DNA from: Fimicolochytrium jonesii
Taxonomy: Eukaryota
Length of the DNA: 64,000 nucleotides
Reading direction: 5' to 3'
NCBI RefSeq assembly: GCF_025526975.1
Contig: NW_026515676.1
Location: 62,001 to 126,000 of the forward strand
Below are positions 1-64,000 of this stretch, one piece after another; positions within the stretch are counted from its first letter, which is position 1, and each line of letters starts with the position of its first letter. The notes under the pieces are model-generated. The model worked only from the letters and a program-made list of their open reading frames with translations. It was not told where the DNA came from and searched no databases. Made by a program: the position numbers and the translations under genes.

Positions 1-163
1 CCAGGAATCTGCCGCGGCGGACAAGACCGCCACCCCGGGGGCCGAGCAGGCGCACGTTGACGCTACCGCCGAGAAGCACTGGGGCACAACTCAGAAGTAT
101 TTGACTGAGGAGGACGCGTATGGGCCTGGCGGTGACCCGGATAAGAAGAAGGAGGGGAAGTGA
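1..163 (+). CDS. 3' end of an unidentified protein-coding gene (partial)
   Basis: Frame 2 is open from the window edge (QESAAADKTATPGAEQAHVDATAEKHWGTTQKYLTEEDAYGPGGDPDKKKEGK*), GC-rich and coding-like, with TGA at 161-163 followed by AT-richer sequence. Confidence 0.55.
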   Translation, partial: QESAAADKTATPGAEQAHVDATAEKHWGTTQKYLTEEDAYGPGGDPDKKKEGK

Positions 164-442
164 GGAGGATTCGACGGTGGAAGTCGAAGGATCGGAAAGT
201 GGAGGAGTTTTGGGTCATAGGAGTTCTAGGTCGAATGTATCATATTTGAGTTTTGACGACTGAAGGGTCGTGTTCATAAGATTGTCCCCTTGAGCCTCCC
301 ATTTATGCGAATGCGATTGTGTAAGCTCTGTGAATTGATTGCTTGTCATTGAATGAGCAGCATGTAGTCTATTAGATGCAAAGTAGCAGCTGTGCCAAAA
401 ACAATTCTACCAAAAACGTGCCCAACCGTCATCACCGTAGAA

Positions 443-1844
443 TCAAGCAAACATCCTCCCAAACATCTTCTTCTCCTTCTGCGTATGTGCCTTCAGCTTT
501 CCCTGCAAGATCTGCTGCTCCCGCCTCAACTCCGTCCACTCTGAACCCGACTTCGGCACCGCCTTCCGCTCCAGAATGTCTTCCAGTTTGGCAAAATCCG
601 ACTGTGCCAGATCCAGATCCCTGCCGACGCGCGAATACGCTTGACCACGCCGAAAGATGGCCTTAACGTTCTCCGAGTCGGTTTTCAGGACTTCGGTGCA
701 TGCTGGGATGACTGGTGCAAAATCGTTAAGTTTTATCTTGCATGCTGCGTAGTTTAGCCGACAGCTTTGGAGGAGGGCTTCTAACGTCGACAAGTCGATT
801 TCTGGCTCTTTCGTTGTAGAGTCCCCGTTCTGGGCAGGCGCTGCCATTGCTGATTTTGATTTTGACGGACTTGATGTTCCCTGCAGCTTGCTGGGCCGGT
901 CCGGCCTCCCCATATCCTGCACTTCCGGACTCATTGCCACGCTCTCCAGTAGCGCCAGCGCCCGTGTATACTTGTCCAGAGCCTCTTGGTACTTCCCCTC
1001 CTTATATAGCCGCCCTCCTTCATCCTTTCTCACAGGCGCTTCCCGGAACTTTTCCATCATGCTCATTTCCCACGGCTCTTTAGTGAACGAGTTTGGAGTT
1101 TGCACGTCAATCAGTTCGATTTCGAACTCGAGAGGCGCCCCGTGTAGCGCGGCCAAGTCGGTTTGCGCGTTCATCTCTTCCTGGAATGAGTGCGCACAAC
1201 AACCGCCGCCAATGGTTTTGACCGGAAGCCCTTTGGCAACGTTTATGCGGTTCTCTCTTTCCTGTTTTAAGACTTTCGCAAGTTGTACGTACCCCTGTAT
1301 CTCGGAGTTAGAATGCAACCACTAGCACCATCAGATGAACTAGTTCACATACCTCCGTGTATTCAGGCATGCACAGAAACCTCGCCTTCTCTCCCACCCG
1401 CATACTTTTCACCGCAATCTCCAGTGCCCGCACTGAAAAGCTGTATCCTATCCGCAACTCGAACGGCTTGTCGGGATCATCTTCCCGTGTATCCGTTACT
1501 TTCGTTCGGATGGGCCGATCTCCACTCGCATCTCCTGCCGCCTTCGATGCCGGCGGATGGCTACATGTATGGTCATGCTTGTGAGCACCGTCCTGTTTCG
1601 CTGCGTCGCTTTTACCCTGTCCACCCTTCTTCCCGCCCTTTGACTTCTCCTCGCCCGACTGTAGGTGAGGGGGTATCGCGTATGTAAACGTCTTGAAGTG
1701 GAAGAGCGCATTGGTACCACGAGTCCACTCCGGTGCTGGTACGTTGGAGCTGCTGCTGCCCTCCAGTTTCACCTTCAAGACGCCGTCGTCGTCTGTCACC
1801 CTCTCCATTTGCGAGAGCAGCCATTGTGGGTCTATGGCTGCCAT
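443..1844 (-). CDS. AIP/AIPL1-like co-chaperone (FKBP-like domain plus TPR repeats), 2 exons
   Basis: Exon 1 has GTNALFHFKTF...KPFELRIG...AVKSMRVGEKARFLC (FKBP-like domain of AIP). Intron 1295-1352 (GTATGT...CAG). Exon 2 has the GCCAH insert, LEFEIELIDV and TPR motifs (GGRLYKEGKYQEA, LNYAACKIKL, KAIFRRGQAY). Confidence 0.8.
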
Positions 1845-2165
1845 TTTCCAGCCTGGTGTTTGAGCCGGTGAATGCGAGTATAGACAGACGAGGTTTCTTC
1901 CTTGCCCGCCTCTCTTTCTGAAGGAGCGTTCAACGTTAAATATGCTGGTGAGTACTAGCGATGTGGGACGAAGGCTTTGTCCGCTTCTCCGAAAGTGGCT
2001 GGATATCTGGCGTGAAGGACGCGTTTGAAAGAGTGGTCCGTGGCCGTCCGCCTCCCTCCAATCCCAAGTCTATCTCAAGTGTGTCACTTGCTTCTCACAA
2101 TGATGTACAAATGTGCATGATGTCTAAACCCGTCGCAATCCTCGAACAGCGCTCAGCACTACCCC

Positions 2166-5100
2166 TCAAGCACTCGGTTCGACATTATCATCGCCTTCCA
2201 ACGCCTCAGCCGAGGTCGCGCTCCGAGACTTCCTGCTGCTTGCATCGTTGTCATCAAACTCCGAGTCTTTCGGCGTTTTCGCCTTGTCATCAGCTATGAA
2301 GAGGGATGAAGAACCATCGACCGTTTAAACGATAGATTCAATGAAAAAGAGCGTTCATGACATACCTGCAAGCTTGATGTCATTGAAATCCGTATTCTTT
2401 TTCTTGAGAAGCCAATCTTCACTAGTGGGATCAAGCGGGACGTCTTCTTTGCGCTGATCTCGCTTCTGACCAGATTCATTTGCTCTATGATGGCAATAGA
2501 TGAACGCATGTTCGGCTGCGGATGCGGAACGTTATCCTGATGTACCTGAACTTCTGGAAATCAGAGTCAAATGTTTCCTGCTGCAGTGAATTGCTTTTCC
2601 CAAACTTTCGGGCCTGAAGAAAGAAAGTTAGAAAGATTGACCAGCTCATCAATCACAACCGGGAAAGGTCTTACCGAAAATGTGGAGTTAACCACCGACT
2701 GTGCAAACGGAACGTACATGTCCTGCACAACAGGCGGTGGAGGCTCGACCTACGCAAAAGAAAGCGTTGCATAAGAGTTGCCTGCCCGATGTGCATATTC
2801 ATATACAAAAGCCTACCTCCGGCTCAAAGGATCGCTCAGATGCCGCTTTTGGTTGTGGTTTCGCAACTTCAGCTTCTGGGGCTTCTGTGGGCTCTTCCTC
2901 TGCATTGCTTTCCGTCCGAGTGCTGTTGGAAGTATCATCAATATCTGGCATATTTGCATACCGAGGATTTGTGGCTTCCCACTTACTTTTCTGATTCTCT
3001 ACTCACGACAGCGACCGAAGTTGATAAGATGAGTGAAATGCATTCTGGAGGTCATGACTGTTCAAAGTTCATACCTAGTAGCTGGAAAGATGTCGAACGG
3101 AGACGCGACGACCGATTGTGCGCCGGAGCTCGGAGGCCGGCGCCCGCTCTTTGGTCGCTTCGTGCGCTTCTCATGGGTACTGTTGCGGTAGACCGTTCGT
3201 GTTAGCTACCCAAGCATGGGACGCAGATACCATAGGGCAAGACTTACTCGTCCTTGTCCTCATCCGAGCTGTATCCTTCTTCCGAGTCGGAAGACTTGCG
3301 GACATCTTGACTGCTACGGATCTGTACATTGTTCCGTCGCAGGTACCGCACTTGCTCTCGGGTGAGTTCTTTGCAAAACGTGTCCGGCTTGTCCTATAGG
3401 ACGAGAAAGCAACGTTAGCGCCTCATTTCCTCGAACACTGTCTTTACTGTCATATTTACCTCCAACAAGGCAAAGAAGTTTTGACCCATGTGCTCCCGGA
3501 GAGCAGTTGCAACGTACTCAAAGTTCTCAACCAGGAACTGCGAGAAATCCAATGAAATTAGTGCAAGGTTCCAATGATCTCAATGGACACAACAACTTAC
3601 GATGAGAGCGTTTGCTGCGTAGTTCTGACTATCCGGGTGTCCCACGTTCGCAATCACGTTCAGGAGACCACTGACAACCTGCGATTCGATCATACGCTCT
3701 GCTAGAGTCCGGTTTATGGCCGCGATGACTCTTTATGAGAAAGTTAGAGATGCGTCCTGTTTCACATTTACTGGGATGCACATACCCCAGGAGTTTTGCA
3801 GCATATGCTTGTTGCATGTAGCCTGCAGTGACAGTTTCGCTTTGTCCTTTGCTCTCGTCCCCTGCTTTTGCCACAAGCCCGCCCCAAGCTCCTGTAGTTT
3901 TTCCCGCATCCCCTTTCCCCCGTCTTCTGCGATCTGTGGTTCTCTAGTCGTTTGAAAAATCTCCATAGCGAGGAACAGAAAAAGGATGCGCTTCACCTTC
4001 TGGTAGCTCCTCCTTTACGTCTTCCACAGTATTCTTGAGAATCGTGATGAGCTGCGTAATGATGATGTCTTGCAGAGCTGGCCGCTTGAGCAGTTCACGT
4101 AAGATCTCGTAACCTGCAAATGGTGCAACCGCTATCAGCGCTGCGCTCATATACTAGTATCCACAAAGTGAACCCACCCTCGTATTGAATCTGTATATGC
4201 GGATTCTTGAGCAATGCGATGGTAGCTTCGACAATCGAAGGATGGATCGCTTGAATGGAGGGCTACCAGAGTCAGACAGGAGGACAGGCCGCGGGACTGA
4301 GATGAATTGTCACCTACAAGCAACAGCCGAAGCGCTTGCCCCGCCATTTGCTGGGACGTGGGTGGAGGTCCCTGAGAGGTGAGCAGAGAGAGCAAGGACT
4401 TGTAGACTTGCATCAGGAATTTCGGATTGCCCTGCGGTCCTCTGTGGTGAGCCTTTTGACTAGCCGTAGACTGCAGAAGACAAAAACTTACCACTCCGAG
4501 CTGATATAAAAGGTTCCTCGCATAGTCTTGCGTAATTTCGGAGCGGGATCTGCCAAGACAATCCGAGACGGCGCGCACACCTGGAATATGGAGGTGTGAG
4601 CGGATGATGTCCACTCGTCTGAGGATAAGTCAACATATACCATAGCTTTCGCAGATGAATTCCTTGTATCTTCGGCCCGCTTGTGCGACACTGAGAAGGA
4701 CTCTCAAAGCTTCCGCCTTGTCTGGCTGTTGAAAAGTTGAGGACGTGAGCGACAAACGATAATCTTCGACAGTATAGGTGGATACCTCCTTGACTTGCGC
4801 CAGTCCGAGGATTTCTAAAACCGTGAGAACCCCCCCAACCTCCAAGAACTCTGCGAGGAAACGATGACCACTGGACGCAGAGATGAATACATTGATCGCT
4901 TGGAGTTGAATAGATAGGCTATGCCCGAGAAGGTAACTTTGCGAGGGTTTCAGTAAATGGCATCGCTTTTCATTCCCCTCTTCACATCAGAGCTCATACC
5001 TCAAGCGTAGCCATGCGGAAATCCTTGTCAGAAAGAGACTAGCTCCATTGCTAAACTCCCTTTCCAGTTGAGGGCCCGTTTTGTTCCGATTATGGGTAAC

Positions 5101-5440
5101 GAACTCTTGTAGAATCTTCTCTCTCACACTTCTTGTCCCCTAATCATGTCGGAATTTCGAAAGTTTGAGGGCACTGCTTTCTTGCGGAATCCGAAATTGT
5201 TTATACCTTGTCCCACGTCTTGCTTAGTTGCATAAAGTAGGTCGGTTGACAACTGGGCAGAAGGGGATTCCCCACTCGTGCCGCTGGAGGGAGTCGTTCT
5301 AAGATATTATATTTCAAGAAAGCCGGGTCCATTTCAGAGCCCCGAACGACAGTTTTGCTTGAGTACTGCATATCTGCAATGCCGCCTGAGGCTTCATAGT
5401 CTACTTTTGGGTATGTCTTCGTGGTCTTTAGGTCTTGCAC
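2166..5440 (-). CDS. ARMH1: ARMH1 (C1orf228)-like armadillo-helical protein, multi-exon, with a low-complexity acidic C-terminal extension
   Basis: Spliced peptides KTGPQLEREFSNGASLFLTRISAWLRL, SSGHRFLAEFLEVGGVLTVLEILGL, AGRRYKEFICESYG, GNPKFLMQVYKSL and YMQQAYAAK match the recalled ARMH1 sequence. The 3' exons were traced to ...DNVEPSA* and are less certain. Confidence 0.75.
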
Positions 5441-5750
5441 ATGCTGTCGGAGAATCGGACGGTCGGAGATGGGCGATTATGATGAAGCGTCAGCGCGTCT
5501 GGACACCAGCATTCCTCAGATTTCCCCTCTTCCCTTCCTCCAAAGCATCTTCCCACGATTGCCTGGCTTGCTCTGACTTTTCCCACGCAACAGGACCGCA
5601 TACTTTCCTACGCCGTCTTGCTGTGCCTTGGGCGTAGAAGCCGTAGCGACCTTGCGCACTGGGAGCAGCTATGATAGGAATAGTCTGCTGACACCGTTCC
5701 ACCTCTGAAACTCGTTTGTTCTACGGAAAGACTCCAGGCGGGATACTCCA

Positions 5751-8334
5751 ATGAACCGACAAAGAGAGCCCACCCTCCCTGCTTCCACGTTCGGCGTGCA
5801 TGTGTACGATGCTCAGGAGGCGCTGGAGGTTGGGAACAACCTGCGGAAGCAATTGGGCCCCGAGTTCGTTTCAAACCGAAGTGGCCCTGGTGGAAGTGAG
5901 TTTTTGCAGTTCGGTGCGTAATGTCTTTTGTGCTAATCTCACCGTTTCACTTTTTCAAGGCAAAGTCTCGTATATTGAGGGATGGAAAGTAGTAAGCCTG
6001 GCGAACGAAATATTTGGCTTCAATGGCTGGTCGCACAGCGTTGTGGATATGACCGTCGACTTTGTAAGATGCTGGAGGAGGGCCAAAACGAGGGTTAGGC
6101 GCTGACCACGTCGGTTTTGTCTTTTGAAGGTGGACATCGAGAACGGGAAAGTCAGCACGGGCATATCCTCAATCGTGCGTGTGACGCTGAAAGATGGAAC
6201 GTATCGAGAGGTTGGCTTCCATTCTCTTTCAATCAAGAATCTGTCCCGTCCTCTGACCGTGCGGCGTTTCACCCGCCGAGAACCACAGGATGTCGGCTAT
6301 GGATCTATAGAGAATGCCAAATCGAAGTCAGCAGCCTTCGAAAAGGTAACATCTATGATTGTCAGTCGACGAGACGGCTTTATCAATAACCTAGGCTCCC
6401 CTTTTTCTACTTCGTCGGCAGGCAAAGAAGGAATCCATTACCGATGCACTCAAACGGGCATTGAAGAGCTTCGGGAATAGTATGGGGGGATGCTTATACG
6501 ATAAAGACTACCTGAAGAAGGTGCAAAGAATTTCCGTACCTGTGAGTGTTGACTTCTCTTTTGTTCCATTGCTTTGAGAAGAATGTCCTCGCTGGCATTG
6601 ACTCTCCAAGATCTCAGCAGAGCACCAACATTGATCCTAAAGCACTCTATCGCCATGAGAGTTTCCGCGAAGTTCCTAGCAAGATTCCTCCCGATTTCAT
6701 GAACAAGACCAGCGGCGACCGGCATGCTGGGAAACCCACTTCAACGGGGCTGAACCAACAACGACCACCACCGAATCATCAACATAGTCCTCAGCCGAAT
6801 GGTAGTTTTCCGGAGGAAGCGCCTTGTTCTCATGCTGAGGAGGTTTCACTCAACCGTGCGGCGATTCTCTTTAAGTTGCTGCTCCAGTACCACCAGCGGC
6901 CCATTCGTTTGGGACTATGAGCTCGTTTGGAGGTAACTATTGTTCGAGGAGGACCGCGACCGATGATACCCTCTGATCCCATTCTCCCATCATCGCGCGT
7001 AGACGACGACGATTTGTTGGTTGGTGCTGACTTGGAAACCATCGACCCCAGATTGCTTCAGGAGGCAACTCCAGTTAAGCCCACCAAGTAAGCAGTTTCG
7101 GTGGACAACACTCGACCTTGCATAAGCAACTCATGGGAAGTCCATATTCGAATCCTAGTCGAGCACCACATAACTCTCTGGCCAACCAGTTTGGCCAAGA
7201 TACAACAGCAGCGCCTTATGCCTCAGGCAATCAGTCTTTTCAGACGAACCAAGGTACGACAGTTGTGCAGAACCCGCGCAGTCAAGAACAACAACGAAAC
7301 GTCCACGCCCCTCCGGGTAAGTCGATCAGTGTACGTTATTCTACCGATGAATACCCTAACTAATTTGACCTCCTTAGGTATGGGACCCATGTCAAACAAT
7401 ATAAACAGTAGGGCTGGTCCCAACACAGTTCCGCACAACACAGTTCCGCCCAATGGTATCCCCAATAATCCATCATCGATGCAAATGCATCATCAGACCA
7501 ACCAAGGGTCTCTGCACCAGCAATCAACATCCTCTGAGCGTCCCAAGCAGGCTCAGATGCAACCGGGGCCAGGGCAGCAACAGATAAATCAGTCGACGAC
7601 TGTACCACCGCAACCTGGTCCGCATCCAATGCAGAACCAACAGGAACGGACGCATCTGCCACCACAACAGAATGCGCAGCAAACCGGGGAGCAGAATCGG
7701 AATGTACAGAACGGTGCAAGCAACGGACATCAAGGACCAGGCTATCAGCAGAAGGAGAACCAAATGCAGTCAGCCCTGAAGCCTTCCCCGACCCGGTCTC
7801 TAGACGCGTCCAAGAGGCTCGTAACGCAGAAGTCAGCCCCCGGAGGCTTGGGCATGGGACAAGGCGGTGGCGCTAGTTTCCCGCAACGCTCAGGCCCAAA
7901 TGCAACGAACAATAACCCCAAGAATAGTGGGCAGGGGCACCCACGCCAAAACGGTATGCAGCAGAATACCGGGCAACACCGAACGTCTCAAGCTGGACAG
8001 CAAGAGGGTGGGCAACAGCACAATGGCCAGAATGTAAATATGCAAAGCGCAAATGGCCAACAGCAAATGAAGCGAGGACTCGATGCGTTGGATCCTAGGT
8101 GAGAGACAATCGACTGTGGGAATTGACCTGGGAATGGTTCACCGAGCGATGTCTTTTGGGACGGTTGTCCTCAGGCCGAATGGATCAGGGTTCGCTCAAC
8201 ATAGCGGGTCCGCGCCTGGATCAGCAGTCCAAAATACCATGCACCCTCAGCATATGCAGGCGGAGAATGGATCGGGTCAACGCTTCGCTCCTGCAATGAA
8301 GCGGCCGCGAACGGAGATCCCCGGTTTCACGTGA
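5751..8334 (+). CDS. RAD52: DNA repair/recombination protein Rad52/Rad22, multi-exon
   Basis: [18 protein letters not shown] / [27 protein letters not shown] / [13 protein letters not shown] / DVGYGSIEN / [28 protein letters not shown], followed by a Q/N-rich C-terminus and MKRPR near the end. Confidence 0.95.
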
Positions 8335-8582
8335 GACACGCCGCGCTACATCGTTGTGGATTCGCGACGTCGCCTCTTTCTTAGGTGATTGTATTGTGGA
8401 CGTTGAGGAGGGCCTCCGGACACCTTCTGCGCCCAGTAAATCTGGATTTGTACATATATGTAAAGTAAGGATTCGTCTAGGAATGTGATTACAGATAGCC
8501 TCCTCCCGCGTGCGCCTCCTTCTGATTAAGCCATAGACCCTACATATACACTATTTACTGACACCACTTGGAAACGACTTGC

Positions 8583-9425
8583 CTACACACCGAGCCCTCC
8601 ACTCGCCATGATATGTTGCCCTGTGACCCATCTTGCAGACTCACTACTGAGCCAAGCAACCACCTGCGCAACATCGTCGGGATCTCCAACACGGCCCATT
8701 GGCGTTTGTTTTGCAAACATGGCGTTGAGCTCCTCCTTAGTACCGTGCTGGGCGTTCGCCTCATAGAGCATATCGGTGGACGTCGCGCCGGGCAGTACAG
8801 CGTTGACGGTGATGTTCCTGCTAGCAAACTCCGCAGCCCACGCACGGGTGAAGAAATCGAGAAGCGCTTTGGACCCTCCGTAGATGCTGTCACCTCGCGG
8901 ATTTTGAAGCCGGGAACTGACCGACCCGATGTTGATGATGCGGCCGCCGTCGTTGATGTAGGGATACAGAGCCTGAACGAGGATGAGCGGCCCGCGAGCG
9001 TTGATGTCCATCGCGCGATCATAGTCTGCGACGCGGAGTTTCGTTATGGGGGAGGAAGGGGGAGCGATTGCAGCGTTGTTGACCAGGATGTCAATGCGAG
9101 GTTCGGGTCGCGCTTGGGCTTCTGATCCGGTTGAATGCTTCGATGCTACACCTGCCATCTCGGCGGCGAACTTCTTGACCTCCTCCACCATCTGGATAAT
9201 CTGGTCGGGCTTGCCCATATCTGCTTTGACCGTCGTGCACGCCCTGCCCAGCTTTTCGATGGCTTCTTGGACATCCGTTGGCGGGCTATCGCTGCTGTAG
9301 TTGAGGACGATGTCGGCGCCCCGTCCTGCGAGAAGAATAGCGATAGCTTTGCCAATGCCCCTGGATGAGCCAGTGACCAAAGCAAGCTTTCCAGTGAGAT
9401 CTGGGGCGTTCGGGCTTGTCGTCAT
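8583..9425 (-). CDS. Classical short-chain dehydrogenase/reductase (FabG-like), intronless
   Basis: TGSSRGIG Rossmann motif, NNAA, catalytic S and YGGSK, VNAVLPG and VTGQ...GG in a single 280-aa ORF. Confidence 0.92.
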   Translation of the reverse strand: MTTSPNAPDLTGKLALVTGSSRGIGKAIAILLAGRGADIVLNYSSDSPPTDVQEAIEKLGRACTTVKADMGKPDQIIQMVEEVKKFAAEMAGVASKHSTGSEAQARPEPRIDILVNNAAIAPPSSPITKLRVADYDRAMDINARGPLILVQALYPYINDGGRIINIGSVSSRLQNPRGDSIYGGSKALLDFFTRAWAAEFASRNITVNAVLPGATSTDMLYEANAQHGTKEELNAMFAKQTPMGRVGDPDDVAQVVAWLSSESARWVTGQHIMASGGLGV

Positions 9426-10634
9426 GGTTGCGAATCCCGTATGCTGCGTGCTGTATAGATCTGAGTTTTGTATTATGAGGGAGTCCCTCTTTTAAAGGAG
9501 AGGTACTTGTCGCAGCGGGGCAGGGAGTTACTAGATAGAGGTAGAGGTACAGTATTTTACACTTTGTATATAATTACGTGTATAATCGCGTGACGACTTG
9601 TAGAAGCCGTCTGACCCATGCCCCTCGGCACTGTGTGGGGTCAACATGCTAGGGTATTTTACGTGCACCTGCACACACGGGTGGAACAGACACTAACTAA
9701 CTAAGTAACTAGCCCACTTGTCTTGATCCATTTTCGCAGAGACTGCACCGACATCATGGCCAGGCGTACTCGTTCAATTCAGACTCAGTCTTGAATGAAC
9801 ATCCTATTTGCGAGTTAAAGATAGGAGGAGTCAGTCAGCATTCTCACATGTTTTCAAGGTAAAGTTGAACTGATTGCGCACATACCCACGACAAAGAGAA
9901 GCACGTTCCATTCATCATTCCTTCAAACTCGCTTGCTCTCAGCCTGTTTGGACTGACGACTTGAAGGCGTGGGAACTACGTAGTTGGTCGAAAGTCTCGT
10001 ATTAACACACAGCTGGCTGACGGTAAAACCACATCAAATGCAGAAGACGGGTTAAGTTACCTACCTGACCACGGCTCGATGCCGTGTGGGATATGCGAAA
10101 GGACACTTGTTAAGACAGAAGCGTTGCGTTGTTCCCGACGAGACAACTGGGGGAAGCCGATGGTGCCCTCCTTTTATATCCTTGCGGGGTGTGCAATATC
10201 CTTGCGGGGCGTTCTCTTCCCGGAGCCGCTAGAAGTGGACTCTGTACCAACGCTTGAGGCGTGAACTTGAAATTGAGCCGCGCTGCACATGGGTGATGGG
10301 ATGGGCTGATTGCCATATGGGTGTCATGTGTTTCATCCGTCTCGGCGCGTCATCAATTGCACGGGCACTCTTAATCTCAATACTTCTCCAATCGATGCGT
10401 GGGATGGGTTGTTTCCATCCGCAAACACGGCAAACAATTGCATGTGTTTTGGGTGCTCCTCATCAGACTCCTCTGAGTCCTCTCATCACGGTCTCACCTC
10501 CTCCCCGGGCTTATATACGGATTCTTGAGGCTTGAGGCTGGTACATCATAGAGGTACTACCTCAGTCTACCTGGATTGGTACGTACGTATCTCAATACTC
10601 CTTTCCTTCTGAAATGCTTCGCAGTCTTCTCTAT

Positions 10635-10945
10635 TCACGATAATCGATAAAGTACAAGTTTTCTTCTACTTGGGCGGCGACCGATAAGGTATTCGAAACG
10701 CGATTTAGCGTCCGGTGATGCATTTGAATGCGGGTAGAGGTTGTGTAGGTAGGATACAGCCTCTAGGATGTACGGCCGGAGCTTTCGAGGTAGATGGGTA
10801 TCCACGAAGGTAGCGCGCCGTCTAAAACAATATGCGCAAGTCAAGTCTTCGGTGCGGAAGTCGCTTGCATGGGGTCTCTTCGTCCTCAATCTTGGTCGCC
10901 TACGCCTAGCACTCCCCTGTCATGCGGCGTGAGAACGCAACGGGC
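10635..10945 (-). mobile_element. Degenerate Ty1/Copia-like retrotransposon integrase fragment
   Basis: RATFVDTHLPRKLRPYILEAVSYLHNLYPHSNASPDAKSRFEYLIGRRPS resembles the Copia post-integrase-core motif (R.ML...LP..LW.EA...A.YL.NR.P......TP.E...G.KP). No intact ORF or LTR pair was seen. Confidence 0.55.
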
Positions 10946-12037
10946 CACCGAAATGGACCGTCCGTAGGAAGTATGTCAGAGTCTTTGAGACCCGAGGAAA
11001 GCGACTGGTCAGTATGCAAAAAAAAAAAATAGGAGTTTCTTACACGGATGTGTGGAGCGACCTATCTACGAAAGTTTCAAATGAGATTGGAATAATGTCC
11101 AAGAGTAAACCGCTCAATCCGGAAAAGACAATGGAGATCCCAAATTTGTTCTTTGATACAGGGACTCGATTAGATCTCTCTCTAGCTTAATGTACAGTCA
11201 GGTAGCAAAAAGCTGTCTCTCCTAATTGGATTCAATGACCATTTCAAAAGGGAGACAGACGCCGTCGGCTGCCGACTATTAGGTCTCATCAGGACATGCC
11301 CGAGATTAAGGATGATGAGTGATGCACGGCTGGCGACACTGACTTAATCTCGAGGAGAGACAGCTTTTTCCTATCTGACGATACAGCAGGTATCCCCTAA
11401 ATGCTACTCTTGTGCAACGGGCCGCCGGGTGTCGCCATCCCTGCTGAGCTGCTTTATGCACTGGTCGCGATCCGCATTTCCTCCGCTTGACCCTCGGGCC
11501 TCCGCCATCCGCGCAAGTATTGTTGTCGCTTGAAGTCAAAACGTCGTCCGGATTCGATTTCGAGGAGCGGCGCTCGCGCAGTATCACCTTACAAATACTC
11601 CGAGCGTCTCACGCAAAGACGGGGTTGCATGAGAAGCTCGTAGTGTTTGTACGAAATGCTGCACGACGGCGACAGGTCCGTCGGGTAGTCTTTACGCTGT
11701 CGACAGGCACGGTCGAAAGATAATTTTCTGCTAGGTGCTGGAAGTTCGCCGGAATCGCGGCCCATCATCAAGATCCCAGTGTCGGGTGACAAAAGAACCG
11801 AGCGATGCGAGGCAGATGGCCACGCACATGGCAACGCTTTCAATGGTGGCGTTCTTTGCCGGATAGTTGGTGAGATTCGCATTTACCGCATCTAGTGTGC
11901 ACTGCAAGCTGGCTGTTGCTGGCATGGCATAGGTATGCGGCCGGTGCCGTCCTAAGCTATGCTCGCGTGCTGATGTGCATTAAGAAAGGCCATGGCACCC
12001 GTGTCGGAATGTTGGAAACCCGCGGACTGGAAAACAA

Positions 12038-12790
12038 ATGTCCAAGTCATCGACATTCGTCGGCAACGAATTCCACGATTTCAGCAAACTCCCCAGCACC
12101 TACCAGAAAATGATCTTTCGAGCCTGCATCTTTCAGACGATACAGTTGTGCGAGGATCTGGCCGACGTCGGCATCACCGCCGCAAATATCTGCTTCTGGC
12201 AGACGATTGCTAGAGACGCCACAAACAGGAATATCCCCATCGAAATTCTCGATACGAAAAAGGTCGATATCACTCGCATTGACTGGGTGATCCCATCCAA
12301 AACTCCTTCCAAACTCTTCGACGAGGTCAGGAAAGAACTTCGCATTCAACGCAAGACGCTCGGGCGGCAAGGAACAAGTCTGGAACGCGCGAGTCTCTCA
12401 TTCCTTGTGCACAAGGGTTTACCATCCGCCATCCGCCAAACGATTTTGAGGCAGCTTCGAAGGGAAGAGAAAGCGGCCGCCGAGCTGACGAAAGAACAAG
12501 CGGCCGAAGCTGAGCTACAGGGGACACTGGCCCGTCGTTGCCCGTGCGCCGCCGTTGCCAAAGAACTACTTCCGTCGCTGCTGTTGGCGGGTGGAGAAGA
12601 AGGTGAAGAGAAAGAGGCTGGGGCCGAGGGTGAGGCCGAGGGTAAGGTTGAAGAGGGCGAAGAAGAGCAGGAGGAGGAGCACATAGATGAGGGCGACCAG
12701 CAAGGCGGATCTTCACCGGCTGGGGCAGGAAAGAGGCGAGCGGGAGGATCGGAGCAGGAGGAAAGCGGCGCGAGGAAGAGGCGTGCTTGA
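12038..12790 (+). CDS. Hypothetical protein with acidic C-terminus and basic NLS-like ends; possibly a truncated or relic gene
   Basis: 250-aa ORF with an E-rich tail and GKRR/RKRRA motifs. No family was recognised and it lies in a TE-containing interval. Confidence 0.45.
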   Translation: MSKSSTFVGNEFHDFSKLPSTYQKMIFRACIFQTIQLCEDLADVGITAANICFWQTIARDATNRNIPIEILDTKKVDITRIDWVIPSKTPSKLFDEVRKELRIQRKTLGRQGTSLERASLSFLVHKGLPSAIRQTILRQLRREEKAAAELTKEQAAEAELQGTLARRCPCAAVAKELLPSLLLAGGEEGEEKEAGAEGEAEGKVEEGEEEQEEEHIDEGDQQGGSSPAGAGKRRAGGSEQEESGARKRRA

Positions 12791-13096
12791 AAGTGTGTAA
12801 TATCTGGTTCCACTGCGTAGCGGTTTGGAGTGGGTGTTTTTCGTTGAAAATGGGAGATGCGGTCTCAAGGCTTGATGTGGGAGCGTATGAGAGAGCTTAT
12901 GAGAGAAGGAGACGGTGTAGCAAGTTGTGTTATAAGTTAGCTATCTGTTTTTGAACAACAGCGCATTGTCAACATAGGCCGTTTCTAACAGGGTTGTTCA
13001 GTTCCCCCTCGCAAAAATGGTCGATTTCCCATATGAAATCTGGGCCAAAAAAAGTAAAAAGGATTTTTTGGGAAACGGATAAAAACTGTCACGAAA

Positions 13097-13190
13097 TGCT
13101 CCAGGCGGGGTTCGAACCCGCGATCACTGCATTGCATGGGAGGAATGGCCACCTATAAGTACAGTGCGTTAACCACTACGCCACTGGAGC
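13097..13190 (-). tRNA. tRNA-Ile(UAU) with a 21-nt intron
   Basis: Minus strand reads GCTCCAG-TG-GCGT AGTGGTTA ACGC-A-CTGTA CT TAT A [GGTGGCCATTCCTCCCATGCA] A TGCAG-TGATC-GCGGG TTCGAAC CCCGC-CTGGAGC-A. The intron is at the canonical 37/38 position and a T5 Pol III terminator lies at 13081-13085. Confidence 0.95.
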
Positions 13191-13299
13191 CAGGTTCTTT
13201 CGCCACTCAGGCGGGAGGGTCATGTCGCGTAAGTTGTTCGACTCGAAACCACGCTGGTGGCCACATCCATACAGTACATGTCGAGTGTTGATGAGTCGA

Positions 13300-13317
13300 C
13301 CCTAACCCTAACCCTAA
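13300..13317 (+). repeat. Interstitial telomere-type repeat (CCCTAA)3
   Basis: CCCTAACCCTAACCCTAA read directly from the sequence. Confidence 0.8.
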
Positions 13318-15217
13318 TCTCGACAATCCCAAGAGGTCAGTTCCAGTGCGAGGTGAGCTTCGTCCAACTTTCGCGAGGATGTGCCGTAGAAAGGGTACTA
13401 CTTAATGAGGACTGGCGGAAGGCGGCCGTCTTGTCCCATGTTGCGGATGTTATCGGCTCCTCGATCTCAAAGCTCCAGAGAAAGACGGCACTTTCGATAC
13501 AAAGACACAAGTCTCAATAATCAGTGCAAGGGTCGAATAGTATGAGCAAAGGGAGAGCGCAAGAACCATTTGCATTCTAACCTTGTACGCTAGCGGCTGA
13601 CCCCGTGAACGTCCTCATGCTATCGGCTAAGGCTCGCCCCTACTGTTGGTGTCGGACGGAGCCGTAGGACCACACACGATGTTCCGTGTCTTTCAATAGC
13701 TCCGCTTGCCGCTGAAAACGAAAAAGTAGTGTGCTCCCCGTAATGCTGTGTCACACACACCTTGCCCCCCTTTGAGACTTCTCTAGTCCACAAATTCCTC
13801 CACGCCTTTGAAGTGCTCAAACATAGCGTTCGTTGTCGTACAGTACGATGGTATTCCCCTGACCGATCCAGAATGCGAGCAAGAGTCGTCGGGGGCTGTT
13901 CAGCCCGTCTCCTTCAGGTAGACACCTCACCTCCGACGGTCAGTCTCGCCGCTATTCATCGTTCGGTTTGCCGCTCACTGGTCCTCCGTTCGCTTTCGAA
14001 AAGTCTCGTTTGAGTATGGACTATAGGGACGCTCTAGCCGCCGCCCACCTAAGGCTGAACCTTGCACTGTGCAACCCTTTCGGTGCTTTTCTTGCTTTTG
14101 GGGGAAAAGACATTTCAGACAGAGTCATCAAGCCGCACTTGACTTTTGCCGCAGATCGTCCACCTTCAGTTACCCGGATTCCGGTAATCCGGATTTTACA
14201 CCGGAGAACGAACGCTGGAACGAACGCGTGGTCTCCAGGTGCTCCTGTCAGTCTGGATGTCTGCTGGATGTAGCGCTGCTAGCGCACTGTAACGGCAATG
14301 AGGTGGAACAATGTAGATGAATGTACGGACTTCCGTGGAAATGCCAATGAGAACAGACATGCCCAAAGTCAACGCATTTTCTAAGGAATAATGAACACTA
14401 AAAGCAGAGGCATCTTCGGCACTAAGGTTGTTCTCCAAGCCAACGGTGCGCTTCTTGCTGCCTATGCGATTCCCGCGACCGGAAAGCAATTTAGGTTTGC
14501 TATCCATCTAATTCGTACGAGCATGAATACCCTCTGATCGACAGTGCGAGCAGCCGGCAGCCGCATCCTGGCTTGGTGTTCGATATAGGTGTGCCATGTA
14601 TTTTCCGAGTGATCGATGACCATACGGAACACTCTGCTGGCGATGATTTGCTTTATTATTTCTTTCCCCAAGACTCTCGATAGGTACGTAATAGGGAAGC
14701 ATCGGACAAGTACCGTTATTTCCTGCCGCCTATCTGTGTGAATCCAGTGTAGTGGACTGTAGATAAAGAGTTTTGTGCAGTAGTACTATTAAGTTTTGCA
14801 GCGCACGCGACTACTTCACACTTGGGCGCTGCGCGATTCGACCAGTCCCCGCCAAAGGGGGACGGGTCCAGCGCACACCTCACACTCCTCTGACGTACGA
14901 AGTGAACACATAATAATACCCTAGACGCACCCTTGCCCCCATTGCAGGTGGGAACTCTGCATAGATCCACGACCGCATTGCAGCAGAAGGTTACTGTAGT
15001 CTACCTTCCTTTAGAGCAGATCTTCTGTTGTTGTCTTTTTGTCGGTGTGCAGCGGTCTTTTGTGTCCCTTTTGAAGCTTGTGGAGCCCTTTGTTTTTGCC
15101 CATTCAGAATCGGGTCCCACACCGTCTGTTGAACCGCAGGAAGGGGTTGTGGGAATAAGCAGACGCAGCTCTCGACTGTTCAACGACCATCTACACTCAT
15201 AGCAGCGTCCCGCAACA

Positions 15218-18200
15218 ATGGCACAGGATTCTGCAAGTAGTGGGGGGTCATGGACGGCTTCTTCAGCGCCAAAGGCCCCGCAGTCCCACACCAACCTCGA
15301 CCTGGATCGGTATCTTGCAGACACTCAAAAGCACATGGCGGAGTGGGTGGCAACCGCTTGCTTCTCCAACGAGGACTACACCGCTCACGACAGCAGCGTC
15401 GAGTCGTCTGGGTCTAACTTGCCGCCGATCCAGGAAGAAGCTGAATCCCCAGCGAGGCAGGGTCATTCGCAGAGTTCCTCACCGTTTTCGCCCCCTAAAC
15501 CCGGACAGAAGCTATCCCTCGATCTACCAAGAACGATTCCGATGTCGGAGAGTGCCGATGTTTCCGATTCATTTCCGAATTCCGCTCTCAGCGACTCCTC
15601 CGAACGTCCTCATATCAAACGAGGGAAGTCTGGCCCACGGATACCGGCAGTGAATCCATTTGCCATCAGAAGTGCACGGAACTCCCTCGATCTTCCCCAC
15701 GGGGTCAATGGGCCGATCAACAGTTCAATGGATTCGGGTTCACAATTGTCAAAGATCGATACACGGCTTCGTACGTTTCCGGGCTGGGAAGAGTCGAGCG
15801 AGCACAAGCGAGAGAACTCTGATGAGACGCTGGTCGCCGATTCGGACATCTGCAGTGCTTACGAGTTTCTCAGCACCGCCAGTCCCATCGCGCATTTGCC
15901 AACGCCTGACCCGGACGATTTCACTGAGATTCCTCGACTAGGATTCCCCGAGCCACCGACGAACTCCTTAGCAAAGCGGGGAGACTATCTGCGGGAGCAG
16001 GAGGCCGCGCGAAGGAGAGCCAAGTCCATGAAGAGACTCTCTTCTCTTTACCGCTTTTCAAGCAGCTCTGGACGGCCTAGATCCAATAGCGCCTCGGGCA
16101 CCTCTTCTTTCGACATCTTGACGCAGCCCTTCGTTCTGCCACCGATCGTCACACAACCTGCGATTCAGAAGAACCCGTACACGCCTGCATACTCGATCGA
16201 AGAATGGTTAAGTTATCAGAACAACGCCAGGGTGGTATCTCCCACCCAAGAATCCATCCCTCGTTTTCAGGCAGAGGCCGAGTCCAACGGGGCGAACACC
16301 AATTTGCCTCCTACCTCGAGCGTGGCAGAGTGGAACAAAGGGCCGCTGTTCAATGCAAAGGTAATGTCCAATTTCTACTGTGTATTGTGACTTCATGCAC
16401 CATGTTCACTCATCGCTTCTTCTGACTCGGTCAATATAGGATGCAACCATCACTACTTCCGCAGTCACTACCTCCAACACCCGGCCGCAACCTCAGTCTC
16501 CCCGATCAGTCGCTCCGACAAAAGCACAAAAAGAAACAAACGCGAAAGCGAACCTGACGGAGGTGCTACTCGACTACACCATGACGGTTAACCGCCTCCG
16601 TGAGCCCATGTTGGAGCATCAGCGTGCCGTACTTCGTCCATCGAAGTCAGCTCTCCTGCCGAGGCCAGCGACACCTGTCTCGCGGGCTGCAACCGCAGTG
16701 AACGGAACGTCGAGCCCCGGGAGCGTAAAGTCGATACCTTCAGTGAAAGCGACGAGTATTACCGAAGAACATCCAATGCCTTATGCGAAAGATGCCGGGC
16801 TTGTAAAGGAACACGCAGCTTTGATGGAAAGGTTTAGACCAAGAAAAAAATCCATCCGCAAAGCTGCTCCACTGTCACCGGTCGCCGCGAAGAGTGTGGC
16901 GTCGGCGCCGGCCAGCGATGAGAAGCTTGTGCAAGAACATACTAATCTGATGGAGACTCCCAAAAGTCCGAGCATGGAGGCTCATCGGGAGCCTGCCGCG
17001 TCACCGCCGGAAACAGCGAAGAACTTGGCACCACCCATTGGTGGAAAGGACGCCGAGCTGTTAAAGGAACATGCTGTACTGATGGAAAGTGTGAAACGCC
17101 CGAGCATGGAGACTACTAAGCAACCCGCTACACCTTCTCGAGCACCCGTGGAGAGCCTGGTACCGACCAGCGATGGGAAGGATGCCACGCTTGTGGAAGA
17201 ACACACCGCTTTGATGGAAAAACTCAGACGGCCGAGTTTGGAAACTACCCAGAAAGCCGCCCCGTTTTCGCCTGTGTCTACAAAAGGCGCAGCGCCCGAC
17301 GGTGATGGGAAAGTTGCAAAGCTTGTGGAAGAGCATACCGCTCTCATAGAGAAAGTTCGACGACCAAGTTCGGAGACTACCCCGGGAACTGCCCCATCGC
17401 TAAAAGTTCCCACTACGGCCAGCGATGCGAAAGATGAGAAACTCGTGAAGGAGCATGGTGCATTGATGGAAAAGCTCAAGCGGCCAAGCTTGGAAACGAC
17501 TCCGCCGAATGCAGCCCCGCTAGAAGCACCCAAGAGTGCGGCTGCGGCCAGCAATGCGAAAGATCGGAAACTTCCCACTACGGCCAGCGATGCGAAAGAT
17601 GAGAAACTCGTGAAGGAGCATGGTGCATTGATGGAAAAGCTCAAGCGGCCAACCTTGGAAACGACTCCGCCGAATGCAGCCCCGCTAGAAGCACCCAAGA
17701 GTGCGGCTGCGGCCAGCAATGCGAAAGATCAGAAACTTGTGATTGAGCATGCAGCACTGGTAGAGAAATTGAACCAACCAGAAGCGCAGAGGACAACTGA
17801 CGAAGCCCAAATGTCACCAATGCCCTTGGGCTCAAAGGATGAGACGTCGACTCGCGGCCCTGGAGACAAGAAGCTTGTCGAACAACATGTTGCTCTCATG
17901 AAAAAGCTATCTGAACCTTCACTCGGGAAGGAGCAACTGGATCGGAATCTCAATGAGGCCGAGGGCAGCGTCATGCCCCAAACGGATACGAGGCCGGCGC
18001 ATTCCATGCGTGATGAGCTGCTTGTTGAGGAGCTTGGTGCCAAACTTGAACGTCTGAGGCAGCCTGTGACAGCCGAGGTTGAGGAAAAGTCGTCGGAAAG
18101 GAAGATTCCGGGGAAGCCGAACCAGTCCATGGCCGAGCAACGGCAGAACAACTTCCGAGTGAGTGTACCTTCCATCGTGGCCTCCAACGGCCGGACCTCC

Positions 18201-19982
18201 CCAAAGTCCCCGCGTGACGGTCTCCTGGTCAAGGAGCATGCAGCACTTCTCGCCGGAGTGACAGCACCGATCACAAACGGCAAGGCGATTCGTGAAGCAC
18301 CGCCGATCAAGCCCGCGAATCCGCAGGTATCGAAAGCGCAGAAATCCACGCTTGATGGGCACCCCGCCAAGGACCATAGCACTACAGACGGGCGATTGGG
18401 GCGTGCAGGCATCAAAGATGATGCGGAATCTCCGAAGACTGCCACCAGCAGCAGCCAGCGAAAGTCCTCGAAATCCCCGGAGCCGCCGCGCGACAATAAC
18501 TTTTTGGAGGACTTTGAAAAACGCGTCGATCGTCTCGCCCGGCCCGACATGGAGGATCAGCGGGCATGCGTACCGGCTTCGAAGCGAGACAGGGAAGCAC
18601 GTGGTACGGCGTCCACTACTTCGGCGTCACGGCAAGTGCCTGCCAAGGTTGACCCGAAAGTGACGGAGATTGAAGATTATGCAAAGGCGGTCACGCGGCT
18701 GGCGCGACCCAACATGGCGGAACAGCGGGCGGAACTGCGGACGACAAAAAGTACCAACACGGATAACGCTCACGAGACAGCGGATCAGTCCATGAAGCGG
18801 AAACCCTCTATGAGCAGGCTCGTTTGGGACAAGTTGCGGGGCAAGGACTCGAACAAGAAGAAGGAGACTGCGGACGACATCCCGCCCGTCCCACCAATCC
18901 CTCGGAGTGCATCTCCCACACCTCCGAATTCGAAAATCTGGAGCATGAAAAAGCCTTCCAGCATAAAGTCTTCGGTCAGCGCAGATGCCCGCGGCGAGCC
19001 AAATGGGACCGAAGAAAGCCCTAAGGCGGTTTCGGAGCCACCATCCCCTCCTCGAGCGCGGAGTAAAAGCATCTTCAGTCGTCGGAAAGCCAGGGGAGAT
19101 GATATGAGTATCAAGAGCAAAGAGGACGGGGAAAGCGGGGGGAAGCCTAGCGGCCGTCCCACGCGGTCACCCTTATTGGCGGCGAGTAGCCCAACCACAA
19201 ACAAAAGCGACATGGGAGATCTAACAGCGGCATTAGGCGCTGCCATCAGCGATGCTGTGGGTGTCACGTACTCCGAGATGGTCAGCCCCGATCCGGTACT
19301 CAGAAAGCCTAAAAAGTGTCTGACCTCAATCGAATCTGTCGACGAGACTCCTGTCCACCTCGATCCGGAGATCAGAAAGCGGGTGACCATCATCGAGAGC
19401 AACGATGCTGGGGATCTGGAAGGGTTTGAGGGGATCGTCGCTACCTGGGCATCTCAGCCAGACGACGCACATGCGTCAATCAGTCCGAAACCAAGTCTTG
19501 AGAGTACTGGAGACAAAGGGGACGCAGCTTTCACAAACGTGAAGACTACACTTGCCATTGATGACCCGACGTCGCACACAATGTCTTATCCAACCCCGGG
19601 CACCACACCACCGGCTACACCAAGTAGGCCATTTGAATCCGACGACGTTGCGGAACCCTTACCACCCCGCTCTCTCTCTCTGCCCACAACCACCATCGAG
19701 AATATCCCTACACCCATCACCAAGAAGGTGACTCTCCGCCGGAATGTTTCCAGTGCGAAGAAGCTGGCAACCCTTCGAGTCGCACTCGCCCGTCGTCGGT
19801 CACTCGCGTGGACTGCCATCCGCCCCTTCCCACCGCCTCGGAAGGAGTCGTTGCACCCTAATGTCCGGCGCTCCCTCAAACGCGTGCGCTCGCCGCTTTT
19901 GGCTTCAAGGAACGGCAGCGTCACCTCGCTCAGGTACGGCAAGCTGGACGCAAAGTGGTCTTCGTCGTCGTTGCCGATGTAG
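15218..19982 (+). CDS. Large (about 1560 aa) S/P-rich disordered protein with about 14 internal helical repeats; unknown function
   Basis: Exon 15218-16360, then a phase-0 intron 16361-16439 (GTAATG...TAG), then exon 16440-19982 in frame with the 1139-aa ORF. Repeats follow KDxxLVxEHxALMEKLxRPSLE. Confidence 0.8.
17407..17738 (+). repeat. Near-perfect in-frame 165-bp tandem duplication (55 codons)
   Basis: TTCCCACTACGGCCAGCGATGCG... starts at both 17407 and 17572. Only two substitutions were seen (AGC/ACC, CGG/CAG). Confidence 0.9.
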
Positions 19983-20469
19983 AATCCCTCCGTTCAACAG
20001 ACTCGTTGCCTCGAATGGACGCTCAAAACGACTGGCGCGCACGCCCTATTACCTCGCTGCTACTCAAAACCTCTCATCGGCATATCTCAATACCATCTCA
20101 TCGTCACCCTAATCGCTTGGGACCAGCAGGAGGATCTTCTTCGACCTTCTCGATCTTTGATTCATAATTTGATCCATATTTTTGTGTACAGTTTATAATT
20201 AGAGTCCTATTTTCCCTCATCGGCGTATAGTGTTTCAGTTTTGCGTTCCCGTTCCCTGTAATCATATTGTACTTTTACTGTAGTCCACTTCAATAAGCTC
20301 GGCTGGCCCGTTCTATATTCTAGTCTGACATTGTGCGGCGATGAGCGCGATTTCTGGCTCCGCCCATCATTTTCCACAGCGCTCAAATTGCTAAACATGC
20401 CGCAACGAAGGCAGGGAATCTACTCCAAAAACGTGACCGTAACTCGAAGAACCCCCTGCAAAGTCGACT

Positions 20470-22713
20470 CTAAACCGTATCATCATGTTCCTCCTTCGCC
20501 GCATCGTCCTTCTGCCCCTCCCCGCTCTTCCCAATCTCACCCCTCGTCGCCCGCCACTCCACCGACCCCGATTGTCGTCCAACAAGGTCCTCAGGATGCT
20601 CGACTTTCGGCGCGCCCTTCAGCTGCGTCTCCTCCGCCTTATCACGTTCTTCCAGTTCGGCGATCATGCTTGGTGGCAGCCCTTCGCGGAGAGCATGGGT
20701 TAAAACTTTTACTTGCTGTTGAGAGGCAGACAGAACATGATTTAGTGAGAACGTCGTTCGCGACAGTTATGATGTATAGAGAGAGAGAGGACCTGTGATA
20801 ACCAAGCTTCGTCGACCAGAGTCCGACGCGCGAACGTTTCGTCTGGTCTGGCGGTGTAGCGGTGGATGACGTCCACGACCTCGTAAGGACCGATGCTGAA
20901 GATGTAGGTCAGCTTCTTTCCCCAGCCTGCCTCGTACCTGGCAGAGGATTGTAAGCGTTTAGTACGTTCGGACAGACGCGAAATGGTACCAATCGTTCAA
21001 GCCTGACATCAGTGGTTGGTCATAGGATCCATCTCCCTCGCAGCAATCGCAGTTTATCCATCGCTTCTCCCGATCGTTGTAGATCTCTGTCCATACCTAC
21101 TCCAGGATTTGAATTTAGCGTTTTACTCTTGCATCGGCTCTACTCCTGGATCGCTGCAGCCACATCGGGACGACGACGCCGAGCAAAGTCACTCACATGG
21201 TCGGTGAAGTCCAGCACGTAACGAGCGTCGAAACCCATCGCTTTCGCGAACAAGCAGAACACCTGATCAAGATTCGATAATCAGATGCTAACAATGCTCT
21301 GACGGAAGACAAAGAGAAATTCCCTCGTACATTCGCCCATTCGCCGCATCGCCCTGACTTGGTCTCCATCAGTTTCCGCAGGTCGCTACATACATGCAAA
21401 GAGTTCGTCAGTATCAGTTGCAGATAGAGGTCCATTTGAAATATCAGAATCTCACTTGTAGCGAGGGAACCTCGTCTCTTTCGAGCATGCGGTGCATTTA
21501 TACAGCTCTACCCTCCCGCATTGATAGCTCGCCTCTGTGGGTGTTGGCTGAGCTCCCCCTACTCCAGTTGTTGAGCTCTAATGACACATGGGTGACAAGT
21601 GAGCCTTTTCACGCACACACTCGTTTCCGAGTCATAGATGAGCTGACGGCTACCTTACAGAACTGACATTCCGGCGCGTTGACCCACGTGAAATACTACA
21701 GTCTTCCATTCAATGAGTATACGCGATGCCTAACCAGTTCTCGTCCCATCGCCCAGCTAATATCCCGGGGTTCACCTTTGTTTTGAACCATCTCAACAAA
21801 GCCTTGACCAACTGATCATGGAAATGCAGGTCGGCATTCGCTTTCACCTCCGACTGAGCTTGTTCGTGGAGTTCATCCACCGGGATAGCGTCACGTGCTG
21901 CATCCTGTCGCGTGTATCGAAGCGGAAGTCAAACCATCAGCAATCAACATCAATCAGCAACCATCAGGAATCGACCCATCATCCATCAACCTTTGACCAT
22001 CAACGTATCAACCATCAACCCCCCATCAAAACCCACCGAGGCGGATACTGCGCTCTTGGCGCGATGTGGTGCTCGCTTCGCTCGCAAAAGATCTGACGCT
22101 CGCTGAGGCTCGGTAAGAAATGCGGTGATGAGAGTATTGCGCCTTTGGCGCAATGTGGCTCGCTCCGCTGTCCCTCGCCGCAGACAGCCAACATCGCTCG
22201 CTTCGCTTGCGGCTCGTATGGCTCGCGAAAAGCGTTTGCTCTGGTCGACCACGCGGTCGACCACGCGGTCACCCAGACCGAACCAACCCTGCACCACGCT
22301 TCGCCCGCCGCAGTCGGCCGTCTCCCTATGTCCCGCAAAATGACCCCATACCTGCAGTTCAAAGTCCTCGTAGTGACGAGATTGAGCGATCGCAGACTGA
22401 AGTCTGAAACAGCAATACGACGTGAGTCCAGGTAGATTAGGGCAAGGCTAACCTAGCCAGCAGCTATCCTACCGGCCTATTATTTCGCGCTGACCCTGCA
22501 CGTTGGGTGCTGTCCGGGTTGGCTGCGGTCGAGACTGCTGGCGTTCTCTAAGCCACACCAGGAAGCTGCGAAAAGGATGAAAGTGCTGCAGTTAGCTACA
22601 GTATCTTCTTCGGGGAGAGTTTTGTTGGTTAGGCTATGTCTCTCGCTCGACGTGGCGACGTACTTCTGATAGACCTCGTCGGCCATCCTCAGGGCCTCCG
22701 TCGCCTCGACCAT
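20470..22713 (-). CDS. PNG1: Peptide:N-glycanase (PNGase/NGLY1), multi-exon; not evident from the ORF track
   Basis: Spliced: LVKALLRWFK / YFTWVNAPECQFC / VELYKCTACSKETRFPRY / RKLMETKSGRCGEWAN / AMGFDARYVLDFTDH / VWTEIY...WINCDCCE...DQPLMYEAGWGKKLTY / GRQSGSVEWRATRGE. The Cys-His-Asp triad and two CxxC motifs are present. Confidence 0.93.
21905..22351 (-). other. Oversized PNG1 intron (about 447 bp) containing repeats and hairpins, probably an inserted element
   Basis: GTATGG donor at 22351 and CAG acceptor near 21905 join ...DFELQ to DAARDAIP... The intron holds a CCATCAA-like microsatellite, duplicated hairpin units and GCTCGCTTCGCT motifs. Confidence 0.7.
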
Positions 22714-22900
22714 GTTGAGTGTTGGCGTGAGAGTTGAGATCACAGTCGGAAGCCTGCTCGAGCTCGTCCGTGCCCAGATGCAGGATGGCCTTGGATGGCA
22801 GTCGCCGGTTGTGACGTTTGCTGACGCGTGTGACAAACTCCCCGCGGCCTCCATTGGGCCTCACGTCCAACCACTCTTTTCGACTGACGGCGCTGTGAGG

Positions 22901-24572
22901 ATGCTGGTGGTAGCCGTGCTCTTCCCCTGTTGGGAGGTTTTGGACGTGCAGGGCCCGTTCTCCGTCTTGGCGAAGGTTGCCGCTGTCTCCGAGAGTTCTG
23001 AGCAATATGCCTTTGCCTGGGTCGGGGAGCAAACCAAGGAACCCATTCCCTCGTCCGCCCACTTTCCGGTCCTCGCTGACTACGATTGGGACTCTTGTCC
23101 GCAGGCCGACGTCTTACTGATACCTGTAAGTGATTAGCATCTCGACACACTTTGTTAACGGCACACTATAACTTACATAAGACGGCCTATTAGGGCGGCC
23201 CAGGAAGCTTGACAGCCGCGTTTGACCGCAAACTACTTGACTTTGTACGGAGGCAGAGCAAGACCGCTCGTCGGGTGGCTAGTATCTGCACTGGATCGTC
23301 CATCTTGGCCGAAGCTGGCCTCCTGGACGGGCGGAGAGCCACTTCAAACAAAGCCGTGTTCGGCTTGCAAACCCAGGTTCGATTGCTGTCCTGATGGCCC
23401 TCATCAGTCACACGGAGTTTTTTGCTGAATTTCATTTGCAGTACGGAAAGTCGGTGACATGGATACGAGACGCTCGCTATGTGACCGATGGAAAGTTTAC
23501 CACCGCTAGCGGTGTCTCTGCTGGCTTGGACATAGGATTTGACCTTGCAAAAGAGTTGTTCAGCGCTGTCCAAGCCGATAAGGTCGCAGGTCTCGTCGGA
23601 TACGTCCCACTTTCAGACGGCGATGACCCGTTTGCGACACTGCATAAGCCTACGGGTATGATGGGGGCTCTCTCAACTTCGAATATCGTCGAATCCGTCT
23701 TATGATGCCTATCTGATGTTCGCGTTTCTAGGCCCTTGGGCAGACTACCTCTACTTTAAAGCTACCACCTTAGTTGCCAGCTCAGTGGTGCGAGAACGTA
23801 CCGATCTTCAAGGGCAGGCGACCACCAGCCGACTGCCTTCGCTTCCTCTGACGTTCTTCTCGAAGAGGAAGTCGAACACCATCAAAGTACTGTTGTTTCC
23901 CGGCTTCGACAGTCTGGATGTGGCTGGAATACTGGAAGCCTGTTTTGGACTTGCGAGCACCCACATAGTCGAGCTCGTAGCTATGCAAGGGGTACCTCCA
24001 GCGAATGCCGATGAGTTGGTCGTCACGGGCGGGGATTCATCCGCGCGGAACGCGAACCAGTCGAAGATTGTTCGCGTTCGCTGCGATTCGGCAATACACG
24101 CGCCCATCGATGCCCTTCCAAAAGACTGGACCTCGTCGGTTATCCTCGTACCATCCGTCCCGCCGGAAAAGTACGTTCAACTGGAAGCGTCGCTCGCGAG
24201 TGGGCTGGAAGATCTTTTGCGCGGATCGGCGGCTGTACTCGCTTGCGGAGAAGCTATGGTCCGCTTGTTACAATCAAGGAATACGCTTTCCGAGCAAGTC
24301 CTGAATGAGTACAATGGACCCAAACGATGGGGCCAAGATGAAACTGGCAAGCTGTTCGTCGCCCAGACAGGAGTTACACGTGAGTATCTTCCCTGATCAA
24401 GAGGAGCGTACATTCTGTCTCTCCCTTGCTAATTCTCATTCGGGTATATCAAGCCATCACCCCGATGCTCGCCATAATTAGAGATGTTGCCGGCGCAGCT
24501 GCGGCTCGGGACGCTGCGATGGAGATGGAAATCGCGCCAAACCTTATGCCCGACGGCGTTACTTTGGCGTAG
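22901..24572 (+). CDS. DJ-1/PfpI family protein with two tandem domains (isocyanide-hydratase/ThiJ-like); start uncertain (22712, 22778 or 22901)
   Basis: LFPCWEVLDVQGP, DVLLIP-GG, ASICTGS (nucleophile Cys), AGLLDGRRATSNK and DGKFTTASGVSAGLD. The second domain has LFPGFDSLDVAG...VLACGEA. Confidence 0.85.
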
Positions 24573-24755
24573 TGGGTAAACTGGTGTAGTAGTAGTAGTT
24601 AGGTTTCGTAGTAGATAGACAGCTAAGACCTTGTACAACTCGCACATCAGGCCTTCACTTTTCGAACGTGCTGCAGAAATTGGATCATTTCAGTGATGCA
24701 AAACTATTATACAATGAACTTCTTGAAGCAGATCCTGCTGATGCAATTCACGCCC

Positions 24756-25953
24756 CTAAAAACAGTCCTTCAACTTCCTCAACGCCCCCAAAACTTCCAC
24801 CACGCTCGCATCAGCCGGCAACCCCACGGCCTCCCTAATCGACGGCGTATCGCATCGCAGAAAGGGGTTGAAAGTCTTTTCATCGCCGATCGTCGAGGGC
24901 ACGGTGCATGTGTTGGATTCCACCCATTTGGCTTTCGCGACCACGGCTGGGTTTTGCCCGTCCACGTGTACTGCGAATTTCAGGTTGGACTGGAGGGAAG
25001 AACATCTCAGTGAAGACATTGTCAGATGGACGACCGGGCATGGATGTAATCCCTTACCTTTGTGTACTCGTGTCCCACATACACCTTTGTTGCAGCCGGT
25101 AACTGCCCCAGAACGTTATACAGCGAGTTGTGCATCTGCTCTGGTGTCCCCTCAAAGAACTTCCCGCATCTAAAAAGCCATATTTTCGAACATCAGCACC
25201 GTCACCGACCCCACCCCTAACAAATCACAGCCATCCCGCCTCCTCACCCAGCAACAAAAAGCGTATCCCCCGTAAAAATCGCCTTCTCCCCCGACTTCTT
25301 ATCCTCAACATAAAACGAGACACTGCCCAGCGTATGGCACAGTGTATAAAGCGGCGTGATGTGCAGCTCGCCCACCGTGAAGGCCGCCCGGTCGACGACT
25401 TTCTCGGTGAGCCCCGGGATCCGGTCGTCGCCGCCCCAAACGGGGATGTTTGGGATCTGGTGGAGGAACCCTTTGTTGCCGCCGGCGTGGTCCGCGTGAT
25501 GGTGCTGGTGAATAAAGGTTAGTGTCGCCATCTCCAGTCCAGATCCTCCGTCGATGGTCCGCGTATCATAGCATACTCACTGTCGTCAATATCCCCGATA
25601 TCTTCACGTTCTCTTTCTCCATCACTGGGATGACCTTTCGCGGCTCAACAGGGTCTACGGCAAGTCCCTATTCAGCCCACATCATTAGTAAACCTATCTT
25701 CCCAGGACGCAGCCACCGCACCCCACCCAGGGGTGTATGCAAAAACGCGGACTACAAGACTATACTGGAAACTACATACTACGCCGTTATCGTCCACGAG
25801 CACATATGCATAATTGTCCGATAAACATGGAACGGGAATAACTCGCATAGCGGTGGGTATTGAGGTGGTGAAGTAGCGATGGGGAGGAAGGAGGGGATGA
25901 ATTGCTGATCTTGCGCTTGAGAAAGGAATGCAGCGAGAGCGAGAGCAAAGCAT
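24756..25953 (-). CDS. GLO2: Hydroxyacylglutathione hydrolase (glyoxalase II) with a putative mitochondrial presequence
   Basis: [69 protein letters not shown] and LRKLKDCF. Confidence 0.93.
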
Positions 25954-26347
25954 GTGGTTGCTATATCGAAAAGGTATCCTGAAGCAAAGAACGCAATGTG
26001 GCGACGGAAGGCTTGCGAGTCTCTTCATGAGCTGTGAGCGAAAAGCCGCGTTCTGGGCGTTCTCGGCGCCAGCGGCGTTTTGTTTTGCACGCGTCCGCCA
26101 TACGTGCACGTCACGGCGTCAACAGCCACGGTTTCTGTGGCTTCTGTGGACAACAAGTATTGTAATTATATGTACAGTCGACGAAGGGCCTGCCTGCAGC
26201 CCTTCAGAATACAATTTCAACTACAAAAAATGAGAAAAAGAACTTGTAATGGCCCATAAAAGTAGGGAAGAGAAAACTAACGTACGAGACGTAAAGGTTT
26301 TTCGCGATGAATCAGAGAAGCCGCGAGCAGCAGCGATCCTTGGTGAT

Positions 26348-28300
26348 TCAAGGTTGAATGAACTCTAGCAGACACTGGGCGAGTGCTTCAGGGTCATCTT
26401 CCGGAACGTAGTGGCCTGAAGAGAGTAAAGGTCGCGTGAGTTTCGGTCAGACAAAGGATTCACAGTCTGATGGGCGTACAGATCAGAGGACGAGACTCAC
26501 CAGCACTGTCGATCGTGACCAATCTCGCACCCATCAAATTCGCAAACCACTTCCCCAGACCACTCCAACACCTATCCCTCGTACCCCAAATCACCAGCGC
26601 GCGATGATTCGCGCCCGAAGTCGTCGGAGTCGTGACGACCAGCTTTCCATCGACCCACCGCCTCGCCACCCGACGCGCATAGTCGGTCAAGAACAATTTG
26701 GCCTTCTCTGTTTCGACTTCTACGCTTTGGTTGTTGGCGAGGAGGGGCGAGATGAGAGGAGTACGGTGGGCGAAGAAGGGGAAGAGTTCGCGAATGCGAA
26801 GGATCAGCGGGTCGGAGAAGAGCGGGAGGGGTAGGGCGGAAGGGAGAGTCTTTACTGCGTGGGCGTGCGATACAGTTGGGTCTGGAGAAGAGGAGGGCTC
26901 AAATGAGCTCTTCTAGCAGTATGTGAGCGCAAGAGGAAAGGCACTCACATGGGACGTCGTATCCACGGGCCTCGCCAATGGTAAGCCTGCTACTGGAAGA
27001 GAAGGCCGTAGCACATCGTATCATAGTGGACGGTTTGACGAACGTCCGGAAGGTGTAAAAGAGGGATCTTGCAATGAGAAGCGTCTCAATTTCTCTCCCA
27101 CTGCATTCCTCCTGTTTGGGAAAAGTCAGTGATCAGGTGTAGTCCGAACATTGACATTCTACATGACCTTGAACCTACCTGATGAGGAGGCAGGAAGGTA
27201 TTCACGAACACCAACCGACTTAGGTTGCTCCCAAAGTCGCCCATCTCAGCCAGCGCGATTCCGACCACAGTGCCTCCAGTCCCATGTGCTACAAGCGTGA
27301 CGTCCAGGTCCGGATTCGAAAAGCGGTTCAGGAGCGAGCGTATCGCAGCGACTTGAATCTGAATAAGTGCCGCGCCCGACATGGGGATTTTGTCCGATTT
27401 CCCATGGCTGAAGAGTAATCGAGACTTAGATTAGCTCGGCACGGTGTGGTAGCGAGAAATGCGTCCGTCTACAAACCCTGGAAGATCGATGGCAATCACC
27501 CGCAGCCCGGCATCCACCAGCTGGCGGATCACTTTTCGGTACATGTACATCCACGTCAAAGCCCCATGAACCAGCACGACAACTTTTTGCTTCGTTGCAC
27601 CACCAGGCGGTGAACTAGACTCCCGGGTCCCTTCATCAATGTAGTGGATGCGCAAAGAGCCCAGCTTGAAGTATTTCGGTTGAAACGGGAAGAGTTCCTT
27701 GATAGGCTCGAAGGATGCGTCCGATGTTCGAATGATAGCGTATTTATTGATCTTTGGGAGGTACGCGGGGGCGGCCGATGCGGCTGATGTATTCCAACAG
27801 TAAGACCTCTCTCAATCGTGACGGACGGTAAGCCACCACGTCAACTTACTGCTATATATCGAACCGCTCGTTTCACTCCCGCCGTCGCTAAACGTTGAGT
27901 TCCGGTGGAACTTCGGCCTCACCGCCGCGCTAACGTTTCGATGCGACCTACTCTCCTCCCCATGCCTCACATCCAGGGAAGACGTACTAGCAGTCGAAGA
28001 CGGTGGTGGCGTCGGCAACGGCTCTCCTGAGACCCCAGTCGCCGCCGTCAAGGAGCCGCGACGTTCAGTAGGAGATAAAGACGCGCGCCGCTTGTCGGGG
28101 CCACTTCCCAGCTCGCGCTTGGGGGTTATTCGCTCGTACAGGTATGTGAGCACAACGAAAGGCTGGATGCACGTCAAAGTAAAATAGCGGACGGGTCTCC
28201 ACGACAGCCAAAGATCGGCCACTCGGACGAATGGGGAGAGCAAATCCACAGGCGGTCGACCCGAGTGATCTCCGGGCTGATGTTGAGTGGCGGCGGCCAT
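26348..28300 (-). CDS. Haloalkane-dehalogenase-like alpha/beta hydrolase with N-terminal extension; nucleophile motif degenerate
   Basis: IIRTSDASFEPI..FPFQPKYF..RIHYIDEG, LVHGALTWMYMYRKVI, RVIAIDLPG-HGKSDK, RLVFVNT and C-terminal GHYVPEDDP. The expected DWGG elbow reads HGTGG. Confidence 0.75.
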
Positions 28301-28947
28301 CACGGATGAGGTCTGTTATGGCGAAGCTGCCCGTCACCGACAGACGGAGGTTATCTAAACATTAGGGATGAGGAGCAGACTCTCCATGAAATTGCTCGTT
28401 TGATTGACAGAGCGTCGCCGTGACCTTGAAAATTCAGGGACTCCGACCGTTTGACCGTCGTTTGCACGAGCCTGCCTCACGCGTGCTCGTAATTTAGCCC
28501 TGGTCATGAACACGTTTGGCATAACATTGGAGTCCCTGCCAGGACTGGGGCTACTGTCCTGACATCCCATGTCTGCCACTGGCCGCACTGCCAAAGCAGT
28601 CATTTGTCTGTGAGTGGATGTCCATAGGCTTCGTCGCAATCGGCATCTCGGCCAAGTAATCCGACTCTCGGAAGCGCATGCGAGTGTATGGACGCTTCCC
28701 GTAGTGTATTTCGAATGCCATACGAGTATTCAATGCATTCCCAGTGCATAGGGACCCCAACATCCCTGTTTCATTGTGCTTGATGGCGCTGCCACTCCGA
28801 CTGCCATCCGACAGAATCATCACACACTCCCCTCGTCCAGAATACAGCCAGGAGTTCTCCGACTGCACATCATGGCCCTTCCTTGCCCGAAAATCCCCAT
28901 GTATCTACACCCATATCATCCCATCCCATCCCGACCACCACTTCCCC

Positions 28948-29211
28948 CTACTTCTGCTTCTGCTTATGCTTCGGATTCTCCCTGCATTCCACCCTCAGCT
29001 TCCCTCTCCGCTTGCAAAAGAAGCAATTCTCGCATCGGAGTTTTAGCGCCGTTCGCGTGCGGTAGCCGCGGGTGAAGAGGGGAGCTAGTGATATTGTCGG
29101 TCGTGGCGGTATCAGTAGTGCGGGTGTAAGTGCGACGGTTGGTGAGGAGGTGATGGATGGGAAGGCCCGTAGGCGGGCGGGGAAGAGGATGTGACGGAGG
29201 GCGGTGAACAT
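28948..29211 (-). CDS. RTC6: Mitochondrial ribosomal protein bL36m
   Basis: Presequence followed by GYRTRTALKLRCENCFFCKRRGKLRVECRENPKHKQKQ, the CxxC...C...H zinc ribbon of L36. Confidence 0.92.
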   Translation of the reverse strand: MFTALRHILFPARLRAFPSITSSPTVALTPALLIPPRPTISLAPLFTRGYRTRTALKLRCENCFFCKRRGKLRVECRENPKHKQKQK

Positions 29212-29628
29212 GGATTTTCGATAAGTTGCAGAATGTTATTAGCGTTGTGTGAATTTCCTTCGGTGGGTTTTTGTTCAAGTTTTGCTGTTGTGTGCCGCAA
29301 GCTTTGCCGTTTGTCGATCAACGGGCGCTTTCAGCGATTTCTCCCAATAGAAATTGAGGGTGTCGAGTTGTCCGCCACGAAAGGATGTAAACTGTCGGTA
29401 GCTCGTCTGTGTGTTGCTGCACCTGCTGCACCTGGATGTCTGCGAGAAAGTCTACAATCCAGCCAAAACCTGGCCAAAACTCTGTGGAAAGTTACGGGAG
29501 GCATCGGCGGCTGCGCCACACCCGTCCATAACGTGTCCCTAATGGAACAACGACGACTCAATTTCGAGCGATCCACCATCGATTCCCGCCATACATCCCA
29601 ACGCAAACCCCCCACAGCGTAACCGACA

Positions 29629-30087
29629 ATGTCGTTCTTCTGGAGGGAAGCTGGTATGACGTACGTATCCTAAGCTTCCCAGAACACATCCCATCATTCC
29701 CCTTCCCGACCTGAGCTTCAGCCGACGGCTAAATTCCGATTTTGATGTGGGCCTGACTTTCTCTCCTATACCTTTTTAGATACCTGCAATACGCCAACGT
29801 CTCGGCCAAGGCGCTTCGCAACGTTTTGAAGGAAAACGCTAAGGTTCTTGCCCTCCGTCGTGAGGAGCAGTACGCAAAGGTGCAGGTCTGGAAGGATGGA
29901 AAGCAGGGTGACTCGGTACGTTTACGGGAGTTTTCGAAATTAACTTTTTGTTGGCTGGCTCGGGTTCTCTGTAGATGGGGAGTCTATGGAAGAAGCCATG
30001 TCCGCTTCTAGCAGATTCACTGACTCTATTCTGATTTTTATTTTGCAGAAAGTCATTGACGCCTCGGGCAACAAGACTGGACACTAG
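29629..30087 (+). CDS. ATP15: Mitochondrial F1-ATP synthase epsilon subunit, 3 exons
   Basis: MSFFWREAGMT / YLQYANVSAKALRNVLKENAKVLALRREEQYAKVQVWKDGKQGDS / KVIDASGNKTGH*. Confidence 0.88.
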
Positions 30088-30677
30088 TGTATTTTCCCCG
30101 CAACAATATCCACCTTCTCTGCCCATGCCGCTGGAAACGTAAATAAATAGAAAGCGATCTAGAGCATCGAAGATCTGACTGGAAGTTTAGTGGGAGCGTT
30201 CTGAAACAGAGCGGATTTGCGTTTTCGAATGGAATTCGTGAACAACAACAACAACACTGAGGGGACGAATGGAAGTGGTGTCGTGTATGATGGGGTGGGC
30301 GGACATGGGTTGCGTCTTGGAGCGTACTCGGAAGATGTCAGGGGGGGTTACGTTCCAGTGAAGGGAATCATTCGTTAGGCCACTTTCAGGGGCGGATGCT
30401 GGCATGGCGTGGGTCTCGGACGGCTGATAAGCCACACGACTGAACACCTGCAGACTGTCATACAGCGGTTTTACCGTTCCCTCCTCCATATCAGGGTCAG
30501 CTACAAGATGCAGTCCAGATCCAAATGCTTTCCTGAGGGAAGCAGATCCTACAGACTTCCGGGAAAGCAGAATGGATCCCAAAGGAGATCCAAGCGCATC
30601 AAGGAGATCTCCGAGCTAAAGGTTTCTCTTCGCAGGTCAGGGTACGCAATTGCGGTACCAACCAAAAGCTACATCTC

Positions 30678-31636
30678 TTAATAAACTTCTATTATGCATA
30701 AGGGAATCAAGTTCCGGGATGAGTGGTAATCTAGTGTATGGGGTTCCATGAGGCTCGCTAAGGTAAAATCTACTTGGTAAGGTCCTTCTGGTTGTGCTTG
30801 AAGAAAGGCTCAAAGTGAGGCAAGATGAAGTCGTGAAGGTGTTTTGCGCCCTACAGGAATGGGATTACGGTTACGGTTCTTAGAATGATTGCCTTGTCCA
30901 CCGTGGATCGCCCTCCAAAATCTCCAGGCACTCACATCGTATTTGGGCAAGAACATGAGGAATGTTCCAACAAGCTTGGCGACGTAGTACAGAGGGAAGT
31001 AGTAGAGGATAGTCCCCGCCTTTAACTCGACGAGGGACAAAAGTCCGAGGAACCAGAAGTATGTAACCCAGACCTTCAGGGATTCGACATCGTTCTTCGA
31101 GGACGCTTCAAATGCCCTGCGAAAAAAGATCGATGAGTGAACCTGAAAAGAATCGCGGAAGGCGTCCATCGCAGAAACGATCGCTGCTCATGCATTGCAA
31201 GCTTATACGTACCGGTAGGTGGGGTAGATGAGAGCAAGGACGGTGGTAGTGAGGCCGGCCCAGATGTTGAAGAAGACGGAGATGGAGACCAAAACGTATA
31301 TGGCAAGAGTGAAGTACGTCTATGAATAGGGCGAATGGAAGTGCAGTCAAATTGAGAGGAAGTTCATCGGGAGAAAGCTGAATAGTATCGTCTCCAAAAA
31401 ACTTCCACGCAACGCTCGTCGCCATCCCGAACCAGTGCTCCAATCCGAGACACCGAACAAGCAATATCTCCCGTTGCCCCCTGCCTTCCTCTATCCCTTG
31501 CTCAATCCCGATCCAACAGCTTCCCCATTTACAAACGAACCTTGGGAACACCCGTCGCCGCCTCAATTCGGTTCAGAGTCCGGAACTTTGCGAGGTAGTT
31601 GTCGAACTGCTGTTGGTAGGGGGTGATTTTGTCCAT
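30678..31636 (-). CDS. TB2/DP1/HVA22 (Yop1/REEP) ER-shaping membrane protein; 3' end uncertain
   Basis: MDKITPYQQQFDNYLAKFRTLNRIEAATGVPK / TYFTL...LIYPTYR / AFEA...VWVTYFW...LYYFPLYYVAKL...MFLP / GAKHLHDFILP. Confidence 0.8.
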
Positions 31637-32370
31637 TTTGTCGTATCTGGGAAGAAGGAAAGTATGCGGTGCGCGGGTTGAGGCTCAGTGAAGGACGCTT
31701 GTTCTGGCGAGTATAGGTAGTAGATAGATTGCTTAATACTGCTGCAATGCCGATGGCGATGTCGAGGAGGGTGTTCGCCGTAGCGGCCTCGCTGCGGTAT
31801 GAATGACGAAAAAAAGTCAACGCGCAAACATGCAAATTGACACTCTCTACTACTCCTAGGCGTGGCTTTCATTTCGCCCGCATCTCTTGCATGTGCACAC
31901 TGCCAACACCCACAACCCACACCACCTCACCACCTAGGTCTGCGGTCGTGCCGTGCCACTGCCGGCAAGTGGGATATATATACAGCATATACAGTATGAT
32001 GTTTTCGCGCAAATTCGGAGCGTTCAAAATCAAAAAAAAACCCGTGTTGTGTCTGTGCGTGCGGCGGAGGATAATATGGCAATCGGTGTTCTATATACGA
32101 TGGGGGTTTGGGAGACAGAGGCGAGAACTACTATCCTGTGCCCCGCCAAATCGCCGCCGATATGTGTTCGGATTGCTGCTGACCGAGTCGCACAATATAT
32201 AGGAGCATCTGTCGCTAAGCGACTCGGTCTTTATACGGGTGGGTGCTAGACGGCTGTCGGTGTGGACTCATTTGCGCCGAACACTCCCTACACTTTTCGT
32301 GGGTGTAGCTTCATAGATATAGAAAAGCAGCCCGCTATTGGGGCGGTCTTGTGGGCTGCAAAAAGTAACG

Positions 32371-34485
32371 ATGTCGGAGGCTCCACCGCCAGCGGCCTTG
32401 GCCATCCCACCGCCCGCCGTGAGCATCGACGTTACTCGTCCTGCCAACCATCGCATCCGTCCACTTGCGGCCCTATCGACTTCCAACCCTTGCCCCTTAA
32501 ACACTGACACCAATGCTCCCCTCCCGCCTGCAACTCCACTGACGAGCAGATCGACTATATTCTGCCCGCTCCCCGCTCGCAGTTTTGACGACCTGGGCAG
32601 TCCCTTATCCCCGACGACACCTGTAAGCCCCAATGTCCCGTTTCCGGCTAGCGTGACACGTTTGAGGACAATTGCGGTCACGCTGATGGCCTTGATGTTC
32701 CTAGCGGCCAGTGCTCAAAATGTGTATCGGTACATTAACCAGGTACGTGCCGTAGGGAGACGAGAGGAGATCTGATCTGTGACTTATCCCACCGGTGCTG
32801 TGTGCTAAAAATTCGACGTTGAATCCTGATGGGCTCCTAGACGCCGCTGATTAAACACACAATTCGCACCACACAACTGCAAATCCCAAACATCATATTC
32901 TGTCTCAACCCAGAACAATACGGAAACCCGATCGCAACATCTTTCATCAATGGAGACGCGGAGCCGACTTGCTTCGGTGATATTGCCCTTCAAACAAGCG
33001 ACGAAATCGGAGTGGTGAACTTAACTCAATATGTTCAACCAGTGACATTGCCATCCGAGGCGCAATTTTTGACTTGGAGGTTACCTGACAACGCTTCTGT
33101 CATTTGCCACCGATTTTCCTCCCCGAATTTGCAGTTTACGGCCTACTCGAAAGAGGCGTATTCCGCTTCGGAGAACAGCGTTTCTGTTGTTACTTGCGGT
33201 TACGACTACAGACCCTCGGAACGAACGAACGCGAATGGGAGAGATTGGGAGAGGCGAAATGATAGACTGCACACCGCCATCTTTACGGCCGGCAGTGATG
33301 TCACACGTCTCTCTAAACTGCCAGCCGAGGTCGTGTGCAATACTACGCTCGACGTGTACCTCACTTACGAGAACACAAAGGCACTGAAGGGTGATATGCA
33401 GACGAAAATCAGGTGGGCCCTGGGTCAGAGTATCGTGTGGTACTATTCACAATCATTGGCGACCTACGTTGATCCCCACCGCCTGGCCACGGGAAGGAAT
33501 TACAGGTTAGCCTCCCATTGTTCATCATGTGTGCACACCACTAGCTCATGTCTTTTCTTCTCCGCCCGTCAGTGCCTACATCCGTATATCCGCCATCAAC
33601 GAGCTCGAAGATATCAACGAACCCAACGTGTACATGGTCAGCGTGAAGGAGGAAGTCCCATCTTTGTCACCGATTGACATCTTTGTTACCGTCGGAGGTG
33701 TCTTATCCTTCCTCACGACGGTCTTCCTCTTCCTATTCGGATCGCGTCGATTGACGCCATTCGGGTTCGTCCACGCGATCTTCTCGAGACAGATGAAGAA
33801 GTACTTGAGGACCAAGTATGGGGACTTCACAAGCTTGGCTGACGTGGCGGTGCCAAAACCTAAGCGGCCCAAGAGACGGAAGCAAAGAAGGAGCCCGAAG
33901 AGCCCTGAAAAATCAATGGATGTGTACTCGGGCAGCAGTAACGATGCGAAGAAGGCAGCGGGGGAAAAGGGATTCCCGTTGACCTCGCCCGTCGCAAGCC
34001 TGGACAAAAACGGCGAAAAGGAACACTCTCCCCTGCGGTATCCCTTCCCAGCCGAGACTCCGCAGGGAAGTCCAACGACGCCAGCTACACCCATCCCGGC
34101 GATAACAAGGAACGATCCGTCTCCCACATCTCCCATCGGATTCTCAACCCTTCCCTCACCAACCACCTCAAATTTACAACACCACCAACATTTCCTAGAT
34201 CTAGCCCGCCAACGCCGCTGGGTCGAAGAGCAGCGGCGCGTAGGCGGATCGAGTGCGTGGACGGCGGCCGCTACTCCAACATCCGCCGTCGGGGACCCGC
34301 GGATATTCCTCAGTTCGCCCGCAGAGCAGAGACATCTGAGGGCGTTGGAGAACTTCTTGTCGGAGTTCTTTGTCGACACGGATATTGCTGTGCCGATCGT
34401 GGGCAAGCTGACAAGGCGGAAGGGGAAGACTGGAGGGGACGTGGCTGGGGATGGAAGTGGGAAGGACCCGGAGAATAACGTCTGA
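32371..34485 (+). CDS. Hypothetical two-transmembrane protein with a large extracellular/lumenal loop
   Basis: TM1 is IAVTLMALMFLAASAQNVY. The loop has Cys residues and NxS/T sites. TM2 is IDIFVTVGGVLSFLTTVFLFLFGSRRLTPFGFVH, followed by a P/S-rich tail. Introns lie after 32742 and near 33505. Confidence 0.7.
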
Positions 34486-34841
34486 TCTTGGATAGCGCGA
34501 TGGCTGGCCCATCTCTTGAGCTACCGTGGTTGACTGCAAGTGCGACATTTCCGCGGCGTACCTATGCCACGGTTTTAGATAGATCTTAGTAGTTTGATTA
34601 GACATATACCCTTTCCAGTTACTTTGAATGTAGGAAGGCATACATTGGCGATATGTCGCCATGCCCGAAGTGCCCTCTATTGATGAGAACGTTGATGTTT
34701 AACACTCCTTGAATTCGCCAAGTTTTGCGAACTCAATATAGGACGCCCTCTATCTGGTGCTAGAAGCTATCTAGTTCACGGGAGTCCCACGTAGTCCAAC
34801 TCATGTCTTAGCAACCCCACCCGTCACACTGCTCGCCTTAC

Positions 34842-35986
34842 TCAAACCTTAAAATCATTCTCGATGAGATTGTTCTTACGTGGCACATTCATTCCGCGAA
34901 GCACCGCGGGACGCTTAGCGGCCCGGTGGAGCCACTGGTCCACTAATGGAAGCTCCTCGAGGCTTAAACCTGCCCAATTGTGTGCCGCAACTGTGGTGAC
35001 AAGGTCAGACAAGGTCCTCAGCTGCAAGTGTGCTCCCCGATCTCGTTGCCACCGTGACCAACGTTAGACCACTTACCCCAACCAAAGCACGCAACATCCG
35101 CCAGCGAGTACTCTCCAATGAGATACTCCCTGCCGTCGCTCAGCTGACGCTCCATGACGCTATACAAGCGCTTGGTCTCATCTTGGTAGCGCTTGATTGC
35201 GTATGGAATGTTTTCCGGCGCGTAACGAAAGAAGTGATTCGCTTGACCCCTTTTCAATTGCACGCGTCGGTTGGATTAGCCTCCATCGCGCGAAGGGCCA
35301 TGTGGCGACCGCACTTACTGCATAGGGCCAAGCCCGCCCATCTGCCAGTTGAGCCACTGGATGGCCTCACTGCGCTTGTTTGCGTCTTCGGAAAGAAGGA
35401 TATTCTTGGGATCGTGGTGTTCTGCCAAGTACATCAGGATGGCCCCGGTCTCAAACACGGGGAAGTCACCGCGGCTGTGGTCGACGATCGCTGGGATCCT
35501 GCCTGCGGGGACATCCCAAATCACACATCATCTTCTCCAGTTCCAGCTGCGATAATCGTTCGACAGTGTTTGATTACCATTGGGGTTGATCTTCAAGAAC
35601 CATTCTATATGGGGTTGGAAAGAGTATGACCAACATTATTGTTCCGCAAGGAACCTCAACCACTAAACTACCCGTAGGTTCCATTGACTAACCTTCCTTT
35701 TGAACATTTTCTGTGATGTCGACTTCTACGACCTAGCCCCTTGAGCGTCAGCCACACAGAACCCCTATGACAAACGCTGCTGATAGACGCAGGCCTCCCG
35801 TACTTTGTATTTGAGTCCAAGTTCTTCGAGACCGATGCTGGCCTTCTGGCCGTTGGGAGTCCCTACATGGAGGAATTGGTGCAAGATGACGTCTTGAAGT
35901 TAGATCTCCCTTCGAACACGACATAACGAACCAAAAGTGTAGAGGGTAATCTTGGGGGATGCAGACGCTGTGGCGTATGTTTGCAT
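34842..35986 (-). CDS. Glutathione S-transferase, Ure2/YfcG (nu)-class; the start may extend to 36085
   Basis: [78 protein letters not shown] and RPAVLRG. Confidence 0.92.
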
Positions 35987-36735
35987 GCGAGCTCGGAATT
36001 GTGATGTGCGACATGCGTGCGATCGGAAGGTATCGACTGTGAGGTAGGCCAGTTTAGACGGCTGTCCTTTGATAGCGGCGGCCATATTGCCGAGGACCTT
36101 TGACGAAAGATCCTACAACGGGCTCAGGCTCTCCTGTCAGCCTCCTCCGCCTCTCAGCCTTCCTCCGCACACGTCACCAGTTGGGGAGATTGACAACACG
36201 TCGTAAGCAGACATTGTTGACAGGATGTGAGCTCGCCCCTGGTCGGAACTACTCGTTCATGTATTGTTTGAGCTGGCATCATCACCTAGTCCCTAGGCGC
36301 TTCTTTGAACATGCCGAGGGGAGCTAGCGTCACTTGCGTACCGTGGGCGTACCGTGGTCGTTCTCCCTTTTTCTATTATGCTCCATACTTAATAGACACC
36401 ACAATCCTGCTTTCTACTCGACTATCAGTCTTCTATGCATTTTTCATTCGATGCAATGGCCCGTTGTCCGCAACGATTCTAGAGTTCTTGAGGACATCGC
36501 GCTCAAACTACTAAAACTTGTCACTGTCCGCAACAATTCGGCGACTTTTTCGATCCTATGTATTCTTCATACGCCCATGCCGCCAAGGCTATTTTCGACT
36601 ATTGTACAACATCCCCGCTACGATGTCCTATGTATAACCAACCTGCACGTCATCAATCTCCTTCAGCACCTCGAATACATCGGACCAACCACGATGGGCC
36701 TATGACCATCCTCGGCGCGACCGCTGCACACTATA

Positions 36736-39700
36736 TCAACCGCTCAGAACAACCCTAACGTACTCCTTTTCTTTGCCGTTGAGGTACTGCTCACAGAGCG
36801 CAGAAAAGGAGTTCATATCAGTTTGCGCACAAGTCCGCAGGAATTCCGTTAGGTACGCCTAGATGGGATTTCATGTCAGTCTGGCGAATCAAGTGATGCT
36901 GCCACAAGATAGGACATATCGCACCTTTAGATCGATCTTGTAGACGGGGTCATTTGACGCTTCAGCGTTGTCTTTGCCCAGGTTTTCTAACTCATCAGCG
37001 CCTAAATCGCCCATCATCCCTATGAAAGCAAAGACTATCAGCACTCAAACCACTCGACAACTGATCTCCCGATGTTCCTCACCTTTCATTACAGGATCGG
37101 CGCCAATGAAATCGTCCTCCCATTCTTCACTCTGTCAAAGTTACATGCCCCTGTCAGACAGCTATCAGACAACCTAAGTTGGGAGACCCTGGACGCACCT
37201 CATCCTCATCGTCCCAACTGCCTTCCTCGTCGCCATCATCTTCATCTCGGTAGTTCCCTCTTGTGGAAAGCTTGCCCATTTGACTGTCCGATTGATGTTG
37301 GAGTTCCACAAGGATCAGCTTGATCGCCTTCGCCGGAAAGGGGATAATGGAGAACTGTTGTGGCTCTGTTTGGGAAACAGCTGAGTATGAACAAGTGGAT
37401 GTGCTTTGCAACGATTTCAAGAACTCATGAAAGACCCACTTTTCTGACTCATGGACCGAGTGACAATTTCTGAGCAAATTCCTTGTAAGTATTCGTCAGT
37501 GACTTTACGCAGCCACCATGCAACTCACTATTAGAAGTGACGATTTCGTCTCCTTTGACCATTATGTTGTTCAAACGTGGATCCCGCGTCTCAAACACTT
37601 TTGTGAGACCAATCGCGCTGTGAATCGACAGATCAGGCCGACGTTAGCTCCAAAAGTCTATACTGACACAAACGCGAAAAGGGATAAATACCTCAATTTG
37701 ATGGTGAGGAAACCTTGGAAGTCGGTGAATTGTTCTGCCCACGCCGTCAGAACGATTTCCAGCCCGCTCTTCCCAGAGACATTCACAGAAGACAGAAAAT
37801 CCAGCGTGCCCGCCGTTTGCTGAATAAATAGGTTGGCGAACACGAGAACCAGTTGCTGCCGGTTTTTTCGATAGTTAGCATTGGTATTTTGAGATTTTCC
37901 GAAATATCTGTACCTGAATGAACGACGGTGTCTTTGACACAGCCAGCTTTTGCAAGACAGCGTCCAGGATTTGTGGCAGAACCGGCATAATATCATTTCC
38001 AGCCTACCACCAATCAGACCTTGTGAGTAGATTGCGAATGGAATTTCGCAGTGGTGCCTGACATACCTTCTGAATGAGTGCATTTATTAGGTCGCCGACA
38101 AAGATTCCAGCGCTCTCGCTATGATTGGGGCGGCATAGTTTGGCAATAAACGCAACAATAAGATCAAGCCCCGAATGTCCCTCATGAGACCATTTGGCGA
38201 TTCCCGCAAAGTCCCTTTGTACGAGTGCCCGGATCGTATCCTGGCCATTCTGCAGTATCGCGGCCTGGTCTTCCGTCACAGTGTGTAGCAGCATGATCAC
38301 TTGCGGGAAGACCGACGACCTGTACTCTGGCGCGAACGGTTCCGGGGCGTTCTTGATCAGGTCGGTCATCAATGAGAGCGCCGTCTTATTAAGGAAGAGT
38401 TTTCCATTAGTTATACAAACCAAGGATGTCAGATGACGACTCTCTACATACCGCCACGGCTGACGGCATATTGTGCACATTTTCCGCCTGCAGCACATCC
38501 CGTAAAGCTGGGATCATCCGCTCTTGGAGGCGAGGCGCAATCATTTCGTTGGAAGCCAATATCGAGAACAGATCGACCACAACTTCCGACAGGTGGTAAT
38601 CTAAGCATATCAACGGTCAATTGCTGCGACAACGCGAAGCGATCTGCTTCATACGAATCGGCATACCTTCAGCATTTCGGTTCCAGACGTGCAGGACCAT
38701 TGTCGTGAGAGGGTCAACGTATTGCGCCGTGATCTCCTTGTTGACTTGGATGACCATCTCCAAGGTCTCGAGGAGAAGGGCAAGCACTTCGTCACTAGCA
38801 GCTTCCGTAAGACCCACGATGCCTTGAATCATAGCCGCTTGGAAGGGTATCAGGCTCTGTGGTCCAAGAGTTCCACAGAAGCTAAAATGATGTTGGTTAG
38901 AGGTTTCATAGATACCTTGGGAACACGTAATAATTGACACACTTTTGGAGAGCCTTCACGGCCGAGATCTTGACGGCAGGATTCGTAACGTTCGGGCCCA
39001 ATGCCTCCACCGCTGCTGTCATGTACTGTGTCACAGTCTCATCAGATAATATCTCAGCAAATCGGCTGGACAGCCATAGCGATCGACCCTGCAAGAATGG
39101 GCATTCTGGTAGCCAGTCGTCAGCCAGATACGATTTTCAGGCCTGGAGGTAATTCGAGATACGCACCGTTGCACCGCATGTCGGCAAGGACAACATGGTT
39201 GAAGAAACCTTCCATGTCGAAGACAAAGCTCTGTTGTTGCAGCCCATCGATGAAAATGTCGCTGACCCTGCCGACCGATAGCAGACATGCCTCGTGAACT
39301 TTCCACCTTCAAAGATAACAGACGATTAGCTCGGCTTGATTGAGGCGTATGCCCCGAGGCAATCGTGGAAACATACCAATTCACATCGCCGGCTGCGCGG
39401 GCCTGAGTCGACTCTTGTAATTTTGCTTGAACCACGTGCGAAATGGCCTGAAGGGTCTCTTGCGAGTAGAACTCGGCCAAAGACTATGAGAGAATGCAGT
39501 AATGAGACGCTTGAAGATATCTCTCGACGGCGGCGAACTGAGCACATACCATCAACAGCTCCTCTGCAGCGATTCTGATATTGAAAGTCAGCGCCTCATC
39601 GCTGTCATCCTGGATATACTGATTCATGTCGTTGACCCATGTGTCTTGCTGCAATCATGCGAGATACCAGACGTGAGTTTCGGTGTGAATTTAATTGCTC

Positions 39701-41169
39701 GAGTGCAGATGCACCAACCAGCTCAGCAGTGATCTGCAGATACGTCAAGCAGACGCCAACCAACTGCGGTAGTAGCTGCCCAGCCTCTCGCGCCCCGCTC
39801 ACGCCGGAAGAGAAGAAATGCCGCAGATGGCGCTTCTTTGCAACAATCTGCATGAACTCTAGCAGCGAGTACAGTAAACTCTCGAATCCCAAGATCTCGC
39901 CATCGCTATCCACATCCTCTGTTTCGATGACATCGTCGTCCGGGTTGACTCGCTCCCGCACGTATTGGGGTTGTAGGGCCACGAGATGATTCCAGATGGG
40001 TTCCAAGAACTCCGTGATGTATGTCGCCATGAGCTTGGGGAACTGCTTCAACAGCTTACATAATGTCTGGAGCGGTATGTCAGACTTTCAACTGCATATG
40101 CTCGGACCACAACGAGAATAGTTACCCGAAGGATCTCATGTTTGACGGGAACGGTCTCCGCGGGCGTTTCCACAAAAGACAAGATCTCCTTGAAAGTTGC
40201 CATCCACCGCGGTATAACGGGATCCAGATATAATGATATGACATTCGGATGCTCTTCGGACACGGTATAGATCATCGCGCTGAAATCCCGGAATACTGCC
40301 AACGCCCGCGATCTATCCCGAGGATGCGTCTGCATCGGACGCAGAATGTTGTCAGTACACCCACCGTGGATTCTCGGCCACGCCTCGTCAGACATCACAT
40401 ACGTTGACGTCCGCAAAGATCCTGTGAAGCTCGGGCAGAAGTGCAGGCGCGATGTACGGGAAGTGTGTATCCGTCAAGTCATCTCGGACGAACTCGGCCA
40501 ACACGCGCATGGCACCGTGAACCTGATCGCCATCGCCGCTTCGAAGCGCGGGGATGATGTAGTCGAACAGATTGGGCCAGGCTTCCGGGAAGTCGAAATG
40601 CGCAATCTGCGCTACTACGTATGCCTGCAGGTCGAAGAGCGACGTCGGTCAGAAAGATGCACTTCCTCGAAGTATGCGTGAATGTGTGCTCCTTACGCTA
40701 ATGACACGTATCTGCTTGGTGGGGTCCGCAATGCCCCTGATCATCAGATTCCTAACACTGGATTTGACCTGGAGTGACCATGCATGAATATGCAAAGTCC
40801 CATAGCAAGCTTTCGCTGTCAGCTGAGCCCACCTCTTCGGGAATGTCTCTCGTGGTCACTCCCAGGATCCCCTGCTCCACTTTGCCGGTCCACCTATCGC
40901 CAACATACTTCCTCAACGTCACAGCTGATAGCTGCCTTTCAGCAAAGGGGTACGTTTGAGTGACCACGATGCTCGCCAAGCACTTGGGATAGTCTGAGGT
41001 GCAGGGAACTTGAGTGATCTAGGGGAGTCCCAAGTCATAATGCCGTAGCAGCGGGCTTCCTACCGGGGTGCTGAGAAGCCAGACCCTCCAGCTGCTGCTC
41101 TGCCAGTTTCCGAATGTGGGAGTCCTGGGAGAGACACCCACTCAGTGTGCTCAGAACCGTTTGTTCCAT
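36736..41169 (-). CDS. IPO9: Importin-9 / Kap114-like karyopherin-beta, many exons
   Basis: IBN_N segment (IRKLAEQQL, ERQLSAVTLRKYV..RW), AHFDFPEAWP, DSDGEILGFESL, LLLETL, IPFPAKAIKLIL and an acidic loop near the C-terminus. Confidence 0.88.
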
Positions 41170-41549
41170 TGTGCCGCCTCCTAACATCCCTGTCAATTCG
41201 TGAGCGTTCAAAGTCCTCCGCCAGATAGTAAACCACTTATCAGGTCATACTTGTGTAGGCCAGAAAGAGAAGACCTTCCCTCTCGCTGAAGTCTTTATTG
41301 CAGTCCGTGGATATGTACGTATGTATAGTCTGGCGCTCTCCTTCTGACGGTTCCCACCCGTGCGAATTGTGCACCCTGTCCGAAAGAGCGAAGCGGTGCT
41401 GCCGACCAACGCGTTGACACTCCCTTCTCGCCTTCCTCGCCATTCAGTTCGCAACTCGACAAACTACGGACCTTCTTGACGATACAGATACAGTATCCAG
41501 GGCGGATGAGCCTTCATATTCAGTCGCAAGCCAGTTTTTCTTCTCCGGA

Positions 41550-42107
41550 ATGTTGGCCAATCACGCCTCCTTGCTAAGGCAAGGTTCCTACCGCCGTCTC
41601 CTGTCCAAACCCCAGTTCCGCACAACCCACCTCCGTCTCTCGTCCACCCAACCACCAGCAGCATCCTCCAGCAGCAGCGCCACCGCTGCTGCATCCCCCG
41701 CCCGCGGCTGGCGCAAATACGCCCATCAATTCCGCAACCACCCGGCATCTCATTTGGTCTCCTTCGCCCTCCTGCACGAACTAACCGCAGTCATCCCACT
41801 GCCCTTGATCTACTTCCTCCTTTCAACCACCGAACTACCGATCCCTTTCCCCGACGATATCCTCGCGGACGGGAACCGACGGATGGGCAAGATGCTAAAG
41901 TATTTTGGGGTCGGGGAAGGGATCAGGGAGGACAGCAAGGCGATGCTGTATATGGCGACGAGTTACGCGGTGGTCAAGGCTGCGATGCCGTTGAGGATTG
42001 GGCTGTGTTTTGTCTTGACGCCGTGGTTTGCGAGGGTTGCTGTGGTACCGGTGCAGAATGGGGTGAGGAGATTCGCGGGGTTGTTTGGACGGTCAAAGAG
42101 TTCTTAG
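41550..42107 (+). CDS. MRX11: Mrx11/FLILHELTA-family mitochondrial membrane protein, intronless
   Basis: Presequence-like N-terminus, PASHLVSFALLHELTAVIPL and YAVVKAAMPLRI...TPWFAR. Confidence 0.85.
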   Translation: MLANHASLLRQGSYRRLLSKPQFRTTHLRLSSTQPPAASSSSSATAAASPARGWRKYAHQFRNHPASHLVSFALLHELTAVIPLPLIYFLLSTTELPIPFPDDILADGNRRMGKMLKYFGVGEGIREDSKAMLYMATSYAVVKAAMPLRIGLCFVLTPWFARVAVVPVQNGVRRFAGLFGRSKSS

Positions 42108-42344
42108 GACGTTATTCTGAGACGGAAGTCGCGAGGCCTGTTCCGGAGCACTCTTTTTTTGGTCGATGGCGAGGATAATCCGCCGATACCAAGACACGCG
42201 GGGAAATAAGCGGGAAATGTAGATATGATTTGTACAAGAAGAGCACTAGTAAAGACTAGAATTACAGATGCTAGAGACCCTCATAAACCGTAATGCCTGG
42301 GACGAATCCCATACCCTTCTACACGTAGCGAAACGCTTCTAAAT

Positions 42345-43059
42345 CTAATCATCCAACCTACGCTTAGCTTTGTGCGCCTGCGCTCTCACATCCTCTTTGA
42401 CTTTCTGTGCCGCGGTCTTATAACCGCCCTTAGTGCCCAGATTGAAGCCCATGCTCCTTAACTTCTTTGCCACAGTGGGCACTATGGCCGCAGTGATGCC
42501 CAACTTGATGGGCAGAAACATTTTCGTCATCGCCATTGCCAACAGTATGTTGGTCAACATGGCGTGAGTGGCTGGGTTCTTCAGCCACTCGGGCATGTGC
42601 CGTTCCCACCACGTCGGTTCCTTCGCTGTTTCGTCGTTCAACGCATCTGCCGCGCGAAGCTCGGGTTCTGGGTCGGCCGGGTGGAAGCCCAGGAACTCCT
42701 TGATCTTCCTGAACGCGGTCTTGATCTGTTTCTGGTCGATTCCCAGTACCATGATGGAGGTGAGGCAGGCGCAGAAGGTCATGAAGGACAGGGTGAGATA
42801 GGTGATGGTCGCTATCGGGCCGTATTCGCGGAGGAGGGATTTGAAGTCGCGCTTCGGCGGTTCTTGGGCGCCAGGTGGCGGTGGCGGTGGCGTGTTGAGC
42901 GGTGATTCGGAGGTGGTGGAGGCGAACCGGGTGTTTATGCGGGTTGCTGATGTTGCTGTCGATGGGGAACGTAAGGAATTGCTTCGGGCAAACGAGTGGA
43001 ATCCCGATTGTTGTTGTCGCTGGCCGGCGGCGTTCGGTTGCCATGCATCCCGGAAATCA
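42345..43059 (-). CDS. FAM210/DUF1279 membrane domain; apparently the last exon of the 42345-44594 fusion gene
   Basis: FKSLLREYGPIATITYLTLS...LLAMAMTKMFLPIKLGITAAIVPTVAKKL. There is no in-frame ATG upstream of the domain within the exon, and a CAG acceptor lies at 43060-43062. Confidence 0.78.
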
Positions 43060-43132
43060 CTGAGATGGAGAATGGTTGGCGTCTGTCCACTGCATTGCTT
43101 GACTGAGAAACGAAGGTCACTGATTCACTCAC

Positions 43133-44594
43133 CTCATACTGGGAAACTTCCGAGGTACAGCTGTAGGGATCATCAATCGCACGCCATGGAGATCTCGCGT
43201 TGCCTTCAACTGGCAGGCGAGGCGAGATCTACAGAACGATTTGGTTGTGAGAACCGGTCCGCGGTACTTGTCCCCACCAGCGTAGCATGCTTACCCATCC
43301 GTCCGACCAACAGCATACTCTAGCATGTCTTCCTCCTCCTCTGTCACGGGTGGAAGCTTGTTTTGGTAAGCCGGGTCCACTATAGGTAGCGCAACTCGAT
43401 CAGTCTTATGTCCGGAAGACAGTGGACGTTCACAGATGCATACCAATAACATGGCAGGTCGCACACTCCAAGTTGCCTCCGCATGTGCCTTCAAGGGACG
43501 GTAGGTCGTTGTCCCTGCCAATTTCCATCAATCTCGCTCCAACTGGCACCTCGAAAGTCTCCGTAGCATTGTCCGGTAGGATATACGTCAGAGAGATCGT
43601 TTCCTGGCTTGCCGCAGGGTTCGGCTGAGACTCGGCTCCCGCGCTCGACTTCGAAATCTCCGTTCTGTATATGCCCTCCTGCTCTTCTTTGGTCAAGCCC
43701 AATCGTCCCCTCCACTTGTCCCAGAGTACTTTGTTCTCCAACGCTGAGTCCAGCAACTTCCCTGCGTCTTCCTTTTCGAGAAGGCCGTACCAATTTCCGG
43801 CGGGGTAAACCACGGCGTTCCCTGCGTGTTTGTGGCCACCGATATGTGACACACCGTAGACCTTAACGGTGTCGGAGAGACCCCTCTTTGCCACTTCCTT
43901 CTTCAAGCTGTCATACAGTGGTAATCCCTTATCTCCGCACCGACAGTCTCGTGCACCATGGATGCAAACCAATATATGAAGTTTGTGGGGATCCTTCTCG
44001 AAGGCGATGCTGCTCTTCGAGCCTGCGGGCTCGGAGAAGAGCTTAGCGACTTTGGGGAAATCCGACACGGATACTGACGGAATGCGAATGCCGTCCGGTA
44101 GGATCAGAAGAGACCGGGAGCTGTCGTCCGATACCGGGTCAACATCAGGGGAAACGATACTACTCGCCCCATAGTCTGTCAAAGCTGATTGTAGAGCTGC
44201 GTAGTATTCATCCTGTTCGTTGATCTTCGATATCCAAGGGTTCGCACCTGCGCCAGAACGATATAAGCAGCCTGAAGAAATAGCACTCGACAGACAACGA
44301 GCACCTACGAGAGTTGACCAGGACGTGGCGCTTGTATTTGCCGACGGTGGCGACGTGCGGTGGCAAGTCGCTTGCACTATCCTCCTCATCTTTTCGTTCC
44401 TTCTTATCCTTCTTGCTGCCAAGAGAGGGTCGAGTAGTCGAAAAAGCAGCCACGGTTTCGTTTCTCGCATTGGCCCTCACAAGTGCGGCAGAACCGCGCG
44501 GGAATGCTCGTATCGTGAGAGAAGGTGAGACTGACGCCAGCCGAGACGCCCTGAGGGCGGACCTCGGGAGTGTTGTTCTTAAAGCGCTCAACAT
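43133..44594 (-). CDS. Mitochondrial Aim32/Apd1 (sucrase-ferredoxin-like 2Fe-2S) domain fused to an adrenodoxin-type 2Fe-2S ferredoxin
   Basis: Presequence MLSALRTTLPRS..., then RHVLV, LVCIHGARDCRCG, SHIGGHKHAGN..VYP.G.WYG and WRGRLGL. These are followed by EGTCGGNLECATCHV...EEEDML...SRLACQL. Introns are 44248-44308, 43380-43443 and 43229-43294. Confidence 0.88.
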
Positions 44595-44667
44595 TGTGGG
44601 TTGACGGAATACCTTGCTGTCAAGGAGCGGCCTTCGGTGGGAGGAAAAGCGTCGGAGTGATGGTTTT

Positions 44668-47600
44668 ATGGACCTTCGCGCTGGAAACTGTGGTAAGTAA
44701 GACCAGCGGGCTATGAGGTTGTCTGCAGCTCTATCTATCCCCTCACAGTCTCGAGCCCCCTCGCTGGCAAGCTGTTGTGGTTCAAGTTAGTTCCTGCGAG
44801 GTCTGTGGGGCTGACCAATGGCGTCGGAGAGGTCGGAGCGGAGAGGCCAGGGGCGCTAGCAACGGAATTCCTTCATTTCGTGGTGATTTCGTGGACAGCG
44901 CCAACCAGTGGCAGAGGAACGCGTTGTTGCGAGCTGAGGTCATGGATATCCCCATTCTTCTTTACCTTACATTCGACTTGCTGGACTGCGGATGCACTGT
45001 GAAACGATGCTAGGTTCTTCGCTGGGCATCTTCTCAAGGGTTCAAATGTCCTTCGTATTAGGTTTGCTGCAGGAAGGGAGCTCTGGACATTCAACCGCGA
45101 AAGGATCCAGCAAGTAGGGCCCTGCTTATGACTCTCCTTCGATTCGACCCGGAAGCAGATTGTCTGAGCAGGCTGGTGTCCGATACAACTCCTGCGATTG
45201 CCAATAAAGCAGAGATTGATGGTCCGTTTGTCCTTCGTCAAGCTTTCTCTCAGAGTCGTTTTGCCACCGTGAATTCGACACCGCGTCTTTTGAATTGACG
45301 GTATCGGACATGGCCCAATCATTTGCGAACGGAGATGCAGCGCACTAACTTGTTGGGTAGCATAGCTCCCTGAGCTTGTGGCTATTATCTCTATACTGTC
45401 TAAAATCTAGCTGAACTCCTGTCGGCGCGAGGTCTGGGTTCTTGTAGTGTCAACTGGGCCGGACCCTTTTCGAGGCGAAGGTTCACTTTCATCCAGCAAA
45501 CGACAAATCCGGCCAGCCACACATCATTTCCGTCGCAGCCAGCAACATGTCTCCAACCGCAAAGAACCATGTACATCAACATGAGCTCTTACTGGCCGAG
45601 GATGATCCATACCTGGCCAACTCTATGCGGCCAGGGGAGTTGACACAAAAGCGGCGCGGGAAGTATGTCGAAATCCCGCAGGTGCTGGATGGCTTCTTCA
45701 TGGTATGCCCGCGTGTTGACTGCTTTCGTCGACATATATAGCGTCCCAGTAGGCTACCCATACCACTTCTGAAGCTAAAGTGCCTACTCGCTCTCTATTA
45801 GCTAAATAAAGCACCAGCAGAAGATCCCGACAACGTCTACTACCTCGACTTGACGGGGGAAAACCTACGGCATGTCATTGAAGATGACCTCACATTGTTC
45901 GCCAATCTGGAGATTCTGCATTGCGGTGAGAACAACTTGCCGCTGGCAAAACTGGGGGTTCTCCCGGGGCTGAGAAGGCTGGTGATGCCTTGCAACGATG
46001 TGACGGATCTGGATTTGGAGGTTGAAGGGAGATTTCTGGGGCTTGAGGTTCGTAAGGTCGTCTCGTATGCGGGATCGTTTCCGTATGGTGGGGAAGAACC
46101 ACAGCCCTGTAAGGCCCAATCTATCCTGATATACTCCTGAATTACCGAAGTAGGAATTGGACCTCTCCTACAACCGATTAACACCCGCCGGTATCACGGT
46201 CTTGGCCTCGCTTCCCTCTCTCCGTCGTCTCGACCTCTCCACCAACGGGCTCACATCATTACCAACAACGCTGATGGACATGACTAATTGGCGGGAACGT
46301 GTGATCGAGAGTCTTTTGCCGGAGGAAGATTTGCAGGCTTTGGAGGGGTGGTTGAAGGCTGAACTGCCGGCGCATGGTGACGGGAAGGAGGCGAAGGGTG
46401 GAAAGGAGATGAATGGGAAGGAGAAGAAAGTGTCTAAGGCAGAGGACGCAGCGGCGGCATCTTCGCCGTCCGTTATAGCGGAAACGGCGACAAAGTCGAA
46501 TGATGTTCCGGCGACTGAACGACCCGCTGAAACCCCAGCCGACCCAGGCTCCGAAGAAAACGTGGCGGACGGGTCCACCTCAGACCGTCCAACAACAATC
46601 CCGCAAGTTGTACAAGTGGCCAAAGAAATGGCCGTCACGATTGACGAAGACGACGATGATGCATCTATAGCCACCGCCTCTGATGCGGGCGACGCGGAGG
46701 CGCCAGATGCTGCAGATTCAGAGGAAGTAGCGCATAGCGAGGAAGATGTTGAGGAGAGCGCCGTCGACCGGAACGCAGATGTGGCGGACGAGGAGAATAC
46801 AGTGGGAGAGCTGGATGCCAATAGGGCGCAGAATATCTTGAACAGTTCCGGTGGACCGGGTTTCAAACGGCTGGAGCTGCTATCACTCGAGAACAATCGA
46901 ATCAACAGCCCCGAGACCTTTAGAATCTTAGCGGCACTACCGAAGTAAGATCACTCCTGCCAACATGTCTTGCTTCCGTATTATTACCGACTGACCGCGT
47001 ATTGCATCGCACCAGCTTGAAAACGCTGAACTTGTCTCGGAACCACATCACAACGCTAGCTTTCCTCACCCCAGCCAGAACGCAATCCTCATTTCACGCC
47101 GGAGTTCCAGATACCTCAGAGCCAAGATATGATGGATTCTATTCGTTGGTTGAGGTCAATCTATCTTTCAACAATATCGGATCGCCGGAGCAGCTGACGG
47201 GCGTGATATGGCTGCCTGCGTTGAAGAGAGTTTTCTTGGAAGGGAACCCGGTGATGCAGCGGGTGAATCAAAAAGTCACCATCCGGGATGGGGATTCGGA
47301 TACTGGTGAGCTTCCTACTAACACTAAGCGAAGCAGCGTATGCTCGTTCTAACTCTCCGTGTGGCATACCTTTATAGTCCTGGGCTACCTGCATTTCAAC
47401 CCCCTCTTCGAACTGCCTCAAAAGTACTCCATTCAAATCGCCGATGCCGTTTACAACATTCCCACCACCACCATCCCCTGCCTCTCCCCAACCTCCACTC
47501 TCATGCGCCCAATCGACTCGCCGCGCGAGATCACACCAGACCACGACACCGCCCCCCTCGTCCCACGGCACCTCCACCCAGCCCCTCTCACCCGCCCGGC

Positions 47601-48970
47601 ACAATACCACACCACAATCGCATCCTCCCGCTTCCTTTCCCACCTGCACCGCAAAAACGCGCCACCATCCATCTCCGGTCGCAACATCGTAGCCTCGCAC
47701 ACAGTCTCCGACGCTGGCGAAACGAAATGGACGCTCGAAGCCGGCGTGAAGCGCAAAGCACGGCGAGCGTATGATTTCAGCGATGAGGACTTTAGGGAGA
47801 TTGTGCGGCAGGGATTTATTCCGGATGTGGAGGAGTTGGTGAAGATCGGGGAGGAGAGGGAGATGAGGATGGCGTTGATGGAGGCGATGGGGCAGGGAGG
47901 GTTGGATGGCGGCCGTGATAGTGACGGGAAGATGGGGATGGAACTTGGGGGCCTTGAGAGAGGCGAGGACCGAAAGTCGAGGGGGTCTAGTCCAGGATCA
48001 GAGGGGGCTCGGCTGGAAGACGCCGAACCACTCGATGGGGAGGAACCGCTTCAATACGACCCAACAGCGAAAGACGATACGTTCCTCACCCGCGTGCACA
48101 TCACAGGCGGAGGCGGCCTCGGCTCATCCGACGACCACATGTCCTCGCTCAGCTCATCGCAAGCCTCTGGTCTGTCCACGCCGCCGCGGACGCCATCCCC
48201 GTTTTCCACCATCGACGTCAACATCCTCGACGACGACACAGACGCGGACCTGCCGCCGCTGCCGAAAACACTGACGGGTGCGCTGCGGGCTCTCCGCCAC
48301 GCGCTGTCGAATCCAGTCAGCGGGTGGGCGCCGGTGCCGAAGCCGTATGCGCTGCAGACGCTTGCGTCGACGCAGAAGGCTTATCAGCATCAGGTGGTTG
48401 CTGGGGGAAGGGGGAAGGCTGCGTTTGGAGGTAAAGCGCCATTCCGGTTTACGAAAGGCGGAGGTGCGGGTGGGAAGGGTGGAAATACGGCGGTACTGCC
48501 AAGCCTGCCGCCTAGAGGCACGCCAAAGGGTGGTAGGGTGACGACGAAGAATGCCGGGCCGTCCGATGAGTTCACGCCGATGAGAGAGTTGATGCGAGGC
48601 GTAGATGAGAAGATTGAGATTGTGGAAGAAAGTATCGGTGAGTACAAGGCGTTCATATGGCAGTGCACGCCTCAGGAAAATGGAATCAGCGATACTCATT
48701 ACATCCCTACATCTCCATATACAAGCGGCACTCATGAAACCGGCGCCGGCTTTGCGCTTCGCCATCAGAAACGCCAGTTTGATCCCGCCTTCGCAAAAAC
48801 TGCTTCATCAGGTGCAAACCGAGTACGACAGGATCGAGCGGATGTACACGGTCGCAGCGCTCGCGGAACGAAGTGCTGCAGCTCGCAAACCGCAGAACGC
48901 AGGTGCAAGGGCCAGTGCAGCAAAAAATGCCGGGAACACGTCACCGAGTGGTGCGAGTGTGGTGGTGTGA
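44668..48970 (+). CDS. XRRA1: XRRA1-like leucine-rich-repeat protein, multi-exon; 5' exons tentative
   Basis: Putative MDLRAGNC/VPARS (compare recalled NCFPAR of XRRA1), then VLDGFFM, LEILHCGENNLPL, LDLSYNRLT..GI..LASLPSLRRLDLSTNGLTSLP, LSLENNRI, LNLSRNHI, FLEGNP, DDTFLT and ALRALRHAL.NP. Confidence 0.75.
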
Positions 48971-49402
48971 GCGGCATCATGCCCCTTCTCCTGTATATAT
49001 GGCCATCATCACTAGATTGCAGGGCAATAAACGTTGCAGCTTGGGCCCGGAGTTGGTTTAGTTCGTTTTATTGTTTTTTTTTAATGTGCTTTTCAAGTTT
49101 TTCTATACAGGGTTCACACCACAACCACGAGTGATGGGGACCAACCACGTTCAGAGAAGCCATTCCGGCCCTCAGGGCCCCCAGCGAAACAACGACCACG
49201 ATACTTTTCCTCCCTTACATGCGAAGGGGACTTGTTGCCTTCGCGACATCCAAGGTTCTATGAAGGCGGATGGATGACGCGTTCCAAAATGGCACTATAT
49301 ATATGTTGTGGGAGACGAAAGGTTCTTAAGATGTTTCGATTGTTTGTCGATCCATAGGTCGTCAGACAAGCGAGGGTACGACTGCTTGGAAGTCGAACAC
49401 TT

Positions 49403-50589
49403 CTATTGGGATTTGCGGAACTCTGAAGGCGCCAAGTTGCCGTTAGTGGCGAATCCTGGACATATGCGAGCCATCGAGTTCAGGCACTTACGTTCCAAGA
49501 CGGGATAGATGCTTTCGAATGCCTCGTAAATCTCGTTACGAAGCTAGGGATGTAAATAAAGAAAATCAGCACCTCGTTTGACAGAGATGATGACAGTGAC
49601 GACTTAAGCATACCTTTGCACCCGTGAGCACGATCTTTCCCGAGACGAAGATCAGTAGCACGATTTTCGGTTTCGCCATACGATAAATCAAGCCCGGGAA
49701 CAACTCAGGTTCGTACTGTGTAGATGGCAAGAGTAACGAGCAATGAGAACAAGGTCTTACGCAACGAGAACGCGATGCCACGACTTACACTGCAGAACGC
49801 TGAGTGAGCCATCGCTAATCCTTCCAGCCTGATGGGGAACTTGACATCGGTCGAACCAACGATGTTTTGTATTTTAAATTCAGCGAATTTCGCAGGGAAT
49901 CCTAACTTCTGGATGATGCGGGCGTATTTCCGGGCGGCCAGCCGAGATTGTTCTTCAGACTTGGCACCCGTGACGACCATTTTGCCAGAGGCGAAGATCA
50001 ACGCAGTTGTTTTCGGTTCGCGAATACGCATAATGACGGCAGCGAAACGCTAGGATATCGGAAGATACCACAAACGAAGAAGTTGCGCAATAGAGATCAG
50101 GACGTGAACGTGATTGAGGAGGCAAAGATTAGCTCAAGTTCCCGAGTGCCACATGGTAGACTAAAGTAGCCTTTGTGATCACCTTAGGGTTGTACTCGGC
50201 ATTTCTAGCGTGCATCGCGATGGTCTTCAAATCCAAACGGCAGTCCAGATTGACGGTCGCAACGATGTTTCTTTTTTGGGCAAGGAAGCAATTGAGAAAC
50301 TCATTTTTGCGAAAATACACCAACCGTGCGGAAGAATCCCGCAGTCCCGCAAGTCCCGCGCCAACGCAATAGGTACCAAGCCCTAGGCTTTTCAGAAAAC
50401 GAAGCCAACGCCAGCAGGGACCAAGAGATCTACCCCACCAAGCTCCGACAATCTACCATATAGACCGATTGATCATATCGGTCCAAGTGGTACTTACTGA
50501 AGCATAGGCTTGATGCCCGAACCAGAAGGTCCGGCATCCTGCTCAGGCGACGCTTCCTGCTCAGCCCTGTCGACAACAGCTGTAGACAT
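49403..50589 (-). CDS. TBP: TATA-binding protein
   Basis: [66 protein letters not shown]...[13 protein letters not shown]...IYPVL. Confidence 0.97.
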
Positions 50590-51449
50590 GACTTGAAGTC
50601 CGGAAGTGTTTCGTTTAGGAAAACCGCCGGTCAATGCGCTGGTACGAGGGCAGCAATGCGCTCTTATCGGATGCACCAGCAAACGAAGCGTCGCCAGGGA
50701 GCGTTCCTTTGCCGCAAAGCTTTTTCGCAATCCTTCTTTAATGTCTGTCCTCACACCACGAAACGACTGTGAAGCCGCCTAGAGAAGTCCGCTGGGAATC
50801 AAATCACTCTGCCCAAAGCCGATGATTCCAGTAGTAGCCCAAGTGTCCGAACACGACTCTCGCAGGGGGTTCAGAGCGAGACCCCAGGGTATAGCTGATG
50901 GGTAGTTGATGGATATTTACAGATAACTGACCCCAAAAGTGAGAGTGGAGAATCTATACCGGAAAATGGTAAAGTTATCCCCTTCTCTTGGCGCTCGATT
51001 CGGGCGGGGGCGGCGTTCGAAGGTTCTCCCTTATATAGCAAAATTTTGTTTGCAACTTTAGAACACGGTTTCGGATTTGGCTCAGCAGGGAAAGTGAGAG
51101 GCGGGCGCAGGGCAGGAGCGCGGCCCATTTGATATGCGCTCGTCACCTCCGGGGGGGCGGTGACTTTAGCATCCCGCGCTTTTCCGTTGGTCCCCATCTC
51201 TTCCATGTGATGACTGCGATGATGCGGGCCTCTTTTCGGACACGGTCACCGGCCGTCACCACCCAGGTCACCACCCAACGACCCTGAAATCTTCCGGTAA
51301 GTTGACGTTTCGACAGAAGCTATTTCTACATCGCATTGCAACTGTTGGGACGAAAGCCGAAAGGTTCAGACACCGTTTGGTTCGCTGCTCCTGTGATTTC
51401 CGGCGACGACAGACGACTTCTTGGGTGGACTTCAACAACTGTGTCGGCG

Positions 51450-53690
51450 ATGGTAGGGTACAACGAGAAGGATGTCGTAGAGTTGGGTGTCATAGGAATG
51501 GGTGGGTGCACAATAGTTCGTTGTGTGATCCTGCCGCGAAAAAGCACTCACGGGACAGTTATGGTCTATAGGTGATATGGGCCGTGTTTATGCGAAAGCA
51601 TTCGCAAGGGCGGGCTGGAAGCGGTATTTGCAGGAGACTTGGTGTGGGAGTGCCTGGGACAAGAGGAAATGACGGTCCGCTCCCTAGGGTGAATGTTTGC
51701 GACATCCCCACCAAATACCAGGCATTGAAAGACGAGCTGCAAGGTTTGGCGCTCCCATCTTGGTTTTATTTGAGCGATTGCAATAAGAAGCTGGATTCCA
51801 TCGCAGGCACCGGCATCAACGTTCTTCCTGACGGATTTGCCGTCGCACGTCGAAGTGACTACATCATGTATTGTGTGGAAGCGGCTAACGTGGACAAGGT
51901 GGTGGCGGCCTATGCACCAGGTATCAAACATCTGAAAGACACATTTTCGCGAAACGCATACTCATCATACTCCCACGATCGCTTTTAGCAACGAAGATAG
52001 GCGCCGTTGTGTGCGGACAGGTTCGTTCAGACATTCGATCCAAATCCGAGGCAGGGTTCGGAAAACTAAACCACGCTTTGACGTTAAACCTTGCAGACAT
52101 CCGTGAAAGACCCTGAGATCCGGGCATTCGAGAAGCACGTCCCGCAGGATGTCCACATCGTAACATGCCACTCTCTCCATGGCCCTGGTGTCAATCCGGC
52201 GGGACAACCGCTGGTTGTCATGCGGCACCGATCCAACGACGAGGCCTTTCGGCTTACGGTTCGGATACTGGAAGCTTTGAACTCCAAGATCGTATATTTG
52301 TCTTACCAGGAGCATGGTAGTTTCAGTCGTTTGAACTTGAGGGTTTCTAGGTGCATTGCTGAGCGAATTGGGTCCGGCAATCTCAGATCGTATCACTGCC
52401 GATACTCAAGTAGCGACGCATTTAGCGTTTCTCAGGTGAGCTTGAAGCACTGGTCGGATGGACCCTATGTCACTAGCTTCTATCGGCGCACATTGGCGTA
52501 ACGATATGGCGATGCATAGTCACCTATTTGAACGCACGTCCTATTGTTGGCAGTATGGGAACAGCTTGGAAAGCAGCGGCCGTATATCCTGTAATGTAAC
52601 ACTTCCTTTTGTATGTAAATCTTTTCCGACAATCTGACTCATTCTTGACATATATGATGCTCTAGTGGGAGAACCCATCTTATGTTGGCGGCCTGGAGAA
52701 CGTCAAAACCCTCATGATGCTGCGGATTTACAGTAATAAATGGCATGTTTATGCAGGTACACATCTTCGTAATATTGGGCAATGATTGTCTGTGGGACGC
52801 TCATTATCCCGTTGATTAACCCCTTCTCACAGGTCTGGCGCTTCTCAACCCCAGCGCAAAAGCGCAAGTCCGCCAGTACGCACAATCGGTCTCTGAACTT
52901 TTCAAGATGATGATCCAAGAAGACGACCAAGCGTTTAGGAATCGCATTGCTGCTGTAAGTATGCATTCAAGGCCCTGGAGACCGTTCGACCCCTCATCGC
53001 TTCTCCTTTGACCCTCACAGGCATCCGAGTTTGTGTTTGGCAAATCTGCGACGACTACCACGAAGGGCCAAAGCAGCATGCTATTGTCTGACGATGTCAT
53101 GGATAAGTTTGCGCTCTCCGCCATCCCGAGACATGATTGGAAGCCGAATTCGCACCTCTCACTGCTTGCGGTGGTCGATTGTTGGTGGAAACTCGGTATA
53201 AAGTAAGCCGCAATCGAGCATCGCTCAGCTGCACATATTGATGTTGCATATCCAACCAACCCGCCTTCAACTTCCCCCAGTCCATACGCCCACCTCATAT
53301 GCCAAACCCCGCCTTTCCGCATGCTCCTAGGCAGCACCGAGTACCTCTTCCGCACGCCTCTGCTACTAGAAGACAGCATCGTCGCGGCCCTCCGCGAGAA
53401 ATCGATTAGAGCGGATGATTGCGAGTTCTATACGGCGACGAGAGGGTGGGTCGAGTGCATTGAGCAGGGGGATTTCGAGGGATATCGGGCACGGTTCGAG
53501 GGGACGAAGGAGTTCTTTAGGGAGAGATTAGATGAGGGGGCTAAGGTGAGTCGCTTAAGGCGGGACCTGGAGACCGTAGTTCAAAACTCATTTTGATGTG
53601 ATTTGGCAGGCCTCAGCAGAACTCATCGAAACGATTGCGAAGCGGACCGCCGCTTCAAATTCGACGGCAAATGTTCATTCAAAATTATGA
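51450..53690 (+). CDS. TYR1: Prephenate dehydrogenase, many exons
   Basis: GVIGMG-DMG, SDYIMYCVEA, GQ-TSVKDPE, CHSLHGP, HD-RITADTQ, YVGGLENVK, PNSHLSLLA and CQTPPFR. Confidence 0.93.
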
Positions 53691-53802
53691 CCGGCTTCAA
53701 ATGCCTGTGACGCATTATATGTACACTAGAAGTCACAATATCAAAAATCGCATCTCATCAAGCTGAGCGCATGTCGCGATCTGAGCTCCTGGCCTGGATG
53801 CT

Positions 53803-55377
53803 CTAATCGAAGGGTAACGGCCGTGGTCTAGCTGGCTGTGAAGGACCATCCTCCGCTCCACCCGCCGCCCTAGCCGCAATAGCACTCGGGATCCTAATCC
53901 CACAACATTGCGGAAATTCCTGGCCAAACGCATGGATATGGCCGTCCCCACACGGGTCATCATCATCCATCATGCTCTTCCCACCCACGGAGTGTCCGTG
54001 CCCATCCTCATGGCCCTCATGTGAATGCAGTTGCGCGCTTCCCTCGAAAGCCACCAGGGATCCGAACAGGAAATGCTGCATGATGGGCAACTTGTGCAGT
54101 ACCTCCGCATCGTACATTTTCATCATTCCCGACGCGATTTTGGACCATTGCTTGACCCCGCTGATGTCGTCCAGCATGGGGGAGTGCCAACGCAGTGAGG
54201 CTGTCTTTACTGAGTTGATGAATTTAATGCAGGCCAGGTACATGTAGTCTTTGGAGAATTCTTCGACGATGTCAGGGTCGTGGATGGCTTTCGGGCGGAT
54301 ATGCTTGTGGTCTAGTGTAGCCAATGTCAGAGCGGTTCGTTGTTTCGGGAGGTGAAATTGCAGCAGGAGTCTCACCTGAGAGTTGAGAAGCGCCAAACAA
54401 AAAGGGCAAAAAATGGTAGTCATCAAGACCCCAAACACCATGTGATCCTGCTGGTTCCAGCCAGTAGGCGAACTGTAGACTCCGCATGACGCCAATGTAC
54501 CTATGGAACTGGTTCAGCTCGGGTGTTGCAATGTCGATAGCGCTGGGAAATCTCGCACCTCCAAAACACCGACAGTACTAATGCAGGATAATCTTGCTCG
54601 GTGACGAAGCCCAGCTTCTTCAAACATAATCTGCAACAACCCAGGTAAGTTTCACATATGGTCTGCACTTGTTTCGGACGCTCAAAGATACTTACAATAA
54701 GGCGATGAAATGAGCCTCGTGTCCTGTCCCATAATCGATGCGCTTCCGGTTTCCGAAACTGTTGAGGAGGTACGTTGCCAGTTCTGGCGCTGCTGGTGCT
54801 GGCACAATCTCTTCAAGCAGTGACTCCGCGTGCTAAAGGACGGCAACTGTAAGCGCCCTGCTCATCTGAAAATCTGGCAGCAAAGGCAGTGCAAACACAC
54901 CGTTGACAGACGGTCATACCACGTCTTGAAAGCAGGATTTCCGAAACGGGACTTTGCATTCTCCGCAGGCGGGATCTCTTTCACCCACTCATCCAGGCGA
55001 TCCAGTATCGATATAAGCTTCTTCACGGTCTACTCTTGCACAATGTCGTCCATCGTGAGATCACATGTCGCGCCCGGAACGAACAACGCCTACTCTCCCA
55101 AATCTCGAGTTCCAGAACCCACCTCGCTCTTTGGCACCTCAGTCCTCAGCGTGTTGCCTCGTACAGAGGCGCTCAGACTCTCAATAAATCCGAGGATTTC
55201 TTTATGGGTATCGCTGGTTTGGAATTTTTCGAGGTCCTCTGAAGTGAGAATGGACCGCGTGGGGACTTGGAATTCTGCCGGCGCCTGCGCATTGGCGGCA
55301 CTTGGCTGATGCTGCCCATCCTCTGCGGGAGCAACCATGGTTCCTGTTGCAGGGGTGTGTTCGACAGTGGCTGCCAT
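53803..55377 (-). CDS. RRD2: PP2A activator PTPA (Rrd2/Ypa2-like)
   Basis: [64 protein letters not shown] and [15 protein letters not shown]. Confidence 0.92.
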
Positions 55378-55803
55378 TTTCACTTCTATTCTCCGTTTGA
55401 GATCACAGGATGAGTTCAAGTCTGAGCTAGCGAGACTTTGGCTTTTCAAAGTCGAATGAATGTGCACATCGGCAGAGTCAAGCATTCCGTGTTCTCCAGT
55501 TGCGAGATTGCGTCATAGTTCGCGCAGTCGGGTCAGCTGACATAAGCATACGACAGCGTGCCATTCATTCGATTCACACTGGGAGCTCGTTATATTTGCT
55601 CAGCCGGTGGCTCGGCCGCCTTCCACATTCGGTATTGGCGAGACTCCGTGCACTCTCCTCACGGCGCCTTTCTTCCTCCTTCTTTCACCGTCGCCTCACT
55701 CCGATATCCAAAATCCGCCGGGAACGAAGAACAAGCCGGGCCGGTATTCGCGATCTTCCATGCTTTAAAACGCGCCCCTACTATACGGTCTACGAGTATT
55801 GTA

Positions 55804-55927
55804 CAGTCATCTCGCAAAAGGCTGTGCCCCCGTGAAATAAATCAGCGACTGCCGCGACGCCAAATTCACGTGAGTGACCAATGTTGATTTCAATCAGAGG
55901 GGGGCACGGCTTTTTGCGAGGTGATTG
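55804..55927. mobile_element. 124-bp MITE, Tc1/mariner-type (TA target site, terminal inverted repeats of about 28 bp)
   Basis: TA|CAGTCATCTCGCAAAAGGCTGTGCCCCC ... GGGGGCACGGCTTTTTGCGAGGTGATTG|TA, with four mismatches between the arms. Confidence 0.72.
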
Positions 55928-56354
55928 TACACCGCAGAGAGTCTAGACCCTTCCATTGGGCTTTCTACACATTCACTCTCCGATTTTACGCCTATATCGT
56001 CTCCATCAGGTGATTTTCACTTACCACCCCTAGACCCGTTTAGCAGAGCCACTGCCAAGTCGATTCATGCTCACACTTGGGCACACCTGGCTCCTATACC
56101 AGGCTCCCGCTGTCGACCACCTTGACATATCTGGAAACCGGTTTTCTCAACTCGAGCCTCGGAGCCACAGAACCATACGCCTGAACGACGTTTTGCTCTT
56201 TCATCTCGCATTCGTCTGCGTATACCTTGTTGGCCCCGGTTTTTGCTGATCATTGTAAACAACTGGCGATTTTCCAATCGTAAACACTGCCGATCTTCGA
56301 AGCCTCGTTTCCAAGTCGACGCCTGCGCGTGATATTCGAAGAAGCATTACCAGT

Positions 56355-58301
56355 ATGGCTGAAAGCGACCTCTTTTATCAACAAATGAATAACCCCACAT
56401 GGCCACCCTCGTCCGACAACTACGAGTTGCCGCCGTCTCCACGCGGCCGACCGAATGCATCCGACCATGTCGCAAACTCATACTCGCAAGTGGGCTGCTC
56501 GGGCCCACCGCATGTCGGCGGGTATGCATACCCGCCAGGTCAACCAATGCCTCTCCAGATGTACGGATACATGGACCCACATGCGACCGCTAGTCAGTAT
56601 GGAACCCCGTTCATGCACGCTTGTGAAGGCAGATCGCTGGTTCATGCCGACCCTTTCGGGTTGATGGATCTTTCGTCGGCGTCAGCTACGACTGGCGACA
56701 ATGAAGCTGATCCGCATCCGGCCCAAACACGTCCTCAACATTTGACGGCCAATACCGTCTGGAACTCCGGTGCATATGAATATCGTCAGTACCTTGCTCT
56801 CGGCAATTGGCAACCATCGCGGGACAGGGAAATATCTGACATTTCATTTCACGAAGCCCAGCCCATAGGAATCGACCCGTTGCATCGGGCATATACCAAC
56901 GGTAATCCTGGTTACAATTATCAGACATCTGCTGGCCCCCAAAATGGCCCGTCCGATATATTGAGTAGCCACCATGCCATCGATCCGACGAGAGGGCTGG
57001 CTCAAAATACAATTTTGGCCCCTCCAACACGAAACACGAAAGCAACTGCGGCAAATCCCTCGATGTATTCTCCGGGAGCGCCTGGCAAGCTTAGGAAGCT
57101 GCGGCTACGGACGTCCGATTCAGACCTGAGCAGTCTCTCAACGCGGGTGGGTTCTACGGGCGATGAAGGTGGGGACGAGCGCGACCACTGGGGCGAAAGC
57201 AAGTCCGCAGGGAAGAATGCCGCTGCGACAACGACCAAAGATGCGAAACGGCCGGCAAACTCGTGGATACTCTACCGTCAAGAAAAGCATCCTATCGTGC
57301 TGAAGCAGCACGCAGGCATCACGAACAACAATATCAGCAAGATCGTTGCCGAGTGGTGGAAAAATGAGCCTGAGGAGATCAAGCGGATATATAAGTCGCG
57401 GGCGGAAGAGGAGCGCCGTCGACATCGCCTGCTCCATCCGGACTACAAGTATGCCCCTCGCAAAAACAAACAGCGTCGCAGTCGCGTCAAAAAAGAAAAG
57501 CTGGATCGGGGGAAGAGCAGCACGGCGGGCGGGGCGAACAGAGCCAAGCAGGCGCCTATGTCAGACGACAGCGACGCCGCGCTCAACTCCCTCAAGCCTA
57601 AGTTACCGACTTTGCCTGTCGCCCTCCCTATTTCGGCTGAGCCGTGGTCCCCAGGCAAAGATCCTGGGGCATTTTCCTTTGACCCACACCATTTCGACAC
57701 TCGCCAACTTTTGATGGCTGCAGGGTCGTCTTCGGCAACGTTGGTACCTTGGGACGACAATGACCCCGGCCTCCACAGCGTCTACGCACCAGGCCACAAT
57801 CCATCGAGCGCTGGACCATTTGACCACTACTCTTCCGCGCTCGCGGACGACCTGTCCGTGTATCTACCCTCTCACCTGTACCCGGTTCACCCAGCACACT
57901 CTCCCTTCCCTGTTCATAACATTCCGCACATCCGTCCGTCAGTGGTGCCTTCGCAAATGCCTACACTGAGCGCGGCACCCCCCTTCCCGCCGCTACTCGA
58001 CCCCACAACGCCAAACGTCGTCTCGGACTTTGTCAGCGCTCCGACGCAACATGTCTTTTCTGGATCAGCGGGCCCGCCGTCAGAGCAACAGTTCAATGGT
58101 CTCGCTGACAACAAGGAAGACAGCCCATTCCGCGGCTCAGATTTTCCGTTCACGTCGTTGGGAATGACGCTCCCGGGTGACGAGAAGCCGAATGCCTTCG
58201 GAACCGACGCCGATGCTGTGCTGGCTTCCGACGATTTTGTATCTGTTGTTGATTTGTTTCTCTCTGACGGTCCTCAAGATTTGCAAGTCCAACTTCCATG
58301 A
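56355..58301 (+). CDS. Sequence-specific HMG-box transcription factor (MATA_HMG/SOX-like), intronless
   Basis: KRPANSWILYRQEKHPIVLKQHAGITNNNISKIVAEWWKNEPEEIKRIYKSRAEEERRRHRLLHPDYKYAPRK within a 648-aa ORF. Confidence 0.9.
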   Translation: MAESDLFYQQMNNPTWPPSSDNYELPPSPRGRPNASDHVANSYSQVGCSGPPHVGGYAYPPGQPMPLQMYGYMDPHATASQYGTPFMHACEGRSLVHADPFGLMDLSSASATTGDNEADPHPAQTRPQHLTANTVWNSGAYEYRQYLALGNWQPSRDREISDISFHEAQPIGIDPLHRAYTNGNPGYNYQTSAGPQNGPSDILSSHHAIDPTRGLAQNTILAPPTRNTKATAANPSMYSPGAPGKLRKLRLRTSDSDLSSLSTRVGSTGDEGGDERDHWGESKSAGKNAAATTTKDAKRPANSWILYRQEKHPIVLKQHAGITNNNISKIVAEWWKNEPEEIKRIYKSRAEEERRRHRLLHPDYKYAPRKNKQRRSRVKKEKLDRGKSSTAGGANRAKQAPMSDDSDAALNSLKPKLPTLPVALPISAEPWSPGKDPGAFSFDPHHFDTRQLLMAAGSSSATLVPWDDNDPGLHSVYAPGHNPSSAGPFDHYSSALADDLSVYLPSHLYPVHPAHSPFPVHNIPHIRPSVVPSQMPTLSAAPPFPPLLDPTTPNVVSDFVSAPTQHVFSGSAGPPSEQQFNGLADNKEDSPFRGSDFPFTSLGMTLPGDEKPNAFGTDADAVLASDDFVSVVDLFLSDGPQDLQVQLP

Positions 58302-58742
58302 CCTGGACAACCTCAACACTGTTTCATTTCCTTGAACTTGATTTGAGTGTCAGAGATCCTCGATCCTCTTGTTAAGCAGTTTAGCTGCCTTATTTTGTTT
58401 ATCCTGTCAATATACCCACCCCCATTGGTCTTCGGAAGAGCTGTCGAGAGCCGCCACCATTTTTGTGGACGGAACGCGTCAGGCCTAGTACTGTACAGTA
58501 GTGGGACGTCCATCGATCAACAACACAAACCTTCGCCCCGAATCCCGATCCAATTTGGATGCCATAATCCAATTGGGAACGCCATTTCCGCCCGTCGTCC
58601 ACAACACAAAAACCCTCATGTCCCCATGTCCTACAGTGCATCGGTCCCACATTACGCCGTATATAAGTAGCGGCAACCCACCTCCCATCGCCTAAAGCCG
58701 TTCAGTGAGACCTCGAAGCGTGTTACAGCATACTGCGAACAA

Positions 58743-60078
<1,336 letters not shown>

Positions 60079-60391
60079 AAATCCCCCACCGATTCGTATC
60101 GTCCCTGCATAGCATAGAATCTAGGGACATGTAGTACCATAGCAGCTCTCTGACACTTCAATTTCGTATTCATTCATTCATCCCCGAACCGCCCTTCGAA
60201 CGCATATGCCCCTTGCCAAAGGAGAACTCCCAACCAACGAGATACAGCACGATTATATGTTACAATTCGGACGATGTCTAGCGGGACTGGTCAAGGAAGA
60301 ACTAGCTCCCTAATGCGACCAAAGCGGATTTGCTGAAGGCTTCTAGCGACTAAGCGACTAGTAGAGGCTGCATCCTACATCGCTTAAGATA

Positions 60392-60940
60392 TTACTTTGC
60401 CCCGCCCGAAACGACATTGACCAACCAATCCAGCGCATCCGTCAATCCCTCCCCTGTCTTTGCACTACATTTGTATATCGTCCACGTCCTGTTTCTCAGA
60501 CTTGTCAACCCCAGCGCCTCGCTAACCTCCGTATGCGACATAGCCCCCTCCATATCCTGCTTGTTTGCCAACACTAGTAGCGCGGCATCCTTCAACTCCT
60601 CCTCCTCCAGCATGGCCACCAGCTCCTCTTTACTCGTCCCCACCCGCTCTCTATCTTGCGAGTCGACGACGTAGATGATTGCGTCTGTGTTTGCGTAGTA
60701 GCATCGCCAGTAGGGCCGGATGGAGGTTTGCCCGCCGAGATCCCAGACTTGGAACTTAATGTTTTTGTAGGTGACTGTTTCGACGTTGAAGCCGACGGTG
60801 GGTATCGTGGTGACGACCTCGCCGATTTGGAAGCGGTAGAGGATGGTCGTTTTGCCGGCGCCGTCGAGTCCCAGGATGAGGATGCGAACTTCTTTGGAGC
60901 CCCAGAGGCGGGAGAACATGCGGGAGAAGAGTTGGCCCAT
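60392..60940 (-). CDS. ARL1: ARF-like GTPase Arl1, intronless
   Basis: Gly2 myristoylation site, [25 protein letters not shown] and NKQD. Confidence 0.96.
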
Positions 60941-61441
60941 GCTTATTTGGTAGGGTTTTTGCGTAATTCGGGTGTTTGAGTGAAGGGTTGTGGGAAAATG
61001 GATGTCTTTGACGGGATCGGTGTTCGTCGTCGTCGATGGGAGGCTTTATGTTTCGAAAAAGCCAGCCACTAAACAGTTCTGGACAGAAAGCGTGAGTTGT
61101 CGATGGCTATGGAAACCTAGTGAAGCTCCTTTCCCTGAGAACTGGTTGACTGACGTCTCAGGAGACACTCACCGTGGTCGTAGAGGCTGCACGATGAACG
61201 GTTGGTTGGTTGGTTTTGAGCAAGAGCAGGCCGTTCTGAGAGGACGGAGGGTGACGGTCAATTGGTAATCAACGGGCTCGTATGATACTTATCCGCGGGC
61301 GTGTGACTTATCTGCTTCGCAACAACGTAGGCGCATATATATACGTAGCATCAACTTGGACAAGCGCGACGTTTACGCCGTTTGTGGAAAAGGGGTGCAT
61401 AACTGCGCCGGATACTCCACGTTTCTTCGATCATCGTAGCT

Positions 61442-64000
61442 ATGCGTCTCGCATGCGTAGACGTCAAAATCAAGACTGGGAAGCGATTTTTGTGCTGTCC
61501 GCTTTGGCTCGGTGAAAACTGCCCGTACCCATATCGACGAAGTTCAATAGAAGTTTTGGTCCCCCTTTTTAGCATGCATGACGAATAGATCCATGCAGAT
61601 GACCGGACGTTTATTGTCCGTCGTATATTGCGTCAACACGTACGATATCGACGCTGGAAAGATGTTCAGAGAGGCCGGCGGGGAAAGATGGGAGCCTGTG
61701 ACGGTTCTCCCCACGCGTTTTGCGGGTTCAGCATATCGGCAAGCATTCGTCAAGAAGCGAGTCCGAAATTGAAGTTCCCAAGGACAAAACTTCCAGCAAA
61801 ACTCCCAACCCAGCTTGAGATCGAGACGCATTTACGGGCCCCGGAGGCTCTTTATACAATATATATCAGCAACGTGCGTTTCCCCAACGCTGGCATGTTT
61901 GTGACCTCAAGGGCCGTCTTGCCTTTGCATTAGAATACCTGTGTTATTCGACTTTTCGGCACTGAGTACCGCCTTGGCTGACGCTGCATGAGAGTGACGA
62001 TTTCAGGGTGGAAAGAGGCAGGAAATAGTGGTGGAAGCAGTCTGCGCGGAGATTTTTCTACGGGCGTACCTTCGAACTCGAGTGGGACACGATTGTTCGG
62101 TTGGAGGGAGCAGGCTCCCAGTCGCTTAGCGCTACTGCGTACCTGTAGTCCGCTACGCTGCACGAAGGAGGCATTATTGGACGAACGCAGGGATAGCATG
62201 GCCATTCACAAGCAGGACAGTTTCATAGCTATTCGGTCGAAAATAGGGCATAGACTACCGGCGGACTCTTCTGCCGCGGTGATGGGGAATCGGGTGAAGA
62301 GCTCTGCAGCGGGAGGTGGGGCGTGGAAAACCTACGCGGCACCGCTGTCGGCGAAGAGCAGTCAGCACAGTCAGCGCATGGATGAAGATGATATGCCCGT
62401 CGTTGTTGAGAGTTCATCGACAAATGGCAGAAACTCGATCGTCATCGTGGCGGACGATCCTGCCCATACCACACAGCTTCGAAACGGTGCGGACGGCCGT
62501 AAACGCAAACGACGTGAATTAGAGAGGGACACGAAGCCAGGCGTCGAGGCAACGCCAACACTCGTGTCCATCAGAAGCCTGTCGAAGTCTCGCCGAACAC
62601 CGGCCATCCTGCGGCGGATCAAAACGCCGCTGATGGATTTGGCACTGCCAGGCATTCCTCTGTCGAGAAGTCCGAGAAAGACGGGACTAGAGCTTCTGTT
62701 CATGCGAACGGACCAATCGCCATCAGCCAGTCTGCGACGAACACAGGCAGCTGGCACAGGACGTCCGGCGGTGAAAACATTGAAAAGGCCGAGAACTCCC
62801 GACCTTAAGATGGAAGATTTGAATGGACGAAAGGACAAAAGGCCCAGGCTTAGTGACAGCCTGCTCCTCGGAATTACCAAGTCACCAGCACCATCGAGGC
62901 TTCGAAAGTTTAGGAGCAGAGGCGAAAGTGCAGGAGATCTAACGTTATACTTCTCACAAGAGCGGGATGCGTCAGACCAGAGTGTAGCGCTCACATTTCA
63001 ACCGTGTGAGTCAGCTCCGCGACCTTCAAACCCGCGGAGGTCCCTCGAAGACCAGCCGCGGCACTCCCTGGGATCTGAGTTTGACATGGACGAACTGCTG
63101 AGCGGCTCTGAGTCCCCGCAGCTGATATCGGAGTCGGACGAAACAGGGTCAACACGCGGCACATCATCTGCAGCCGCAAAGAATGCGCGTGTTACGGCGG
63201 TGCCAGGCCCCTTAAAGCTCGTCGAAGTTCCCAGTATCCGACCGCCGCCATCACTCAAAAAGGTTCCCACTTCTGCAGAGCGACAATCGCCGAAGCTCGT
63301 TGGAGTTCCCAGCATACGACTGCCCCCATCACTTGAAAAGACTACGACTTCTGCAGGACGGCAATCGCCAAAATTCGTTACAGTTCCCCTCATACGACCG
63401 CCATCATCACTTGAACGGACTGCGACGTCTGCAGGGCGGCAACTGAAGCCCGATCGTCCGATCTCACGTTCACGGTCAGATATGGGAGCGCGTGCGATAA
63501 ATGACGCCTCTGCGTCGGCACTTCATGCTGAGCCGACTGGAGATGTGCTGGAACAGGATGGAGTGGCGGCGGCAAATGCTCCAAAACGGTCACGTCTTGC
63601 GCGGCAGTCGTCTTCCAGGGTGGAAGTCATCCCGCCCCCGCAGAGCAAGCTGACGAAATCTTCAACCGACATCCCGTTCTCCCACGTCGCTCGGGCAGGG
63701 AGAGCCAACATGGACGGTAATGGCACGACGATGGCAAGACATTCCCAAACACGGCAGAAAACACCAGCAAAGTCTGAGCGCCCAGGCCGGAAAAGCACAC
63801 CGCCAATGCACGAGGCCTCATCATCCGATACATTTGCGCCATTCGTAGCTGTAAAGTCAGAACCGGCTTTCCACGGCCTTCGAAAGCGTCAACGAGCGCC
63901 TCGGACGTCCATCCTGGCGGCGTTGCAACCGTTCATTGGGTCGAGCAAAAGCCCGAAAAGGGAGCCTGGCACTTTGGGGTCTCAACGCCGGCGGTCGGTT
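61442..64000 (+). CDS. Large basic S/P/R-rich hypothetical protein running off the window end; 5' exons tentative
   Basis: The + frame has no stop from about 62008 to 64000 (..MDEDDMPVVVESS..RKRKRRE..). It is missing from the ORF track because it lacks a stop. Short upstream exon-like segments with GT-AG junctions start near 61442. Confidence 0.65.
63215..63448 (+). repeat. Three 78-bp (26-aa) in-frame tandem repeats
   Basis: KLVEVPSIRPPPSLKKVPTSAERQSP / KLVGVPSIRLPPSLEKTTTSAGRQSP / KFVTVPLIRPPSSLERTATSAGRQLK, starting at 63215, 63293 and 63371. Confidence 0.85.

Follow-up and report, generated by a model that had tools for sequence, protein, structure and literature searches.

Gene structure and domain content

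The window, a 64,000-nt stretch of the forward strand of Fimicolochytrium jonesii (assembly GCF_025526975.1, contig NW_026515676.1, positions 62,001 to 126,000), carries on its minus strand five exons separated by four GT-AG introns. The introns measure 61, 64, 66, and 73 nt and lie in phases 1, 1, 2, and 2, respectively, and the joined exons form 662 codons that stay in phase without an internal stop. A phase-consistent frame of about 661 amino acids (aa) had been put forward in the initial annotation; its coordinates proved exact, and the 661-aa product is letter-for-letter the annotated NCBI protein of F. jonesii (P0001). The five-exon gene, predicted from the DNA together with that annotation, has the following features:

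44309..44594, minus strand: exon 1, aa 1 to 96; putative presequence (about aa 1 to 52) and start of the Suc_Fer-like domain
43444..44247, minus strand: exon 2, aa 96 to 364; Suc_Fer-like/thioredoxin-like ferredoxin domain, first linker, and N-terminal half of the adrenodoxin domain
43832..43966, minus strand: C-x8-C...H-x3-H motif (C190, C199, H230, H234), predicted Aim32/Apd1-type [2Fe-2S] ligands
43159..43603, minus strand: adrenodoxin/Yah1-type ferredoxin domain, aa 311 to 415, spanning introns 2 and 3
43295..43379, minus strand: exon 3, aa 364 to 392; adrenodoxin domain
43229..43294, minus strand: intron 3, phase 2, donor GTAAGC; internal control with an immediate stop when retained
43133..43228, minus strand: exon 4, aa 392 to 424; fourth ferredoxin cysteine (C397) and conserved tail to PRKFPSM
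43060..43132, minus strand: intron 4, 73 nt, phase 2, donor GTGAGT; joins the di-ferredoxin to the FAM210 exon
42345..43059, minus strand: exon 5; linker, then FAM210/DUF1279 domain
42852..43059, minus strand: linker, about aa 422 to 493; conserved short helix, disordered Arg/Ser/Thr-rich stretch, and poly-Pro
42918..42929, minus strand: RFAS, aa 468 to 471; candidate -2R site for the mitochondrial processing peptidase (MPP) in F. jonesii
42345..42851, minus strand: FAM210/DUF1279 domain, aa 494 to 661, stop codon included

The three domains named in the initial annotation all score above their Pfam cut-offs, and their ligand motifs are intact. In P0001, the Suc_Fer-like domain (PF06999) covers aa 83 to 276 (126 bits versus a cut-off of 34.9), Fer2 covers aa 321 to 402 (31.7 bits versus 21), and FAM210A-B (PF06916) covers aa 496 to 618 (40.9 bits versus 26); exon 2 matches PF06999 at an E value of 1e-32, as well as PF00111. 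The four residues of the C-x8-C...H-x3-H motif are invariant across 61 aligned sequences, and the adrenodoxin-type ligands (C-x5-C-x2-C...C; C351, C357, C360, and C397) are kept in the same alignment. We predict from these residues that the Suc_Fer-like domain carries the bis-histidinyl [2Fe-2S] ligand set of the Aim32/Apd1 type and would bind a cluster accordingly.

Structural comparisons assign the modules similarly. Compared against PDB sequences, the ferredoxin domain matches yeast Yah1 best (2mjd, E value of 9e-26); compared against PDB folds, its top match is 2wlb, the Etp1fd of Schizosaccharomyces pombe Etp1, a protein that consists of Cox15 plus a ferredoxin. The thioredoxin-like ferredoxin domain matches the fold of the Aquifex TLF (1f37, E value of 5e-5). 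Three ordered modules are apparent in the AlphaFold model, with low confidence at aa 1 to 70 and 441 to 480 (pTM of 0.65 for the di-ferredoxin model and 0.49 for the full-length model). The N-terminus combines this low confidence with a composition of eight Arg and no Asp or Glu in aa 1 to 45, and a strong mitochondrial presequence is predicted at about aa 1 to 52. With yeast Aim32/Apd1, the first domain shares PF06999, the CX8C-Xn-HX3H motif (as the Aim32 motif is written in PMC8482512), and a mitochondrial presequence; unlike in the yeast proteins, an adrenodoxin domain follows, and the likeness is one of domain and motif.

The C-terminal part resembles FAM210A/B in possessing PF06916, a hydrophobic helix, and a basic C-terminal helix. 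The model and hydropathy place hydrophobic helices near residues 496 to 529 and 586 to 626 (with a hydropathy peak of 1.93 at residue 513), followed by the basic C-terminal helix, and the C-tail holds 11 Lys/Arg versus 4 Asp/Glu. In mouse, FAM210A resides in the inner membrane (PMC10564795), and FAM210B has been linked to mitochondrial iron import (PMC12904366). The functions assigned to these proteins (cristae remodelling, translation, or iron import) derive from mammals and are not known to extend to fungi.

Distribution and origin of the fusion

The three parts occur together in 8 of 34 homologues of 467 to 2,000 aa, which come from Fimicolochytrium, Powellomyces, two Geranomyces, Thoreauomyces, Spizellomyces sp. 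‘palustris’, Gaertneriomyces, and Phlyctochytrium arcticum. The initial annotation had suggested looking for conservation of the fusion in related zoosporic fungi, and this is what we observe: eight taxa have the fused form, whereas the outgroup chytrids have separate genes. Polychytrium and Borealophlyctis (Rhizophlyctidales in the NCBI taxonomy) each possess a di-ferredoxin and a stand-alone FAM210 on contigs that differ in length, and stand-alone FAM210 proteins are present in Borealophlyctis, Rhizophlyctis, Batrachochytrium, Polychytrium, and Chytridiales. The di-ferredoxin is without a FAM210 domain in all other fungi examined, and of 60 nonfused matches, 54 end 16 to 22 residues past RLxCQ, 2 stop short of that motif, and the remaining 4 have no ferredoxin. 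In the eight taxa, two units that relatives encode in distinct genes thus share one reading frame.

Seven of the eight fusion taxa belong to the Spizellomycetales by NCBI taxonomy, with P. arcticum filed under Chytridiales. In a tree of 24 FAM210 domains, however, the P. arcticum domain clusters with the fused ones, apart from those of other Phlyctochytrium species. P. arcticum is also known as Triparticalcar arcticum, a spizellomycetalean. All eight fused domains fall into one group of this tree (support 90/73, unstarred), together with two unfused rows, one a Logan fragment and the other an additional copy from P. arcticum. A single origin of the fusion is compatible with this grouping but unproven, since the support is unstarred at 90/73. 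The extra FAM210 models that P. arcticum has besides its fused gene (P0068 and P0298), possibly duplicates or truncated models, fall in the fused group, and the N-terminus of P0298 is not presequence-like.

Among shorter proteins, residues 300 to 610 of P0002 returned 71 matches, all at ≤56% coverage, and no fragment spanning the junction. Word-limited searches produced no Spizellomyces punctatus record among either the homologue or the shorter-protein matches. Among the at least 19 metagenome loci listed for 35 of 64 parts of the data, none has a FAM210 match: four loci (L001 to L004) encode an unfused di-ferredoxin, and the remaining loci listed match the ferredoxin part only.

Gene-prediction software might have merged two neighboring genes, in which case FAM210 would be transcribed separately and have a start of its own. 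For Geranomyces variabilis, two of the five annotations do give separate genes: the clusters of the eight taxa hold 16 records from three accession series, 12 of which are full fusions, and the other 4 are pieces from these two annotations, where the locus is split such that one piece ends FPSMA and the other begins MREYGP. That starting Met is confined to Geranomyces and has no presequence behind it, and for both reasons we regard the split models as an annotation choice. Across the junction, moreover, reading frame and sequence are kept in all eight taxa, and in the window, the parts lie only 73 nt apart, with intron-like signals between them. The initial annotation was also correct that the FAM210 exon has no ATG of its own ahead of the domain: the first ATG in the FAM210 frame 3′ of intron 4 is at position 42782 (residue 517), within the first hydrophobic helix. 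Two separate genes are, on this evidence, highly improbable.

Intron 4 and its retention product

The initial annotation cast intron 4 as a splice switch: retention would yield a soluble di-ferredoxin, and splicing would add FAM210, either as a membrane anchor or as a protein released by MPP. Retention does give a complete di-ferredoxin of 424 aa, with a frame that ends FPSMR followed by a stop, as had been stated; the stop was also said to come right after the ferredoxin, and this part did not stand. It lies 26 residues past RLxCQ, whereas unfused chytrid and mortierellalean orthologues end after 16 to 17, and because it sits some 9 residues beyond that point, it is not at the ancestral ferredoxin C-terminus. 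The stop itself is generic. A phase-2 donor of the form GTAAG or GTGAG puts TAA or TGA in frame, such that a stop upon retention is expected of any such intron; retention of intron 3 in the same gene also stops the frame at once, as does retention of 6 of the 11 predicted phase-2 introns in the window (from an ab initio set of 51 introns that was trained without this gene, whose donor prior favors GTRAG and some of whose models are wrong). For the gene itself, the ab initio model recovered introns 1, 3, and 4, but it put the intron 2 donor in the wrong place and merged the gene with the next one downstream.

Intron 4 is the only one of the gene’s four introns without a match to a loose branch-point pattern, which could favor a switch, but such a match is missing from 16 of the 51 predicted introns, and 2 of the 11 predicted phase-2 introns combine both traits of intron 4 (the stop and the missing branch-point match). 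Its donor, AG/GTGAGT, has the full consensus, and none of the polyadenylation-like hexamers listed falls in intron 4 or at the start of exon 5. Both flanks of the intron are conserved: identity among taxa is 74% in the 8 residues before intron 4 and 46% in the 8 residues after it, versus 19% in the first linker, and the AlphaFold model predicts a short helix across the junction. This conservation suggests selection on the spliced product. An in-frame acceptor 43 nt into intron 4 was considered and rejected; the resulting intron would be smaller than those predicted in the window, and the conserved FPSM-S-D-F-R junction would be broken.

Two other observations can be read in favor of a switch. 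The two split G. variabilis models stop immediately after FPSMA, which, judged from the protein, fits the same phase-2 intron. There is also a precedent in the grasses, where, according to PMC1543663, the sdh2-rps14 locus yields a normal protein and, when alternatively spliced, a fusion precursor cleaved inside mitochondria. In that case, rps14 resides inside an sdh2 intron and both mRNAs are documented, unlike in the chytrid gene, where the partner is the terminal exon. With its consensus donor, a stop shared with other introns, and a native C-terminus that is not preserved, intron 4 is no different from ordinary introns; cleavage by MPP would, in addition, make a switch superfluous. We consider regulated retention quite unlikely. 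A composite reading, in which the switch has been kept in the Powellomycetaceae and splicing also delivers FAM210, either cut or attached depending on the strength of the MPP site, strikes us as distinctly unlikely. Should a switch operate nonetheless, the dose of inner-membrane FAM210 relative to the two-cluster redox protein would be set by one locus, which would suggest that both take part in mitochondrial iron or redox handling.

Linker sequence and candidate MPP sites

The linker differs from the domains on either side in both order and conservation, with a pLDDT of 37 to 49 over aa 431 to 480 and a pairwise identity of 36% among the eight taxa versus 60 to 69% in the flanking domains. 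The initial annotation described it as free of acidic residues, which is accurate for the stretch that was quoted, but the whole linker (422 to 493) contains four. It was also held to resemble an internal presequence with an MPP-type site. Here, the resemblance is backed by the orthologues: the published -3R motif, given as R-X-[FYL]-[AS] in PMC8847149, occurs in the linkers of seven of the eight, versus 0.6 expected from shuffles, although these counts are not independent because the eight taxa are related. By residues, there are 8 occurrences in 392 linker residues, 4 in 3,966 mature residues, and none in the 171 residues of the first linker.

The specific site that had been named fared less well. 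F. jonesii is the sole orthologue of the eight without the -3R motif and has the looser RFAS instead, within a region where the alignment shows gaps for most orthologues; the -2R pattern that matches RFAS was added after the absence of -3R had been noticed, making this a post hoc and loose match. In several orthologues, the 23 to 25 residues upstream of the motif hold just 2 to 3 Arg and 1 to 2 acidic residues, which is weak for a presequence.

The stand-alone proteins indicate where the linker may have come from. FAM210 proteins of animals and of other chytrids have their own N-terminal presequence, whereas in the chytrid fusion the presequence-like segment is internal. The nearest stand-alone FAM210 (P0043) shows the same order as the fusion, i.e., motif, Ser/Thr-rich spacer, poly-Pro, and domain. 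Across 14 stand-alone FAM210 proteins (hand-picked as complete-looking from 150 matches), the looser motif is present in 10 and lies 5 to 21 residues ahead of the domain in 6. The linker is, by this comparison, likely a relic presequence of the FAM210 gene, although an MPP motif left over in this way may survive without being cut.

If the product were spliced and imported but stayed whole or mostly whole, FAM210 would anchor the di-ferredoxin to the inner membrane on its matrix side. The two hydrophobic segments and basic C-tail of FAM210 fit a hairpin in which the N-terminal domains would remain matrix-exposed, Spizellomyces sp. ‘palustris’ has a linker of just 19 aa, and the conserved -3R site is gone in F. 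jonesii. Such an arrangement is, however, difficult to square with a linker that is otherwise variable and yet keeps the motif in seven taxa when the first linker has none, and with the di-ferredoxins of the other fungi examined, which do without a FAM210 domain. We view an uncut, anchored protein as unlikely.

Proposed processing and comparison with known tandem precursors

The explanation that we find moderately probable is a spliced tandem precursor that, once imported, is cleaved by MPP to yield a di-ferredoxin soluble in the matrix and a FAM210 protein of the inner membrane. All four introns would normally be spliced, such that one mRNA covers both units, and the N-terminal presequence would drive TIM23 import of a 72-kDa precursor. 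MPP would then remove the presequence and cut again in the linker, at the old FAM210 presequence: in most species at R-x/[FY]-S, followed by Icp55, and in F. jonesii at RF/AS. Assuming cuts near residue 52 and at RF/AS, the 72-kDa precursor would give products of ~46 kDa and ~21 kDa. The FAM210 part would insert in the inner membrane, and the di-ferredoxin would act in the matrix, like its unfused orthologues in fungi. The fusion itself would likely have arisen once, by read-through of two adjacent genes, and we propose that cells tolerated it since MPP gives back the two proteins. It can be explained without a functional tie between the partners. Such a tie, linking FAM210 to an Fe-S protein, is nevertheless conceivable given the inner-membrane location of FAM210A and the connection of FAM210B to iron import.

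Precursors of this kind have precedents. According to PMC8734313, MPP cuts Arg5,6 internally and requires a strong N-terminal presequence to do so, junction sites are predicted in Etp1, Rsm22-Cox11, Atp25, and RPS14, and the same list of composite precursors includes SPAC22A12.08c and rice RPS14. The chytrid protein is like Arg5,6 and Atp25 of Saccharomyces cerevisiae and Rsm22-Cox11 of S. pombe in having a presequence at the N-terminus and, between the two units, a presequence-like linker that bears a candidate MPP motif; it is unlike them in its partners, which have no known shared pathway, and in being restricted to one chytrid order. Cleavage has been demonstrated for Arg5,6 (PMC8734313), whereas in the chytrid fusion we infer it from sequence. 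As in S. pombe Etp1, which the same source lists as a composite mitochondrial precursor, an adrenodoxin-type ferredoxin is combined with an unrelated inner-membrane protein by way of a junction predicted to be cleavable. The chytrid protein departs from Etp1 in placing the ferredoxin ahead of the membrane part, in having that ferredoxin joined to an Aim32-type domain, in its membrane partner, FAM210, and in a cleavage that is putative.

Among the open-access papers listed by our searches, we found no description of the three-part fusion. The fusion partners are new; the class of tandem mitochondrial precursors is already known, and the chytrid protein would be a lineage-wide, dateable addition to a short published list. 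Outgroups with separate genes, together with the motif in seven taxa, offer a test of whether a relic presequence plus MPP renders fusions harmless, and F. jonesii, where the conserved site has been lost, lends itself to asking whether the protein must be cut at all. If the partners are functionally linked, the fusion would provide a first handle on the role of FAM210 in fungi.

Unfused di-ferredoxins, neighboring genes, and other FAM210 architectures

The unfused two-cluster protein, in which the adrenodoxin domain comes after a Suc_Fer-like one, is widespread: it occurs in chytrids, Mortierellales, Zoopagomycota, and basidiomycetes, with Calcarisporiella and Dispira among the genera represented, and the open-access papers listed by our searches include no description of it. 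Both ligand sets are conserved in these proteins (P0009 to P0034 and P0199 to P0226, the counterpart of window positions 43159 to 44348 on the minus strand). The metagenome locus L001 encodes one at positions 3501 to 4286 (the same match recurs in L002 to L004), in a single uninterrupted frame that, as in the basidiomycete forms, ends just past the ferredoxin.

On the plus strand at 41547 to 42107, some 240 bp from the FAM210 stop, a convergent neighbor encodes a presequence-bearing FLILHELTA protein (PF10306, E value of 5e-15) with a weak match to FAM210 (E value of 0.0035). By sequence comparison, the two are distantly related mitochondrial membrane-protein genes arranged tail to tail. On the upstream side, the fusion gene has a predicted leucine-rich-repeat gene (45547 to 49061, plus strand) as its divergent neighbor, and a TBP gene lies around 49705 to 50046 on the minus strand.

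FAM210 domains are also found next to unrelated sequence in two other fungi, which may represent independent fusions or merged gene models. In Bifiguratus adelaidae (P0182), FAM210 is followed by Ppx-GppA/RTG2 domains, and in Synchytrium endobioticum (P0066), ~1,100 unrelated residues and a presequence-like stretch precede FAM210.
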